Below, piece by piece: positions 1 to 64,000 of a stretch of 64,000 nucleotides of DNA. The position numbers were made by a program, and so were the translations under genes. The stretch is from Lytechinus pictus. Taxonomy: Eukaryota. A model generated the notes under the pieces. It was not told the DNA's origin. It searched no databases and saw only the letters and a program-made list of their open reading frames with translations. The stretch lies in assembly GCF_037042905.1 (NCBI RefSeq), contig NC_087245.1, positions 10,542,001 through 10,606,000 of the forward strand, read 5' to 3'. Within the stretch, counting starts at the first letter, position 1. Every line of letters begins with the position of its first letter.

Positions 1-6
1 TTTGGT

Positions 7-315
7 TTATATGACACCTAAAATTGATTTTTTTTTCATATGAAATGTATGAATTTTGATGCAAAACATGCTCATGCAGTGCGATTTTGGTCTGTTGATT
101 GTTACGTCATTACAACATGCGCACTGCTGGTGCCTGTATGAGCTGCAGAGCTGCAGTCTCGGTGCACGCGTGCAATGGACGAAATTGTATGGATCCAAAA
201 TTGCACGATGAATGGATCCAAAATTGCACGGTTGATGACGTCATTGCAAAATGGGCTGAATGAACGATATCAAACAACCAATCAAATCACAAGGATCTAT
301 CTACGTGTCATATAA
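7..315. mobile_element. Small MITE-like element with TTATATGACAC termini (superfamily unassigned)
   Basis: TTATATGACAC at 7-17 and its reverse complement GTGTCATATAA at 305-315. Internal duplication of ATGGATCCAAAATTGCACG. It abuts the right-half remnant (316-357) of the palindromic MITE family seen intact at 48733. Confidence 0.55.
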
Positions 316-2292
316 TCGCTCTTAACTTCCAAACAGCTTTATGAAACGGCCCCCTGAACTGGATGTCATACACACTGCACATAGTACAAATTACCTGCAA
401 CATTATTTTCTATCTGCTTCACTGTATGTAGCAGTGGCAAAAGTAGGCAAGTACATGCAGTTCATTTATAATTTAGCATTTAATATTTCAGGTTTACCCA
501 TATATAAATTGCTTGGTTCTCCCCATTATCTCTATTATCAATTTTAATAATGAACAATGGAGAGCAGCTGCCTTTTTTTCTATCTCTCCCAAGCATGTAT
601 TCTATCATCAGTGACCTGGTATTAGGTTGATAATTTCCTTTGATATCAATATATTAAGTGATCATTTGTATGAGGGATTAATAATGCATGTATTCCTTTC
701 GGATTGAAAACAAAATGGATTGATCATATATGGATATTGCATAAATGTATCTGACAATCTATTTTGTGCAATAAAGTAAAGTTCTTGATTCAGCTCCTTT
801 AAGAAAAAATCTTCATAATCAGAAATGTTAAAGCTACTAGAGGATTGTAGTCTTTTCAGGGCTAAAACATATTTTGGGTGATAAAAACAGCACTTTGGCA
901 TATCTTCACCTTTTTTTATACATGAATTCAGAATAATTAGGGGAATATTTGATGAAAACATGTTTTTTATAAAAAAAATAATGTTTTTATAATATTTGGA
1001 TAAGGTGAGGTTGGTGTCTCTGAAATAACATCTCATCATGCATCAAGTGGAAAATGACAGTGACAAAAGTTTATGACTTAAGAATAATAATCTACATCAA
1101 AATGAATTGCTTCCATCTTTTAAGAGAATGCCTTGTCTAAGATTTGGGACTGAATACTTTCCTTCTATCTGAATGGGCCTCTGTTTCTTGTGGCATCTGT
1201 CAAAGATGATATGTTAGTTTCCATTAAAAAGAAGTACTTTAACTCACCATAAGCTGGAGGGTAAAGAAGAAACTAACGCACCATTTGCTCACTTCACCCA
1301 AGTCTTGGCTTTCTATTTCTTTGGTTGGATGAAAGCCAGTAAGTAACTGGAAATCTTAATTGAAGCCGAGCCATTAGACATGACGCCTAACAAAAAATTT
1401 CAACCAAGTGTGGTGCGTATTATTGAAACAAGAGCGAATTACATCCACAGTTTAAAATGAGAAAGATTCTCTTCTTTTATTAACAGAAAAAATACCATTG
1501 CAGCGCAATAACATAATTACATACATCCGTCACAAATGCTATGTACATTGTCGTTCAGCAACTGAAAAGGCAATATGACATTATTGATTGCAAAAAGCAA
1601 TACCAAATATTCTTATAACTATAAGTCAATGAAAAAAGAAATAAAAAAACAATATTTTTCAATAATATTGACCACATTGAATTTTACTTGAGGAACAATA
1701 GCATACTAAAAGGTTTTTTTCATTCACTTGAACAAAAAATTAATTCTGACTGCCTTTCAATGTGTGGGTATAATGCTTTCAACGTGAGTCCCTTCAAGAA
1801 AACTAATAATCTGTTGATTGATATTCACTGTGAAGCATGAAATGTCATGAATGTCATTTCCAGGGTAGAAAAAAAATTATGTTAGAGAGAGTACTGAATT
1901 TTTTCCTTAATGTATATAAAATCATGGCATCCACAATATTAACAAAATTACAACAAATTAAACCCAACTGAAATGTGAAGTAGCAAATAAATGTAATCTA
2001 ACAATACTTATTGATCTTTCATGTCCTCACCATAAGCACCTGAAGTTATACAGGTACGTACAAAGATTGTCTGCCTCCTACAATATCACCCACATAATCC
2101 CCAGTCAATCTATACCAAAGTCGGCCAAAATCATTTGAAATGTGTCTAAAACATTTCATATTTAATCCATATTGTATCATTTAGCATTTATGTTTGGACA
2201 GGCAGAAGTGTCTCTCTCCATCCTTTCACATTAAATCAACAATTAGTTTACTATTTTCTTTCTGCTTTGAGAAAAATTACACAGAATCTTAA

Positions 2293-2885
2293 AGGACAAG
2301 TCCACCCCAACAAAAAGTTGATTTGAAAAAAGGAGAAAAATCCAACAAGCAAAACACTGAAAATTTCATCAAAATTGGATGTAAAATAAGAAAGTTATGA
2401 CATTTTAAAGTTTCACAAAACAGTTGTATTCACATCCTGGTCGGTATGCAAATTGGCAGACTGATGACGTCACCCACTCACTATTTCTTTTGTATTTTAT
2501 TATATTAAATATGAAATATTCTAATTTTCTGTTCCTTGTCAAGTGAAACAAAGTTTTATTTCTCCCTGAACATGTGGAATTACAATTATTTCAACAGTTT
2601 ATGGTTAAGTTAAGTTGTTCCTTATTGTCAAATCTGTAAAAATTGAAATATTGTATTATTCAAATAATAAAAAACAAAAGAAATAGTGAGTGATGGACAT
2701 CATCGACTCTCTCATTTGCATATTGCTGAGTTGTGCATTGAACTGTTTTGTGAAAAATAAGTGAAACTTAAAAATGTCATAACTTTCTTATTTTACATCC
2801 GATTTCGATGAAATTTGCAGCGTTATGTTTGTTTGATTTTTCTCTATCGATTCAAATCAACTATTTTCTGGGGTGGACTTGACCT
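2293..2885 (+). mobile_element. Kolobok-like non-autonomous DNA transposon, family A, copy 1
   Basis: TTAA|AGGACAAGTCCACCCC ... GGGGTGGACTTGACCT|TTAA with long imperfect inverted arms. TTAA duplication with AG..CT ends fits Kolobok. Three more copies in the window. Confidence 0.85.
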
Positions 2886-5800
2886 TTAAACATACAAGCC
2901 CTTCCCAACAGACTTCTACTAATCAATATGTTATCTGGGTTAATTTATGAAATGACAAGTCTTCCAGCCCTAATCCAGTGCTGAAGGACCGCAAAGGGGA
3001 TGAGAAAGAGGGGATTCTTTCAACATTATTTTGTTGTCTTCAGGGATTCTTATCTCCTAAAATGGACAGAATTCTCAAGCCCTGTTGATTATTCTGTCAG
3101 GTTTGACATTTAGGGAACAGGGAACCTATTTTGTTTGTTTTTTCCAGTGGATACCATCGCATCCATCCATCTCCCAAGTCTGAGCTGGAATCAATGCTGA
3201 TTAAAATAAGCCTCAGACAAAGAAGGGGGAGGGTGTACCATTCAAAGACAGAAAGAGAAAACCCCAGCTAAGTGAACATAAAACAAGAGTTATGGATATC
3301 GAATGATATATAAAAAAAAAGGAAAATCATGAGAAGTTCGGTATTAAAGAAAACATAACATCATGAGTTTGAAAAGAAAACAAAAACTATCAAAAATAGC
3401 TGAAACTATTTCTATCTTTTCATTAACAGTTCTTCTGGTCAAAATACCTCTGCAGGTTTGGGCTAGGTCTGCAATCTTTTTAAATAAATTTTAGATACTT
3501 CTAAATTTTACAAGAAAAAGTTATGTGAATCACCAATTTCCTTTTAAATAAATTTACAACCATTTCCCAACCATGATGTCACAAAACCCATCGGTACAAG
3601 GAGGAATCCATATCTCAACATGAAGCACCGATGTACAACGGAATCTATCTTCATTACATCCCAATATCCTCTCTGTCTTACGTGGACGTGACAAGATTGA
3701 TGACAGCCTAACACCCCATAGATAGCAATCTTACATCTTCCCATTCCTGCAGATGTATACAAGCAAGATTCCTCACATTATTATCTTCAAGGGAAAGGAG
3801 TAAATTATGTCACCACTGACATTCTAGTCAATGGATTGCAGTAGAGGTGAATACATATTGCTTCATGATACTTGCTTGCAAAGTAATTCTGGTTCACATT
3901 ATTTTTAACTCTTCACAATTTTAAATCAAAACTGGTACTAAGAGAAGCTGACAGTTTTCACCCCTAAATAATTAATGAGGCAATATGAATATTCAAAGAG
4001 TAACAATACTCATATAAACAGGCATTTATTACTCAATGTATCTAGGAATAATCTATTTGAGGTGCATCACTACTGCTACCCTGAATATAGCTTGAAATAC
4101 GTTTTCCAGTACACATTACATTCAAGATACAAATCATGCTAGGATTTTTCTACCCACCCCCCCCCCCCCCGTGCCTATGCTGCACTGATCACCCAATATG
4201 CTCATAGAACAGAATTTACATAAGCAACCTGATCAAATTTAGAATGTATAAAAGTATAAAAAGAAAATGCAATACACCTCTTTCTCTCTGATTCTTCCCA
4301 TCTCTCCTCATCTATACCATTCTCTATCTCTCTCTCCTTTTCCCAATCTCTTCCAAACTCCGAAAGATGTGTGATTGTCAAGAACTTGATTAAACTTCCC
4401 TCAAGGATGACCCAGAAACGATGAAGTGAGACAACATGAGAGTAATAATGAAAAATGTAAGCCAATCACTTTGCCCTTTCCAAAGCAAACTTTCATATTT
4501 ACTACACATCGCTTTTGATCTTCGAATTCATATTCTCAGAAAAGGAAGCCATGTGAAGAGGCGGTTTAGATCATAGTCATTCCTTGTTTGTCACTGTGGT
4601 GATGACTGACCAAACATCACCATGGAAAGATGGGATAATCACTTTCCTCTTTACAAAGTAAGCTTTCATCTTACCATGGATCCTCTATCAAGTGACTGTT
4701 CAAAAAATGACACTAGCCATGCCATATACTTTAAGTTCAAAATGCTTCCTCGTTTCTCAACATGCTCAACAAGGAATTCAAACTCACAAATGAAGATTGT
4801 GACAAACATTACCAAGCCGACATACAAGGGAATCACTCTGTTCCTGATACTATATGATTTCTCATCTACCCCTGATGATTGAAAACTTTTATGTTCATAT
4901 CTAATCTGTGACAATTATAAAGCTTTACTGATGCTACAACCTTCTGATGGAGATTGTGACAAACATTAAAAAACTAAAATACCAACCAATCACTTTTAAA
5001 CTTCATGATGCCATATCTACCCCTACTGTAAATATAATGTCAGATATCACTCTGTAAAGTTCATGATTTGAATGAAATTGACTGTATGACAAGGTCGCAA
5101 GTTTTCAATAATTCAAAACCTTCATATGGGAGATTGCAAAACAAATTTCTGAGCTCAAAATACAAGTCAATAACAATGAGGACCAGCAATTAATGTAGGG
5201 GCCAAAACTAAATCTTATCTGACCACATACCTTTACATACCCATATTTTTCTAAGGACAGGTAGGAATGAGAGCCCTCTTTAAAATAAAAATTGAATAAA
5301 CAAATTAGATGGAGGCAGGTGCAATGCAAATTATAAAAGATTCATGTACAAAAATTACATTCATATAATTATGCTTAAAACTTAATTTCTAAACATAATC
5401 CATTTCATAAATCACATGGCCAAACTATCAACCCTTTCCAATATCCTCATGAAATTCCTAAATTTTATCTTTAAGTCAGAACATTGCCACATGCAAAACA
5501 TAATGGTATTCAGCTAAGGGACAATTCAAAAGCTCTGCTGGATGATGGTAATCTATAGGCCTACCAGTAGATCTCGGTAGATCTGAGGAGATCAAAGTGA
5601 ATGTGTAGTATGGATGAAATATAGTGGATTCTACCATTTCAATGTAGGAAATGATCACATTTCTTGCTGTATTTCACGTGATTCGAGCATTGAGCGACCC
5701 GCTTGAGGCATTAGATCTCTAGCAGTATTTAGGTTTATCATACAGATCAATGCATAATACATGGTATTGAAGCTGTACAGTAATTTCACAAGTAAGAAAA

Positions 5801-6429
5801 TCACTGAATATTCTTACAGAATGAATAATTAGATTTATGTACTGCTTTTTGTCAGAACATAAAAAGGGCATCTATTATTAAATTACTCAGGTTTAGCTGG
5901 GGTGAGAAGTACATGTCTTGATTAAAATCATAAAGACATGTATCATACTACATGTAAACTCTGAATCTGAATTTTATCGATAATCCCTCCTCGGTTTTAG
6001 TAAATATCAATGTGTAATTAATATCAATGAATAGATCATTTATTTTTGTTTTAAATGATACCCTACATGATATGATTATGGTTCACATGGAGGTGCAGTG
6101 CCTTGAAATGTGGGGCAAGGTCAAAATTCAAAAGTTGCAAAATGACACAATATTGAAAGTCACTGTTCTTTTTTCAGTGGTGATGAGTGAGTTTCTCAGC
6201 AGTTTGTTTTCATTGGTTTCATCATCATTAACATGGAATCAAACACACCTCTGCACAAGCAAACACATAACAAACATGCATGGGTATTTCAAACCACGAC
6301 TCAAACCATGTTATCTCACAGAACCATCACTACAGAAGCAGGGGCTTGATTTGAATGGATTTTCATCTCTATTGACACAGACAAAAGAATCATGTTCTGT
6401 ATTGACCCTTCATGGCTATTTCTGATCTT

Positions 6430-7016
6430 TTTGCAGCTTTTCAATTCAGACCTCATCCAACACTTTTGAATCCTGCTCTTTTCGTGATGGCATGATCATA
6501 ACAAGCATGGTTTAATTTTAAAGAAAATTAAATGATCTTTTGAATGATATCAAATATGCATTGTCTAAAATTGGGAGTTGGGAGAAATTAATGGCCAAAC
6601 TCAGATTTCCAAACTTTTTTTGCTCGTTTTGCAGCTTTCCTATTCAGACCTCATCCAACACTTTTGAATCCTGCTCTTTTCATGATGGCATGATCATAAC
6701 AAGCATGGTTTCATTTTAAAGAAAATTAAATGATCTTTTGAATGATATCAAATATGCATTGTCTAAAATTGGGAGTTGGGAGAAATTAATGGCCAAACTC
6801 AGATTTCCAAACTTTTTTTGCTCGTTTTGCAGCTTTTCTATTCAGACCTCATCCAACACTTTTGAATCCTGCTCTTTTCGTGATGGCATGATCATAACAA
6901 GCATGGTTTCATTTTAAAGAAAATTAAATGATCTTCAGAATGATGTAAAATATGCATTGTGTAAAATTGGGAGCTGGGAGAAATTAATGGCCAAACACAG
7001 ATTTCCAAACTTTTTT
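6430..7016. repeat. Tandem repeat, 198-bp unit, about 3 near-identical copies
   Basis: GCAGCTTT...TTCAGACCTCATCCAACAC recurs at 6433, 6631 and 6829 (spacing 198). Confidence 0.9.
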
Positions 7017-10000
7017 GAGGGGATCAGATGGAGATAATTTTGGTGATGATACGCTACCAATATTCTCTAATTGTAAATATCCAATTTTCTGGTTGAATGG
7101 AGTGAAAATGACAAGGAATAATGGAGAGGAAAGAGAATGGCAAAAAAGGAAGGTATCAATATTGGGACTGTGTTATCAATCACAATTATATGTAAAAGAA
7201 GAAGATTATCAAAAGTAAGGAAAAGGGATGGTGAATGAAGAAGATTTGGTGGGAGTAAACAAAAAGACATACATGAAGCAAGAAGATTTAGAAATGGAGA
7301 TGTACAGAGATGAAACATAGGAAGTGAGATAATGAGAGAGAGGGGGTGAAAGAGTGAGAAAGAAATAGAAAAGGAAAGAGAGAAGGGGAAGGAGAAATGG
7401 GGAAACAGACAAAAAAGGGTAAAAAATAAAAGTTAACAGATAAGAGAAATCCGACAAAGCATGAGTAATGCGATCTGAGTGCCCTTTGCAGTTTAAACAT
7501 TAGCAGTCAACAATACCCCACCTCCCATCTACTTTAGATGTTAACCTATCTGACGGACCATTGGATTTAGATGAGACGGCCATGCTGCATTAAGTGTTGA
7601 ATACATGTTTGGGATGCATTGAATAATTGACCGCCATGTGCTCTTCTCATGCCATACATCATACACTAGCTTGGCTTCTATGATCTATCGTTTTTGGTGA
7701 TTACGTTGTGCCATCCTCTCTCATGAGTAATCAATTTCCATGGTATATTATATTTGATTGGATGATTGTGCACTATCTGATGAGTTTCAAAGTCACCGAT
7801 AACTACACTTCGGCTCAGGATTATGAAATTCCCTGAAAATATATTTTTATAATAAACCCATTTTCTTTCAGTAATATTCAATAATACATGTGAAATAGAT
7901 AACATTAATATATTTTTTTCATGTAGAAGTGCTGTATAAAAGTGCAAGGCCTTTTATCATAATATCAATGATTTCTGCTCATGACAATCTATCAGATTAA
8001 TCAATCAATCCCATATAATCAGTGCAATGCCTCAAATACCTCACAAATCTGAAAATGCAAAGCTTTTGTATTCTGTTCATGGACTACTTCAAGTACAGGA
8101 TAGTACATTTTCATGTAATAATGATCTATTAATACTTCTAATGCATTGCATCATTTAATGTTCATTCTCCCCGAATAACTGAATAGAATTAAGCCCAAAA
8201 ATCCTTTAATAGTGCTAAATCTATAAAGTACTTTGTTGAATTAGTGTACAAATTTGTATTATTGTACAATGTACATGCCTTTGATGCAGTCAATCAGTGA
8301 AGAGAATACAATTAAGCCATGCATAATTACAATAATAAAGAATTATGATATATAATCAAGAATAATAATAAATGAACTTGAAGACAAACTTGAAGAAAAA
8401 AAAATATATATAAAAAAACTATGGAAAGAATGACATTGTTGCAAGGACAGAGTACATATGAACAGAATGAGATGAAAAAATAGTTGTGCATCCACTATAG
8501 ATGAATTTCAGTGCTAAGATTGGAAAATAAAATATTCAGTGCATTTTCCAAGCTCAGTTAAAAGAGGAGACCATTTGACATTCAAAATAAGCCCATCTAC
8601 AGATGAGGAGAAAATGAGAATCTGACTTATTGCAAAGTTAATCTTTGAATTCTCATTATTTACAGGTAAATACAGATGCACCATTTATTCATTCAGAAAT
8701 GATTTTTTTGTTAATATTGCAGCTAATGCCAATAAATATTTATAACATAATACTAAGAATCAGGCAGGCCTCATTTGAGTCACAGGCAATTACTGTCACA
8801 TCTACAAGACTAAGCATATAAAAGAAACCAAACTTTTATCAAATTTGCTGGAAAATATTAAAAAAGTGACAAATCAATAATTTATTTTTCATTCTTCCCT
8901 TCTGATAGATCTACTCTCTCTTCATACCATGGCAGCTATCCATAAAGAATATTGGAAATATTACAGCAGTTTTATTGAATGCCTGTATAAACAAAAAGCG
9001 TCAATTTTTTTATTATTCCTCCTTGAATAACACTCCTTTTATTGCTGTATTATACAACCCTAGCAAAAAATGACAATATTACCATAATATTAAATGGTTA
9101 AAAGAGCTCATAAATCTCATATTGTTGCAACTTTAATGGATTTGCTAAAATACATCCTTAAGTGAGCTCATTTTTATGGAAATATTTTTTGTGATGTAGA
9201 TTGAACAATGTTCTGCTTTTGGCAGATGATGCATATTATTCTTGTGAACCACTGTTCAAAATACCACAATTTTGTGGTATTCTGAGAGACCAAGTCACTG
9301 AGACATCTAGGATTTTATGTGCATAAGTAATATATATTACCATAATCTTTTGGTATTAGCATTTATAAATGAACAGGCTACAGTGTATCTCTTAATTTCT
9401 ATACATTTTACATGGTAGACCAAATCGAAGATTACAAGTTGAAGATTAGGCCTATATTGAAAATTGTAGATTGCAAATTGCTGATTACAAAATGAAGTGA
9501 ATATAGAATGAAACAAATATAACATGAACACATTTGTATTTGCTGTAGGACTAGAAAACATATTTGGATTGATGGCCAAGAAACTTCAAGTCTGCTTTAT
9601 TCCACACATATAACTGGCCCAGGAGAAAATATTCACTCCAATCCAAGATGCTTATGACTATATTAAATGAGTCATTCATTTTGATTGGTTTCCCTCGGGG
9701 TACATTTTTCTGAGCATTTCTCATGTCATTGCCAGCATTCAACAGCTTTATGCCTGCAGGAGTTCAATGAGGAGGAGAAATGCTTAATCACACCATTAAT
9801 AGTAATACCATCATTTCTCATTACCATTACCTGATTAAACTACATTAAGAGAAAGAGAAAGGGTTTATTTAAAACATTTGAAGTGAAGTTTTAATTATTG
9901 CAGACAGAAAAATTAATTTACAGAAATTTTGTCTCTAATTTTGGGTTAAAATTTGTGAAATTGATTTTTTTATTATAATTTTGAAGAACAAAATACTGTA

Positions 10001-11784
10001 AGATTCAAATCACATTTGAGATACCTTCCAGGGAGTTTAAGAAGCAACTAAAACCATTGTTTTACATAACAGCAGTCTCACCAATCAGGAGACGTTCTCT
10101 TTCCAATCTGCTCTTTAACCCAAAGTAACTATATTCATTAAATTGGCCAGAATTCTGCGCAGCTAATCAAAGGCTGGAATAGAAAGGTCCAAACTAAAAC
10201 TTGAATTCTTTTAAGAACTATTTCAACTGGTTAGTTTCACTTTAAACACACTTTGAATAATTAAAAAAAAAACCTTGTCATTGTGCAATGATGTATTTCC
10301 CCAAAGAAAAAATAGGATGCTTTGGCTTGTGTTAGCCTCCATGATATAGGTGATTTAAAAAAAAAATTGGCAAGAATTCTAAAAAAACAATCAGCCATAG
10401 TTTCATGTTTAGCAGAGCATTTGGTTTTTCTACTCTCAATTTCTTTTTTACTGAATTAAACCATTCTAAACTAAAAAAAAGAAAGAGGTTGAGAATAATG
10501 GGGTTTTCGTAATTAATGTCCATCGTTATATGGTGAAGGATGGTGTGCATACATGGACAACTGGACAGTTGGTATGAGTCAGTCAAGGAAAAACAAAGTT
10601 ATGACATTTTAAAGATTTGCATTATTTCAGTAGAACAGTTCTATGCATGTATCTTTAGGAATATTCAATGAGCAAACTGATGATGTCATATCCCCACTTA
10701 TTATGTTTTATTTTGTTACATGAAATTATGTTTATTCAAATTTAAACAACCTGAAAAAACTTACAGGATACATAACTGCAAAAAATACTAAGAAAATGAT
10801 AATTTGATTCATGTCTGATTTCATTCCCAAGATAAAGAGATGGCTACTACCATCATCCAGTTCAAACATAATTTGATTCTGTGAGGACCATTCATTTTTG
10901 CTTGCCACAGAGGAGCCAACTATTCATCATTCTCTAGGATGTATGATTAATGTGATACCAGCCTAGATACTGATATCAGCTTTCAATCCATCTTTAATTC
11001 ATAAGCTTTAAAAGAAAGCCAGGGGATTAATTGTGCCATATCCCCATTACTCCCATGAATATCAATGCTTTGGAAACTACATATACTTGTTATGTATTCT
11101 TAATAATATTTCATTCAATATCTTCTTGTGTGGATGAGAAAGTGTTGAATAAAATTACTTTGTTATTAGAATTTATTTAAAAACAATTATCTATATAAAG
11201 CCCTCCACACACCTTGCGTCTGGTCTGCGACCCAATTTTGAAATAAAACGCAGTAGAATTTGATAAAAAAAAATTGACAAATTGATAATCTTACTGTGTA
11301 ATGTTCTGAATCATCATACAAATAACTATATTCAAATCTGACTATGATATCATCCTTTTTAAAAAGCAAATTTGAAATCTAGTCGTAATGAAGTCATAGC
11401 AGTTGTATGATTGGCTATGATTTGAAACCAATTTGTACTTTACTCCAAAATAAAGGCTTGTAATAAATTCAAAACTGTTATATAAGTGTTCTTTTTAATT
11501 TGGAATCTAAAAAAAATTTCATTCACATTTTCCGAAAATGCGTAAAATCTTATTTGCTTCATATTGGATTGAGGACCTGTCATAATGTGTGCGGTGGCCA
11601 TAAAGCCCTTTCAATATGTATTCTTAGAATTCACCCAAAAAAGATAAACCAAATTTCAGAATGTACAACTTGTCAAACATACCATTTCAATGGGGATACC
11701 TAAATATTAAATATATGAATTTGTATACCAATACATTTTTTATGCACTTGAGCACATACATGTATGAGCAAGAAATTTACCGAA

Positions 11785-11946
11785 ACTGTGCTGCACTCAA
11801 CCCAGGTTAAGTAGAAAGAAATTCCTTGAATGCTTGAGCACCTATAGGCAGCACAGCTTAAGCCAGGGTAATAATAGCAGCGCTTTGTATCATCAGGCAA
11901 AAAGCGGTATATAAATCCAGCTATTATCATGATCATTATAATTATA
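11785..11946 (+). mobile_element. SINE 3' fragment with L2-type tail
   Basis: CTGCACTCAACCCAGGT ... GCAGCGCTTTG ... AAGCGGTATATAAATCCAGCTATTAT followed by an (ATT)-like tail, typical of SINE2/L2 3' ends. A similar tail is at 43633-43702. Confidence 0.5.
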
Positions 11947-12288
11947 AAAACAATATGAAATGAATTGAAAATTGTACACCTCTTGTATACAAGGTACATG
12001 TATGCACAGATCAGAGTTTAAACATATTTTGATCATTCATTTTATATTAACTTATGATGTGAATTCTGAAAAGTACCTTGCTGTGTCTCTTTAATGACAA
12101 AATCATGTGGAAAATTGTATACATGATACCATTGAAAGTCATAGTTAATTAACTCACTATGGGTGTGAGGAAAGTACCAGCAAGAAACATAAGCCCGCAT
12201 TGTGCCTGGCAAAGGTCAGAACAGTATACGCTCGCTCCCTTTTCTCTTGAAAGATTCAAACCAATTTCTTATCTCCTTCTCAACTTAC

Positions 12289-12301
12289 CTGCACTGTACA
12301 T
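12289..12301 (-). CDS. Candidate alternative first coding exon (M-Y-S-A, phase 1) of the minus-strand gene
   Basis: Minus strand reads ATG TAC AGT GCA G|GTAAGTT, a consensus CAG|GTAAGT donor in the same phase as the other exons of this gene. Confidence 0.35.
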
Positions 12302-13934
12302 AAGGTTAATAGGGAAGAAATCCCTTCAACCCTGAGTAGCAGATAATATTAGATCACAAGAGAGCCAATCTCAAAATCAAGATCGATAAAGGGAGTCATG
12401 CATTGCATTGGCCAACAGCGCTTCCCACCTCCCACCTGCCAGCCACCTTTAATACAAAATAAAAGCTATTTCCTTTTATTTTGTTAATGCTAAATCAGGA
12501 AAGCCTCAAACTCAAAGATAGGTTTGTCTGTCACACCACTAATAAATAAAAGAATCCTGCAATAAGACAAGAAGTAGCATGAATCCACAAATAAAATCTA
12601 AGGAAGAGTTAACAGTAAATGATTTTAATATTACAAACCTTACAGTAGTTATTTGAGAGTTTAAAGAGCCATGGTTAAATAATTGAAGATCACGTATAAA
12701 AAAAAAATCAGTGTTTAATATTTTAAACAAGTACTGTAATAAGGTACATAAAGTGAACAGTGTTGTATAAAAATCTTATACAGCCCTTTTACTGTGTTAA
12801 GCAGCGAAGCACATAAAAAATTCCAGGCTTATCAATTTACTTCTTTCCTGAGCAATACTATACGCAATATTATTATTACTATTATTTATTTGGCAAAATG
12901 AAAATTACATAAACAATACAAATAATTCCAATATCAAAGAATGAATAATAGAAATAGAGATTAACCAATGGAAAGCCAGGGGGGGGGAGAGTTAACTAAA
13001 TAACTGTGACAATACACCTTCTGCCCCACTTCCAGTAGTTATAAACATACCGTGGTATACATACATGAATTCAAAATATTAAAATAATACATACAGTGTT
13101 AGGATCTGTTTAACTTTGGAAAAATATAATATTTTGGAATAGTATATTGGAAATAATACAACAAGGGATTTGGTAAATTTATTCAGAAGAAAATGAAATT
13201 TCAAGTCATTAAAGTTGAACCAACATTATCACAGAGAAAACATGTATGGAGAAGCATTAAAAACACAGAGGATGGTTCCTATTATCTTCAATGAGTTTTA
13301 TAGCAGAGATCTAGAGAAGATGTTAAAGTAGACCTTGTCAACAAATAACCACATGACACAGATGAGACAGGCTGAGGGCAATGATATGAGGAAAAAAGGG
13401 TAGTGGGTATAATTCTTGGTGGCTGACTGGTCGCTGAACGATATAGGAAATTTACATTTTGTAAGAGTCTAATTTCAAGTGATGGACAGGCTAATGTTGC
13501 TATGGTTTCCCAAACCAATGGGTTAGGACACGCATCATTAGAAGGTCAGCAGGAAAGTGAGAGAAATAAAGATAGGTTGATGCCTTGGAAGGAAAGAAAA
13601 AAAATTAGAGAGAGAGGGGAAGGTAAAAAGCAAAAAGGGAGACAAAGAGGAATTGGAATAAAAATAATGATGGTAAAAGTGACACAAGAGTTGCAAGACA
13701 AATAGTAATAGTAAAGAAACGTAGAAGAGAACAATTAAAGAGTACAGATCATGGAGAGGAAAAGAATATGAGGGAAATTGAAGAATAATATGCATTTTGT
13801 ATTCAATGAAAAATGAATTAAAAGAAACAAAAAGTTTTGTTTTCTTGCTAATTCTCTTAGTGTTCTCATCATTAAATTCATAGACTTTGTCTATTGTTAT
13901 AAAGAGGCAAAAATTAAAGCTCATAGAAACTTAC

Positions 13935-14024
13935 ATCTCTTGAAGTTCTTCAGAGAGAGCCTCTTACGGAGCTGCCGCACTCGGTTCACTGATCCATCCA
14001 TTCCGTTCACGTTTGTTTCTCCAT
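13935..14024 (-). CDS. Internal 90-nt coding exon (NGETNVNGMDGSVNRVRQLRKRLSLKNFKR), possibly the N-terminus of a PFTAIRE/PCTAIRE (CDK14/16/17-like) kinase
   Basis: Minus-strand acceptor TTTTATTCTTTCTAG and donor GTAAGT. Open in phase 1-1 and joins in frame with the 38417-38444 exon. The motif R-V-R-Q-L-R-K-R-L-S recalls K-M-K-K-L-R-R-T-L-S of CDK14 (from memory; identity tentative). Confidence 0.7.
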
Positions 14025-14448
14025 CTAGAAAGAATAAAACAGACAAAGGGGGCTAGGTGAAAGAGAAAGTAATGCAATTACGAACAACCAAATCATTTTA
14101 AGTTTTCACACTACACAGCATACACAGTCAGATTTTCATCACAAGATAAGATTTGTTAAAGTAGACATTATACAACATATTAGTAACACAAGACAGGATA
14201 GTGTGAATCTATGATTATCTTTCAACTTTATTGGTAAAGCAGGAAATGATTTAGGGTGATTTTTGTTGTTGAAAATTTGTAAAATACCACTGTGAAAATA
14301 TCACACGTTTACGTGTACATTGATAAAATAATCTGCGTGCATACATATATCAAGCCCCTCTATGTTTTAAACAAATTTTTATCATATTAGAATGACCATT
14401 TTTTTTTCTTAGATAGAACAAGGTATACTTAAGCTAAGGACTGCTTAA

Positions 14449-15057
14449 AGGACAAGTCCACCCCGACAAAAACTTGATTTGAATAAGAAGAGAAAAATCC
14501 AACAAGCATAACACTGAAAATTTCATCAAAATCGGATTTGAAATAAGAAAGTTATGACATTTTAAAGTTTCGCTTAATTTCACAAAACAGTTATATTCAC
14601 ATCCTGGTCGGTATGCAAATGAGGAGACTTATGACGTCATCCACTCACTATTTCTTTTGTATCTTATTATATGAAATATGAAGTATTCTAATTTTCTCCT
14701 CATTGTCAAATGTCAAGTTAAACAACGGGTATTTCCTCCATGAACATGTGGAATTAGCATTGTTTAATACTATATGGTTCAGTCAAGTTGGTCCTTATTG
14801 TCAAATCTGTAAAAAATGAAATATTGTATAATTCAAACAATAGAAAACAAAAGAAATAGTGAGTGAAGGACATCATCGACCGTCTCATTCGCATGTCACT
14901 GAGTTGTGCATATCACTGTTTTGTGAAAATAAGCGAAACTTTGAAATGTCATAACTTTCTTATTTTACATCCGATTTTGATGAAATTTTCAGTGTTATGC
15001 TAGTTTGATTTTTCTCTATTTATTCAAATCAACATTTTACTGGGGTGGACTTGACCT
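14449..15057 (+). mobile_element. Kolobok-like MITE family A, copy 2
   Basis: TTAA|AGGACAAGTCCACCCC ... GGGGTGGACTTGACCT|TTAA; colinear with 2293-2885. Confidence 0.85.
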
Positions 15058-15719
15058 TTAAGCTGTGACAGAAACAACAGGTCACATGACTTAACCATTT
15101 ACAGTATGATTTCATTTCTTTTTCCGATTAGAGTATCTGGTTGTGTCAAGAGGATGCTTGTTTGTTATGATAAAATAATAATAATTGTGATATCTTCTTG
15201 AGTGCACACACTGTCCAGAGACGCTCATGGCTCTGGCCCAGCAAGTTCTTTTGGATATATTTACAAACAATATTATACATGTAAACAAAGTAATAAAAGG
15301 TCTTAAGATGCACTTCAAAAGTGTCATGGGGTGTAATACTCCCCAGGGAGGAGAAAGTGTTTTAAAATATCATATGAGGGTAAGTAAAAATATGATAACT
15401 CTGTTAATAATCAATCTGTAAAGCACTTTAAAACATTGTTACAATTAATAATCTCTATAATTTACATCCATAAAATAACACATGTTGCTAATATGTAACA
15501 TTACTGGATTAAACTCTATGTCCTCTAACAACCAAACTTTGTAAAGTAGACCTATTATTCCAACTTCATTCATGATAACTTCAGTGTATGTTTTACACCT
15601 CAAATGTGCAGTCATGAACAAATATGCATTACAACTAAAAGAGAAAATAAACTTGTGAATATTATGAAGATTACATGTAAATACATAAGCCAGTCAAAAT
15701 TCACATTGAAACAAAACTG

Positions 15720-16335
15720 ATTACCCGCGTCTTCATTCCATTTATGTTTCTCATGGGTCCTGTATTCTACTATTAGATTCAATAACCTACGTGTATTTGC
15801 AACAATGATTTATTGATACTATATTACTCCACTTATGGTGGAAATTGCTTCCTTGAACGAATCTAGGGAGGTAAATTTGCCGGTTGAAATTGAAGATGAA
15901 ATGGTAATTTAGAAATCCTTTGTATGGAATACATTTTTTCCTCCTTCAATTTGACCCTATAATTAATAGCTTTCTTTTGTTTCTTTTCTAAAAAAAAAGC
16001 AAGTATTATTTCATACAATCCACTCTTTAATCTATTGTTACTCATTCAAAATTGGTTAAATATATGTTTATGTTAAAATGTTCATTATGTTAAAGGTTTA
16101 GTCTACTCCTAACCTTTCCCCATTCCTCCTTTTCACATTACTTCTCCCTCTGTATACATTTCTTTTCGTATCCCCTTTCCAATATTAAACATTGGTATAC
16201 TTTGTTGTTTGTTTGTTTTTTACTGTTTTGCTTGTTTGTTTACTGAAATTTTACTCTGTACAAATTCATGTAATTCAGCCTTTGGCTGCTAATTGAATTT
16301 TTATCATAATAAATACCATTTATCTATCTATCTAA
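15720..16335 (+). mobile_element. Probable degraded LINE (CR1/L2 group) 3' end
   Basis: Ends in AATAAATACCATTT(ATCT)n after a T-rich UTR-like stretch. Left boundary uncertain; no intact ORF. Confidence 0.3.
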
Positions 16336-17322
16336 TTATGGACCCATGTTGTAGTGCCAAGGATACAATGTACATGTATCAGGCAGTCATGTACAGTTGA
16401 CATGTTATGCTGCTCTCCTCATTTATGAATGCAGACTTAGTTTCTAAAGTTTGGTATAAAAACATGCAAAAATCCCCCCCCCCCCCCAAGAAGAAAAAAG
16501 AAGCAAAATGCAATGAAAATTTACCTCGACAAACAACAGAAAAACAAACAATTATAAAACCAAAGAAAAATTATGGAGAATGTGACTAGTGACCATACTT
16601 TATTTCACTGTGTAATGGATTCTATATCAAGTTGTAATACTATTCAAATTTAACAATTTTGTGCAAGGCCAAGCAATAAAGAACAGCAATGCTTTGAACT
16701 TTTCAAGCATATGTACCCTCATATTTAACACAATGACTTTATGCTACATGTAAAAAAAAATGTTCAAGCCCTATCAACTATCATCCATATCAACATTAAA
16801 ACATGTTGTTTAGAGATACCTGTTAATGTACGCAATAGACCCATTGTAAGCTACAGTCATATCATTAATGATCAAGTCAAGTTTTGGTAGTAGATCCAAA
16901 TCAATTTGGTGATTAAAATGGTGCTTCTTCTTTGCATAGTTAATTATAGTAACACAAGTTTTACATAGCAGAAAATGACACTGATTATATGACCGTAATT
17001 CATTTGCTAATTTAGTATTGTGGCCCGCATATACATGTAAATGCATTTTTAGTAAATAATACCTCAGTCCTCAGTCACATTTGCAAGTCGAATAAAGCAG
17101 TTTTATTCATTTTTATTCAAACCATCTATATGTAGCTGGTACAAAAAAGTTAATTTTACAGCCGTTTTTGACTCGCCGTATGATGGCCATCATAGAGCAA
17201 ATGTGAGGCAAATGTGAGGTATAAGTATCTCATTGTGGAAATTGAATATGAAGCCATTACGGAAGGACATACATGTACATACTTGTTATTCCTTCTTATA
17301 AGGGTTCTTGTGTTTCAATTAA

Positions 17323-17805
17323 AGGGGTACCCAAAGCTTAAAATGATATGATTTGAAGAGATAAAGTAAAATCAGACAAACCAAACACTGAAAATAGTCG
17401 TCAAATTTGGACAAGGAAGAACAAAGTTTAGACATTTAAAATTTTTTGCATTATTTCATTGAAACAATTCTAAGCATGTCTTGCTTGACATTCAAAGATT
17501 GAGAAATGTCAATTAGACAACTGAATAAATGTGTTTTGCTGCAACCTATTTTGTTACAAGAGTGACATGTTATATAAAGAAATAAAAAAACAATACTTTG
17601 TAAATAACATGAGAAAAAACGTAGATATTATATCATCAGTCCACCTATTGCATATTAATTATGGCATCCATATAACTGTTTTCACAAAATATAGCTTACA
17701 TGTACATGGTGTAACTTTAAAATTCAATAACTTCCTTATTTGTTTTCAGATGTTGATAAAATTTTCAGCTCAGTGATGTTTACTTTATTTCACCGGAGTA
17801 CCCTT
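17323..17805. mobile_element. Degenerate Kolobok-like MITE (AGGGGTAC termini)
   Basis: TTAA|AGGGGTACCC at left, CCGGAGTACCCTTTT at right; internal motifs resemble family A. Confidence 0.5.
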
Positions 17806-18495
17806 TTAGCATTATTTTAAGTGTCAATGACTTATTTCAACTACAGTGTATTTCAATTTAACTTTCTGTTGTTGTTTGATATTATGCATTCATTCCTAGT
17901 GAGAATAATTCAGCCATAGATTTTATGATTACCAGTATTATCATTATGGCTCTTTATGAACAAAAATATTTTGAATAAAATTGCATACTGTTTATAACAC
18001 ATGTATATGAAACAGTATCAAAAAATCAACCAATGACATGTATAAAGTGTCAGATAATTTGTTAATTTCTTGACTGAAAAAAAAATATTGACACCTTTGA
18101 AACATGAACAAGGCTGTAATGGAATGACAATAATCATTTCCCCAAAAAATGTACAAGTATGGACAGCACAGATGTATGCTGGAATTACTTTTCATTTATA
18201 TTAATCTTGTGAGCCATTGATTGTACACACTAGTATAATTTCAGCCTTTTTTATGTTGAATGAGGACCCCCCCCCAAAAAAAAAAACATTGCATCAAACT
18301 TTGGGCAAGACATAGAGTCTTCATATATTTGTGATTCCAGTCTCTAATTCTGTTAATCATTAATTATTACTAAAAAGAACTACAGATTCACATATACAGG
18401 TACATGAAATAGAAAGATTATACACTGAACATCAAACATAGAATACATGTACTTTCTTTTTAAGTCAAAATCAACTCTTAGGGATAACTCATTAT

Positions 18496-21400
18496 AACAA
18501 GTGGAACGCCTCTGGCAGTCTCGCCTGCATTACGCGATTTAATATAGCAGCAGTGCTAACTTTGAAAACTACTATAAAATAATCATTCACAAAAACACCA
18601 TTCATATAATGACATAATACCATGTTCATTGACCATAGATGACATTTGAACAGTGACTTAAGACTTGTCAACTACACCCATGTCCACATTTCATTCACTC
18701 TATCCATAAACTTTCAAAGTTATGATGGCAATTCAACAATTACCCCAACATGGCCTACGTTTATTGACCTTAACTGACCTTTTACCTTGGTTTTGTGACC
18801 TGAAACTCACAGGGGATGTTCAGTGATACTTGATTACTCTTATATCCCAAGTTTTATGAAATAGATCCATAAACTTCAGAGTTAGGATGGTAATTTAACA
18901 AAGACCCCCAACACGGCCAAAGTTCATTGACCTTAAATGACCATTGACCATGGTCATGTGACCTGAAACTCGCACAGAATATCCAGTGGGACTTGATTAA
19001 CCTAATGTCCAAGTTTCATGAACTAGATCCATAAATTTTCAAAGTTATGAAGGTAATTAAAAAAATACCCCCAACTTGGCCGAAGTTCATTGACCCTAAA
19101 TGACCTTTGACCTTGGTCATGTGACCTCAAACTCAGGAAGGATGTTCACTAATACTTGATTAACCTTATGTCCAAGTTTCATGAACTAGATCCATAAATT
19201 TTTATGATAGTAATTCAAAAAATACCCCCAACTTGACCAAAGTTCATTGACCCTAAATGACCTTTGACCTTGGTCATGTGACCTGAAACTGGTGCAGGAT
19301 GTTCACTAATACTTCATTAACCTTATGCCCAAGTTTCATGAACTAGGTCCACATACTTTTTATTTAGATGTCATTTCAAAAACTTAACCTTCGGTTAAGA
19401 TTTTGAAAATAATTCTCCCAACATGGTCTAAGTTCATTGACCCTAAATGACCTTTGACCTTAGTCATGTGACCTGAAACTCAGGCAGGATGTTCAGTAAT
19501 ACTTGATTAACCTTATGGGCATTTTCACCACAGATGGACACAGAGGCAAAAAAATCAAGTTGATATTCATGTAAAATGCTTTATGTTTTTTAATAAAACA
19601 AGACCTGAAGTTTCTGAGACTAATTTTTTTTCCGACTCTGGCAGCCATTTTTTATTTCAAAATGGCTGCCAAAGTATGGATACAAATTAGTGTTGAAAAT
19701 AGTATATTGATACATATTTTGTTTTGACAGATTTTTAAAGAACAGGTTTGATCATGATGTTTTCGCCTGTGATTTAGCTTGCTATTATAACACTTTTTAA
19801 AATCCCACAGAAAGAAACACCAGTAATTCATTCATCTGATAAAAAAATATTGATGAAGTATGTGATATGGTATGTAATGTCAGTTACCGAAAACATGAAC
19901 TTTTTTTTCTCATTTCCTGGAAAAGAGGATATATTATATGAAACTTGGTAGATTTCCTCTCTAGGTAACACCCCTCCCTTCTACACCAAAATTAAAGATT
20001 ACCAATTAACAATGAAGCCATAGGGTACCATTAAATATATGTAATGTCAGTTACCAAGTGGAAAATGTAATGTCAGTTACCGAGATGTAATGTCAGTTAC
20101 CATGATAAAACGTTGGTTACCAATATTGAAATGCAAATATGTGGTCAATTTTATGGTGAAGAAATATTGTATACTTGTTATTTAAGTCAAGTCACACCAG
20201 AAGGAGCTTGATATTGACTTTTAAAAGGTATGGTTCACAAGGAATACTATATGAAATTATGAAGGAAGTTGCATTCCCATCGTGCAAAAAAAAATTACTA
20301 TGAAATTGTTTTGTACATGCACTTACCAAGTACCTAATTGTTTGTATCAGAAAATTTTTTGTTTGGTTTTCGGGGGGGGGGGGGTAGGGGGTACTTTTCC
20401 CAACCTATTGCCTAAATCTGCAACATTTTTAAAGCTTAACATTGTGATGAAGGGGATTTCCAGGGTCCCTTTTTAGTTTCTAGGATTCTTTTGAGCATTG
20501 CCTCGCTAAAAGTAAATTCCTGGTTTTTATACCTGTTAGTAGTGTGGATGTGTGATACAATTTTGTTTTTGGTTTACAAGTATAGATGAAAAGTGAAATT
20601 TGACAGTTCTGATCAATGTTGCATGGATCTACTAAAACTGTGGTGTTCTAATTTACAAATAGTTCAGTTTCAGTTTAGAAGCTGGAGTTTATTTTTTGTT
20701 GACAGCTTATAAAAGAAATTAGCAAAGAAAATGATTAAACAAATTATGAAGAGAATTGAAATCCGACAGATATGAACAAGCATTGCTTGCACTGACCAGA
20801 ATAGAAATCAATAAAACTACATGGCTGCATGAGATTCGGGGAAGGGGTACATGTAGCCTAGGGGAGGAGACCCTTATTCATTTTTGCCTTTTTTGAGGGG
20901 AGGGGGAGGTTGGAGAAGGAAAAGGTTTAAAAAGTCAATATAAAACTGATGAATATATTATGGGTGTATAGTCAGAAAAATCCATGTGTACAGTCAATGC
21001 AATATTAAATTACTGTAGGAAAACATGTAGCTGCTATGACCCCCCCCCCCCCCCCCGAGTAAGTAAAACATACATTTCTTATCTTTTGATAATTAGAAAT
21101 GTGAAGTATTATGAAACTTTTATGATTTTAAAAAGCCTTACATATAAGTACCAAGAAAATTATGCCTTTGAAAATCATATAGCACTGGTAAATGTTAATG
21201 TGTATTGTCAGTTACCGACAAGTAATAATAAAAATGTTCAAATCAAAGAAAGGAATTAAGAAAAAGAAAAAAGTTTTTCATTGAAATGTTCCTAAAAACT
21301 CGGGTATACTTCCACATCAAGCTCACTTTCATGTGAAGCCCTGCACAGAAGATACAATGCAATGATTCCACACATTTGACTTCCATGTGTTATCTCTATG

Positions 21401-21983
21401 GCAAATTAAGTGTAATGTCAGTTACCGTAATGTCAGTTACCAGCATGGTTGTGGAAAAATTATCATAGTCCCCAAAAGACAAAAACGAATTTTTTAATAT
21501 TTTGACACATCTTAACCTAGTAACGGAGGTATATTTACATATTCAAATTATTACTCTATCTACTCAGGGACATGAGATATTTCAATTTTAATGAACACCC
21601 TGAAATTGCATGTCCTTTTGCGTAATGTCAGTTACCGACACATTTTTGCTTGCTGATGCGTAAAAAAATGTGGTTACATAGGAAAACTTAGTATCAGAGT
21701 ATACAGCAAGGTTCACTTTATTAACCCTATCAAAAGCAAACTCCCATCATTTGTTGTTTTAGAGATACACACAATGAAAGGTGTGAAAACATTGTGCCGT
21801 GTAATGTCAGTTACCGTGAAAATGCCCTTATGTCCAAGTTTCATGAACTAGGTCCATATACTTTTTAAGTTATGATGTCATTTCAAAAACTTAACCTTAG
21901 GTTAAGATTTGATGTTGACGCCGCCGCCGGCGTCGGAAAAGCGGCGCCTATAGTCTCGCTCTGCTATGCAGGCGAGACAAAAA
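18496..21983 (-). mobile_element. Helentron-like non-autonomous element (HINE/DINE-type) with internal ~163-bp tandem array, copy 1, interrupted by a nested insertion
   Basis: Subterminal inverted repeat GTCTCGCCTGCAT / ATGCAGGCGAGAC, hairpin and (GCC)n near one end, AACAAG at the other, A/T-run insertion site, no TSD. Reverse-complement copy at 55576-57080. Confidence 0.8.
19517..21827. mobile_element. 2.3-kb non-autonomous TIR transposon with 4-bp TSD (Sola2-like), nested in the Helentron-like element
   Basis: TTAT|GGGCATTTTCAC ... GTGAAAATGCCC|TTAT. Removing it restores the host motif AACCTTATGTCCAAG. GRG ends and a 4-bp TSD fit Sola2. Confidence 0.8.
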
Positions 21984-22646
21984 CCAAGGGCATTCCACAT
22001 TCAAGTTTCATCTTAACAACTACTTCCATAATAACTGTTGCTAAACTGTCTGCAGCCATGGCTATTTTGATTTTTATCAAATAACTGCAAGCACTTTCGT
22101 TTAAAGGCATTAAAAGGTAATCAATCAGTCATAATTTCCTTTTCAATCCAGCAAAGAGGAAGTATCTCATGTTAAGAAAGGCGGAAAGGAGGCGAAAGTG
22201 ATCTAATCCACTTAGAAGCTAATTTGAGACATTTATAAAGTGGAAATAGAAGGATGCTAGAACCATGTTAAACCAAAAGACCATAAGTCTTTGCATTCAG
22301 AAAGTAAATGGCCTAATTGTGGAAACAAATCAATGATACTAGAAAACTTAATATTACATGTACTTGTACAGTATACTTTAACTGAGGGACCAGCCACAGC
22401 TGGGTTTTTTTTTGGGGGGGGGGTGTTACTACAGTCATCTTTTCTCATTTTGTTCTATTTTTCCCTATCTGCTCTTCCTCTTTCTTCTACTGTTCGAAGC
22501 TTTATGTCTGAATATCAAGGGGGATAATGGGGGTGTAGAAAATGAAAAATGCAGGGGAACAAGAATAAAAGTGGGAGAAAAGAAAGGAATATTAAACCTA
22601 GATAGTTGAATCTGATGAACAACCAAAGGCATAGAAGGTTTTCATA

Positions 22647-22855
22647 GGTGACACGACATTTGCTCCTGCAATAATTCTCCAGTCTTAATATATCACAGGG
22701 CATAGGGTTAGAGTTAGGATTGTATTTGTAAGAGAGTTTATGGTTCAGAATAATGTAAAGACAAGTATTAACCTTAATTTTGGACGTAAGGTTTCATGTT
22801 TGGCTGAATGTGGAGATTGTCCAGCTTTTGTTGCAGGAGCAAATGACATGGAACC
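22647..22855. mobile_element. Small MITE with TTAGGG-like core
   Basis: GACATTTGCTCCTGCAA near the left end, TTGCAGGAGCAAATGAC near the right end, internal AGGGTTAGAGTTAGG. Confidence 0.55.
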
Positions 22856-23244
22856 ATTATTTAGTCCTTGCCCTGGAGAAAAATGATCCTAGATACGCCA
22901 CTGGCTATGAGAATAACAATCAATGTCCATTCCAGGACCTTAACTTCCTTTGAAATTCAATAACTGATTTGTAATTTTTACTATGCTATCAGGAAGGAAG
23001 AGAGAAGGAAATTTAAAAGTGAAAAACACAGTTTACAATATTTCTTTCAGCATATCTGTCATTGCAAGCAATTATTTTTGATAAATTGGTTATTTTAATA
23101 AATCAGACAAGCAAGAATCCTGACCCAACCCTAACATTGATCATAGACAATACATTGGAAAATGCAGGAAAGCCACAGTGAAAGACCAGCCACTCGTAAC
23201 ACCTTTATAACGGGAAACAAACGCGATATAAAGCCTATATCGTT

Positions 23245-23382
23245 GTGTCAGTGCAAGAACGCCCAGAGCAAAACATTTTCAACTTCAAGCATAGCATCGG
23301 TGCAGAAACACCCTTTAATGCAATGCCCTTTTATTATTAAGCGCGAAAGTGTGGTGTTAAGGGCGTTGTTGCACTGATGCGA
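23245..23382. repeat. Dispersed repeat with inverted GTGCAAGAACGCCC ends; related copy at about 61865-62027
   Basis: Both copies share GTGCAAGAACG, CATCGGTGCAGAAA, GCAATGCC and AGGGCGTT.TTGCAC in the same order. Confidence 0.55.
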
Positions 23383-23428
23383 CAATATGTCTTTCTCACT
23401 TGCTTTCCTGCATTTTCCTGAATCTCTA

Positions 23429-24145
23429 CACTGCAAAAACGCTGGTTTAATTTAACACCAGCTTGGTATCTATATCGTCCACACCAGAGAGGTGTTGTAA
23501 CAAGACCAGTTAAGAATCAAACTGATATTGGTTTAACACTAATTGGCATTGCTTAAATGCCTCAGTAGGCGGTTTCAAACCGCCTCGATCACAAGAATCC
23601 CCGTTAAATTACGAGAACATTTTTAGGCTAAAAAATACCCATAAATTATTCCTGCATTCACACCGCCCCGAAACATACCCTTCGGGATAAGTTCCTAAAG
23701 TTACGAGCATGCGCAGTATGGTCTGATAAGCAGGCAAGGCGCGAGATTCAAAATCACTAGCCCAGCAGCCACCCACGGCGCCGCACCCAACGACACGCTG
23801 GGCTAAAAGTTCCCGTAATTTGCTTTCACATCGCCAAAATACCTGCGACCTTGGAAAAATCCCAGCGAAAGTTCTCGTAATTTCGCCAAGTACCTACTAT
23901 TTAGCGGGTATTTTCTTTCGGGGAAATTACGCGTAGTTTGCTTTCACATTACCAAAATACCTGGTATTTTCTGATCGGGGTAAATTTCCCGATCAGAGAA
24001 TACCTGGAACTGACGAACTTCGAGGCGGTCTGAAACCACCTATTGGTGTTTGCCTAATGCCAAACCGCTGTTGTTTCAACACCTCTGGTGTGGACCGATA
24101 TAGATATCAGATTGGTGTTAAATCAGCATTGGTGTTTTTGCAGTG
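23429..24145. mobile_element. Palindromic MITE with CACTG termini and TA TSD (CMC/EnSpm-like), carrying a nested insertion
   Basis: TA|CACTGCAAAAAC ... GTTTTTGCAGTG|TA; inner arms TCCACACCAGAG / CTCTGGTGTGGA. Confidence 0.75.
23568..24040 (+). mobile_element. Harbinger-like MITE family H, copy 1 (nested)
   Basis: GGCGGTTTCAAACCGCCTCGA ... TCGAGGCGGTCTGAAACCACC; nearly identical to 34239-34710. Confidence 0.85.
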
Positions 24146-24921
24146 TAAAATCACAATATACAAGTATATCAAGGAGGACCCTCCCCCTTTATGGGTGTTT
24201 CAGAAACTAAAAGTAAAACTAATGTCAAACCCAATTTTATTTATCAGTTAATAATTACAAAGCATGCTTATGCAGTATATTAATGATAAGTCTTATTCAT
24301 GATTGAAGCAGGGTTTATATTACAGGGAATCACATGTTAGAATATACTAGATATTTAATCATCATAAAAACAACAATCTGAAATCTACTATATACATACA
24401 TCACCATCATGTGATTCACTTCCATATCTGTGCAATGTGTCCTTTGCAGCAAATGCCAACTTTTACTTTTATTCATAATTCCTTGGGGATATCTATGTTG
24501 GAGCACATTTGAACAAATCAACAGTCAACAGTAATGTCAAACCATTTCTACCTTCTACAATGAAATGCTCGCAAGTTGCAAATGGATATATATATGCCAA
24601 ATGAAGAGGTGATTTAACTGACAAATTGCAGAATCAGTCAAAATCGTGACATTTTTTACATCCCACAAGAATAAAAAACTTGTACAGTATGGCAGGTTCA
24701 TTACAAATTTATTCAAATTTTCTAACATTTTTTATCCAAAATTACCTCCAACTAGTGAAATTAGTTACTGACTTTCAGGTATTCAGGTAATTTTCAAAAG
24801 TACAATTTGTTTTTTTTTCAAAAGGAAAGAGAGATTTGTTTCATTCTATATAATTTTTTTATATAGTCTTCTTTCATAGTCTTCTTTCATAGCTTTGAGA
24901 AGATCTACGTGTACCTCTCTA

Positions 24922-25446
24922 GGTGGTTTCAAACTGCCTTGATTACAAGAATCCCTGTTAAATTACAAGATCTTTTTTCAGGCTAGAAAATACATGTTAA
25001 TTAATCCCACATTCACACTGCCCCGAAACATACCCTTCGGGAAAAGTTCCTGAAGTTTTGAGCATGCGCACAAAGGTCTGATAAGCAAGCAAGGCACGAG
25101 ATTCAAAATCGCTAGCTCAGCAGCCACCCACGGCGCGAGATTCAAAATTGCTAGCTCAACAGCCACCCACGGCGGTCACCCGCGCCCAATTACACCCTGG
25201 GCTAAAAGTTCCTGTAATTGGCTTTCACACTGCCAAAATAACTGCGACCTTGGAAAAATGTCCGCGAGCGTTGTCATAATTTTGACAAGTACATGTACCT
25301 ACTATTTAGTGGATATTTTCTTTTGGGGAGATTACGCGTGATTTGCTTTCACACTGCCAAAATTACTTGGTATTTTCTAATCGGGGTAAATTTCCCAATC
25401 AGAAAATACCTGGAACTGCCAAACTTCGAGGCGGTCTGAAACCACA
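24922..25446 (+). mobile_element. Harbinger-like MITE family H, copy 2 (more diverged, internal 39-bp duplication)
   Basis: Same termini and body as copy 1; the unit starting at 25093 is repeated at 25132. Confidence 0.8.
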
Positions 25447-26692
25447 TATTGATGTGATTGAATATAGATAGCTCAATCTTAATCACTGTGATAGCAGACT
25501 TTATATTATTTCCTTTTGAGGTAACAATTTCCTGATTGAAATTTGAATGGTTCCGGGCTATCTTCTTCCTTCCCTAGCTCTACCCTAGGCTACATTTGGA
25601 ATACCTTTACCCCTTTACGAAAACACTATCCATGATTCACCAAGAATGTGTGACAAATCTAATATTCTTTTCAGAATTCCCACATCCTACAAATTCAACG
25701 TTCAAATCATCCTCCAAAGAAGGAGTAGTCACAAGATATCCACTTTAATAAACTACTATAGCAATTTAGCAAATGGTTCAATTGAATACCATCATGGCTA
25801 AAAATCCACTTGGTCTATCATAATACATTCTAAGTAAAATCGGTTACAATCATCACTTGGTCTAGCTGTAATTTAGATAGTCTTAATTCCACTTCATCTG
25901 CTCTAATATTTTGCACTTTGTCAAATGAAAATTGGTTGGTATCCTATATCAAATTGGTGGTACACCAAGTGGATATGACAAAATGGATAACCAAGGAGCT
26001 TCAAACAGACAAATTCTGTTTGAAGCTCCTTGCTCCTTGCTCTTTGATAAAATGGTAAATGGGCTTAATGGCACTAGACCAAATGGCTAGTAGATTATTT
26101 TTGCAGATGAACCAGGATTAGATCATGGGAGAATAGACCATACATAAAGTAGATAATATGGGTGTAGACCAAGTGGCAATCACCATTAGGGATATACATA
26201 TTAGGACTGACCGTCCACGGTTGTTACCGATCTCTGGAGTCAATCCTTGGAGATGTTTTACTTGGTAGTTCATGCTTGCGCATTCGGTGAAAACTGAGTG
26301 CCACCGGTTACGAACCCGATGTCGCTTTCTCTCCAAATTTTGTCTCGTGAAGACTTGCTCGATCAAGGCAGCTTGAGAATAGATGATGTGGATGGGATGG
26401 AATATTCTCCTCTCCTTGGAGAAGTAGTCTGAATGGTTTATCTCTATCTGTTACTGAAGAGATTGGGTAACCTGTTAATAGCTGAAACCATGACATTTCA
26501 GAAACATCTTTTACATTACAATAAAAACACAAATGCAATGTGTTAGCATGATACCAATTACAAAAATATGCTTTTAAAATATTACCAGTAGACCAGTGTA
26601 TGTACATGTATGCCATTGAATTATAATATTTCACATAAAAGGCCCCTAACAGGGAGGTAAAATAGACCATAATACACACCTGTGTATCTATC

Positions 26693-28068
26693 CAACCGCG
26701 TAGCCAGGATTTCATTTTGGAGGGGGCGGTATATGCACGCGAAGCGTGCCAACACTTACAGAGCGCGAGAAGCGCGCTCCCTAGGGGGTGGGTGCAGGGA
26801 GGGGGAGTTACCCCCTCCCGCGCGAAGCGCGAAGCTTTCGGTGTTTCATAAATTGAAATAAAAAGGAGCCGCCTCCCTTGTCTCTATTACCTATATCAGC
26901 TCCAATTCATTTGACTATAATGTGATTTTGAACCTTGTTTTCAAAAGTGATTGTAAAACGAACAAAAAAGGGATAAAATGGAAGAAATTAAAATAATATT
27001 AACCCCTTAAAGCATAAAAAGGTTATTTTCTAAGTTATATTAAATACTTCCCTTGGAAAGATCAGATTTGATTACAAACAATTTAGCGACAGTGCATATC
27101 TTAACTCGCAAAACAGAGGAGAAGAAGGATATATGCCGGGAGGAAGATATTCCTCCCCGCTCAGAGCAATGAAACTCTGAAATTTCTAACGGGCGGACGT
27201 TTCATCAAATGCAGATATCTCTGATTCAATTAATTTTCTAAGATTATTGAACTTCATTACAAGGAAAATAGTGCGCAAAAAGTTGAAACTTCTGTGATTA
27301 TTGAAATTATATAAAACACGATGATATATAATTTATTTCACTTATCCTGATGCGCTTCACTTTGAATGATAAAGAAACTTAAGTGTCATTCAAAATTTCA
27401 AACTGAGGGCGCAAAACAGGACAGGAGATGAATGTGCAGGGAAATGACATGAAGTTGAATAGAATTTGATAAAAAAAATATTGCACTTTTTTATTTAATA
27501 CGACACGAATTTTATACCTTCCTCTTTTTAAATTAGGAACCTATTTGCCCCCAAATTATGGTTGTTTAGTAATGAGCTGAAAAGCGGGAGAAGTTGCCTA
27601 TATGGAGGTGACGGCAGAAATTGAGATAAAGATTTTACCCGCCCGGAGCCGACCCGACCAGAAGTTGCGCGATCAATTAAAAAAAAAGATAATTCATATA
27701 CTTCGGCCTAACCTTACTCTAATCATGGACCTATTGAATTTTAACGGGAAAGAAACACATATAGCTGAGGTGGAAAAACAGGGTTAGAGAAAGGGTGAGG
27801 GAAACAAAGGAGAACTGCAATATTGTAATTTAACCGCGCACAGCGCGGAAGCAAGATTCATATATTAAATTCAGAGCAAGAGTCTCAGAGTTTCTTTTTT
27901 GAGAAAAAAAAAAAAGAATAAAAAGAAAAACCCACAAAGCTACCTTTCTTCCCTTTCCTCTCTTCGCTTTTCCTCTTCTCCTCTCTTTTTCCCCTTCTTT
28001 TTTTTTCTTTTTGGGGACGTTTTTGGGGGGGCGACCGCCCCCACCGCCCCCCCCTGGCTACGCGCCTG
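26693..28068. mobile_element. hAT-like non-autonomous element with 8-bp TSD
   Basis: TATCTATC|CAACCGCGTAGCCAGG ... CCTGGCTACGCGCCTG|TATCTATC; G/C-rich subterminal tracts. Confidence 0.8.
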
Positions 28069-28572
28069 TATCTATCTATCAAACTACCAGATCATATCGC
28101 ACACAGGTGCACTCTCCAGTCTCAACCCTGCATCTGTCTAAAAAAAATGACCCTAGTAGAGGGGAACATGAAAAGCTGAGTTTCCTGCCTACATGTATAG
28201 TAGGAATTCAGGGAGAACACAAATGTTGCTTGATACAGTACATCTCTACTGTGCGTATGAGTCACAATTAAAGAAATTTACAGAAGTATGTAAATTCATA
28301 GATGTTTTGCCTACATCATAATTTCTCCTGTTCAAATCTGATTAAGCAAGTGTAAATCAACAGAAACCGTTGTATCAAATGACAAGACAAATTGTATTTT
28401 CCAAACCATCTATCTATTCATGATCTCATTATAAAGCTGATTCTATAAAGAATTCTTCCCTTTGAAATTATTATTTTTCATTCAAACATAAAGGTAAACT
28501 GTTTCCTACTAGTAGATTTCAGTATCACTTCCTGCCTATTCTGAAACAATGACTGCAAGTCAAATTATTTCG

Positions 28573-30379
28573 AACTAGAGATGCTCGGCGGGTCGCGCGG
28601 CCGAGCACATGTATCCTTCAAACCCACCGCGTCATCCGTCATTGCGATATATAGAGCTCACACAGATATTTGACAAAATAAATACAATTGTCATGGCGAC
28701 AATGACCCTGCCAACATTTTGCCTGTGGGTACCAAATTTGATGACAATAAGACCCCTGTTACATCTGAAAGTTTCCTACCCGAGACCCGACCGAGTCCAC
28801 TTGCAACCTTGACTGGATTATTGGTGGATTAGCTTCGCGAACGGACCAAGTCCGAAATGTGGTCTGTTTACATCACAGCGTTCTTTCCCTCCCCTATCGG
28901 TACGGTTTCGACAGTATCCGATTGCTGACACCAAAGGGTGCTCTCGATCTAGGCTCTGAATAATTTGCGCGCGCTAATTGAAGTTGTTTCCATTTCGTTA
29001 CACTCGTCGGCTGGTACACAGAAATGGTGGGACATGTGCCGATCATTTCCTGAGAGAGTCAAACGACTCTTTACCCGAGATTCTGGAAGAATGCTGATGA
29101 TCCCAGCAGTCGTTGAAGATTATGATCGACTTTCACTCAACTCAAATCAAAGACTCACAATTCACATGTCGCATGCCGCAAAACATTCAAAGAACGACGG
29201 GGCTGGGGAGGGGATAGCGCGCTATGACGTAATTTGACAGCTGGCGAACGGACCGAGATAGGTTTGAAAGCTTGTGTGCGTTTACATCTACGAATCGGTG
29301 GACCGGGGCCGGCCGATACCTACTTGAGACTACCTCTGGATGTGGTCTCGGGTAGGTTCGCTAAAAGGTGGCCCGAGGTAGGTTTGGGATGTTTACATCT
29401 GATTTCTTTCCGACCCGAAGTAGGCCCCGGGCCGGCCCGAGGTAGGGAATCTCTCAGATGTAACAGGGGTCTAATATGACGTAGCAGCATGACTCTGCAT
29501 AACCTAAAATATTGTCCAGTATCACCTGTTGGGGAATACAATTATAGAGTAATATAAACCTGACCCTAAGACCCCCCGACAAAAATGATAGGCATCTTCG
29601 CTTCACCTTCTAATATTGCTTCTGTGTGCCAACTGTTATGACAAACTGGAAAAAAGCAGATGTTACAGGTTTTACCAAATTTTCCACAAAAATGTGGTTA
29701 CCATGGCAACAATGTCTCCACCCACTCCAAAATCATTAGGCGGCTTTGCTTTACCATAATGGACCTTCAGGACAAATCAGAAGATAATTGGAGAAGAAAT
29801 GCAGCCAGTAGAGCGCTCACAAGGAAATCTCTGCTATTTCCACAAAAACTCTTGTGACCATGGCAACGATGTCTCCACCCACACCAAAATCAATAGGCGG
29901 CTTTGCTTTACCATAATGGACCTTCATGCCACATTTGAAGATGATCGGAGAAGAAATGCAGCTGGTAGAGCGCTCACAAGGACATCTCTGCTATTTCAAC
30001 AAAAACTTGTTACCATGGCAACGATGTCTCCACCTACACCAAAATCGATAGGCGGCTTTGCTATAACACACTCAACCTTCATGCCACATCTGAAGATGAT
30101 CAGAGAAGAAATGCAGCTGGTAGAGTGCTCACAAGGACATCTCTGCTATTTCCACAAAAACTCTTGTTACCATGGCAACGATGTCTCCGCCCACACCAAA
30201 ATCGATAGGCTTCTTCGCTATACCATACTCAACCTTCATGCCACATTTGAAGATGATCGGAGAAGAAATGCAGCTGATAGAGCGCTCACAAGGAAATCTC
30301 TGCAGCGTACGCGGCGGCGGCGGCGGCGCAACGAGGCCAAATCCATAGTATCCTCCAAGCTCTGTTCGGGGGATACAAT
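28573..30379 (-). mobile_element. Second Helentron-like family with ~156-bp x4 tandem array
   Basis: AACTAG end with hairpin TGCTCGGC...GCCGAGCA, subterminal TGTATCC / GGATACA, (GGC)n and hairpin at the other end. CCATGGCAAC recurs at 29701, 29858, 30013 and 30170. Confidence 0.75.
28751..29471. mobile_element. Harbinger-like MITE with TAA TSD nested in the Helentron-like element
   Basis: TAA|GACCCCTGTTACATCTGA ... TCAGATGTAACAGGGGTC|TAA. Confidence 0.85.
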
Positions 30380-31788
30380 TATCAGTTGAAATGTCTAATT
30401 GCATGTGCACACCTACTCGTAATATTGTCTTTTGATCAATCAAGATGATAATAACCATGTCAATTGACAATCTTATTTCCACATCACTAGTGACCTTTAG
30501 AAAGTCTCTATCATTAAGAAAGATCAGCTCTGCAAATGGAATTCATTGTCAGGTGATTGACATAGTTACGATGGAAAAATTGCATTTTATGTATATTAAA
30601 GACAGTCAAAACCTTCTGCATACTTTTTATGTCTATTAATATAAAATCAGACATCCGGCAGCACAATGAATTTTGAAAAGTGTCATTAGAATAATAAGAA
30701 TTAAAGCTGGTGAAGTGTGAGGCTTATAATTTATTATATATTACAGCAAAAAGTTTTTCTTATTTGTAATTCTTTTAAGAGAATACAGCAACATACAGGG
30801 GGATGAAAGATACATCTCCCTGGTACTATAAACATGTTGCTGCAAGGATCTTCTTTAAATTGCGAATGATTTTGACTCCCTTTCAAATTTGTAATGGTGA
30901 CATTAAAGCCGGCAAGGGAATTTCCCCTTCCCTTAACTATACAATTCTCACTGCAGTTTAACTTTTAACATGCTGCTGCAAACAATTTCACCAAATAATA
31001 ATAGGGCCTGCACATAAACGTCATAGAGTTGCAATATATCTGGCATGTTAGGAGTTAATGGGACTTTGTTATTGGTCAAAATATCATTCATCCACATATA
31101 AAGTGAATATCTTCTGCCCCAATTCTGCCAGCTGCAGGTGTTCGGGAGTTGTTCATATTTAACAAGATTATCAAATTATGCTCAGTGAGAAGTGTACACT
31201 TCAGATCATTTAATTTGATGAGCCTGATTTTCCTTGTCCTTTCATAAAAACTGTCTCTTGAATTATTTGATTGTAATTGGATTATTTTATGCAAATGGAA
31301 AGACTGACTGGTTATTTTTACATAACCACTTTAATAGAACCAGTATTTTTTATATCATAATCTATTATGATTAGGCCTTTACAGGTATATTCAAACACAA
31401 TGTTGATGTACAATGTAAAAAATGTATTACTTTTCAAAGTTGACCAATTGTAATAACTACTTGACTACACATGTCCAAAAATAATAAAGGAATAAGGAGA
31501 AAGGGAGTTTGAAGTTGATGTTAACTCAAACATGAGATGTGCATGCCTAATACTTATGGAAGATCTGTGGAAACTCTGAAAAAGATGTTTGACTGAAATT
31601 AAAAAAAAAATTGTTTTTTGTATCTTGCTTTTATGTGAATCATATAACTTTATAACGATAGAAGGTAGAATAACAGAGCTAACCATTTTCATATTAAAAA
31701 GTCATTCTTCCAATAAAATATCAAGCTAGTTAAAGTCCAATAGACTGTTTTGAACTGCCACAGACTAACATCTTTTCTTGTGACTTAA

Positions 31789-32176
31789 AGATAAATACCA
31801 GTTGTGGTATCATTCTCAAAATGAGTTCGAACAGAATCCAATGAAATTACCACAAAAGTGTTTGTACATGTATGTAGTGTATAAATAAAAAATATGTGCC
31901 AAATAGCTCTGGAAGAAAATCTGGAGAAACAAGGAAAAGCACAAAATTCCATCAAATTTCTGATATTTTTTAAAGCAATTTCAATACACTATCCCACACA
32001 TGCTTTTATGTGCTAGTGAACATCAGAATGAGCTAAGATTTCATGATTTTACAAAGATAAGGGTACATTAATATACCGGATCTAGATGTACGGTACATGT
32101 ATGATAATATTTTGACATAACCTTGATTTAAAAGACTCATGAAAAAATTGTTTGCTGGCACTACTGTCTTTTACCT
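31789..32176 (+). mobile_element. Kolobok-like MITE family B, left member of a tandem pair
   Basis: TTAA|AGATAAATACCAGTTGTGG ... CTACTGTCTTTTACCT|TTAA. Confidence 0.7.
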
Positions 32177-32180
32177 TTAA

Positions 32181-32575
32181 AGATAAACGCCAGCTGTGGT
32201 AACGATCTCAAAATGACTTTTTACAGAATCCAATATAATGACCACCCAAGTGTCTGTTTGTATTATGAATAAAAAATGTGTGCCAAAGGATTCTGGAAGA
32301 AATTGTTGCTGAGAAATAAGCAAAATAAGCGTGGATTTGGGCACTTCCGTCTGATTTTTATTCCAGCAATAATAATATACATTGTCCCATGAGTGACTAT
32401 CTGTGTTGGCGATCTTCAGTGTGATCGTTTTTCAGCTTAGATTTTATGATTTCACAAAATTCAGTTTATGTAACTGTACCAGATCTAGATCAACGATGAT
32501 TTAGTAATACTTAACCTTGGTTTTACAGACTTTCTCACGAAATCAGTGTTTTACTGCATCTACTTTCATCTAGCT
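32181..32575 (+). mobile_element. Kolobok-like MITE family B, right member of a tandem pair
   Basis: TTAA|AGATAAACGCCAGCTGTGG ... CTACTTTCATCTAGCT|TTAA; homologous to but diverged from the left member. Confidence 0.7.
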
Positions 32576-32673
32576 TTAATGTGGATGTTGAGCTTGGCAG
32601 ACACTATAGGATAGGCCTACACATGTACCAAGCAGCAAATAATGTAACTAGGCATTCTTTCAATATGGACCTT

Positions 32674-33250
32674 CCCTGGGGGGGGGGGGGGCCACTTACA
32701 TTGGCGAGTGGATACCATTCACGACCACAAAAACATGTAAAAGGATGTCTTTTTCAAGATAGGGCATGTTACGTACGTAATGTAATAAGGGTGTCAAAAA
32801 CACTAAAATAATGAAAAAAGGGTATCTATTTTCGCTAGGAGAGCTACGTGTTTAGGGTCAAATTTGCGAGGGTGTAAAAAATTAAGACTAAAATGTTTTA
32901 TAAAGGATGTACTTTTTGCCCCAATGGTCAACACTACGTGTTTAGGGTACGATTTGCGCGAGATGTAGGTGTAGGTGGGGCTGTACTAAATCCAATGATG
33001 TAGGTAAAAAGGTAAATCCGGCGTCCGTGACATAACAATAAAATATCACTGTACTTGTTTAGGGGGTCAATTCAGGGAATACTTGGCAAGAGTGTCGTTT
33101 TGTTTAATACTCCTTATTTACTTATTAAGGGTAGGGTTTCGCACGCCAATACTTGTTAAGGGGTGCATTTTCAGAGTATGGAAAATACGTGTTTAGGGTG
33201 CTTTTCGAGACCCCATGGTCGCGCATGGTATCCACTCGTCAATGGAAGTG
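32674..33250. mobile_element. MITE with CCC-poly(G) terminus, right end truncated
   Basis: CACTTACATTGGCGAGTGGATACCAT at left, ATGGTATCCACTCGTCAATGGAAGTG at right; internal TACGTGTTTAGGGT three times. Confidence 0.65.
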
Positions 33251-34238
33251 CTAGACATACTTAAAGAAAAAGAAGGTCTGAATAAAAATAAATCTTGGTC
33301 TGTGATACTACATACTGGTCATTGAGATCATGGTTCAATCTCTGTTGATTATCTTTGAGTTTCTGTACCACTGTAACAGAGTCACAGGTCATGGACACCC
33401 TACATGTATGTGGTTTGCCTGACAGAGAAGGTAATTCATGTTGCATGACACATTCTTCTGGTAGTGCCCTCCTCCAGAGGGTCATTGGAATAGACTCAAA
33501 ATACAGACCTTAATATAGACTGAAATTCACTTGTTGCCAAGTAGCACTGCCAATGTCCCAATTAGGAGCTATAACTCTTACTCAGGTGCAGGGAAGGCGA
33601 GACATGTACAAGGTAGCAGGTCAACTTAATTCGGTCACTATAATATACCTTCCCCATCAAGACAGGCTCACCAAAATCACCAATATCTACATGTACATGT
33701 ACAACTGACAAAACCCGGGACTGAATTAGGTGCACACCTAATTGCTCTGTAAACATTTTGACAAGGGGACCGAAAACAGTTTTAAAATTTCTGTGAATAC
33801 AAATTCTCACAAAACTCCATTTAAAGTCTGCAACTCTATATCAGATCTTTCAATTTAATCTAGATATATGCAACAACAAACTAGCTCGGTTACTTTGTTC
33901 ACTCACTTTGATGTTTTTAATGTTCTAAATGTGAATATGCTTGCTCAAGAGAAATAAAATGGGGACGAATATGATCGCTACAATTTTGCACTTGGTTTAA
34001 TGTGGACAACCAGTGTACCTTAGTTTTTGGCAAGAAATGTATTTCCCACCTTGTCATTTTAAATTATAAAAAGGTCTGCTATAGAGGCTAATCTACAGGT
34101 GTATGAGTCACCTATCACTCACATTGCAAACTATTGATTCTACATCACACCCATTCATGCAAAATAGGATTAAAAACGGGTTTGAGTAAACACCAGTAAT
34201 CTCAATTTACCTTTTCTTTTTTTACGAAAGAAACATAA

Positions 34239-34710
34239 GGTGGTTTCAAACCGCCTCGATCACAAGAATCCCCGTTAAATTACGAGAACATTCTTAGGCT
34301 AAAAAATACCCATTGATTATTCCTGCATTCACACCGCCCCGAAACATACCCTTCGGGATAAATTCCCGAAGTTAGGAGCATGCGCAGTATGGTCTAATAA
34401 GCAGGCAAGGCGCGAGATTCAAAACCACTAGCCCAGCAGCCACCCACGGCCCCGCGCCCAACGACACGCTGGGCTAAAAGTTCCCGTAAATTGCTTTCAC
34501 ATTGCCAAAATACCTGCCAACTTGGAAAAATCCCAGCGACAGTTCTCGTAATTTCACCAAGTACCTACTATTTAGCGGGTATTTTCTTTCTGGGAAATTA
34601 CGCGTAGTTTGCTTTCACATTACCAAATACCTGGTATTTTCTGATCGGGATAAATTTCCCGATCAGAGAATACCTGGAACTGACGAACTTCGAGGCGGTC
34701 TGAAACCACC
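34239..34710 (+). mobile_element. Harbinger-like MITE family H, copy 3
   Basis: TAA|GGTGGTTTCAAACCGCCTCGA ... TCGAGGCGGTCTGAAACCACC|TAA; a 3-bp TAA TSD fits PIF/Harbinger. Confidence 0.85.
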
Positions 34711-34814
34711 TAATATGTATCGATCTGCATTTTGGTTTATGCCATAACTTTATCTCCTTTAAATAAGAACTTTGTTGTCTAGTTTGGGGTATATGTACTT
34801 TCAGGATATCTCAT

Positions 34815-35086
34815 TCTTCTTCTTTTCCTCTTCCTCCTTCCTCCTCCTTTCTTTTTCTTTTTCTTCTTCTTCTCCTTTTTCTTCTTCTTCTTCTCCTTTT
34901 TCTTCTTCTTCTTTTTCTACTTCTTCTTCTTCTTCTTCTCCTTTTTCTTCTTCTCCTCCTTCTTCTTCTTCTTCTTCTACTTCTTCTCCGTCCTCCTCCT
35001 CCTCCTCCTCCTTCTTCTCCTCTTCCTCCTTCTTCGTCTTCTCCTCCTCCATCGATCTACTTCTCCTCTTCATCCTCCTTCTCCTT
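34815..35086. repeat. Compound (TCT)n/(TCC)n polypyrimidine microsatellite
   Basis: Direct reading; it generates the spurious poly-Ser and poly-Glu ORFs. Confidence 0.9.
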
Positions 35087-36587
35087 AATGTCTTTTTTTA
35101 TAAATTTTCCCAAAATTTTGTCTATTCTTAACAATCTTACAATTTTTATGTCATGTTACATCCCTCCCTCCCTTTCTCTCTCTATAGACCTATATCTCGA
35201 TATCTCGATCTCTCTCTCCTTTCTTCCGTATCATTCAGTCACTGGAAAATAGGTTGAATGAAATCCATTCAGCACCCAAACCAATTTCAATTGAACTTTC
35301 ACAATAGTTGTGCCCTTTTCTTTGAGTGTAAGGTGAGCTGATGCCTAACATTAACAAGAAAAACCTCAGTAACCATGCTTGCATTCACAGCAGGAGGCCA
35401 TTGACGTACTGCCATCAAAAGCCAGACAATGATCAGCTTCCTAATCAATTTAAGTTGATACGATTATACGAATAGAGACACAGTGTAGGCTCATACAAAA
35501 TCTGTCTAACTGGAACAAAAGTTATCAGCTGTGAAAATAGGAAAAAAAATTATTTTTGTATTTTTGGTATGTGTACATGTACATTGTACAAGAGTACCCT
35601 TTCCACATTGTATGAAAAAATATAATATATTTTAAAACATTTACCAAAGGGGAGACTGGAGAGGATAGTAGACCGGGGGGGGGGGGGCACTCAAATTCAG
35701 AATTATAATTTGACAGATGGTGTTGGTGTGCCTCACAAGACCTCAAATTGGGGGTCGAAGAAACTGGCTTCTAGGTTTAAAATACTGGGTCTTGGGAACA
35801 ACAACATGTAGGCCTACCGGTATTGATCAGCAGAGAGAAAAATATGGGGTCTGGTTCTCACTGACTGTCACAAAACACCTTGCAATCAAGTGTTTAGATT
35901 AGATACGATCTAAAACACATGAGAACTAATTAATTACTCTACTGCCCAGATAAGCCTCTGTCAAACATCATGTGCTTTAATTTGGTCTTCTTCAGACTGG
36001 AGAGCTCTATTCCTATACACATTGCCATTTGCTCTCTGCACTATGGGAAAAGGCATGCAGCATATTGTGTTAAAAAGAGTGTTACACATGGAAGGCCTAC
36101 GTAACCTATCAAGCAGTGAGGGACAATCTTTTATATCTTTTTGGTTTTTCTTCAGCAAAAAACAAGGTGACTGCCATTTCGCCACTTTGCAAGATATTTA
36201 ACTGCCCACCCGCTATATAAATGATTTTTTTAAATATAAACTTTCTGACATTTCAGCTTTATGAACCATCCTCAATAAAAATCTATCACAGCAATTGTAG
36301 GATAGAGATCTCCCCCACAGCACATTTTTATCACACCCCCCCACACACACACAATCAAAAGCCATACCAGAACCATCAACAGGCTTGGATGTTTCCAGAC
36401 AGGAGAAACATTCTAGGTTTTACTACCAATGGTTGAGGGATTTCCAATGTGGTAATGTGAGAACTCCTATGACTTTGACACGTGTAAAAAGCCTGTATGA
36501 GTGTGATGACAAGTTTATGACTTCTACAGATGTAAAATTGATTCATCAATGATCATTAAGCCTGAAGGAAACCCCCTTATCTGCTCA

Positions 36588-36928
36588 TACCCCTTTCATA
36601 AACGCAATAAAACCCAATTATGCGGCTAATAGCAGCATAATTTGGTCGTAAAATCAGAGGAGGACAAGAGTTATCCGCATTATTCTGATGCTGCTATTAT
36701 CCGCATAATAGCGGCATCGGGACAAGATTGACATGCGGTCACAAGGTCACCCTTTTGCAACACAACTGCATCGGAGGGGGCGTGTCCAGTTGTCATGACG
36801 ATTATCCGCCTTTGTCAGGACGGGCGCTCGTAAAAATAATGCGGATAATTTTCGGAGTTTGTGAACGCAATTTTTATTGAATTATCCGCATTACTCTTAG
36901 GTGGCTAATTGGTTTTATGAAAGGGGTA
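36588..36928. mobile_element. MITE with TACCCCTTTCATAAA termini
   Basis: TACCCCTTTCATAAA ... TTTATGAAAGGGGTA; internal repeated TTATCCGC / GCGGATAA. Confidence 0.7.
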
Positions 36929-38107
36929 TTATTCTAAAATAAATTTTATATGCCAGGTTAAAGTTTGTCCATGGATCCAGGATTGAAGGGGGTGCACAGT
37001 GTTGGTGGATGGTGAGTTCTGTACCCCCCCCCCAACAAAAAATCTAAAAAGCCCCCCCCCCCAAAAAAAAAAAAAAAAAATGTTACCATCAGAGGTAGGC
37101 CTAATCCAGAGGCAAACAATTGACAGGGGAAAAATGGATGGGGATCAGGGAGGGGGCTTAACATGTAATATGTCCCTAGCATATGCATTCAGTGGCTATC
37201 AAGCAAAGGTAAATGAGAGGATTGTTGTCTGAATTTTTTTTCCATCGTCACTTTATTCAGTATTCAATATCAAACAAAGGAACATAGGTGTACGTACCAG
37301 TATAGTAAGAAAATAGCCCAAGTCATGAACTAATAAATTACATGTAGGGCAACAAAGGTAAATTATTAAAGGGAAAACAAATCACACTGTTACCAACATT
37401 TACAAAAACAATAATAACAAAATATAAAATACCAAGTTTTTAGTATAAAAGACATGAGTTGGCATACATTTCAAAGAAGTGTGTTTGACCCGACCCAGAG
37501 AACCGAGCAACCAAATCAATTTGAAACAAGGTAATACAAATTATTAAATACATGTAGGAAAAGTGGTTGCATATTATTGTTATACGGCATGCCTTGTACA
37601 AAAATTGGCATGTGTATTATTAGACCAAAATCTTTATTCTCTGTACATTGGTTTTTCCGCTGAACTACATTGGCTCTGATAGTAAAATGTCAGAAATTGT
37701 TAATTAAGTTAATTAAATCCCCAGAAACAATTATTCCTGTCAAGTTATATCTTTGACTCCTGTCTAGTGTATATGGTTACTTTTGTTTGACCTTCACTTC
37801 ATCATATTCTCCATTCATATCCATGAGGGTTACATGTCTGAACCAAATATGAAGACTCTAAAAAGCTCATTAAAAATCAATGCACTCACACTTTTCAATA
37901 TTTGAAATCCTGTCTCTAAATCTAATTTAAAAGAAATCACTTTAGATCTAGATCTTATTGTTCTTAATGGTAATAACATAGAAAATCAAGTCTAACACTT
38001 AAGTTAATATCCATGCCTAAATGAAAAATTGGCCAGTGTGCTGAAAGTAAACGTCAGCACTGCCACTGCTGCACTGACCGCGGAGCCTGAAGATTCCAGA
38101 AAAGAAC

Positions 38108-38270
38108 GGGGGAGCTAGTGTTTCATCAACATTTTTGTCCGACAAGTTGTCAGATCTGACATCTTTCCTTGATGTTGATTGGCTAAGAAGCACTGTTACT
38201 ACGGCAACTGTCGGATAGAATGGGACTTGTCGGATAAAACGTCTGACAAGTCCTTTCATGAAACGCTCCC
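38108..38270. mobile_element. Short palindromic MITE
   Basis: GGGGAGC..GTTTCATCAA at left, TTCATGAAACGCTCCCC then CTGG at right; internal TGTCCGACAAG / CTTGTCGGATA. Confidence 0.6.
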
Positions 38271-38416
38271 CTGGTATGGCTAGTAATAACAGCCCGGAGA
38301 ACAGGCGAGCTGCGAAGGAAGATACCGGTAATCCAAATTACCGTTATATGGAACAATTTCTCTACAAACCATGCGAAAAGCTGATTATAATATTCTAATA
38401 GGAATGAACTACTTAC

Positions 38417-38444
38417 TTGTCAATCTCTTTGGTTTGGCATCCAT
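38417..38444 (-). CDS. Putative first coding exon (MDAKPKRLT, phase 1) of the minus-strand gene
   Basis: Minus strand ATG GAT GCC AAA CCA AAG AGA TTG ACA A|GTAAGT, directly downstream of a CpG-rich promoter-like patch; splices in frame to 13935-14024. Confidence 0.6.
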
Positions 38445-38489
38445 TGGATTTATTGGTAGTATAAGTTCCAAACTGGTTAAATTACAGCC

Positions 38490-38700
38490 ATGGGCGTCAC
38501 CCTAAGGCTAAGTCAAGACTCTCCTCAGCTCAGCTCAGCAGACGATGTTGTGAATCGTACACGGGCGGCACCGTACTCGGTCGGTCTGCAGCGCAGCTGT
38601 ACTGTACATCTATCACATGCGTTCGTCGACTCGACTTGTACCATGGGTCCATGACTTGACGCACGACGCGGTTAAGTTTCGGGGGGAACCCCCAAATAAC
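38490..38700 (-). promoter_or_regulatory. CpG-rich putative promoter/5' UTR of the minus-strand gene
   Basis: Dense CpG in a CpG-poor background, not evidently a repeat, CRE-like TGACGCA near 38657, adjacent to an ATG exon with a canonical donor. Confidence 0.5.
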
Positions 38701-40133
38701 AGTGATCTATCTAGTCGGCCCTGTAGTGTCGGGGGTGGGGGTGCAATTTTTTCTGGTACGAAACCCGGGTACGAAATCCTTTATTTGTGGTCGAAGACCT
38801 TTTTTTTTTTTTGCTTTGTCAAATTTTTTCGCGGACGAAATATCCTCCAAAAATTTGCCCCCCTTTTGGAAAATCCTGGGTACGCCGCTGAGGGTGAACA
38901 TACATTAATCCAGGAGCTAAATTAGCACACACACACACACCCACACACAACAATAATGAACGAATCAAATAAAACATTGAGGAGGACAGCTATGGCGTAT
39001 GGGACGTCAAAAAGGGTGCGAGTGAGCTTGAAAGCGAAATATTTTTACCTATAAACATGTTTTAAAAAATCTAGTTTGACGGTGATAGATTTTGACGTAG
39101 GCCTATTACATAGAAAAATTATATACCATATTTCACCCCCTTTCCTGTCCTTTCTTTTCTACCTTTTTCTTTTTTTTTATCGTGAAAATTTATGGATGGT
39201 CCCTGGCCCCCAAGCCCAACGTCTGTAGCCCTGGCCCGGGGTCTGAACGCCCCCGGTGTACGACAGGGACCCCATCCAATCCAATCCATTGAGCATTTGG
39301 TATAGCGCCTTTTAGCAGTTTTAAAGCACTTCACAATTTGCTCAGATATTCATGTTTGCCGATAACATTTAGTAAGAGACCACACATTTGAGTAATGAAA
39401 ATATATAGTTCATTATTAGGCCTTCAACATACAGTTTTTTTTAATTGGTCTACGGATTTTAGCTGTATTCAGGAGGGCTGGTAGCGAAAGCGATATTTCA
39501 TTCAAGCTTTGAATTGAAAGTACATTCGGATATAGTGTCCCGTTTTTTAGGTCTAAATCTCGAATTTTTCCAATTGTTAAGTTATATACATATTCTGTTC
39601 ATGATTACAAAAAGTCCTTAGAATGTCCATTCTATAGGTCGAAATGTCAACAATTTTCAGCTTGCGCATTGCGCTCGCATTATTTGATTGTTAAAATGTA
39701 TGTCGTCTCCATTGCTAACCACAAACAGTCCTCAACAAATCCCTTTTCGATCAGACCAAAACTATATTTCTGCTCGCGCTTTGCGCTCGCCAGTGGCGTA
39801 GGCAGTGGGGGTTGGTTTACAGGGGTTCAACCCGTCTTAAATGATTTTGATACCCACACCCCCTAAGAATTCACCCCCCTAAAAAAATTTAAGACCTTTT
39901 TTTTTTTGCTTGTCAACTTTTTTGACGTACGAAACGACGTAAAATTTGTGGTTGTCAACATTTCATTCAGTGTGAACCCCCCCCTTTAAAAATTCCCGTT
40001 AATCATTTATATAGTTGCATACACAAATTGTTCAGGATCACAAACATTGCCCAGAATGTTCAAATTTCAGGACTAAATGCATAAAGTTTCCCCAAATTTT
40101 AGCTCGCGATTCGCGCATGCAGGCACTATTTAA

Positions 40134-40759
40134 AGGACAAGTCCACCCCAGCAAAAAGTTTATTTGAATAAAAGGAGAAAAATCCAACAAGCAAAACACT
40201 GAAAATTTCATCAAAATCGAATGTAAAATAAAGTTATGACATTTTAAAGTTTCGCTTAATTTCACCATGGACCTAGGTCCATGATTTCACAAAGCAGTTA
40301 TACATGCACATCCTGGTCGGTATGCAAATTCGCACACTGACCTCACCCACTCACAAGTCACTATACTTCTTTTGTATTTTCTAATATGAAATGAAAAATT
40401 CTAATATTCTCCTCATTGTCATGTGAAACAAAATTGTATTCCTCCCAGAACATGTGGAATAACCATTATTGTAACAGTTTATGGTTAAGCCTGTTGAACC
40501 TTATTGTTAAATCTGTAAAAAAGGAAATATTGTATAATTCAAACAATAAAAAACAAAAGAAATAGTGAATGAAGGACATCATCGACTCTCTCATTTGCAT
40601 ATCGCTGAGTTGAGCATTAACTGTTTTGTGAAAAATAAGCGAAATTTAAAAATGTCATAACCTTCTTATTATTATTTCGATGAAATTTGCAGCGTTGTGT
40701 TTGTTTGATTTTTCTCTATGTCGATTCAATTCAACAATTTTCTGGGGTGGACTTGACCT
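40134..40759 (+). mobile_element. Kolobok-like MITE family A, copy 3
   Basis: TTAA|AGGACAAGTCCACCCC ... GGGGTGGACTTGACCT|TTGA (right TSD mutated). Confidence 0.85.
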
Positions 40760-40910
40760 TTGAGGCATATGAGATTATTATACATGTATATTATGCTGTT
40801 TTATCAGAATAAAGCTAAGGAGTGACTATTAGAAATACCCCTTCAAAAAAAAGTTCGAGCGGCAGATCAGGGAAAATATGGGTGAAAAAAATTTTGCCCC
40901 CCCCCCCATT

Positions 40911-41496
40911 AGCTGAAAATATTTATATGTAAATTAATAGAGTAAAATTAACAAAGCAAAATGCTAAAAATGTCATCAAAATCGGATAATAAATAACGAA
41001 GTTATTGAATTTTAAATTTAGCAATATTTCATGAAAACAGTTATAATATATGCACATCGTCAAATATTCATTAGGTGGATTGATAATGTCACATCCCCAC
41101 ATTCCCTTTTCTTATGTCATCACATGAAATCATATTTATTTCATTTCTCATATATGCATGTGTAAATGATGTGTCTCCATTATGATGCAATAAATAACTA
41201 AAGCACTTATTCAGTTGTCGATCCAATTATTTTATTTCTTGGTAGTCAAATTTCGAATAAACCTAATTTCATATAATAAAATGCAAAAGAACAAGTGGGG
41301 ATATGACATCATCAGCCCACCTTATGAATATTCATGACGATGTGCTTATAATTGTTTTCACAACAAATATTGCTAAACTTTAAAATTCAATAACTTCGTT
41401 ATTTGTTTTCCGATTTTGATCAAATTTTCATAATTTTGCTTTGTGAATTTTACTTCATTTATTGAAATATGCATATCTTCAGCCTGGAGCATCCCT
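40911..41496. mobile_element. Kolobok-like MITE, left end truncated
   Basis: Right end TTCAGCCTGGAGCATCCCT|TTAA; long internal inverted arms (ACGAAGTTATTGAATTTTAAA / TTTAAAATTCAATAACTTCGT). Confidence 0.65.
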
Positions 41497-42571
41497 TTAA
41501 TATTAAAGTATACATAAATCACCGAACAAAATGCGAGCGTGCATGCAGTGCTAGCTAATAATGTTTGACAATCAGAACTGAAAAGGGATATTTTGAGAAC
41601 TTTAGGCCTATGTAATACACAAAAAAAAAAATTTCGAGCGCGCAGCGCAAGCAGAAAATGTTAACCAAAAAAGTGGACGTTTTACAGAGCAATTTTTAAA
41701 ATGAATTCATAAATCAAACAAAATAATGAAATATGTTTTGTATATTGACTTCAAAACTTGAAAGTTTAAGCTTCATATCAGCCTATTGAGCAAGATATGT
41801 ATCTTGCTCTGACATTAGGGGGAGGGGGCCTTCGCCCCCTGGATCCGCCTAGGTTTATAAGGCGCTTATACTATACAGGCGTTATACTAAGCGCACATGT
41901 ATTCTGTTTATGGTTTATACTTAGGGGGGGTGGGGGGGAATGACACAACTACAACTAATACTAAAAGTCAAAACTGGTGTGCACGGTAGCATGGTACGTG
42001 CACCCCAATGTGCAAAATTTTATCCCCATTTCGAATTTATGTTTTAGATATTTGAAATGAAGCGCATGCATGCAGTTAGGCTGCTTAATTTTACCATGGA
42101 CCATGATTTTACGAAAAACAGGAAGGGGCCTGCCGGTCTGGCAAAATGTGCAAAATGAGCTGTGCGAACAAAATGCAGTGGGATAAAAATGAAAATCAAT
42201 ATAGGGACATGGGATGATTATGGTCTACCGCCATCTATGTCTATTGAAAGATATAGTAATTCACTTTGCTTCGGTAGTTAATTTGACGCTGCAAAAACGA
42301 GAAAAAAAAAAAAAAAAAAAAAAATAGATCTATATCAGAGACCAGGGGCCGCGGAACGGTTTTCAAGGGGGGGGGGGGCTGAACCTGCAAAAAATCACAA
42401 TCGGGTCATTTTTACGTTTTTGTACACGGTTTTGAAGGATGCATTCGATTATACATATTTGTGAAGAGAATGGAATTCTCTTTGTATTCTTAATATGACT
42501 TTGTATTAAAACCATATTTTAATCGAGCATCACGCTCTAAATAGAATAAAATTGTGTTACCAAATAATATA

Positions 42572-43548
42572 CAGTGTGTATAAAAAAGGTTTACACTTTG
42601 AAAAAAAAACCCTGGGAATTAGAAAATATACAACATGTGGGTATTATTTTTCACATATATTCTTGGGTTTGGGTCTCATCTATCCAATGAAAGTAAAAGT
42701 TCTGACAGAATGTTACACTTGAGTGAGCACTGTCCATTTTTGTAAAGCTCGCAGAAATCTCTTTGCGCTGAAATGCTCGTTTTCACGCTGTGTCAACGGG
42801 AAAAGGCGAAATAAAACTTCCCTTGCGAAACAGGGAAACATTTCTTATACATTTCCTTGCAATTTTAGTCAATTGAAATAAAACGGATACATTCAAGCAT
42901 TTTCTAACAATTTTGCCACCCAAATTAACCACAACTTTTACCCTTTTTTGTGCCAGCTGGATCTGAGGACATAACTGAATCTAAACAAAAGTGTATAGAT
43001 CAAACATCTCCAGCAATTTTTTCACTAAGTTTTTTTTAAGAGTGGGTTTACATTTCATTTTATATTTAATACTTGTCTCTCCACACTTTTCCCAAGATCG
43101 ACAATGATTAACAAAATGAAAATCAAGTCTAAGCTATTTCATGTAAATCACAGCTCAGTGTAAAGCAAATATCGTCACGATGGCCTCGGTGTGTGCATGG
43201 GGGAGTGGGGTGGGGCGCAATGGCACTCTTCGAACGGGTTTTGGACAAGAAAACAATTTAAAAAAAGGTAAAAGATATCTTCAAATCAAATCCATGTGTT
43301 CTTCATGATTAATTAAGGTCTACTTTTATTCGCATAATTATTTCATAGTTCTGCGCAAATCATTTTTCACTAACTTTTCAAAAGTAAGTGGTGTTCACCC
43401 AAGCGGAAATATTTTTCGACAGTTAAATCGTAATTTGCTTAAATTGATCTGTACCAATGTCAAAATGTGGAAAATCTTCAGGATATTACAAAATAATGTA
43501 TAACTTTACAGGATTTCTTCTAAGTGTAAACTTTATTTGATACGCACG
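42572..43548. mobile_element. Tc1/mariner-like non-autonomous element
   Basis: TA|CAGTGTGTATAAAAAAGGTTTACACTT ... AAGTGTAAACTTTATTTGATACGCACG|TA. Confidence 0.65.
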
Positions 43549-44225
43549 TAGAATGCAATTATGAATGATAATGAAAGAAAATAAAGGTGAAGAAGAAGAA
43601 AGAAGAAGAACAAGAATTCTAGCTCCTCTTTTTCAAGCGCCTTGAGCATTTCAACAAAGTGGATAATGGCGCTATATAAATCTTATGTATTATTATTATT
43701 ATTAAGAAGAAGACGAAAAAGAAGACGAAGAAGAAGAAGAAGAAGGGGAGAAGGATCGCGCGGAGGAGAATGACGATCGAGGTTTAAACGAGAAGATGAA
43801 GAAACTGAAAAAAAAAAGGAACAGAAGAAAATGCTTGGAACAGAACTTAGGGGGGTGGGACTTGAATAATATGAAAGAAAAAGAAGTAAGGCGATAATGA
43901 GAAAGAAAGAAAAAAAAAAACAAATATGAAAGAAGACCTCCGGGCACAATAATTAATCTACAACAAAAGGAAATGAGGTTTTTGCGATTACACCGAAATC
44001 AATAACTTTAGATATCTACGTCCTCGCTTGGTTGATGAGAATTCAAAATAATTATGATTCCAAGCTGAGCGCCAAGGTTGTCTTCAGTAAGAGTGCACGC
44101 TCTTGCGCGTTCAATGACTTAATGATCAATAATAATCAATAAAAAGTCTCAATCTGCGCGATCTATACGGGAGCGGGGGATATCGATGGGGCCTTCCTCG
44201 GGACCGTTATCTTATTTGCATAATT

Positions 44226-44265
44226 GATTGGGTCACGTGGTTACCATTGACAACAAAGTATGGCG
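44226..44265 (+). promoter_or_regulatory. Promoter motif cluster: reverse CCAAT, E-box GTCACGTG, RFX X-box GTTACCATTGACAAC, YY1-like ATGGCG
   Basis: GATTGG 44226-31, GTCACGTG 44232-39, X-box 44240-54 and ATGGCG 44260-65, within a CpG-rich patch just upstream of the first exon. Confidence 0.7.
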
Positions 44266-44362
44266 ACGAGACTGGGAATCGAATCTGACAGCGAAGAAAA
44301 CGCTTTTCCCGTTTACTGGTCCTTTTCTTCGTGCTAAGACATGTGACTTTTGATCTGGAGGT

Positions 44363-44388
44363 ATGCAGCCGAATTTATCAGGAGGAAG
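44363..44388 (+). CDS. Exon 1 of an uncharacterised 274-aa protein (MQPNLSGG-R)
   Basis: ATG...GGAAG|GTGAGT donor, phase 2, in frame with exon 2. Confidence 0.7.
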
Positions 44389-44716
44389 GTGAGTTCAACG
44401 TATGATAAAGACTGAGTTAAATATTTTATTTTTGTCAAAAGCTTTGATCTTTTCCGACTTTTTTACCCGTTGTGTTTTGTTAGTTACCCCTTCTTCCTCT
44501 CCGGTTTCGCGTTGATCAGGCTCGCTGGCGGGACCGCCTAAGTTCTGTTGGGACTCCGTCTTGACATTCAGTACGCGAGCCCGAACTTCAATTTTTTAAT
44601 AAAGTTTACTTTAGTTAGATTATACTTGACCTTTATTTTATAGGCGTTTCGTTAATTTCACGGGAGCGATCTCTCAGCAAAGTGGTCAAATGTTAGTTAC
44701 TGATAGTTTAAATTTA

Positions 44717-45946
44717 TGATGGGGTGTCCAAACTTTGCCGTTTGCGGACTTTTCAAAAATATTCTTCAGGCTAAAATTTGTTCACAATTTATGCAAAACC
44801 AATTTAAAGGAGAATGAAACCTTTGGAACAAAATAGCTTGTGTGAAAATAAAAAAATCAAAGAAACAGATCAACGATAGTTTGAGAAAAATCAGACGATT
44901 AATGAGAAAGTTATGAGCATTTGGATATTGCGATCACTAGACACTAATGCTATGGAGTCTAATGGAGATCCTCCCTTTGGCAATGTGACAAAGATGTGTG
45001 ATGTCACTTGTGAACAACTCTCCCCATTTTAGTATATATTTCACTTAAACTGCCTCTTTTATCACATCTATCAGTAGATCATGCATTCTTTTTATAGGAG
45101 AGCATGTAATACAGATTTTTAAAGAAAACATCATGGATGAAGAAAAAGGAAAAAGATAAATTTTTGGGGTATTTTATAGTCAATCAAAGAGAAAGTTGTT
45201 CACAAGTGACATCACACATCCTTGTCGCATTGCCAATAGGAGGATCTCCATAGCATTAATGATTGCATTTCAAATGCTCATAACTTTCTCATTATTAATA
45301 TTTGTCTGATTTTTCTCAAACTTTCTTTGTTCTTATTCTTTGATTTTTCTGTTTCGAAACAAGCCAACTTGTTCCAAAGGTTTCATTTTCCTTTAAGAAA
45401 TAGTTACCACATTGACGGCAAGATCGTAAACTATAAAATCATTGACAAAAATGTGAAGTTGGTCAAGGGATTTCGCCGGTATCGCGATCTCAAAATTCTA
45501 TCCTGATCGACGAATGCGCGCTGTGCAGGAAAACCGTTCTGAAAAAGTGTGACCTAACTTCGCGGACCAAAGATTTTGAGGAGATTTAAACAAAAACTCA
45601 AGCTCAAAAGGTGAGATATTTATATCAGATTGACGACAAAATGCTATAGAATTAGTCAATACCACATTGAACTCACATTTTTTATATCTGCTTGCAAAAT
45701 GATGATATCGTGATGCTTGTTAAGGATATCAGATTTCTTCGGAACGGGCACTAACGGTGACAAATTTGCCGATCTTTTGTCAATATTTTCATGAATACTG
45801 AACTCATCCTGAAGAAACTTACACCAAAGGCTAATTTTAGGTCGCTTTTCACGTTGATGATGTCAGATTTTAAGGATATTGGCTAGTTTTTGAGATAATG
45901 ACCGTCCGCGAAGTATGGACACACGCGAAGTTTGGACTCACTGCCA
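44717..45946. mobile_element. TA-flanked TIR element containing a nested Kolobok-like MITE
   Basis: TA|TGATGGGGTGTCCAAACTTTGC ... GCGAAGTTTGGACTCACTGCCA|TA (imperfect TIR). Confidence 0.5.
44808..45392. mobile_element. Kolobok-like palindromic MITE family C
   Basis: TTAA|AGGAGAATGAAACCTTTGGAACAA ... TTGTTCCAAAGGTTTCATTTTCCT|TTAA with long inverted arms. Confidence 0.85.
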
Positions 45947-46036
45947 TACATATATTCTATTAAATTCTAGGCAAGTTCTGGCCTGAGAAAACCCAAAAAA
46001 GGCAAAAATGCAACAACAAAAAACTAAATTCATATA

Positions 46037-47310
46037 CAGTGCATCCCAAAAAAAACTATACACTTTTGAAATGGCTGCCAAATAAAAGGTATATCACTTT
46101 GGGGGGAAGACTTATACATATTGAAAGCCAATAAAGTCATCTTTCAAATGACACCAAAATGTTGGAAAACTATTTATGCTTGAGTGAGCACTACCCACTT
46201 AAACAAAGCCGGTATGAAAATTAGGGTGGGCAGGAATATGCCTTTCGGTTTCTTTCAGTTTTTGAGAGGCAAGTCCCTTGGAACTTGCAAACTTGAGGGT
46301 GTTGTGATGAATTGATGGTCATTCATTATCAATTTAAATTGTTAGAGCAAATTCATGAATTATCAATTTGAAATTCCATGCATGAGTGAGCGTGAATTGC
46401 AATCTTTAGTGCAGCATTTTAACTTTAAAATGTGGGTCTCAGCAGTGTGTTCATTTGAGTCGGGAGAATAGGGGTAAGAAACGACTTCAGTGGGTGAAGT
46501 AAGCTGATGGGAAAAGGGTCAACAGAACGTTTAGCCTCCCTCCTACAGGTCGATCTGTCTCTCCCCCCCTCCTGTTGAGATCGAGACTGATTGCTATTAC
46601 ATGTACGCATTAAGTGCAGAGCGGACTGTCAATTTGATAATAAATTCTAAAATTAGGTCATCAACTTTTACCTATCAATCATTCAATCAACAATCTGCTA
46701 GTAAATCAACTCAATCAATGTGATCAATCAAATATTCACCTTTTTCAATAAATCATCAATCAAACATTCAGCTTTTCCAAAAAATTATTTCATAAATCAT
46801 CATAATTAGTCAAGTTCCTAATAATCATTAAATGGAAAAGAAAGACCCGTCAACCATATTAGTTACTTGGCATTTAAGTTTTATATACCATCCAGGAGAA
46901 AGAAAGGGGGTGGAGTGCGGGGGTGAGTACATGACATGTAATTTGTAAGAGAACTCAAAGAAGAATGCCCCTTTAACCCAGTCTTACCCTATCTCACCCC
47001 CTTGAATGTAACAGGTACCATCACATTACTCTGACTCTCATAAGCACACTTGCTAAGATCCACATAATACACTAAAAATGCTATACTCAGATTACAATTC
47101 CTGTTTACTCATGCATTACATATATTTACATTTCAATTTAGTAACTCATGAAATTTGCTTTAGAAACCCAAACTGATCTCAATTCATCAGTAATTTAGCA
47201 TAACACCCTTAACTTTGCAAGTTCCAAAGGACTCGCCTCTAAAAAAAACTGGGAGGCTAATTCCTGCTCACCCTAGCAAAGGCTAGTCTCTCAGGAGGGG
47301 TGAAAGGGGT

Positions 47311-47346
<36 letters not shown>

Positions 47347-47846
47347 GTGTTAACTTAAGTGTTCTGTTGACCCATATCCTGCCAACCTACTTCCCCCACC
47401 TACATGTAAGTCCTATCCCTATTCTGACTTCCATGAACACATTGCTGAGATCCACTTGAAAAAGTGAAAAATTGTATTTCATGTTCACTCATGCATTAAA
47501 TTTCAATTTAAGAATTCTTGAAATTTGCTCTAAAAACCTAAATTGATAATGCTTGATCATTTATTTATCAAAACACCCTCAACTTTGCAAGTTCCAAGGG
47601 ACTCGCATCTCAAAAACTGAAAGAAATTGGAAGGCTAATTCCTGCCCACCCTTATTTTCATACTCTTTTTTTCAGTGGGCATTGCACACTCAAGCATGAA
47701 TAGTTTTCCAACTTTTTGGTGTCAAACTGTCATTTAAAAGTTGACTTTATTGGCTTCCATATATATGTAAGTGTTTTCCCCCAAAGTGATATATTTTCTT
47801 ATTTGGCAGCCATTTCAAAAGTGTGTAGTTTTTTTGGGACGCACTG
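46037..47846. mobile_element. Tc1/mariner-like foldback element with roughly 400-bp inverted arms
   Basis: TA|CAGTGCATCCCAAAAAAAACTATACACTTTTGAAATGGCTGCCAA ... TTGGCAGCCATTTCAAAAGTGTGTAGTTTTTTTGGGACGCACTG|TA. Confidence 0.85.
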
Positions 47847-48732
47847 TAGATCTAGAGTCTAGGGTCTACCAGCCTAAAGCTATAGTATAGGCTATATGAA
47901 TTTATAAAAAAAAATCCAGAAAAATAATTAATAGGCCTATTAAGTTAGATAGTCTTTGTTAGGCCTATAGGCCTACTAACATAAGTAACATTAAAAATAT
48001 TGAAGGTTTGAGGAAAATGCAATGAAGATTAAGAAAATCATTAGAATTTCTACTTCATGAAGACATGATGACTAAACAAATTCTTCTTTTAGAAGTGGCA
48101 GTGAAACTTTTTTGTTGATATACTGAAGCCTGAAGGTACAATAAAAACCATTGCCAATTATTTTAGACAATGAAATTTCATTGATCTTTAAATTCACGAT
48201 ACATCACATGGGAAGCTGATCGCATATAACGTCACAAATTAACAAAAAAGAAATTCAAATAGATCTAGAGTCTACATGCATAACTTCGATCCGATGCCAA
48301 TCCGATGGATTCCCTCAATTTCACCAATAATATTTTTAAATTATTTTTAATGAACTTCTTTTTTTTATGACTTTAAAAATTCTTAATGAGTTTAAAAATT
48401 GATTCAATTCAGTCTCCCTGCTCTTGTCTAGATATTAAGTAAAAGTAAAGATATAGAACATATATTTCCTAACATCTTATTATGATTGAATATCAACTTT
48501 ATGGTAATTTATAAAGTGTGCACAAATTATGGTCACCCTGTCACTTGAATTTACATATTTGCCAAATGCATGCTGTATACAGTCCAAACAATTGTCCACT
48601 TTTGTCCTACATTTCTGATACCGGTATGCAATTCTGATATGATCTGGCAGGTTAGAGATGCAAAACCCTGTTTATTCAATATGAAAACAAAGGGAAGTAG
48701 ATCTACATGCAAATCAATGTAAATAAGTCCAG

Positions 48733-48904
48733 GTGGGTGTTTCATAAAGCTGTTCATAAGTTAAGAGCGACTTTAAGAACGACTGGTGAACCTTTCTTGT
48801 GGTAAATGGTATATTGAATTGGCGATGGTTTAGCGCGTAAGAAGGGTTCACCAGTCGCTCTTAAAGTCACTCTTAACTTACGAACAGCTTTATGAAACGG
48901 CCCC
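48733..48904. mobile_element. Palindromic MITE inserted at CCAGG (Harbinger-like, CWG TSD)
   Basis: Near-perfect arms GTTTCATAAAGCTGTTC...GACTGGTGAACC / GGTTCACCAGTC...GAACAGCTTTATGAAAC; CCAGG on both sides. Confidence 0.8.
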
Positions 48905-48907
48905 CAG

Positions 48908-49031
48908 GGCTCTGTAACACAAAGGTTAGCGATTAATTGTATGCTTGATTTTCACGATTGATTGTACATGTACATTGTAGCCACTGCAATCAATGTTCTC
49001 TGATCATTGCTAAGCTTTGTGTTACGAACCC
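48908..49031. mobile_element. Second palindromic MITE sharing the CCAGG site
   Basis: GTAACACAAAGGTTAGCGAT ... ATTGCTAAGCTTTGTGTTAC; CCAGG on both sides. Confidence 0.7.
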
Positions 49032-50457
49032 CAGGTTACTCTTCTTTTTACAACAAAGTACATGTACAGAACTAATGTTAAAAAATGAACAATATGACAA
49101 GAAATTTAAATATAAAACAAGCAATATGACAATACAAGTTACATAAAGCAATTTTTATGGTGATTGCAGAAAAGAAAATTGAAATAGTAGATTAAGCACA
49201 TCTTTACAACTGAAATGGAGAGAGCATTATGAGCATACACCTGTAGAGAGGAGATAGAAAGATTGAACTTGAAGAAAAGATAAAGGAGGAAGGAAAAGAG
49301 TGGCAAGCAAGAAGGAAAAGAAGAAGGAGACTAGAAGAGGAGGAGAAGAAGACAAAGAAGAGTTCATGGGGCTCTACATGTATACATGCATCTCTTCTTC
49401 GGAGACAAGAGTGAGAAAATGAAATTTTCACCAAAGATTCTTATTTTGACTTTTAACTATCTGTTGTTTCACTGTTTTGTCAAAAAAAGCCCAATAAAAA
49501 TATGAGTTGTCACTGACTGATGTCCCCTCCCCTCTGTAATGAGTAATGAATTCCTGGATTTGCTTGATTGTACGTGTAGTACATGTAGGCCTACACTCTC
49601 ACATTGCCATGGGTATTGGCTCAGTAAATGTGTGTATAGTACATGAAGGCCTATATGTAGTATGTGCATTTATCATCTCTTTTCTAGGATAGAATTGGGT
49701 CTGTTCCCAAAATAGTATTCTCTGTGTCTAGTAAAAAAAATCAAGTTGGCATTTGCGTTATCACATGAAACATTGCAAACTGAGAATATGATGTTCTGAA
49801 AAGGAGTGTACTATGCATGTATGTTTGGCAGCCAACTTTTCTGTTAATTAATAGCCAAAAAGGAAAGACTCACTCTTTTTGTGATGGGAGAGAAGTTTAA
49901 TACGGTACTCAATACTGTTTATTGTTTAATCAATTGGCATAAAAAGGATAGAGTTTTTGAGTTTTTATTTTTTTTAATTATTATTATTATTATTATTTAT
50001 TATTATTATTATTTTTTTTTTTTGGGGGGGGGACCATTTCATGAAAGTTATCACTTGTCAGCACTGCCAAGCTGTCATCCTGTAGGAAATTACAGGAAAC
50101 TATAGTACCTGTATTTAAATATCAATTTCATCCCATCACTTCTGCTTTAAAAGTAGATTTAAGTATATATCTGTTTTGTAGTACAGTTGAAGTTTTTGAG
50201 TAGAAAATGAATTTTTGTAGATCATTTGCTGTTGCTTGTTTTTAGAAGTGAATGTGAACAATTGATTTAAACATTTTAAACATTTTCTTATAAGCAAGAA
50301 GTCCATTTGAATTCCACCCTGTCATAGTCCCTTCATTTTTTTCCTACAGTAAGTGCATGTGTACAATATTTATTGGTATCCAGGGACTTGAGATTGTCAA
50401 TTTTCTTTTCAATTAAATTGTATCCCAATTTGCTGTTTCTCTTTGTATCATCCATAG

Positions 50458-50721
50458 AAGCGACGATCCACTTGAACGTTCATTCCCACACATCAAGCTT
50501 GCCTCTCCTGAAGATGAACTGTTGAACAAATCCCTGTTGGAATCCCTGACCCCAGCTTCTCCTAGCTCTAGTGCTCCATACCGTCTTCCTAAGCTCAGTT
50601 CTACAGGGTCGGTCTCTTCAACATGTACATCAGGTAGTGATCCCTTAGAGGGTACCCTACGCAATGGACAGTCATCGACGGATGGTCTCAGCCCACGCAG
50701 TCAACAGAGCATCAAATCCAA
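50458..50721 (+). CDS. Exon 2 of the uncharacterised 274-aa protein
   Basis: Pyrimidine tract + TAG acceptor, GTAAGT donor, 264 nt, phase 2-2, open (SDDPLERSFPHIKLASPEDELLNKSLLES...QQSIKS). Confidence 0.85.
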
Positions 50722-51370
50722 GTAAGTTTACCCCTGAAAGGCTGTATAAGTAATAAGTCTAGTTATAAGTTGCAGTATCATACTACATATATGCACTGTG
50801 TTATAATTCAGTTTTTCAAACACTGATAACGTACAGAAATAAGAATTATTGTAGTGCAAAAAAATTGTATATTACACCTACATAGAACAACAAATAACAT
50901 GTATTTTTCAGCATTTAAAACTGGCAATCATTTGTTTGCTTCAATTGCCTGCATATTGTAATGTATGCTTGTTTAAACTAGTAGAGCATCCTATGGATTA
51001 GATTTAAGATAAGTACACATTGCAAAAATCTTTCACGAAACATGCATGTAGACTTTAGATACTGCATTATACATTAATAACTTTGTTCATGCTTCAGATA
51101 ATAATTTTCATTGAGAATCTATATCAGGCTGTTAATACCACCGTCTGTTTGATGGGCAAGTCTACATGTATCGTTTATTGACAGATTTTCTTGTACTAGA
51201 AAAAACATTTTAAGCATGTGGACTATAATTGTTTGAATTGTGGTACAATGAAGATACGAGTAACGATTGTCATTTCATATGCTGGATATTTTTTTCTGTG
51301 TTACTTCTTTTGCGGAGGATGGATTACATGTATATCCTGACACACTATTTTGTATTGTTATTATTCATAG

Positions 51371-51646
51371 CCTGTCCAAGGTGTCCAGTAGGAGTACTCG
51401 ATCTAGCAATCGCCTTCCCATCCCTCCCTACACCATAGCACAACTCCGACGGGCGCAAAACATCCATGTGCCATCCTTTAAGAAGGCACAGTTTGCCCCT
51501 CTTGTCTCTAGTCCTGCTCGGAAAGCAGTCATAGAAGAAGACAGTAAGACAGATAGGACTGAAGTGCATGATAGGACCAGAGTTGAACAGGAGATACATG
51601 TCCGGGCAGAGCCAGAAACAACAAGAGCAACTACTAGATATTCACA
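51371..51646 (+). CDS. Exon 3 of the uncharacterised 274-aa protein
   Basis: TTATTCATAG acceptor, GTAAGT donor, 276 nt, phase 2-2, open (LSKVSSRSTRSSNRLPIPPYTIAQLRRAQNIHVPSF...TTRYS). Confidence 0.85.
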
Positions 51647-51905
51647 GTAAGTCAGATAGAAAGAAAATGATACATGAAATGGGAGTGAAGATAGGAAATC
51701 AAAGTAGCATATTTTTAGAAGAAATACATAAAAGATGTAGATAAAAAGTACATTTCATGGAAATATTACAGCCTCTTTCAAAGTGCAGCAAGTGAATTAC
51801 AAAGTTGATGGAATTGGAAGGTATTGATAGATTCAGATATTTGAGAGATTTTCATGTAAATAATTTGGATTAGATGTTGGAATAAAAGCAATTCTTCCTT
51901 ATTTA

Positions 51906-52798
51906 GGCGGTGCTGCACCATCCCGAGTTTGCTCAATCTCGAGATTTTAGCCCGATCGGCCTACTTCGCGATTAATCTCGAGATTCAAGAAACCCCGTCT
52001 CCACCATCGCAAGAAGAGCGATTCCTGCTCGAGCGAGGCAACAAGCCCGATATTCCGAGCATGCGCACTTTCGGATCTTGGAGTTTCAACGGCCCGCGCT
52101 TTTGAATAACTTCCCGCGATATGCAAGCAATGTACTCCTTTCACTAGCACTTTCGCCGAATTCGACCGGTGTTATGCAACAATCCTCTCAGCGAGTGAAG
52201 AAGTGATGTATTCTTCGTTAAATATGATGGCGGAGTAGGAGGCAACGACAGAGAGAGAGAGAGAGGGAGAGAAGGAGGAAAGAAATGCTATTTGCTCACA
52301 TTTTGCGAAGGAATAAGACGACACTGCTGTCAGTGTTGTTATTGAATATGACCATCGTCGATGAGCGCCTCCCCCTTCGGTCTGGTCTCTTCCAAAATCC
52401 ATTCACTGGTCGGACACCATCGTTGCTGATTAGGCAATTGATGAACGCTATTCGCGATATTCGCATGCATAAAGTTGACTTTCGCACGTGTTTATGTTTT
52501 GACCAAGGCGGAAGTGGAACGCGAATTGCATTATGGACTGACGTCATGAATAAATTACCCCGAGTCCAATCTCGAGTGCGTCTGCACCTACGAATTAGCG
52601 GGATAATTCGTAAAATAGCGCGCTATTTTGCAAATAAACCCGAGTTGACTTGGGATTGCAATCTCGAGATTAATCCTACGAACTAGCGCGATAATTGCGT
52701 CTGCACTGCAAACTATCTCGAGATTTTTCAGATCGGGATAATTTGCCGGATCAGAAATAGCGCGCTAATTTGAAAACTCGGGATGGTGCAGACGGCCC
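51906..52798. mobile_element. Harbinger-like MITE, CpG-rich
   Basis: CTGCACCATCCCGAGTTT ... AAACTCGGGATGGTGCAG; TTA/TCA flanks; repeated ATCTCGAGAT palindromes. Confidence 0.75.
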
Positions 52799-53997
52799 TC
52801 ATGAGAGTTTTATCAGTAACTTTTTCACCAGCCAATCAGATGGAAGGGTTTTCAGCAGCTGTTGTACATCAAAATCTATGATGATATTCTTTATGAAATG
52901 CTACCCTGATGTGAACATTTTGACAAAGTGATTTTTTTTACTTGTAGCAAGTCATCTTACATAACAGACTACATACATGCAAAGTTCTGCTGAAAATATG
53001 GGTTCCATGTTTTATTGGTGTCCCCCACCCTTCTCTCTTTCCCTGTTTTATAGTATTTAATTGTTTTTGTTGGTGTACAAGAACCTCATGTTAGCAGTTG
53101 CCAAGTGTTATTCTTGCAAAGTCCTTGACAGATATACTTATTTGTTTCCTTTATGTCAACTGCCAGAGGCGTGGAGAGATCTAACCGCCTTTCAAATGTT
53201 TTATAAGGCATTTCTACAATTATAAGAGTAAGAGTGAGTTGCATAGTCTTTTTATAGCACAAAAGCTTTTCTACTTCATTATCAGAAAATCAATATATAG
53301 TGAAATAGTATTGATTTATACTCCTTGGTCAATGTGTCCTCAGGCTATATGCACAAAAGAAATCTTGTTGTGTAAGAAAGTGATCAGAGATGATTTCCTT
53401 AATGGAGTCTATTGTAGCCTAGTGACAGAGTCTTTTTTTTTTTTACTTGTACACACGTACATGTGTGGGGATCAATAGCTAGACTTACATTTATAATGGA
53501 GTTTTTGAAGTCATTGGTAGTATTTGTTGAGAATGTAAAACAAAATATACAGTTGAAATTGAAGAACGATTATGGATGAAACAAATACTGAAAAAAGTGA
53601 ATCTGAAGGATGCATTTATAAGTATACATGTACTTGTTTGATACACTGTACATCACATATGGCACAACTCTTTTTGTATGTGTGGTGTTAAATCAACCCA
53701 CATTCTGTTTGTGCTTGGATTTGTGAAATTGCTGTCTTTAAAGGTTCAGATTGGAAATCAAAATCCCTCTTCCCCAGTGCAAAGTTTATTTAATTGATGA
53801 AAAGAGGCTAAACTGCAATGTTTGCCCACAAATAAACTCATTGTTGAGTCTTCCTTTAGATGCGTAGTGTTGTATGTCTGTAAAAAGCATATCTTGTTTA
53901 CGATTTTGATTGTAGTGTTGAGGCACTTCCCTGTATTGATTTGGAAACACCTGCAAGGTCCTCTTTCAAATAGGCTTGTTTAATTTCTGGTATTTAA

Positions 53998-54486
53998 AGG
54001 TCAAGTCCACCCCAGGAAAATGCTGACTTGAATAAATAGAGAAAAATCAAACTAGCATAGTGCTGAAAATTTCATCAAAATCGGATGTAAAATAAGAAAG
54101 TATTGACATTTTAAATTTTCGCTTATTTTTCACAAAACAATGATATGCACAACTAGGTGAGTCAGTCGATGTCCATCACTTACTATTTCTTTTGGTTTTT
54201 ATTGTTTGAATTATACAATATTTAATTTTTTATAGATTTGACAATAAGGGCCAACTTGACTGAACCATATTAAACAATGCTAATTCCGCATGTTTAGGGA
54301 GGAGGAAATTAGAATATTTCATATTTCATATAATAAAATACAAAAGAAATAGTGAGTGGATGACGTCAGCCTCCTCATTTGCATACCAGCCAGGATGTGC
54401 ATATAACTGTTTTGTGAAATTAAGCAAAAATTTAAAATGTCATAACTTTCTTATTTTACATTTACATTTTGGGGTGGACTTGTCCT
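53998..54486 (-). mobile_element. Kolobok-like MITE family A, copy 4 (opposite orientation, internal deletions)
   Basis: TTAA|AGGTCAAGTCCACCCC ... GGGGTGGACTTGTCCT|TTAA. Confidence 0.85.
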
Positions 54487-54993
54487 TTAATGTTGGTCTG
54501 TTGGTCTTATCGTTTTGTTGTGCTTTTATGTGTCCTTTGTATTGCTACATGTACATACATGTATGTAAATGTACAGTATGCTAATGTTCAGATCCTCTGA
54601 AAAGAATCTACATTTTGTCAATGAATTTGTCCATAATTAACATTGATAATATTCATGCAGATATAGCAGTAATGATATCAGTAACAATTCTACTTGTTTT
54701 ATATTGGGATCAATACAATTTCATAGTCATAATCTTTCTCTTATCACTCTAGTTGAAAGTTGAAGTATAAGTGAAGAAGTAAAGTACATGCACATTGAAA
54801 GATACTGTATATGAATTAAATATGAAGAATTGCCATACACATGATGTACATGTATGCAGTCAAAGTTAGGGGGGGGGTGCAAAGTGGAGAAATTATTTTG
54901 ACCACCTTGTTTTGACAGAACATTTAATTCAGACTTGATGTAATATGTATATTATAAATCATAATTTGAATGACTGTCTCTCCTAATCAACAG

Positions 54994-55141
54994 TGCAAGT
55001 AGAACTACATATGGACCTCGTAGTGCTGCTGTTTCTATGACCATTCCCATGGCCAGTGGTACTGATTACTCCCATCCACCTCCCGACCAAAAGGCTGAAT
55101 GGAGACTGTCGCCTCATAGACATAAAAACTATGACAATCAG
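54994..55141 (+). CDS. Exon 4 of the uncharacterised 274-aa protein
   Basis: CTCTCCTAATCAACAG acceptor, CAG|GTACGT donor, 148 nt, phase 2-0, open (ASRTTYGPRSAAVSM...AEWRLSPHRHKNYDNQ). Confidence 0.8.
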
Positions 55142-55575
55142 GTACGTTTAAGTTTTAATAATCAAAACTGATATTCTTTGAGAGTTATACCCATTAGCCT
55201 TAAACACTGTAATCTGACAGAATATTTTTCCGTTACTCAGATTTATTGATTTTTTATTTTATTGTGAAGGTAGGTATCTTTGAGAATTTGATTAATTTAA
55301 ACAGTGAATATGACAAGCAAAGATAACAAAAGGATGGGAATGCCACAAAGTATCACATTATACATTTTTTTTTCATGGTTATAATCTTCAATCTAAAATT
55401 AATAGAAATGGAAATTGCATTTTCTAACTCATAAATCATCATATGAATTTTTTTAGAATGTATTTATTATTATTATGCATATTTTTCCATTTAACTATTT
55501 AATTATTTATATTTTTTGTCAATTTATTATCACTTTTTGTTATACTTGTGATGAGTTTTCAATGAACAATTTTTT

Positions 55576-57080
55576 GTCTCGCCTGCTAACAGAGCGAGAC
55601 TATAGGCGCCGCTTTTCCGACGGCGGCGGCGGCGGCGTCAACATCAAATCTTAACCTAAGGTTAAGTTTTTGAAATGACATCATAACTTAGAAAGTATAT
55701 GGACCTAGTTCATGAAACTTGGACATAAGGTTAATCAAGTATTACTAAACATCCTGCCTGAGTTTCAGGTCACATGACTAAGGTCAAAGGTCATTTAGGG
55801 TCAATGAACTCAGACCATGTTGGGAGAATTATTTTCAAAATCTTAACCGAAGGTTAAGTTTTTGAAATGACATCATAACTTAGAAAGTATATGGACCTAG
55901 TTCATGAAACTTGGGCATAAGATTAATCAAGTATTAGTGAACATCCTGCTTGAGTTTCAGGTCACATGACCAAGGTCAAAGGTCATTTAGGGTCAATGAA
56001 CTTTGGTCAAGTTGGGGGTATTTGTTGAATTACTATTATAACTTTGAAAAGTTATGGATCTAGTTCATGAAACTTGGACATAGGGTTAATCAAGTATTAG
56101 TGAACATCCTTCCTGAGTTTCAGGTCACATGACCAAGGTCAAAGGTCATTTAGTGTCAATGAACTTTGGCCAAGTTGGGGGTATTTGTTGAATTACCTTC
56201 ATAACTTTGAAAATTTATGGATCTAGTTCATGAAACTTTGACATTAGGTTAATCAAGTACCACTAAATATCCTGTGCGAGTTTCAGGTCACATGACCATG
56301 GTCAATGGTCATTTAAGGTTAATGAACTTTGGCCATGTTGGGGGTCTTTGTTAAATTACCATCCTAACTCTGAAGGTTTATGGATCTAGTTCATGAAACT
56401 TGGACATTAGGTTAATCAAGTACCACTGAATATCCTGTGCAAGTTTCAGGTCACATGATCATGGTCAATGGTCATTTAAGGTCAATGAACTTTGGTCGTG
56501 TTGGGGGTCTTTGTTAAATTACCATCCTAACTCTGAAGGTTTATGGATCTATTTCATAAAACTTGGGATATAAGAGTAATCAAGTATCACTGAACATCCC
56601 CTGTGAGTTTCAGGTCACAAAACCAAGGTCAAAGGTCAGTTAAGGTCAATGAACTTTGGCCGTGTTGGGGGTATTTGTTGAATTACCATCCTAACTCTGA
56701 AGTTTATGGATCTATTTCATAAAACTTGGGATATAAGAGTAATCAAGTATCACTGAACATCCCCTGTGAGTTTCAGGTCACAAAACCAAGGTCAAAGGTC
56801 AGTTAAGGTCAATGAAATTAGGCCATGTTGGGGTAATTGTTGAATTGCAATCATAACTTTGAAAGTTTATGGATAGAGTGAATGAAATGTGGACATGGGT
56901 GTAGTTGACAAGTCTTAAGTCACCGTTCAAATGTCATCTATGGTCAATGAACGTGGTATTATGTCATTATATGAATGGTGTTTTTGTGAATGATTATTTT
57001 ATAGTAGTTTTCAAAGTTAGCACTGCTGCTATATTAAATCGCGTAATGCAGGCGAGACTGCCAGAGGCGTTCCACTTGTT
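55576..57080 (+). mobile_element. Helentron-like element with ~163-bp x7 tandem array, copy 2
   Basis: T-run|GTCTCGCCTGC...AGCGAGAC hairpin, (CGG)n, seven CAGGTCACA units spaced 163-192 bp, ATGCAGGCGAGAC, CACTTGTT|T-run. Confidence 0.85.
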
Positions 57081-57157
57081 TTTTTTTTAGTTCTTGTTAT
57101 AAGAATTATTTAATTGAACATGCCTCTCAATGATTGTTCTGGTATCTCCATTAACAG

Positions 57158-57268
57158 GCTGTGACATCAAACTCTGGGCCTTACTCCCGTAAGTTTGTCA
57201 TACACTGTTCTGCACCCAAATCCTGGCTCCATATGAAGTTAAGACGCAGCAAGACCACTCTGACGTGA
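57158..57268 (+). CDS. Exon 5 (terminal) of the uncharacterised 274-aa protein
   Basis: CTCCATTAACAG acceptor, phase 0, AVTSNSGPYSRKFVIHCSAPKSWLHMKLRRSKTTLT then TGA. Total CDS 825 nt. Confidence 0.75.
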   Translation, partial: AVTSNSGPYSRKFVIHCSAPKSWLHMKLRRSKTTLT

Positions 57269-57940
57269 CAATCAGAAACACAGACAGTCGCACCAACACT
57301 ACAATGCAATCTTGTTATCAATCAGCGAATTTCATTCTTTTCAATGTGATTTATATGATTGGGATGTATTCCAAGAATTTCTCTCTTGTTGCCATTCACA
57401 GTCACTTATGTTTGATAATAACCTTCATGCATTAGGGAATTAGTCTGAATAGTGATAGTGATCTAATTTCTGAAATACATGTTATATTTCTTGAAACTAA
57501 GCCACCCCAGACTTATTTGAGGAAAAGCTTGCTGATATGCAAGGTTGTTTCTACATGTTTGATCTACAGTACGTGATTGGTTTATTGTGTTTCGAGGCAG
57601 GCAAAATACAAATAGCTTAAACTATATTTACAGAACTCAAGCTGTTGGAAGTGGTATTGCTTTAGCAGAGTTTAGGCTGATTGAACAATTCCATAAGCTT
57701 TGTATGCTGGGAAAACCCCCACAGAAGGTAGAAAATACTCTAATTTGATACACAGAAGTTTGTTCACAGAAGTACTTTAGCCAATAATCCTGTCAATGAG
57801 GTGCTTCACACAGTGTCAATACACTGACATACATGTATTATTACAATGATTACCCGTTTATCAGATTCAATTTATCTTGCAAGAGTACAATCTCCACTCC
57901 TTAGGGAGTATTCCATACCCAGGCATAGTGTGAGCAGAAA

Positions 57941-58303
57941 GCCCCGAATTCACAAAGGTGGTTTCGAAAACCATCGGTTGAACCCTTGCTTTATGTAGAT
58001 TTCTCGAATAGAATGAAAAAATGTCCAATGCAAATGCGCGCTTCTGTCACTGTGTGCCAAATTGATGCTTGTTGCCATGGTATGTACACAATTTTATTCA
58101 TGAGTCCACTGTTTTGAACAGTGGATAAAAATAGCATAAATAACCACATCAACAAATGTCAATTTGGTGCACTGTGACAAAGCGCTCATCAGTATTGGTC
58201 ATTTTCAAGATACGCTGCAAATTAAGCATAAATTATACAGGAAATCTGCATAAAAAGTAGGGTCAACCGATGGTTTTCAAAACCACCTTTGTGAATTTGG
58301 GCC
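57941..58303. mobile_element. Palindromic MITE
   Basis: AATTCACAAAGGTGGTTTCGAAAACCATCGGTTGA ... TCAACCGATGGTTTTCAAAACCACCTTTGTGAATT. Confidence 0.8.
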
Positions 58304-60566
58304 AATGACTGCTGGGTACCTCTTCTAATAACTAGGTTGGGAATATCAAATTGTTGATTGACTTGCTAAAAGACGATGCCATAATGTAATAAGAACACAC
58401 AAATAGATCAAATAAACATGTATTCTGTGGAATGTTTTTAGTACTTTTAAACCTAAATTCTGATTTAAGGGTGGTTGAAAGTATATTATTGTGTCTTTCA
58501 TATCTAGATCATTTGAGATCTATTTTATAGCTGGTTTTTGCCTTTTTATGTAATAGAAATGTGGTTATTGGTTTAATGAGACCTAGATATGTGTACATTG
58601 AATTGTTGCCATAAGAAAATAAACCTTTCATGAATGTGCATGAAATATAAAGTAAAAATGCCCACTATTGCCTAGAGTAAGCAGGGTATTCACTATTTTT
58701 ATATATTCCAAGAAGTATTTTTATAAACAATATTTACCTCATGAAATATGTGTAGTATGTCTTGAAAATAAAGGTTGAGATTTAATGATGAATATGTGAC
58801 CCTATAATTTAGTTTAAATGATATTAACTTTCCCAGGACACTCATAATATTTATTATTATCATACAGTATTTTAGAGTCCTTTGAAAATACTTTCAAACA
58901 GTACTTGTTATGTTCATTTTTTTTTATAGAGGAGCATGAATGTATTGCATGTTGCAGTCTGTAATATGAAAATAATCTCTCAAATCTTCTGACATGCAAT
59001 TCGTTTACCAGTTAATTGGACTATAAGGTGAAGTTTAATGAACATAAATGTTTGTGTACCTCAGCGGTGGTGCCGTAACATTATGATCTAAGTGATGACC
59101 CATTGTTAATTGCTTGTCCTTGCAATCTTTGGTGTGATAATTAGAACATTTTGATGCCACTAGTAGTGTATCCCAGAGTTCAAAGCGTTAACGAAACTAC
59201 AAGTCAAATGTTCTGTGCAACATTAGTATATACCTGTCCTCCATATGAAACTTAAAAATTAGTCTCTACAGGTATCCATATTTACCTCAATTATAATTAT
59301 TTAGGTTAACATGGTTACGTGAAGACTCATTTGTGAGTTTCATATGAAGGATGGGTATTATTCACACAAAGATCTCTTTGATAAATTACATATTGGAACA
59401 TGTATAGCTTTTTATTTAAATTTTATTGAGTGACTTATTTTTTTTCGTCCTTTAATATGTCTGGTATACTCCGATTTATTTTCATTCTTAAACATTGCCC
59501 TCTGTTAATTGAAATCTGCATGCTTCTCTATTTATTTTTATTGCCCATGTGTTCTGGCCCTGAAATTATCAGATCATTAAAAAATGTTTTGAAATATTTT
59601 GTCATGTGACAATTTTGAAATTATAATCAGACAATTGTATAATCATTTGAAGATAAATTATACTTGTTAAAAGTATTCTTGCCAAAACATGCCATAATTG
59701 TTTATCCTTCACTCTTAATTCTTATGCACAATACATTTTTGACACCTGCTAAATTATACTTTGGTAAATCATTCTTTGCTAAATCAATCTGCACAATCTG
59801 GAATATTACTCTGACACTTCATTTCACTACACTCTTGTCAATATTATTTGCAAATTAATTTCCTGTACATGTATATAAGTCCTATATTAAGGTCTTTGTA
59901 TAATTTGGAAGAATTCTTGTTGTTGATTTTTTAATTGTAACATAGAGCTTTTTATGCATTGCAATTTATTTTTTAATGAATAATCTGAATATTATTGACA
60001 ATCATAACCTCCAACCTTCTCATAACATTCTGAGTGGTGATTTTTGCACCCTTATTTAGATCATCTTCAAGTATTAAGTATAGGCTACAGAAATTTTTAA
60101 ATGTACATGTAGTTGAAAAAGTTGTACATCAAATGAAATGATATCCAATGGTACTTAAACATTGTCATGTTTATGCATTGGTTCCTGAGGATGATCTAGA
60201 ATTTTATTTAAAACATTTAAAAGTCAAGACCATACTCTGACCATACATGTGGTTGTATTCTTGTCACTGCACAATATTTAGTATTCAGTATTCTGTTGTA
60301 TGAGAAAATCATATTGATTTTTTTTACTGCCTGAACATAAACATTGGTACATGTATATCCTAACTTTTATTGCAATGACATAATCTTATCTTATTTTCCA
60401 TGTTCTATTCATTTTCATGGATTAATCGGCATTACAAAACACATTTGTAAGCTACATTTGACAATCATGGTTGTATCTCTGTTTGAAGGCTTGTTCAGAC
60501 ATGGCTCTACAGACTGCTGTATCAAAGCTCAACAACATTTTATTTCATGTCAGTTTATACTCTCAA

Positions 60567-61111
60567 AGGAAACCAAAATACAAGGAGAGAATCTTATCAG
60601 AAAGAATAAAATGAGAGGAGCAATCTAAAACTTGTTTCATCAAAATCAGTTATAGAATGAGAGAGTTATGGAAGTTTGAAAGGTCTTTTTGTACTTTCTT
60701 TTAGGATCCTCAAATTGACAAACATGCTTCATAGTGGCTGATTTTGTGGACAACTCACAATTTTTTTAACACAAATTTTCAGATTTCCCCTTTATTTTAC
60801 ATATTTCACATTATCTCCTAACCTTGACATATGTGGTGTGAATTATATCTTCCCATGACATTAGTTTATGCTCATCAGGAGGCAAGATGCAATTTCTAAG
60901 ATGATGGGGAAAATCTGAAAATTTGTTTACAAAACAAATGGAGAGTTATCCACAAAATTAGCCATTTTGAAGCATGTTTGCCAATTTGAGGATCCCCATA
61001 GAAAATACAAGAAAACTTTTCACATGTCCAATTTTGATGAAACTTGTTTTAAATTGTTCTTCTCATTTTACTCTTTCCAATAAAATTGATTCTCTTGGGT
61101 TTTGGTTTCCT
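60567..61111. mobile_element. Degenerate Kolobok-like palindromic MITE
   Basis: AGGAAACCAAAA ... TTTTGGTTTCCT; inner arms GGATCCTCAAATTGACAAACATGCTTCA / TGAAGCATGTTTGCCAATTTGAGGATCC. Confidence 0.7.
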
Positions 61112-62052
61112 TTTGAATGGTATGAAGTAGACCGAGGCAGAGAAAGCCATTGATCAATGAAACTCAGTGTTATATATATAACTCTCATAAATTTTGCATG
61201 GCATCTTCAGACAAATCTCTTGTCTTTCTTCTATAATCTGTGTTCATTATATTACGGTCAATCTCATTCTAAATACCAATTGTGTTGTTGAGCTTTGTTT
61301 CAGAGTTATATATACAGTCATGTATTATACATATATGTAAACTAGCTCTGAACAAGCCATTATAATCTTTTGTACTGGTTTACTAATTGTTTTGAAATAG
61401 GGTTAGAATGAGTGTATGAAGTGATTGCACATTGTACAAAGAAAAAAAGTTCATATAACATGTGATGTACATGTATATCATATTGTATAATACACTGAAA
61501 TTTTCAAATAAATTTTGTAATGAAATAAATACAAATTTTCAAGTTTTTTATATTTTGTTGTGTGATAGGATGGGAGATGAAAATTATGCATACAAAATCA
61601 GGAAAATCGTTGGATAGAGGGACACTATTAAAATCTTGTTTTTGACTTTCAGTCTGACTGGACTCTTTGTCAAACCCAACCCTCAGACCAGTCTTCTTCA
61701 GTTCTCCTCCTGTTCAACTTAAACTTTCTCTCCTCGAATGTAATTTTCAACCTCCCTACTTACACAATTAAACTCCCCAAAGTTTGAACTATAAACTCTT
61801 TCTCTGATTCCCTATATTATTCTCTCACCTTCTTTATTCTCTTCCTCAATGAACATGAAGTCTGTGTCGGTGCAAGAACGTGCTTAGCAGAACATTTTCA
61901 CGCACCCCATCGGTGCAGAAATGCCCTTACGCAATGCCTTCAATCCTGCCGCTATAACTAGGGCGTTTTTGCGTGCATGCGATGCGCAAAAGTGCGGTGT
62001 CATAAAGGGCGTTCTTGCACCAATGCTATGAAATGTACCTTGCTCCATTCTG

Positions 62053-62186
62053 GGGCCTGTTGCAGAGTTGAATTCAACTAAACATTGGATCGCAAGTCCT
62101 AAAGATGTGCTTCTGATTGGTTGAAAATCAAGATGTGATTGATGTTTGGGAGTTGTGTTTGATTGCATCTATTTCTGCAACAGGCC
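62053..62186. mobile_element. Short MITE flanked by CTGG
   Basis: GGCCTGTTGCAGA ... TCTGCAACAGGCC. Confidence 0.6.
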
Positions 62187-62517
62187 TGGACATGAGGTCA
62201 TTGCTGAAAAAGATACTGTTCAAATTTAGTGGGATTTCTTAAGTAAAAAGAAACATTGCACTTTGAAAAATGATAATTGTATAAAGTAATAATTTTTATT
62301 ATGCACAATATTACCACATGAATAATCTTTATACATTCCATACAATAAATACAAAATAGATCAGTCCTATATCAGACCAATATTCATGCCTTAATTCATA
62401 ATATACAGATCTATTACACAAGACTTATCCAAACTATTCAAACCTAATATGAAATAAAACAAATATCTCCTGCACATAAATTAATATTTTAATTCCTGCA
62501 CATAAATTAATATTTTT

Positions 62518-62556
62518 GCCTCCGACGAAGATTCTGCTAGGATCGAAAGCTTAGGC
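62518..62556 (+). ncRNA. Minimal type-I hammerhead ribozyme motif (Penelope-like element remnant)
   Basis: GCCT-CCGACGA-A-GATTC-TGCTA-GGATC-GAAA-GC-TT-AGGC: stem I GCCT/AGGC, core variant CCGACGA (consensus CUGANGA), stem II GAUUC/GGAUC, GAAA, and a palindromic AAGCTT stem III. Confidence 0.6.
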
Positions 62557-62819
62557 CCCTTTTTGACTTTATAATAAATTAATATTGACGATATCAATCT
62601 ACATCTTATGCTCCCTACAAGTACTTCTAAGTATGATTGACTTTTATATGATTGAACATATACTTCTTCATTTTTGAAAATATCATTAGCCCTACAAATT
62701 ATCAATACAAGAAATCAATAAAAACGGTGCAATTTACACCATGTAATGTATCTGTGCGCTTTTCTTTGATTTCAACATCGAGATTTCTTGAATGGACTGA
62801 GATCTAATACAAAATGTTA

Positions 62820-62995
62820 AACCGGATGCAGTAGTAGAGCACCCGCCGCTTGAACAGGTGGCGGGTTTGATGCAAGGCCGAGTGATACCAGACACAAAGG
62901 ACCTTCTGCCTTCTTATCAGGTGCACGATATGTATAGAATGGAGAAGTAATAATAATGTTATGTTATGCAGGGCCCGCTGGGAGAACATATTAAG
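62820..62995 (+). mobile_element. Degenerate tRNA-derived SINE 5' part
   Basis: A-box-like GGATGCAGTAGTAG and B-box-like GGTTTGATGC, followed by GGCCGAGTGATACCA; does not close a tRNA cloverleaf. Confidence 0.4.
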
Positions 62996-63729
62996 AGATT
63001 TAATTATACTTAGGTCGGTAGTAGGAAATACATAGGGCATTTGATCTTTTATTTTTCATTTTAACAAATATAATCTCAAACTATGGTATACATGCAAGTT
63101 CTGAATACAACATGATTAGACTGATTATGACTGTTTTATTTTTAAAGCCGTTAATTTATACAAATAAATGACAAATATCATACTTATGTTGCATTCTCTT
63201 CTTCAAACTTCTTATTCATTTTAATCTATTCTGTCCATCTATCAACAAGTTAAAAAAGGAGGATAAACTCGAGTTCTAATGACAGTTAATGCTTTGAACA
63301 TAGAATTGATTTTGAGGGTAAATAAATGCAAACATTTATTTGATAACTACAGGTACATGTTTATATGGCACTTAATACATTAGAACAATGTATCTAAATA
63401 TATTGGATATACCTTATTATCCCAAGAGGTGATTGTAAGTAATCAAATACAGACAAGCACTGTATCATACCTCTTAAAACTCAAACATATCATTCTCAAT
63501 ATGAATACACAGGAGAATGGTTGCATTTATCCATGTCAATAACATTCCTATTTTTCAACGTTTGTAAGTTCTGAAAACATTTACTTTGTGTATCTTGACA
63601 CTACAAATTCATTCATATTATCCTCATTACAATTAATGCACTTATCTGGTACTTAAATATTTTACCTTATTACCATATTTGATCACCACCTCCCATGATT
63701 TTCCACTTTGGGAGTGCTAAATCTGTACT

Positions 63730-63830
63730 TTAGAGCAATATCTGGTTCTTGAAGCTGGACGAGAGTTGTTTATCTGGTAGCAAAATTGCATTCAGCACCA
63801 CTACTTCTGGAGGAATGCTCACATTGGTAC
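63730..63830 (-). CDS. GMPPA: Last coding exon of mannose-1-phosphate guanyltransferase alpha (GDP-mannose pyrophosphorylase A)
   Basis: Acceptor TTTTTTTGTCTATGTCTAG; translates (G)TNVSIPPEVVVLNAILLPDKQLSSSFKNQILL-stop, matching the recalled GMPPA C-terminus [33 protein letters not shown]-stop. The rest of the gene is beyond the window. Confidence 0.88.
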
Positions 63831-64000
63831 CTAGACATAGACAAAAAAAGTTTATAAAGTATATTAGCTCTGGTATGCTGTATAAACAGAGAATTAATGA
63901 TATCATTCTGCATTTTTACATGGCAAATCATAAAACAGCAAAGGAGCTTATTCTTCTTTCTTTTCTGGAGAAAACAAATATTCTACAAGATTATTTGTAC

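Follow-up and report, generated by a model that had tools for sequence, protein, structure and literature searches.

Background

What does the small, basic protein encoded on the forward strand between positions 44363 and 57268 of the window (i.e. the whole stretch of 64,000 nucleotides of Lytechinus pictus DNA that was analysed) do, and does it belong to motile cilia or sperm flagella, as its promoter might suggest? The original prediction, made from the sequence, proposed that an unrecognised gene behind an RFX X-box promoter encodes a largely disordered ciliary or flagellar protein, for example a microtubule inner protein (MIP).

Results and discussion

A spliced five-exon gene that is already annotated

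LOC129257230 is a transcribed, spliced gene of five exons, all on the forward strand. The coding part of exon 1 (44363..44388; aa 1-8 plus 2 nt) was identified from sequence, reads and RefSeq identity; exon 2 (50458..50721; aa 9-96/97), exon 3 (51371..51646) and exon 4 (54994..55141) from sequence and reads; and the coding part of exon 5 plus the stop codon (57158..57268) from sequence, RefSeq identity and family conservation. Introns 1 to 4 (6069, 649, 3347 and 2016 nt) are all of the GT..AG type with phases 2/2/2/0, and the five exons join into 825 nt, encoding 274 aa followed by a stop. Exons, coordinates, splice sites, phases and reading frame are all as had been predicted. The translation shows 0 differences from RefSeq XP_054751491.2, a record of the same 274-aa protein that names no function, family or domain, and 7 differences from the L. 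variegatus orthologue. Because three sea urchins already have a RefSeq model of it (LOC129257230 in L. pictus, LOC121423362 in L. variegatus and LOC755623 in S. purpuratus), the earlier label 'unrecognised' was wrong: the gene is already annotated yet uncharacterised, and its discovery is not news.

Junction reads, the check that had been proposed for the gene model, were collected over the stretch 43900-55550 (junction 4 falls outside it) from 4 of the 24 listed runs, the kind of which is guessed or unknown and none of which is labelled RNA as such. Introns 1-3 are all spanned: junction 44388>50458 by 52 reads in run X22, a contig of X1, a contig of X5 and 0 reads in X19; junction 50721>51371 by 22 reads (X22) and 2 reads (X19) plus contigs of X1 and X5; and junction 51646>54994 by 23 reads (X22) and 0 reads (X19), again plus contigs of X1 and X5. 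For junction 4 the evidence consists of the identity to the RefSeq protein, the fact that the exon-5 peptide is conserved, and an intron position that relatives apparently share. The probability that the model strings together open stretches by chance is negligible: the reads cover junctions 1-3 and not junction 4, so that the idea is refuted for those three, and against it as a whole stand the identity to the RefSeq protein and the conserved blocks that follow in order across exons 2-5. A profile HMM scan of the whole window also matched at exons 2-5, but these matches are circular since the profile includes the L. pictus protein. Intron 4 contains an array of 163-bp tandem repeats (55646..56896), outside the coding sequence, with a second copy at ~18500-19500. 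A Pfam scan of 112 of the 168 selected neighbouring frames gave no match.

A protein family of marine invertebrates with three conserved blocks

In a family search against 1.84 billion representatives, 46 matched at E<=1e-3. The named members come from echinoderms, hemichordates, amphioxus, molluscs, nemerteans, a brachiopod, a bryozoan and a flatworm (Macrostomum lignano); vertebrates, arthropods and nematodes are absent from these named members, 21 of the 46 representatives having been looked up. The family tree broadly parallels animal phylogeny and, judged by these sequence relatives, the protein belongs to an old marine-invertebrate family without a Pfam model. Twelve identifiers of the gene and its relatives were absent from the main texts searched, and subsets of them from the supplementary files searched, which may use other gene ids and are thus silent on expression; the literature searched by gene identifiers likewise yielded no tissue, cell-type or proteome records.

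The L. pictus protein (30 kDa, pI 10) is basic and S/P/R-rich, and a pI >9 is found in 49 of the 50 full-length family rows. It is predicted to be disordered, in agreement with the original prediction: an AF2 model based on 37 sequences has a pLDDT of 56 and a pTM of 0.19, with three short helices, two of which lie on conserved blocks. For the C-terminal fragment (52 sequences) AF2 gave a pLDDT of 62.6 and one helix, and a Foldseek search with this model found no match at E<=0.001. That no domain had been recognised is borne out by Pfam, in which neither the four exon peptides nor the full protein matched a family; of 42 relatives, 4 gave unrelated matches (E 0.06-0.19) below the curated cut-offs, and no nucleic-acid-binding domain was found in the Pfam searches of protein and relatives. 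The best ESM Atlas scores, 0.86 (DUF2406, Pal1; query P0001) and 0.80 (query P0026), fall below the 0.9 bar and are not family assignments.

The motif-like blocks noticed earlier turned out to be conserved family-wide, and there are three of them, two of which had been spotted. They were counted in the 50 full-length rows versus shuffled sequences, a comparison in which the rows are kin and not independent draws. Block 1, PYRLPK (aa 49-54; 50576..50593, forward strand), matches [PAST][YFH]RLP in 47/50 rows (0.3 shuffled). Block 2 (aa 115-140; 51423..51500, forward strand) consists of PP.T..Q..R, with a predicted short helix at 119-127, followed by P.F..A, which occurs in 34/50 rows (1.8 shuffled). 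The most conserved segment in the family alignment, GPYSR.F..HC..P..WL.MK, lies in exon 5 (57176..57238, forward strand); here GP[YF]SR is present in all 50 rows (0.0 shuffled) and P..W[LMV][RKH] in 48 of them (0.5 shuffled).

A candidate RFX site close to the presumed transcript start

An X-box-like site, GTTACCATTGACAAC (GTTACC-ATT-GACAAC; 44240..44254), composed of one perfect half-site, a 3-nt spacer and a second half-site with a mismatch, is located ~110 nt upstream of the ATG. The transcript cover that extends furthest 5' (to ~44305 in contig X5 and, in X22, to just under 44289) lies ~50-65 nt downstream of the site. The X-box promoter originally proposed thus stands as a near-consensus site, but the strict consensus GTNRCC-N0-3-RGYAAC, as printed in PMC10530576, is missed by one base and has 0 matches in the 500 nt upstream. 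A loosened pattern, defined only after the site had been seen, matches in 30 of 3000 shuffles of these 500 nt (~1% by chance) and in 5 of the 128 tiles of the window. We consider the site a real but imperfect candidate for RFX binding.

Directly adjoining it (44214..44239) are three motifs of putative function, which we take to be an octamer-like element (ATTTGCAT, 44214-21), a reverse CCAAT (ATTGG, 44227-31) and an E-box (CACGTG, 44234-39). The promoter is CpG-rich, with an o/e of 1.1-1.4 over 43901-44900. An upstream ORF of 25 codons (44260..44337, forward strand), in a different frame from the main ATG, would be part of the transcript only with a start site upstream of 44260. As to the significance of such sites, a choanoflagellate study describes the RFX motif in 21.9% of ciliome promoters versus 2.0% of all promoters, and places 44 of 239 motif-bearing promoters inside the curated ciliome and 195 outside it (PMC10530576).

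A PP1-type docking motif that is degenerate in sea urchins

RVxW stands at the start of the C-terminal block in 30 of the 51 family rows when scored strictly and in 35 when scored loosely; one of 52 rows lacks the W, and the Macrostomum row, scored at its second W, was counted as a miss. At the module W, [IVL] occupies position -2 in 44/51 rows and K/R position -4 in 35/51, and an RVxF-type pattern occurs in 33/50 rows versus 11.3 when shuffled. The residues were found in hemichordates, a holothurian, a crinoid, molluscs, a nemertean, a brachiopod and a bryozoan; RVxW is missing in L. pictus, the other 2 echinoids, 2 starfish and amphioxus. In L. pictus the family position is taken by a degenerate KAEW (aa 222-225; 55091..55102, forward strand), and the protein has no match to [RK]x?[VI][^P][FW]. 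For most relatives the motif suggests docking of a phosphatase; for the L. pictus protein it does not.

LxVP and PxIxIT, which we take to be calcineurin-docking patterns, were counted as well: LxVP occurs in 16/50 rows (3.8 shuffled) and is absent from L. pictus (IHVP), and PxIxIT, in 11/50 rows versus 14.6 shuffled, is not enriched. These counts do not support a calcineurin-docking protein.

The docking motif for PP1 is defined in PMC3366979, and a loose form of it is present in ~25% of human proteins according to PMC3507197, which counts against the proposed docking. PP1 regulators, e.g. IIIG9/PPP1R32, have been described in cilia. With this protein and with taperin (KISF; PMC3507197) the family shares a conserved basic-x-[VI]-x-aromatic motif in predicted disorder, within a stretch that is itself conserved (30/51 rows); in contrast to the named PP1 regulators, it has no detected sequence relation to them, its L. 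pictus member is without the canonical motif, and docking is predicted. For a complex prediction, the last 63 residues of the Ptychodera member, whose RVxW is canonical, were paired with a PP1 catalytic subunit from a metagenome contig (residues 5-298) as a stand-in from another organism, alignments being unused; the scores were 0.00, 0.34 and 0.33, i.e. a median of 0.33 versus the mark of 0.34, and three controls scored 0.00, values that tip the question of binding neither way.

What the protein might do

Taken on its own, a ciliary or flagellar role is reasonably probable, its basis being one imperfect X-box together with circumstantial features of the protein. The named hosts all belong to groups with motile-ciliated epithelia. 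We propose that RFX factors would act through the X-box near the start to control the gene wherever cells form motile cilia or sperm flagella, and that the product, having no fold of its own, would serve as a non-enzymatic adaptor on an axonemal or basal-body structure, its three short conserved blocks ordering on a partner. The ancestral RVxW, with which the C-terminal block begins, may have docked PP1, and would thereby have kept the phosphatase near local substrates. In sea urchins the canonical docking residues would have been lost and the remaining block kept; the urchin copy may therefore be mainly an anchor or a weak PP1 binder. As a whole, i.e. as an RFX-driven ciliary or flagellar adaptor with ancestral PP1 docking, this reading is put forward tentatively and falls a little short of probable.

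A somewhat unlikely alternative is a disordered signalling adaptor of cytoplasm or nucleus, binding PP1 or another phospho-regulated partner, for which the X-box is incidental. Vertebrates retain motile cilia, so that their absence from the named members counts in favour of such an adaptor and against a ciliary one; arthropods and nematodes are absent too, as is expected of a motile-cilium gene. The motifs RVxW, LxVP and RxxSP (the latter in 27/50 rows versus 10.4 shuffled) are generic signalling motifs, and the promoter is CpG-rich with several general elements besides an X-box that is imperfect. The many choanoflagellate motif-bearing promoters outside the ciliome also suit an incidental site, whereas its distance to the 5'-most cover is that at which functional X-boxes cluster near transcription starts, as PMC5838959 has it.

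Quite improbable, in our estimate, is the MIP that had been offered as an example: a true MIP in the doublet lumen that contacts tubulin via an undescribed module, with GP[YF]SREF as a divergent Mn-like unit. The pattern [YF]..[DE][FY], presumed to resemble Mn units, is found in 39/50 rows versus 3.5 shuffled, but L. pictus has YSRKF, without the acidic residue, and the Mn syntax [TS][TS]x4[YF], which L. pictus shows once (aa 241), is found in 26/50 rows versus 17.8 shuffled, the shuffles reaching up to 30. G[ND]WxE, GFG and [YIV]GW, the last being our assumed proxy for SNYG families, are each found in 0/50 rows, and PYG in 2/50 versus 1.7 shuffled. Of the module signatures drawn from PMC10973386 (Mn, NWE, SNYG, PYG, GFG), the last four are absent or at chance level. 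None of the 42+9 members matches a Pfam MIP family, and no PDB chain was matched by sequence: profiles A3 and A4 gave 0 matches at E<=10 in a search that short-motif homology may escape, and profile A5 retrieved 5 designed coiled coils (E 0.3-3.9) that are not credible relatives. A sea-urchin sperm doublet structure has been described (work cited in PMC10973386). The MIP example fails on the signatures tested and finds no solved relative in the PDB copy searched. The protein does resemble small disordered MIPs such as TEX33/CIMIP4 in its size and basic charge, in being predicted disordered with short helices that fall on conserved blocks, and in its candidate RFX site; TEX33/CIMIP4 was also ESM Atlas rank 6 for the oyster member, with a score of 0.78 that is below the chance bar. 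MIP families are conserved in mammals, in contrast to the family described here, which has no named vertebrate member.

Still less probable is a basic protein of the germ line that acts outside the axoneme (in the nucleus, manchette-like structures or mRNA granules) and is RFX-activated in spermiogenesis. The pI of 10 and the S/P/R-rich composition agree with it, as does the member in Macrostomum lignano, the sperm of which has no flagellum; however, this copy also fits a somatic ciliary role, because the Macrostomum epidermis is multiciliated, and the lack of a nucleic-acid-binding domain by Pfam is a further argument against. RFX2 broadly regulates spermiogenesis, as stated in PMC4498915.

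Implications

The novelty lies in the outline of a family without a Pfam model that extends, with three conserved blocks, from echinoderms to flatworms, and in what seems to be a conserved PP1-type docking motif, probably lost in some deuterostome lines. Axoneme-anchored phosphatases regulate beating and, to our knowledge, few axonemal phosphatase anchors have been found outside algae and mammals. It is unlikely that we are dealing with an undescribed, ancient bilaterian family of RFX-controlled PP1-targeting subunits for motile cilia or sperm flagella, retained by ciliated marine invertebrates and apparently missing in vertebrates, arthropods and nematodes. Should the ciliary and PP1 claims fail, this would be just another uncharacterised invertebrate protein. 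Both claims are cheap to test, since the cilia and sperm of sea urchins are classic experimental material. If they are true, urchins, starfish and amphioxus would have shed the docking residues and kept the anchor, a natural experiment that separates anchoring from phosphatase recruitment.

Gene structure and transcription

The five exons of the original prediction (44363-44388, 50458-50721, 51371-51646, 54994-55141 and 57158-57268, plus strand) were all reproduced, with every intron running from GT to AG in phases 2/2/2/0, and their join of 825 nt encodes 274 amino acids and a stop. The product shows 0 differences from XP_054751491.2 (uncharacterized protein LOC129257230, Lytechinus pictus), and therefore the gene, put forward as unrecognised, is already annotated in RefSeq, without an assigned function. 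The L. variegatus protein has 7 differences from the product, and S. purpuratus LOC755623 is 85% identical to it. The S. purpuratus isoforms X1 and X2 (proteins P0002 and P0005) are one residue apart at the exon 1/2 junction, which is what a tandem acceptor, AGAAG at 50456-50460, would give.

RNA from 4 of the 24 listed sequencing runs was mapped over 43900-55550, which covers junctions 1-3. These were crossed by 52, 22 and 23 reads, respectively, in run X22 and by 0, 2 and 0 in run X19; contigs of runs X1 and X5 have joins at the same positions as the X22 junctions, and exons 2, 3 and 4 follow one another in a single X1 contig of 1413 nt, which extends 690 letters past the mapped stretch. X19 contributes few reads to the exon bins; in all of them the first mate lies on the minus strand and so agrees with plus-strand transcription, provided that this library is stranded. 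The check proposed for the gene model, junction reads, thus confirms splicing at junctions 1-3. Junction 4 (exon 4/5) is supported indirectly: family-wide, conservation is highest in a segment of exon 5, and in four short database ORFs the similarity ends six residues ahead of the GP motif, straight after a Q, the very point at which a clam isoform diverges. This Q probably reflects a CAG acceptor, and hence an intron position in the relatives.

Intronic inverted-repeat elements (44800-45450, 48730-48970 and 53990-54470) collect far more reads than the exons, nearly all as partial matches; these reads stem from abundant repeats transcribed elsewhere. Two arrays of a 163-bp tandem repeat (55646-56896 and about 18500-19517) lie in opposite orientation and are 87% alike over 1 kb.

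Extent of the family

Searching 1.84 billion representatives with a profile built from 9 deuterostome sequences gave 46 matches at E<=1e-3 and 32 at 1e-10, and a wider profile gave 35 proteins, of which the 27 named are, without exception, uncharacterized, hypothetical or unnamed. Named hosts are, among echinoderms, sea urchins, starfish, a sea cucumber and a crinoid, and further two hemichordates, amphioxus, bivalves, gastropods, two nemerteans, Lingula, Watersipora and Macrostomum. Vertebrates, tunicates, arthropods and nematodes are lacking among the named members and may be absent from the family; names were looked up for 21 of the 46 representatives, of which 16 have one and 5 have none. 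In a tree of 46 rows (aligned sequences; fragments and several close bivalve and isoform rows excluded), echinoderms cluster with hemichordates and a three-row clade without taxon names, molluscs cluster together, and amphioxus and several long rows are unplaced.

A Pfam search with the L. pictus protein and relatives returned no fitting family, in agreement with the claim that it has no recognised domain, and sequence and profile searches of the PDB matched no solved chain. Twelve gene or protein identifiers of the family are not mentioned in the main texts searched, nor subsets of them in the searched supplements of five papers, a scope outside which fall subscription papers and several key supplements; the family seems undescribed, and the protein may already stand in a ciliome or sperm table.

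Conserved blocks and a possible phosphatase docking motif

The 50 rows of at least 190 aa (from 52) have a median length of 243 aa, and in 49 the pI exceeds 9. Of their conserved blocks, block 1 (PYRLP[KR], 47/50 rows) had been overlooked in the original prediction, which had named the other two: block 2, PP.T..Q..R....VP.F..A (core P.F..A in 34/50), and the C-terminal block 3 of about 45 residues, W.L.......[FY]D.......GP[YF]SR.F...C..P..WL.MK, whose GP[YF]SR is present in all 50. Proteins P0029, P0032 and P0040 (with fragments P0035, P0036, P0038 and P0041) form a well-supported clade with an N-terminal motif of its own, W.Q....Q..PR, and a divergent block 2. AlphaFold2 modelled neither the whole protein (pLDDT 56, pTM 0.19; helices 119-127, 233-236 and 261-266) nor a C-terminal fragment (pLDDT 62.6) as a globular fold, which fits a disordered chain whose blocks would fold on partners.

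Of the 50 rows, 33 contain [RK]x?[VI][^P][FW], as against 11.3 in shuffles; this count, like those that follow, is taken over rows related to one another. At the tryptophan opening the C-terminal block (lacking in 1 of 52 rows, hence 51 scored), I, V or L stands at -2 in 44 rows and K or R at -4 in 35, and RVxW is present strictly in 30 and loosely in 35. According to excerpts of the cited papers, RVxW has the form of a docking motif for protein phosphatase 1 (PP1; PMC3366979), the tryptophan version is a high-affinity peptide, and about one human protein in four carries a loose PP1 motif (PMC3507197). Its presence in hemichordates, the sea cucumber, the crinoid and most spiralians suggests that RVxW is ancestral. 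Among the family rows it is missing in all three echinoids (KAEW in L. pictus), both starfish and amphioxus; the L. pictus protein is thus not a canonical RVxF-type PP1 interactor, whereas most relatives carry the motif. The tryptophan persists where the rest of RVxW is lost and may therefore serve another contact. LxVP was found in block 2 of 16/50 rows (3.8 shuffled) and its partner PxIxIT in 11/50, not above chance (14.6 shuffled); LxVP is a weaker lead than RVxW.

Two giant-virus MAG contigs encode PP1-like catalytic subunits (L001:1369-2325 and L002:1444-2388, both minus strand); the match of the former to mammalian PP1-alpha has E 5.5e-127, and the latter has as its neighbour a gene resembling one for an eIF4A-type helicase.

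The promoter

An X-box-like site, i.e. resembling the binding sites of RFX factors (GTTACCATTGACAAC, 44240-44254), lies in a CpG-rich stretch next to CACGTG, a reverse CCAAT and an octamer-like site. It combines one perfect half with one mismatch to the consensus GTNRCC-N0-3-RGYAAC, as given in an excerpt of PMC10530576, and because of this mismatch the strict consensus has 0 matches in the 500 nt upstream of the ATG. Contig cover extends to about 44305, so that the site lies near the probable transcription start; of the RFX X-box promoter originally claimed, a near-consensus site by that start stands, and the strict consensus is missed by one base. Human X-boxes cluster close to the start site (PMC5838959, in excerpt). 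Loosened and fitted patterns, selected post hoc with the site already seen, gave matches in 30/3000 dinucleotide shuffles of the 500-nt upstream stretch and 5/128 tiles of the window (loosened), in 260/3000 shuffles (still looser) and 0.25 expected occurrences in the window (fixed, fitted to the site). In a choanoflagellate, an RFX motif is reported in 21.9% of ciliome promoters versus 2.0% of all promoters, with only 44 of 239 motif-bearing promoters in the curated ciliome (PMC10530576). The site in L. pictus raises the odds of a ciliary role without settling the question. An upstream ORF of 25 codons (44260-44337), whose ATG (AAAGTATGGCG) follows the site by 5 nt, might modulate translation, provided that transcription begins ahead of it.

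Outside this promoter, perfect X-boxes lie in a 157-bp tandem repeat of 4 copies (29681-30303; palindromic GTTACCATGGCAAC in 3, a near match in the fourth), which might spread RFX sites across the genome, and at 38195-38208 (strict match GTTACTACGGCAAC/GTTGCCGTAGTAAC), within a ~170-bp stretch that is bounded by GGGAGC...GCTCCC, resembles a small inverted-repeat element and lies close to a CpG-rich region. Candidate exons of a divergent minus-strand gene (38417-38503, 13935-14024 and 12158-12205) have good splice signals and peptides MDAKPKRLT... and ...RVRQLRKRLSLKNFKR; a Pfam scan of selected frames gave 0 matches.

Functional interpretation

The reading we favour, at slightly under even confidence, is that RFX control would switch the gene on and that the product would be a non-enzymatic adaptor in motile cilia or flagella, its conserved blocks binding a structural partner and its ancestral form recruiting PP1; at best, it would work like small disordered axonemal proteins and disordered PP1 regulators. 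Were the X-box-like site incidental, as its mismatch allows, the protein could be a non-ciliary signalling adaptor, which we consider less likely. A microtubule inner protein (MIP) had been suggested as an example, yet with the module definitions excerpted from PMC10973386 the signatures NWE, GFG and [YIV]GW occur in 0/50 rows, PYG is at chance level and the Mn syntax count (50 rows) falls inside the shuffle range; by these signature tests the protein falls outside the MIP module families described so far, and the PDB searches gave no solved relative. A true lumenal MIP would need a new module and is improbable; together with the favoured adaptor it makes a ciliary or flagellar role somewhat the likelier outcome. 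The candidate TEX33/CIMIP4 (ESM Atlas row, 0.78) fell under the chance bar. A germ-line protein outside the axoneme is more improbable still, and an artefact, next to the spliced reads, is hardly conceivable.

The model of this annotated gene is correct. The gene itself was known from RefSeq; new are the outline of a seemingly undescribed family, for which a ciliary role is plausible, and a PP1-type docking motif that makes phosphatase docking a testable lead.
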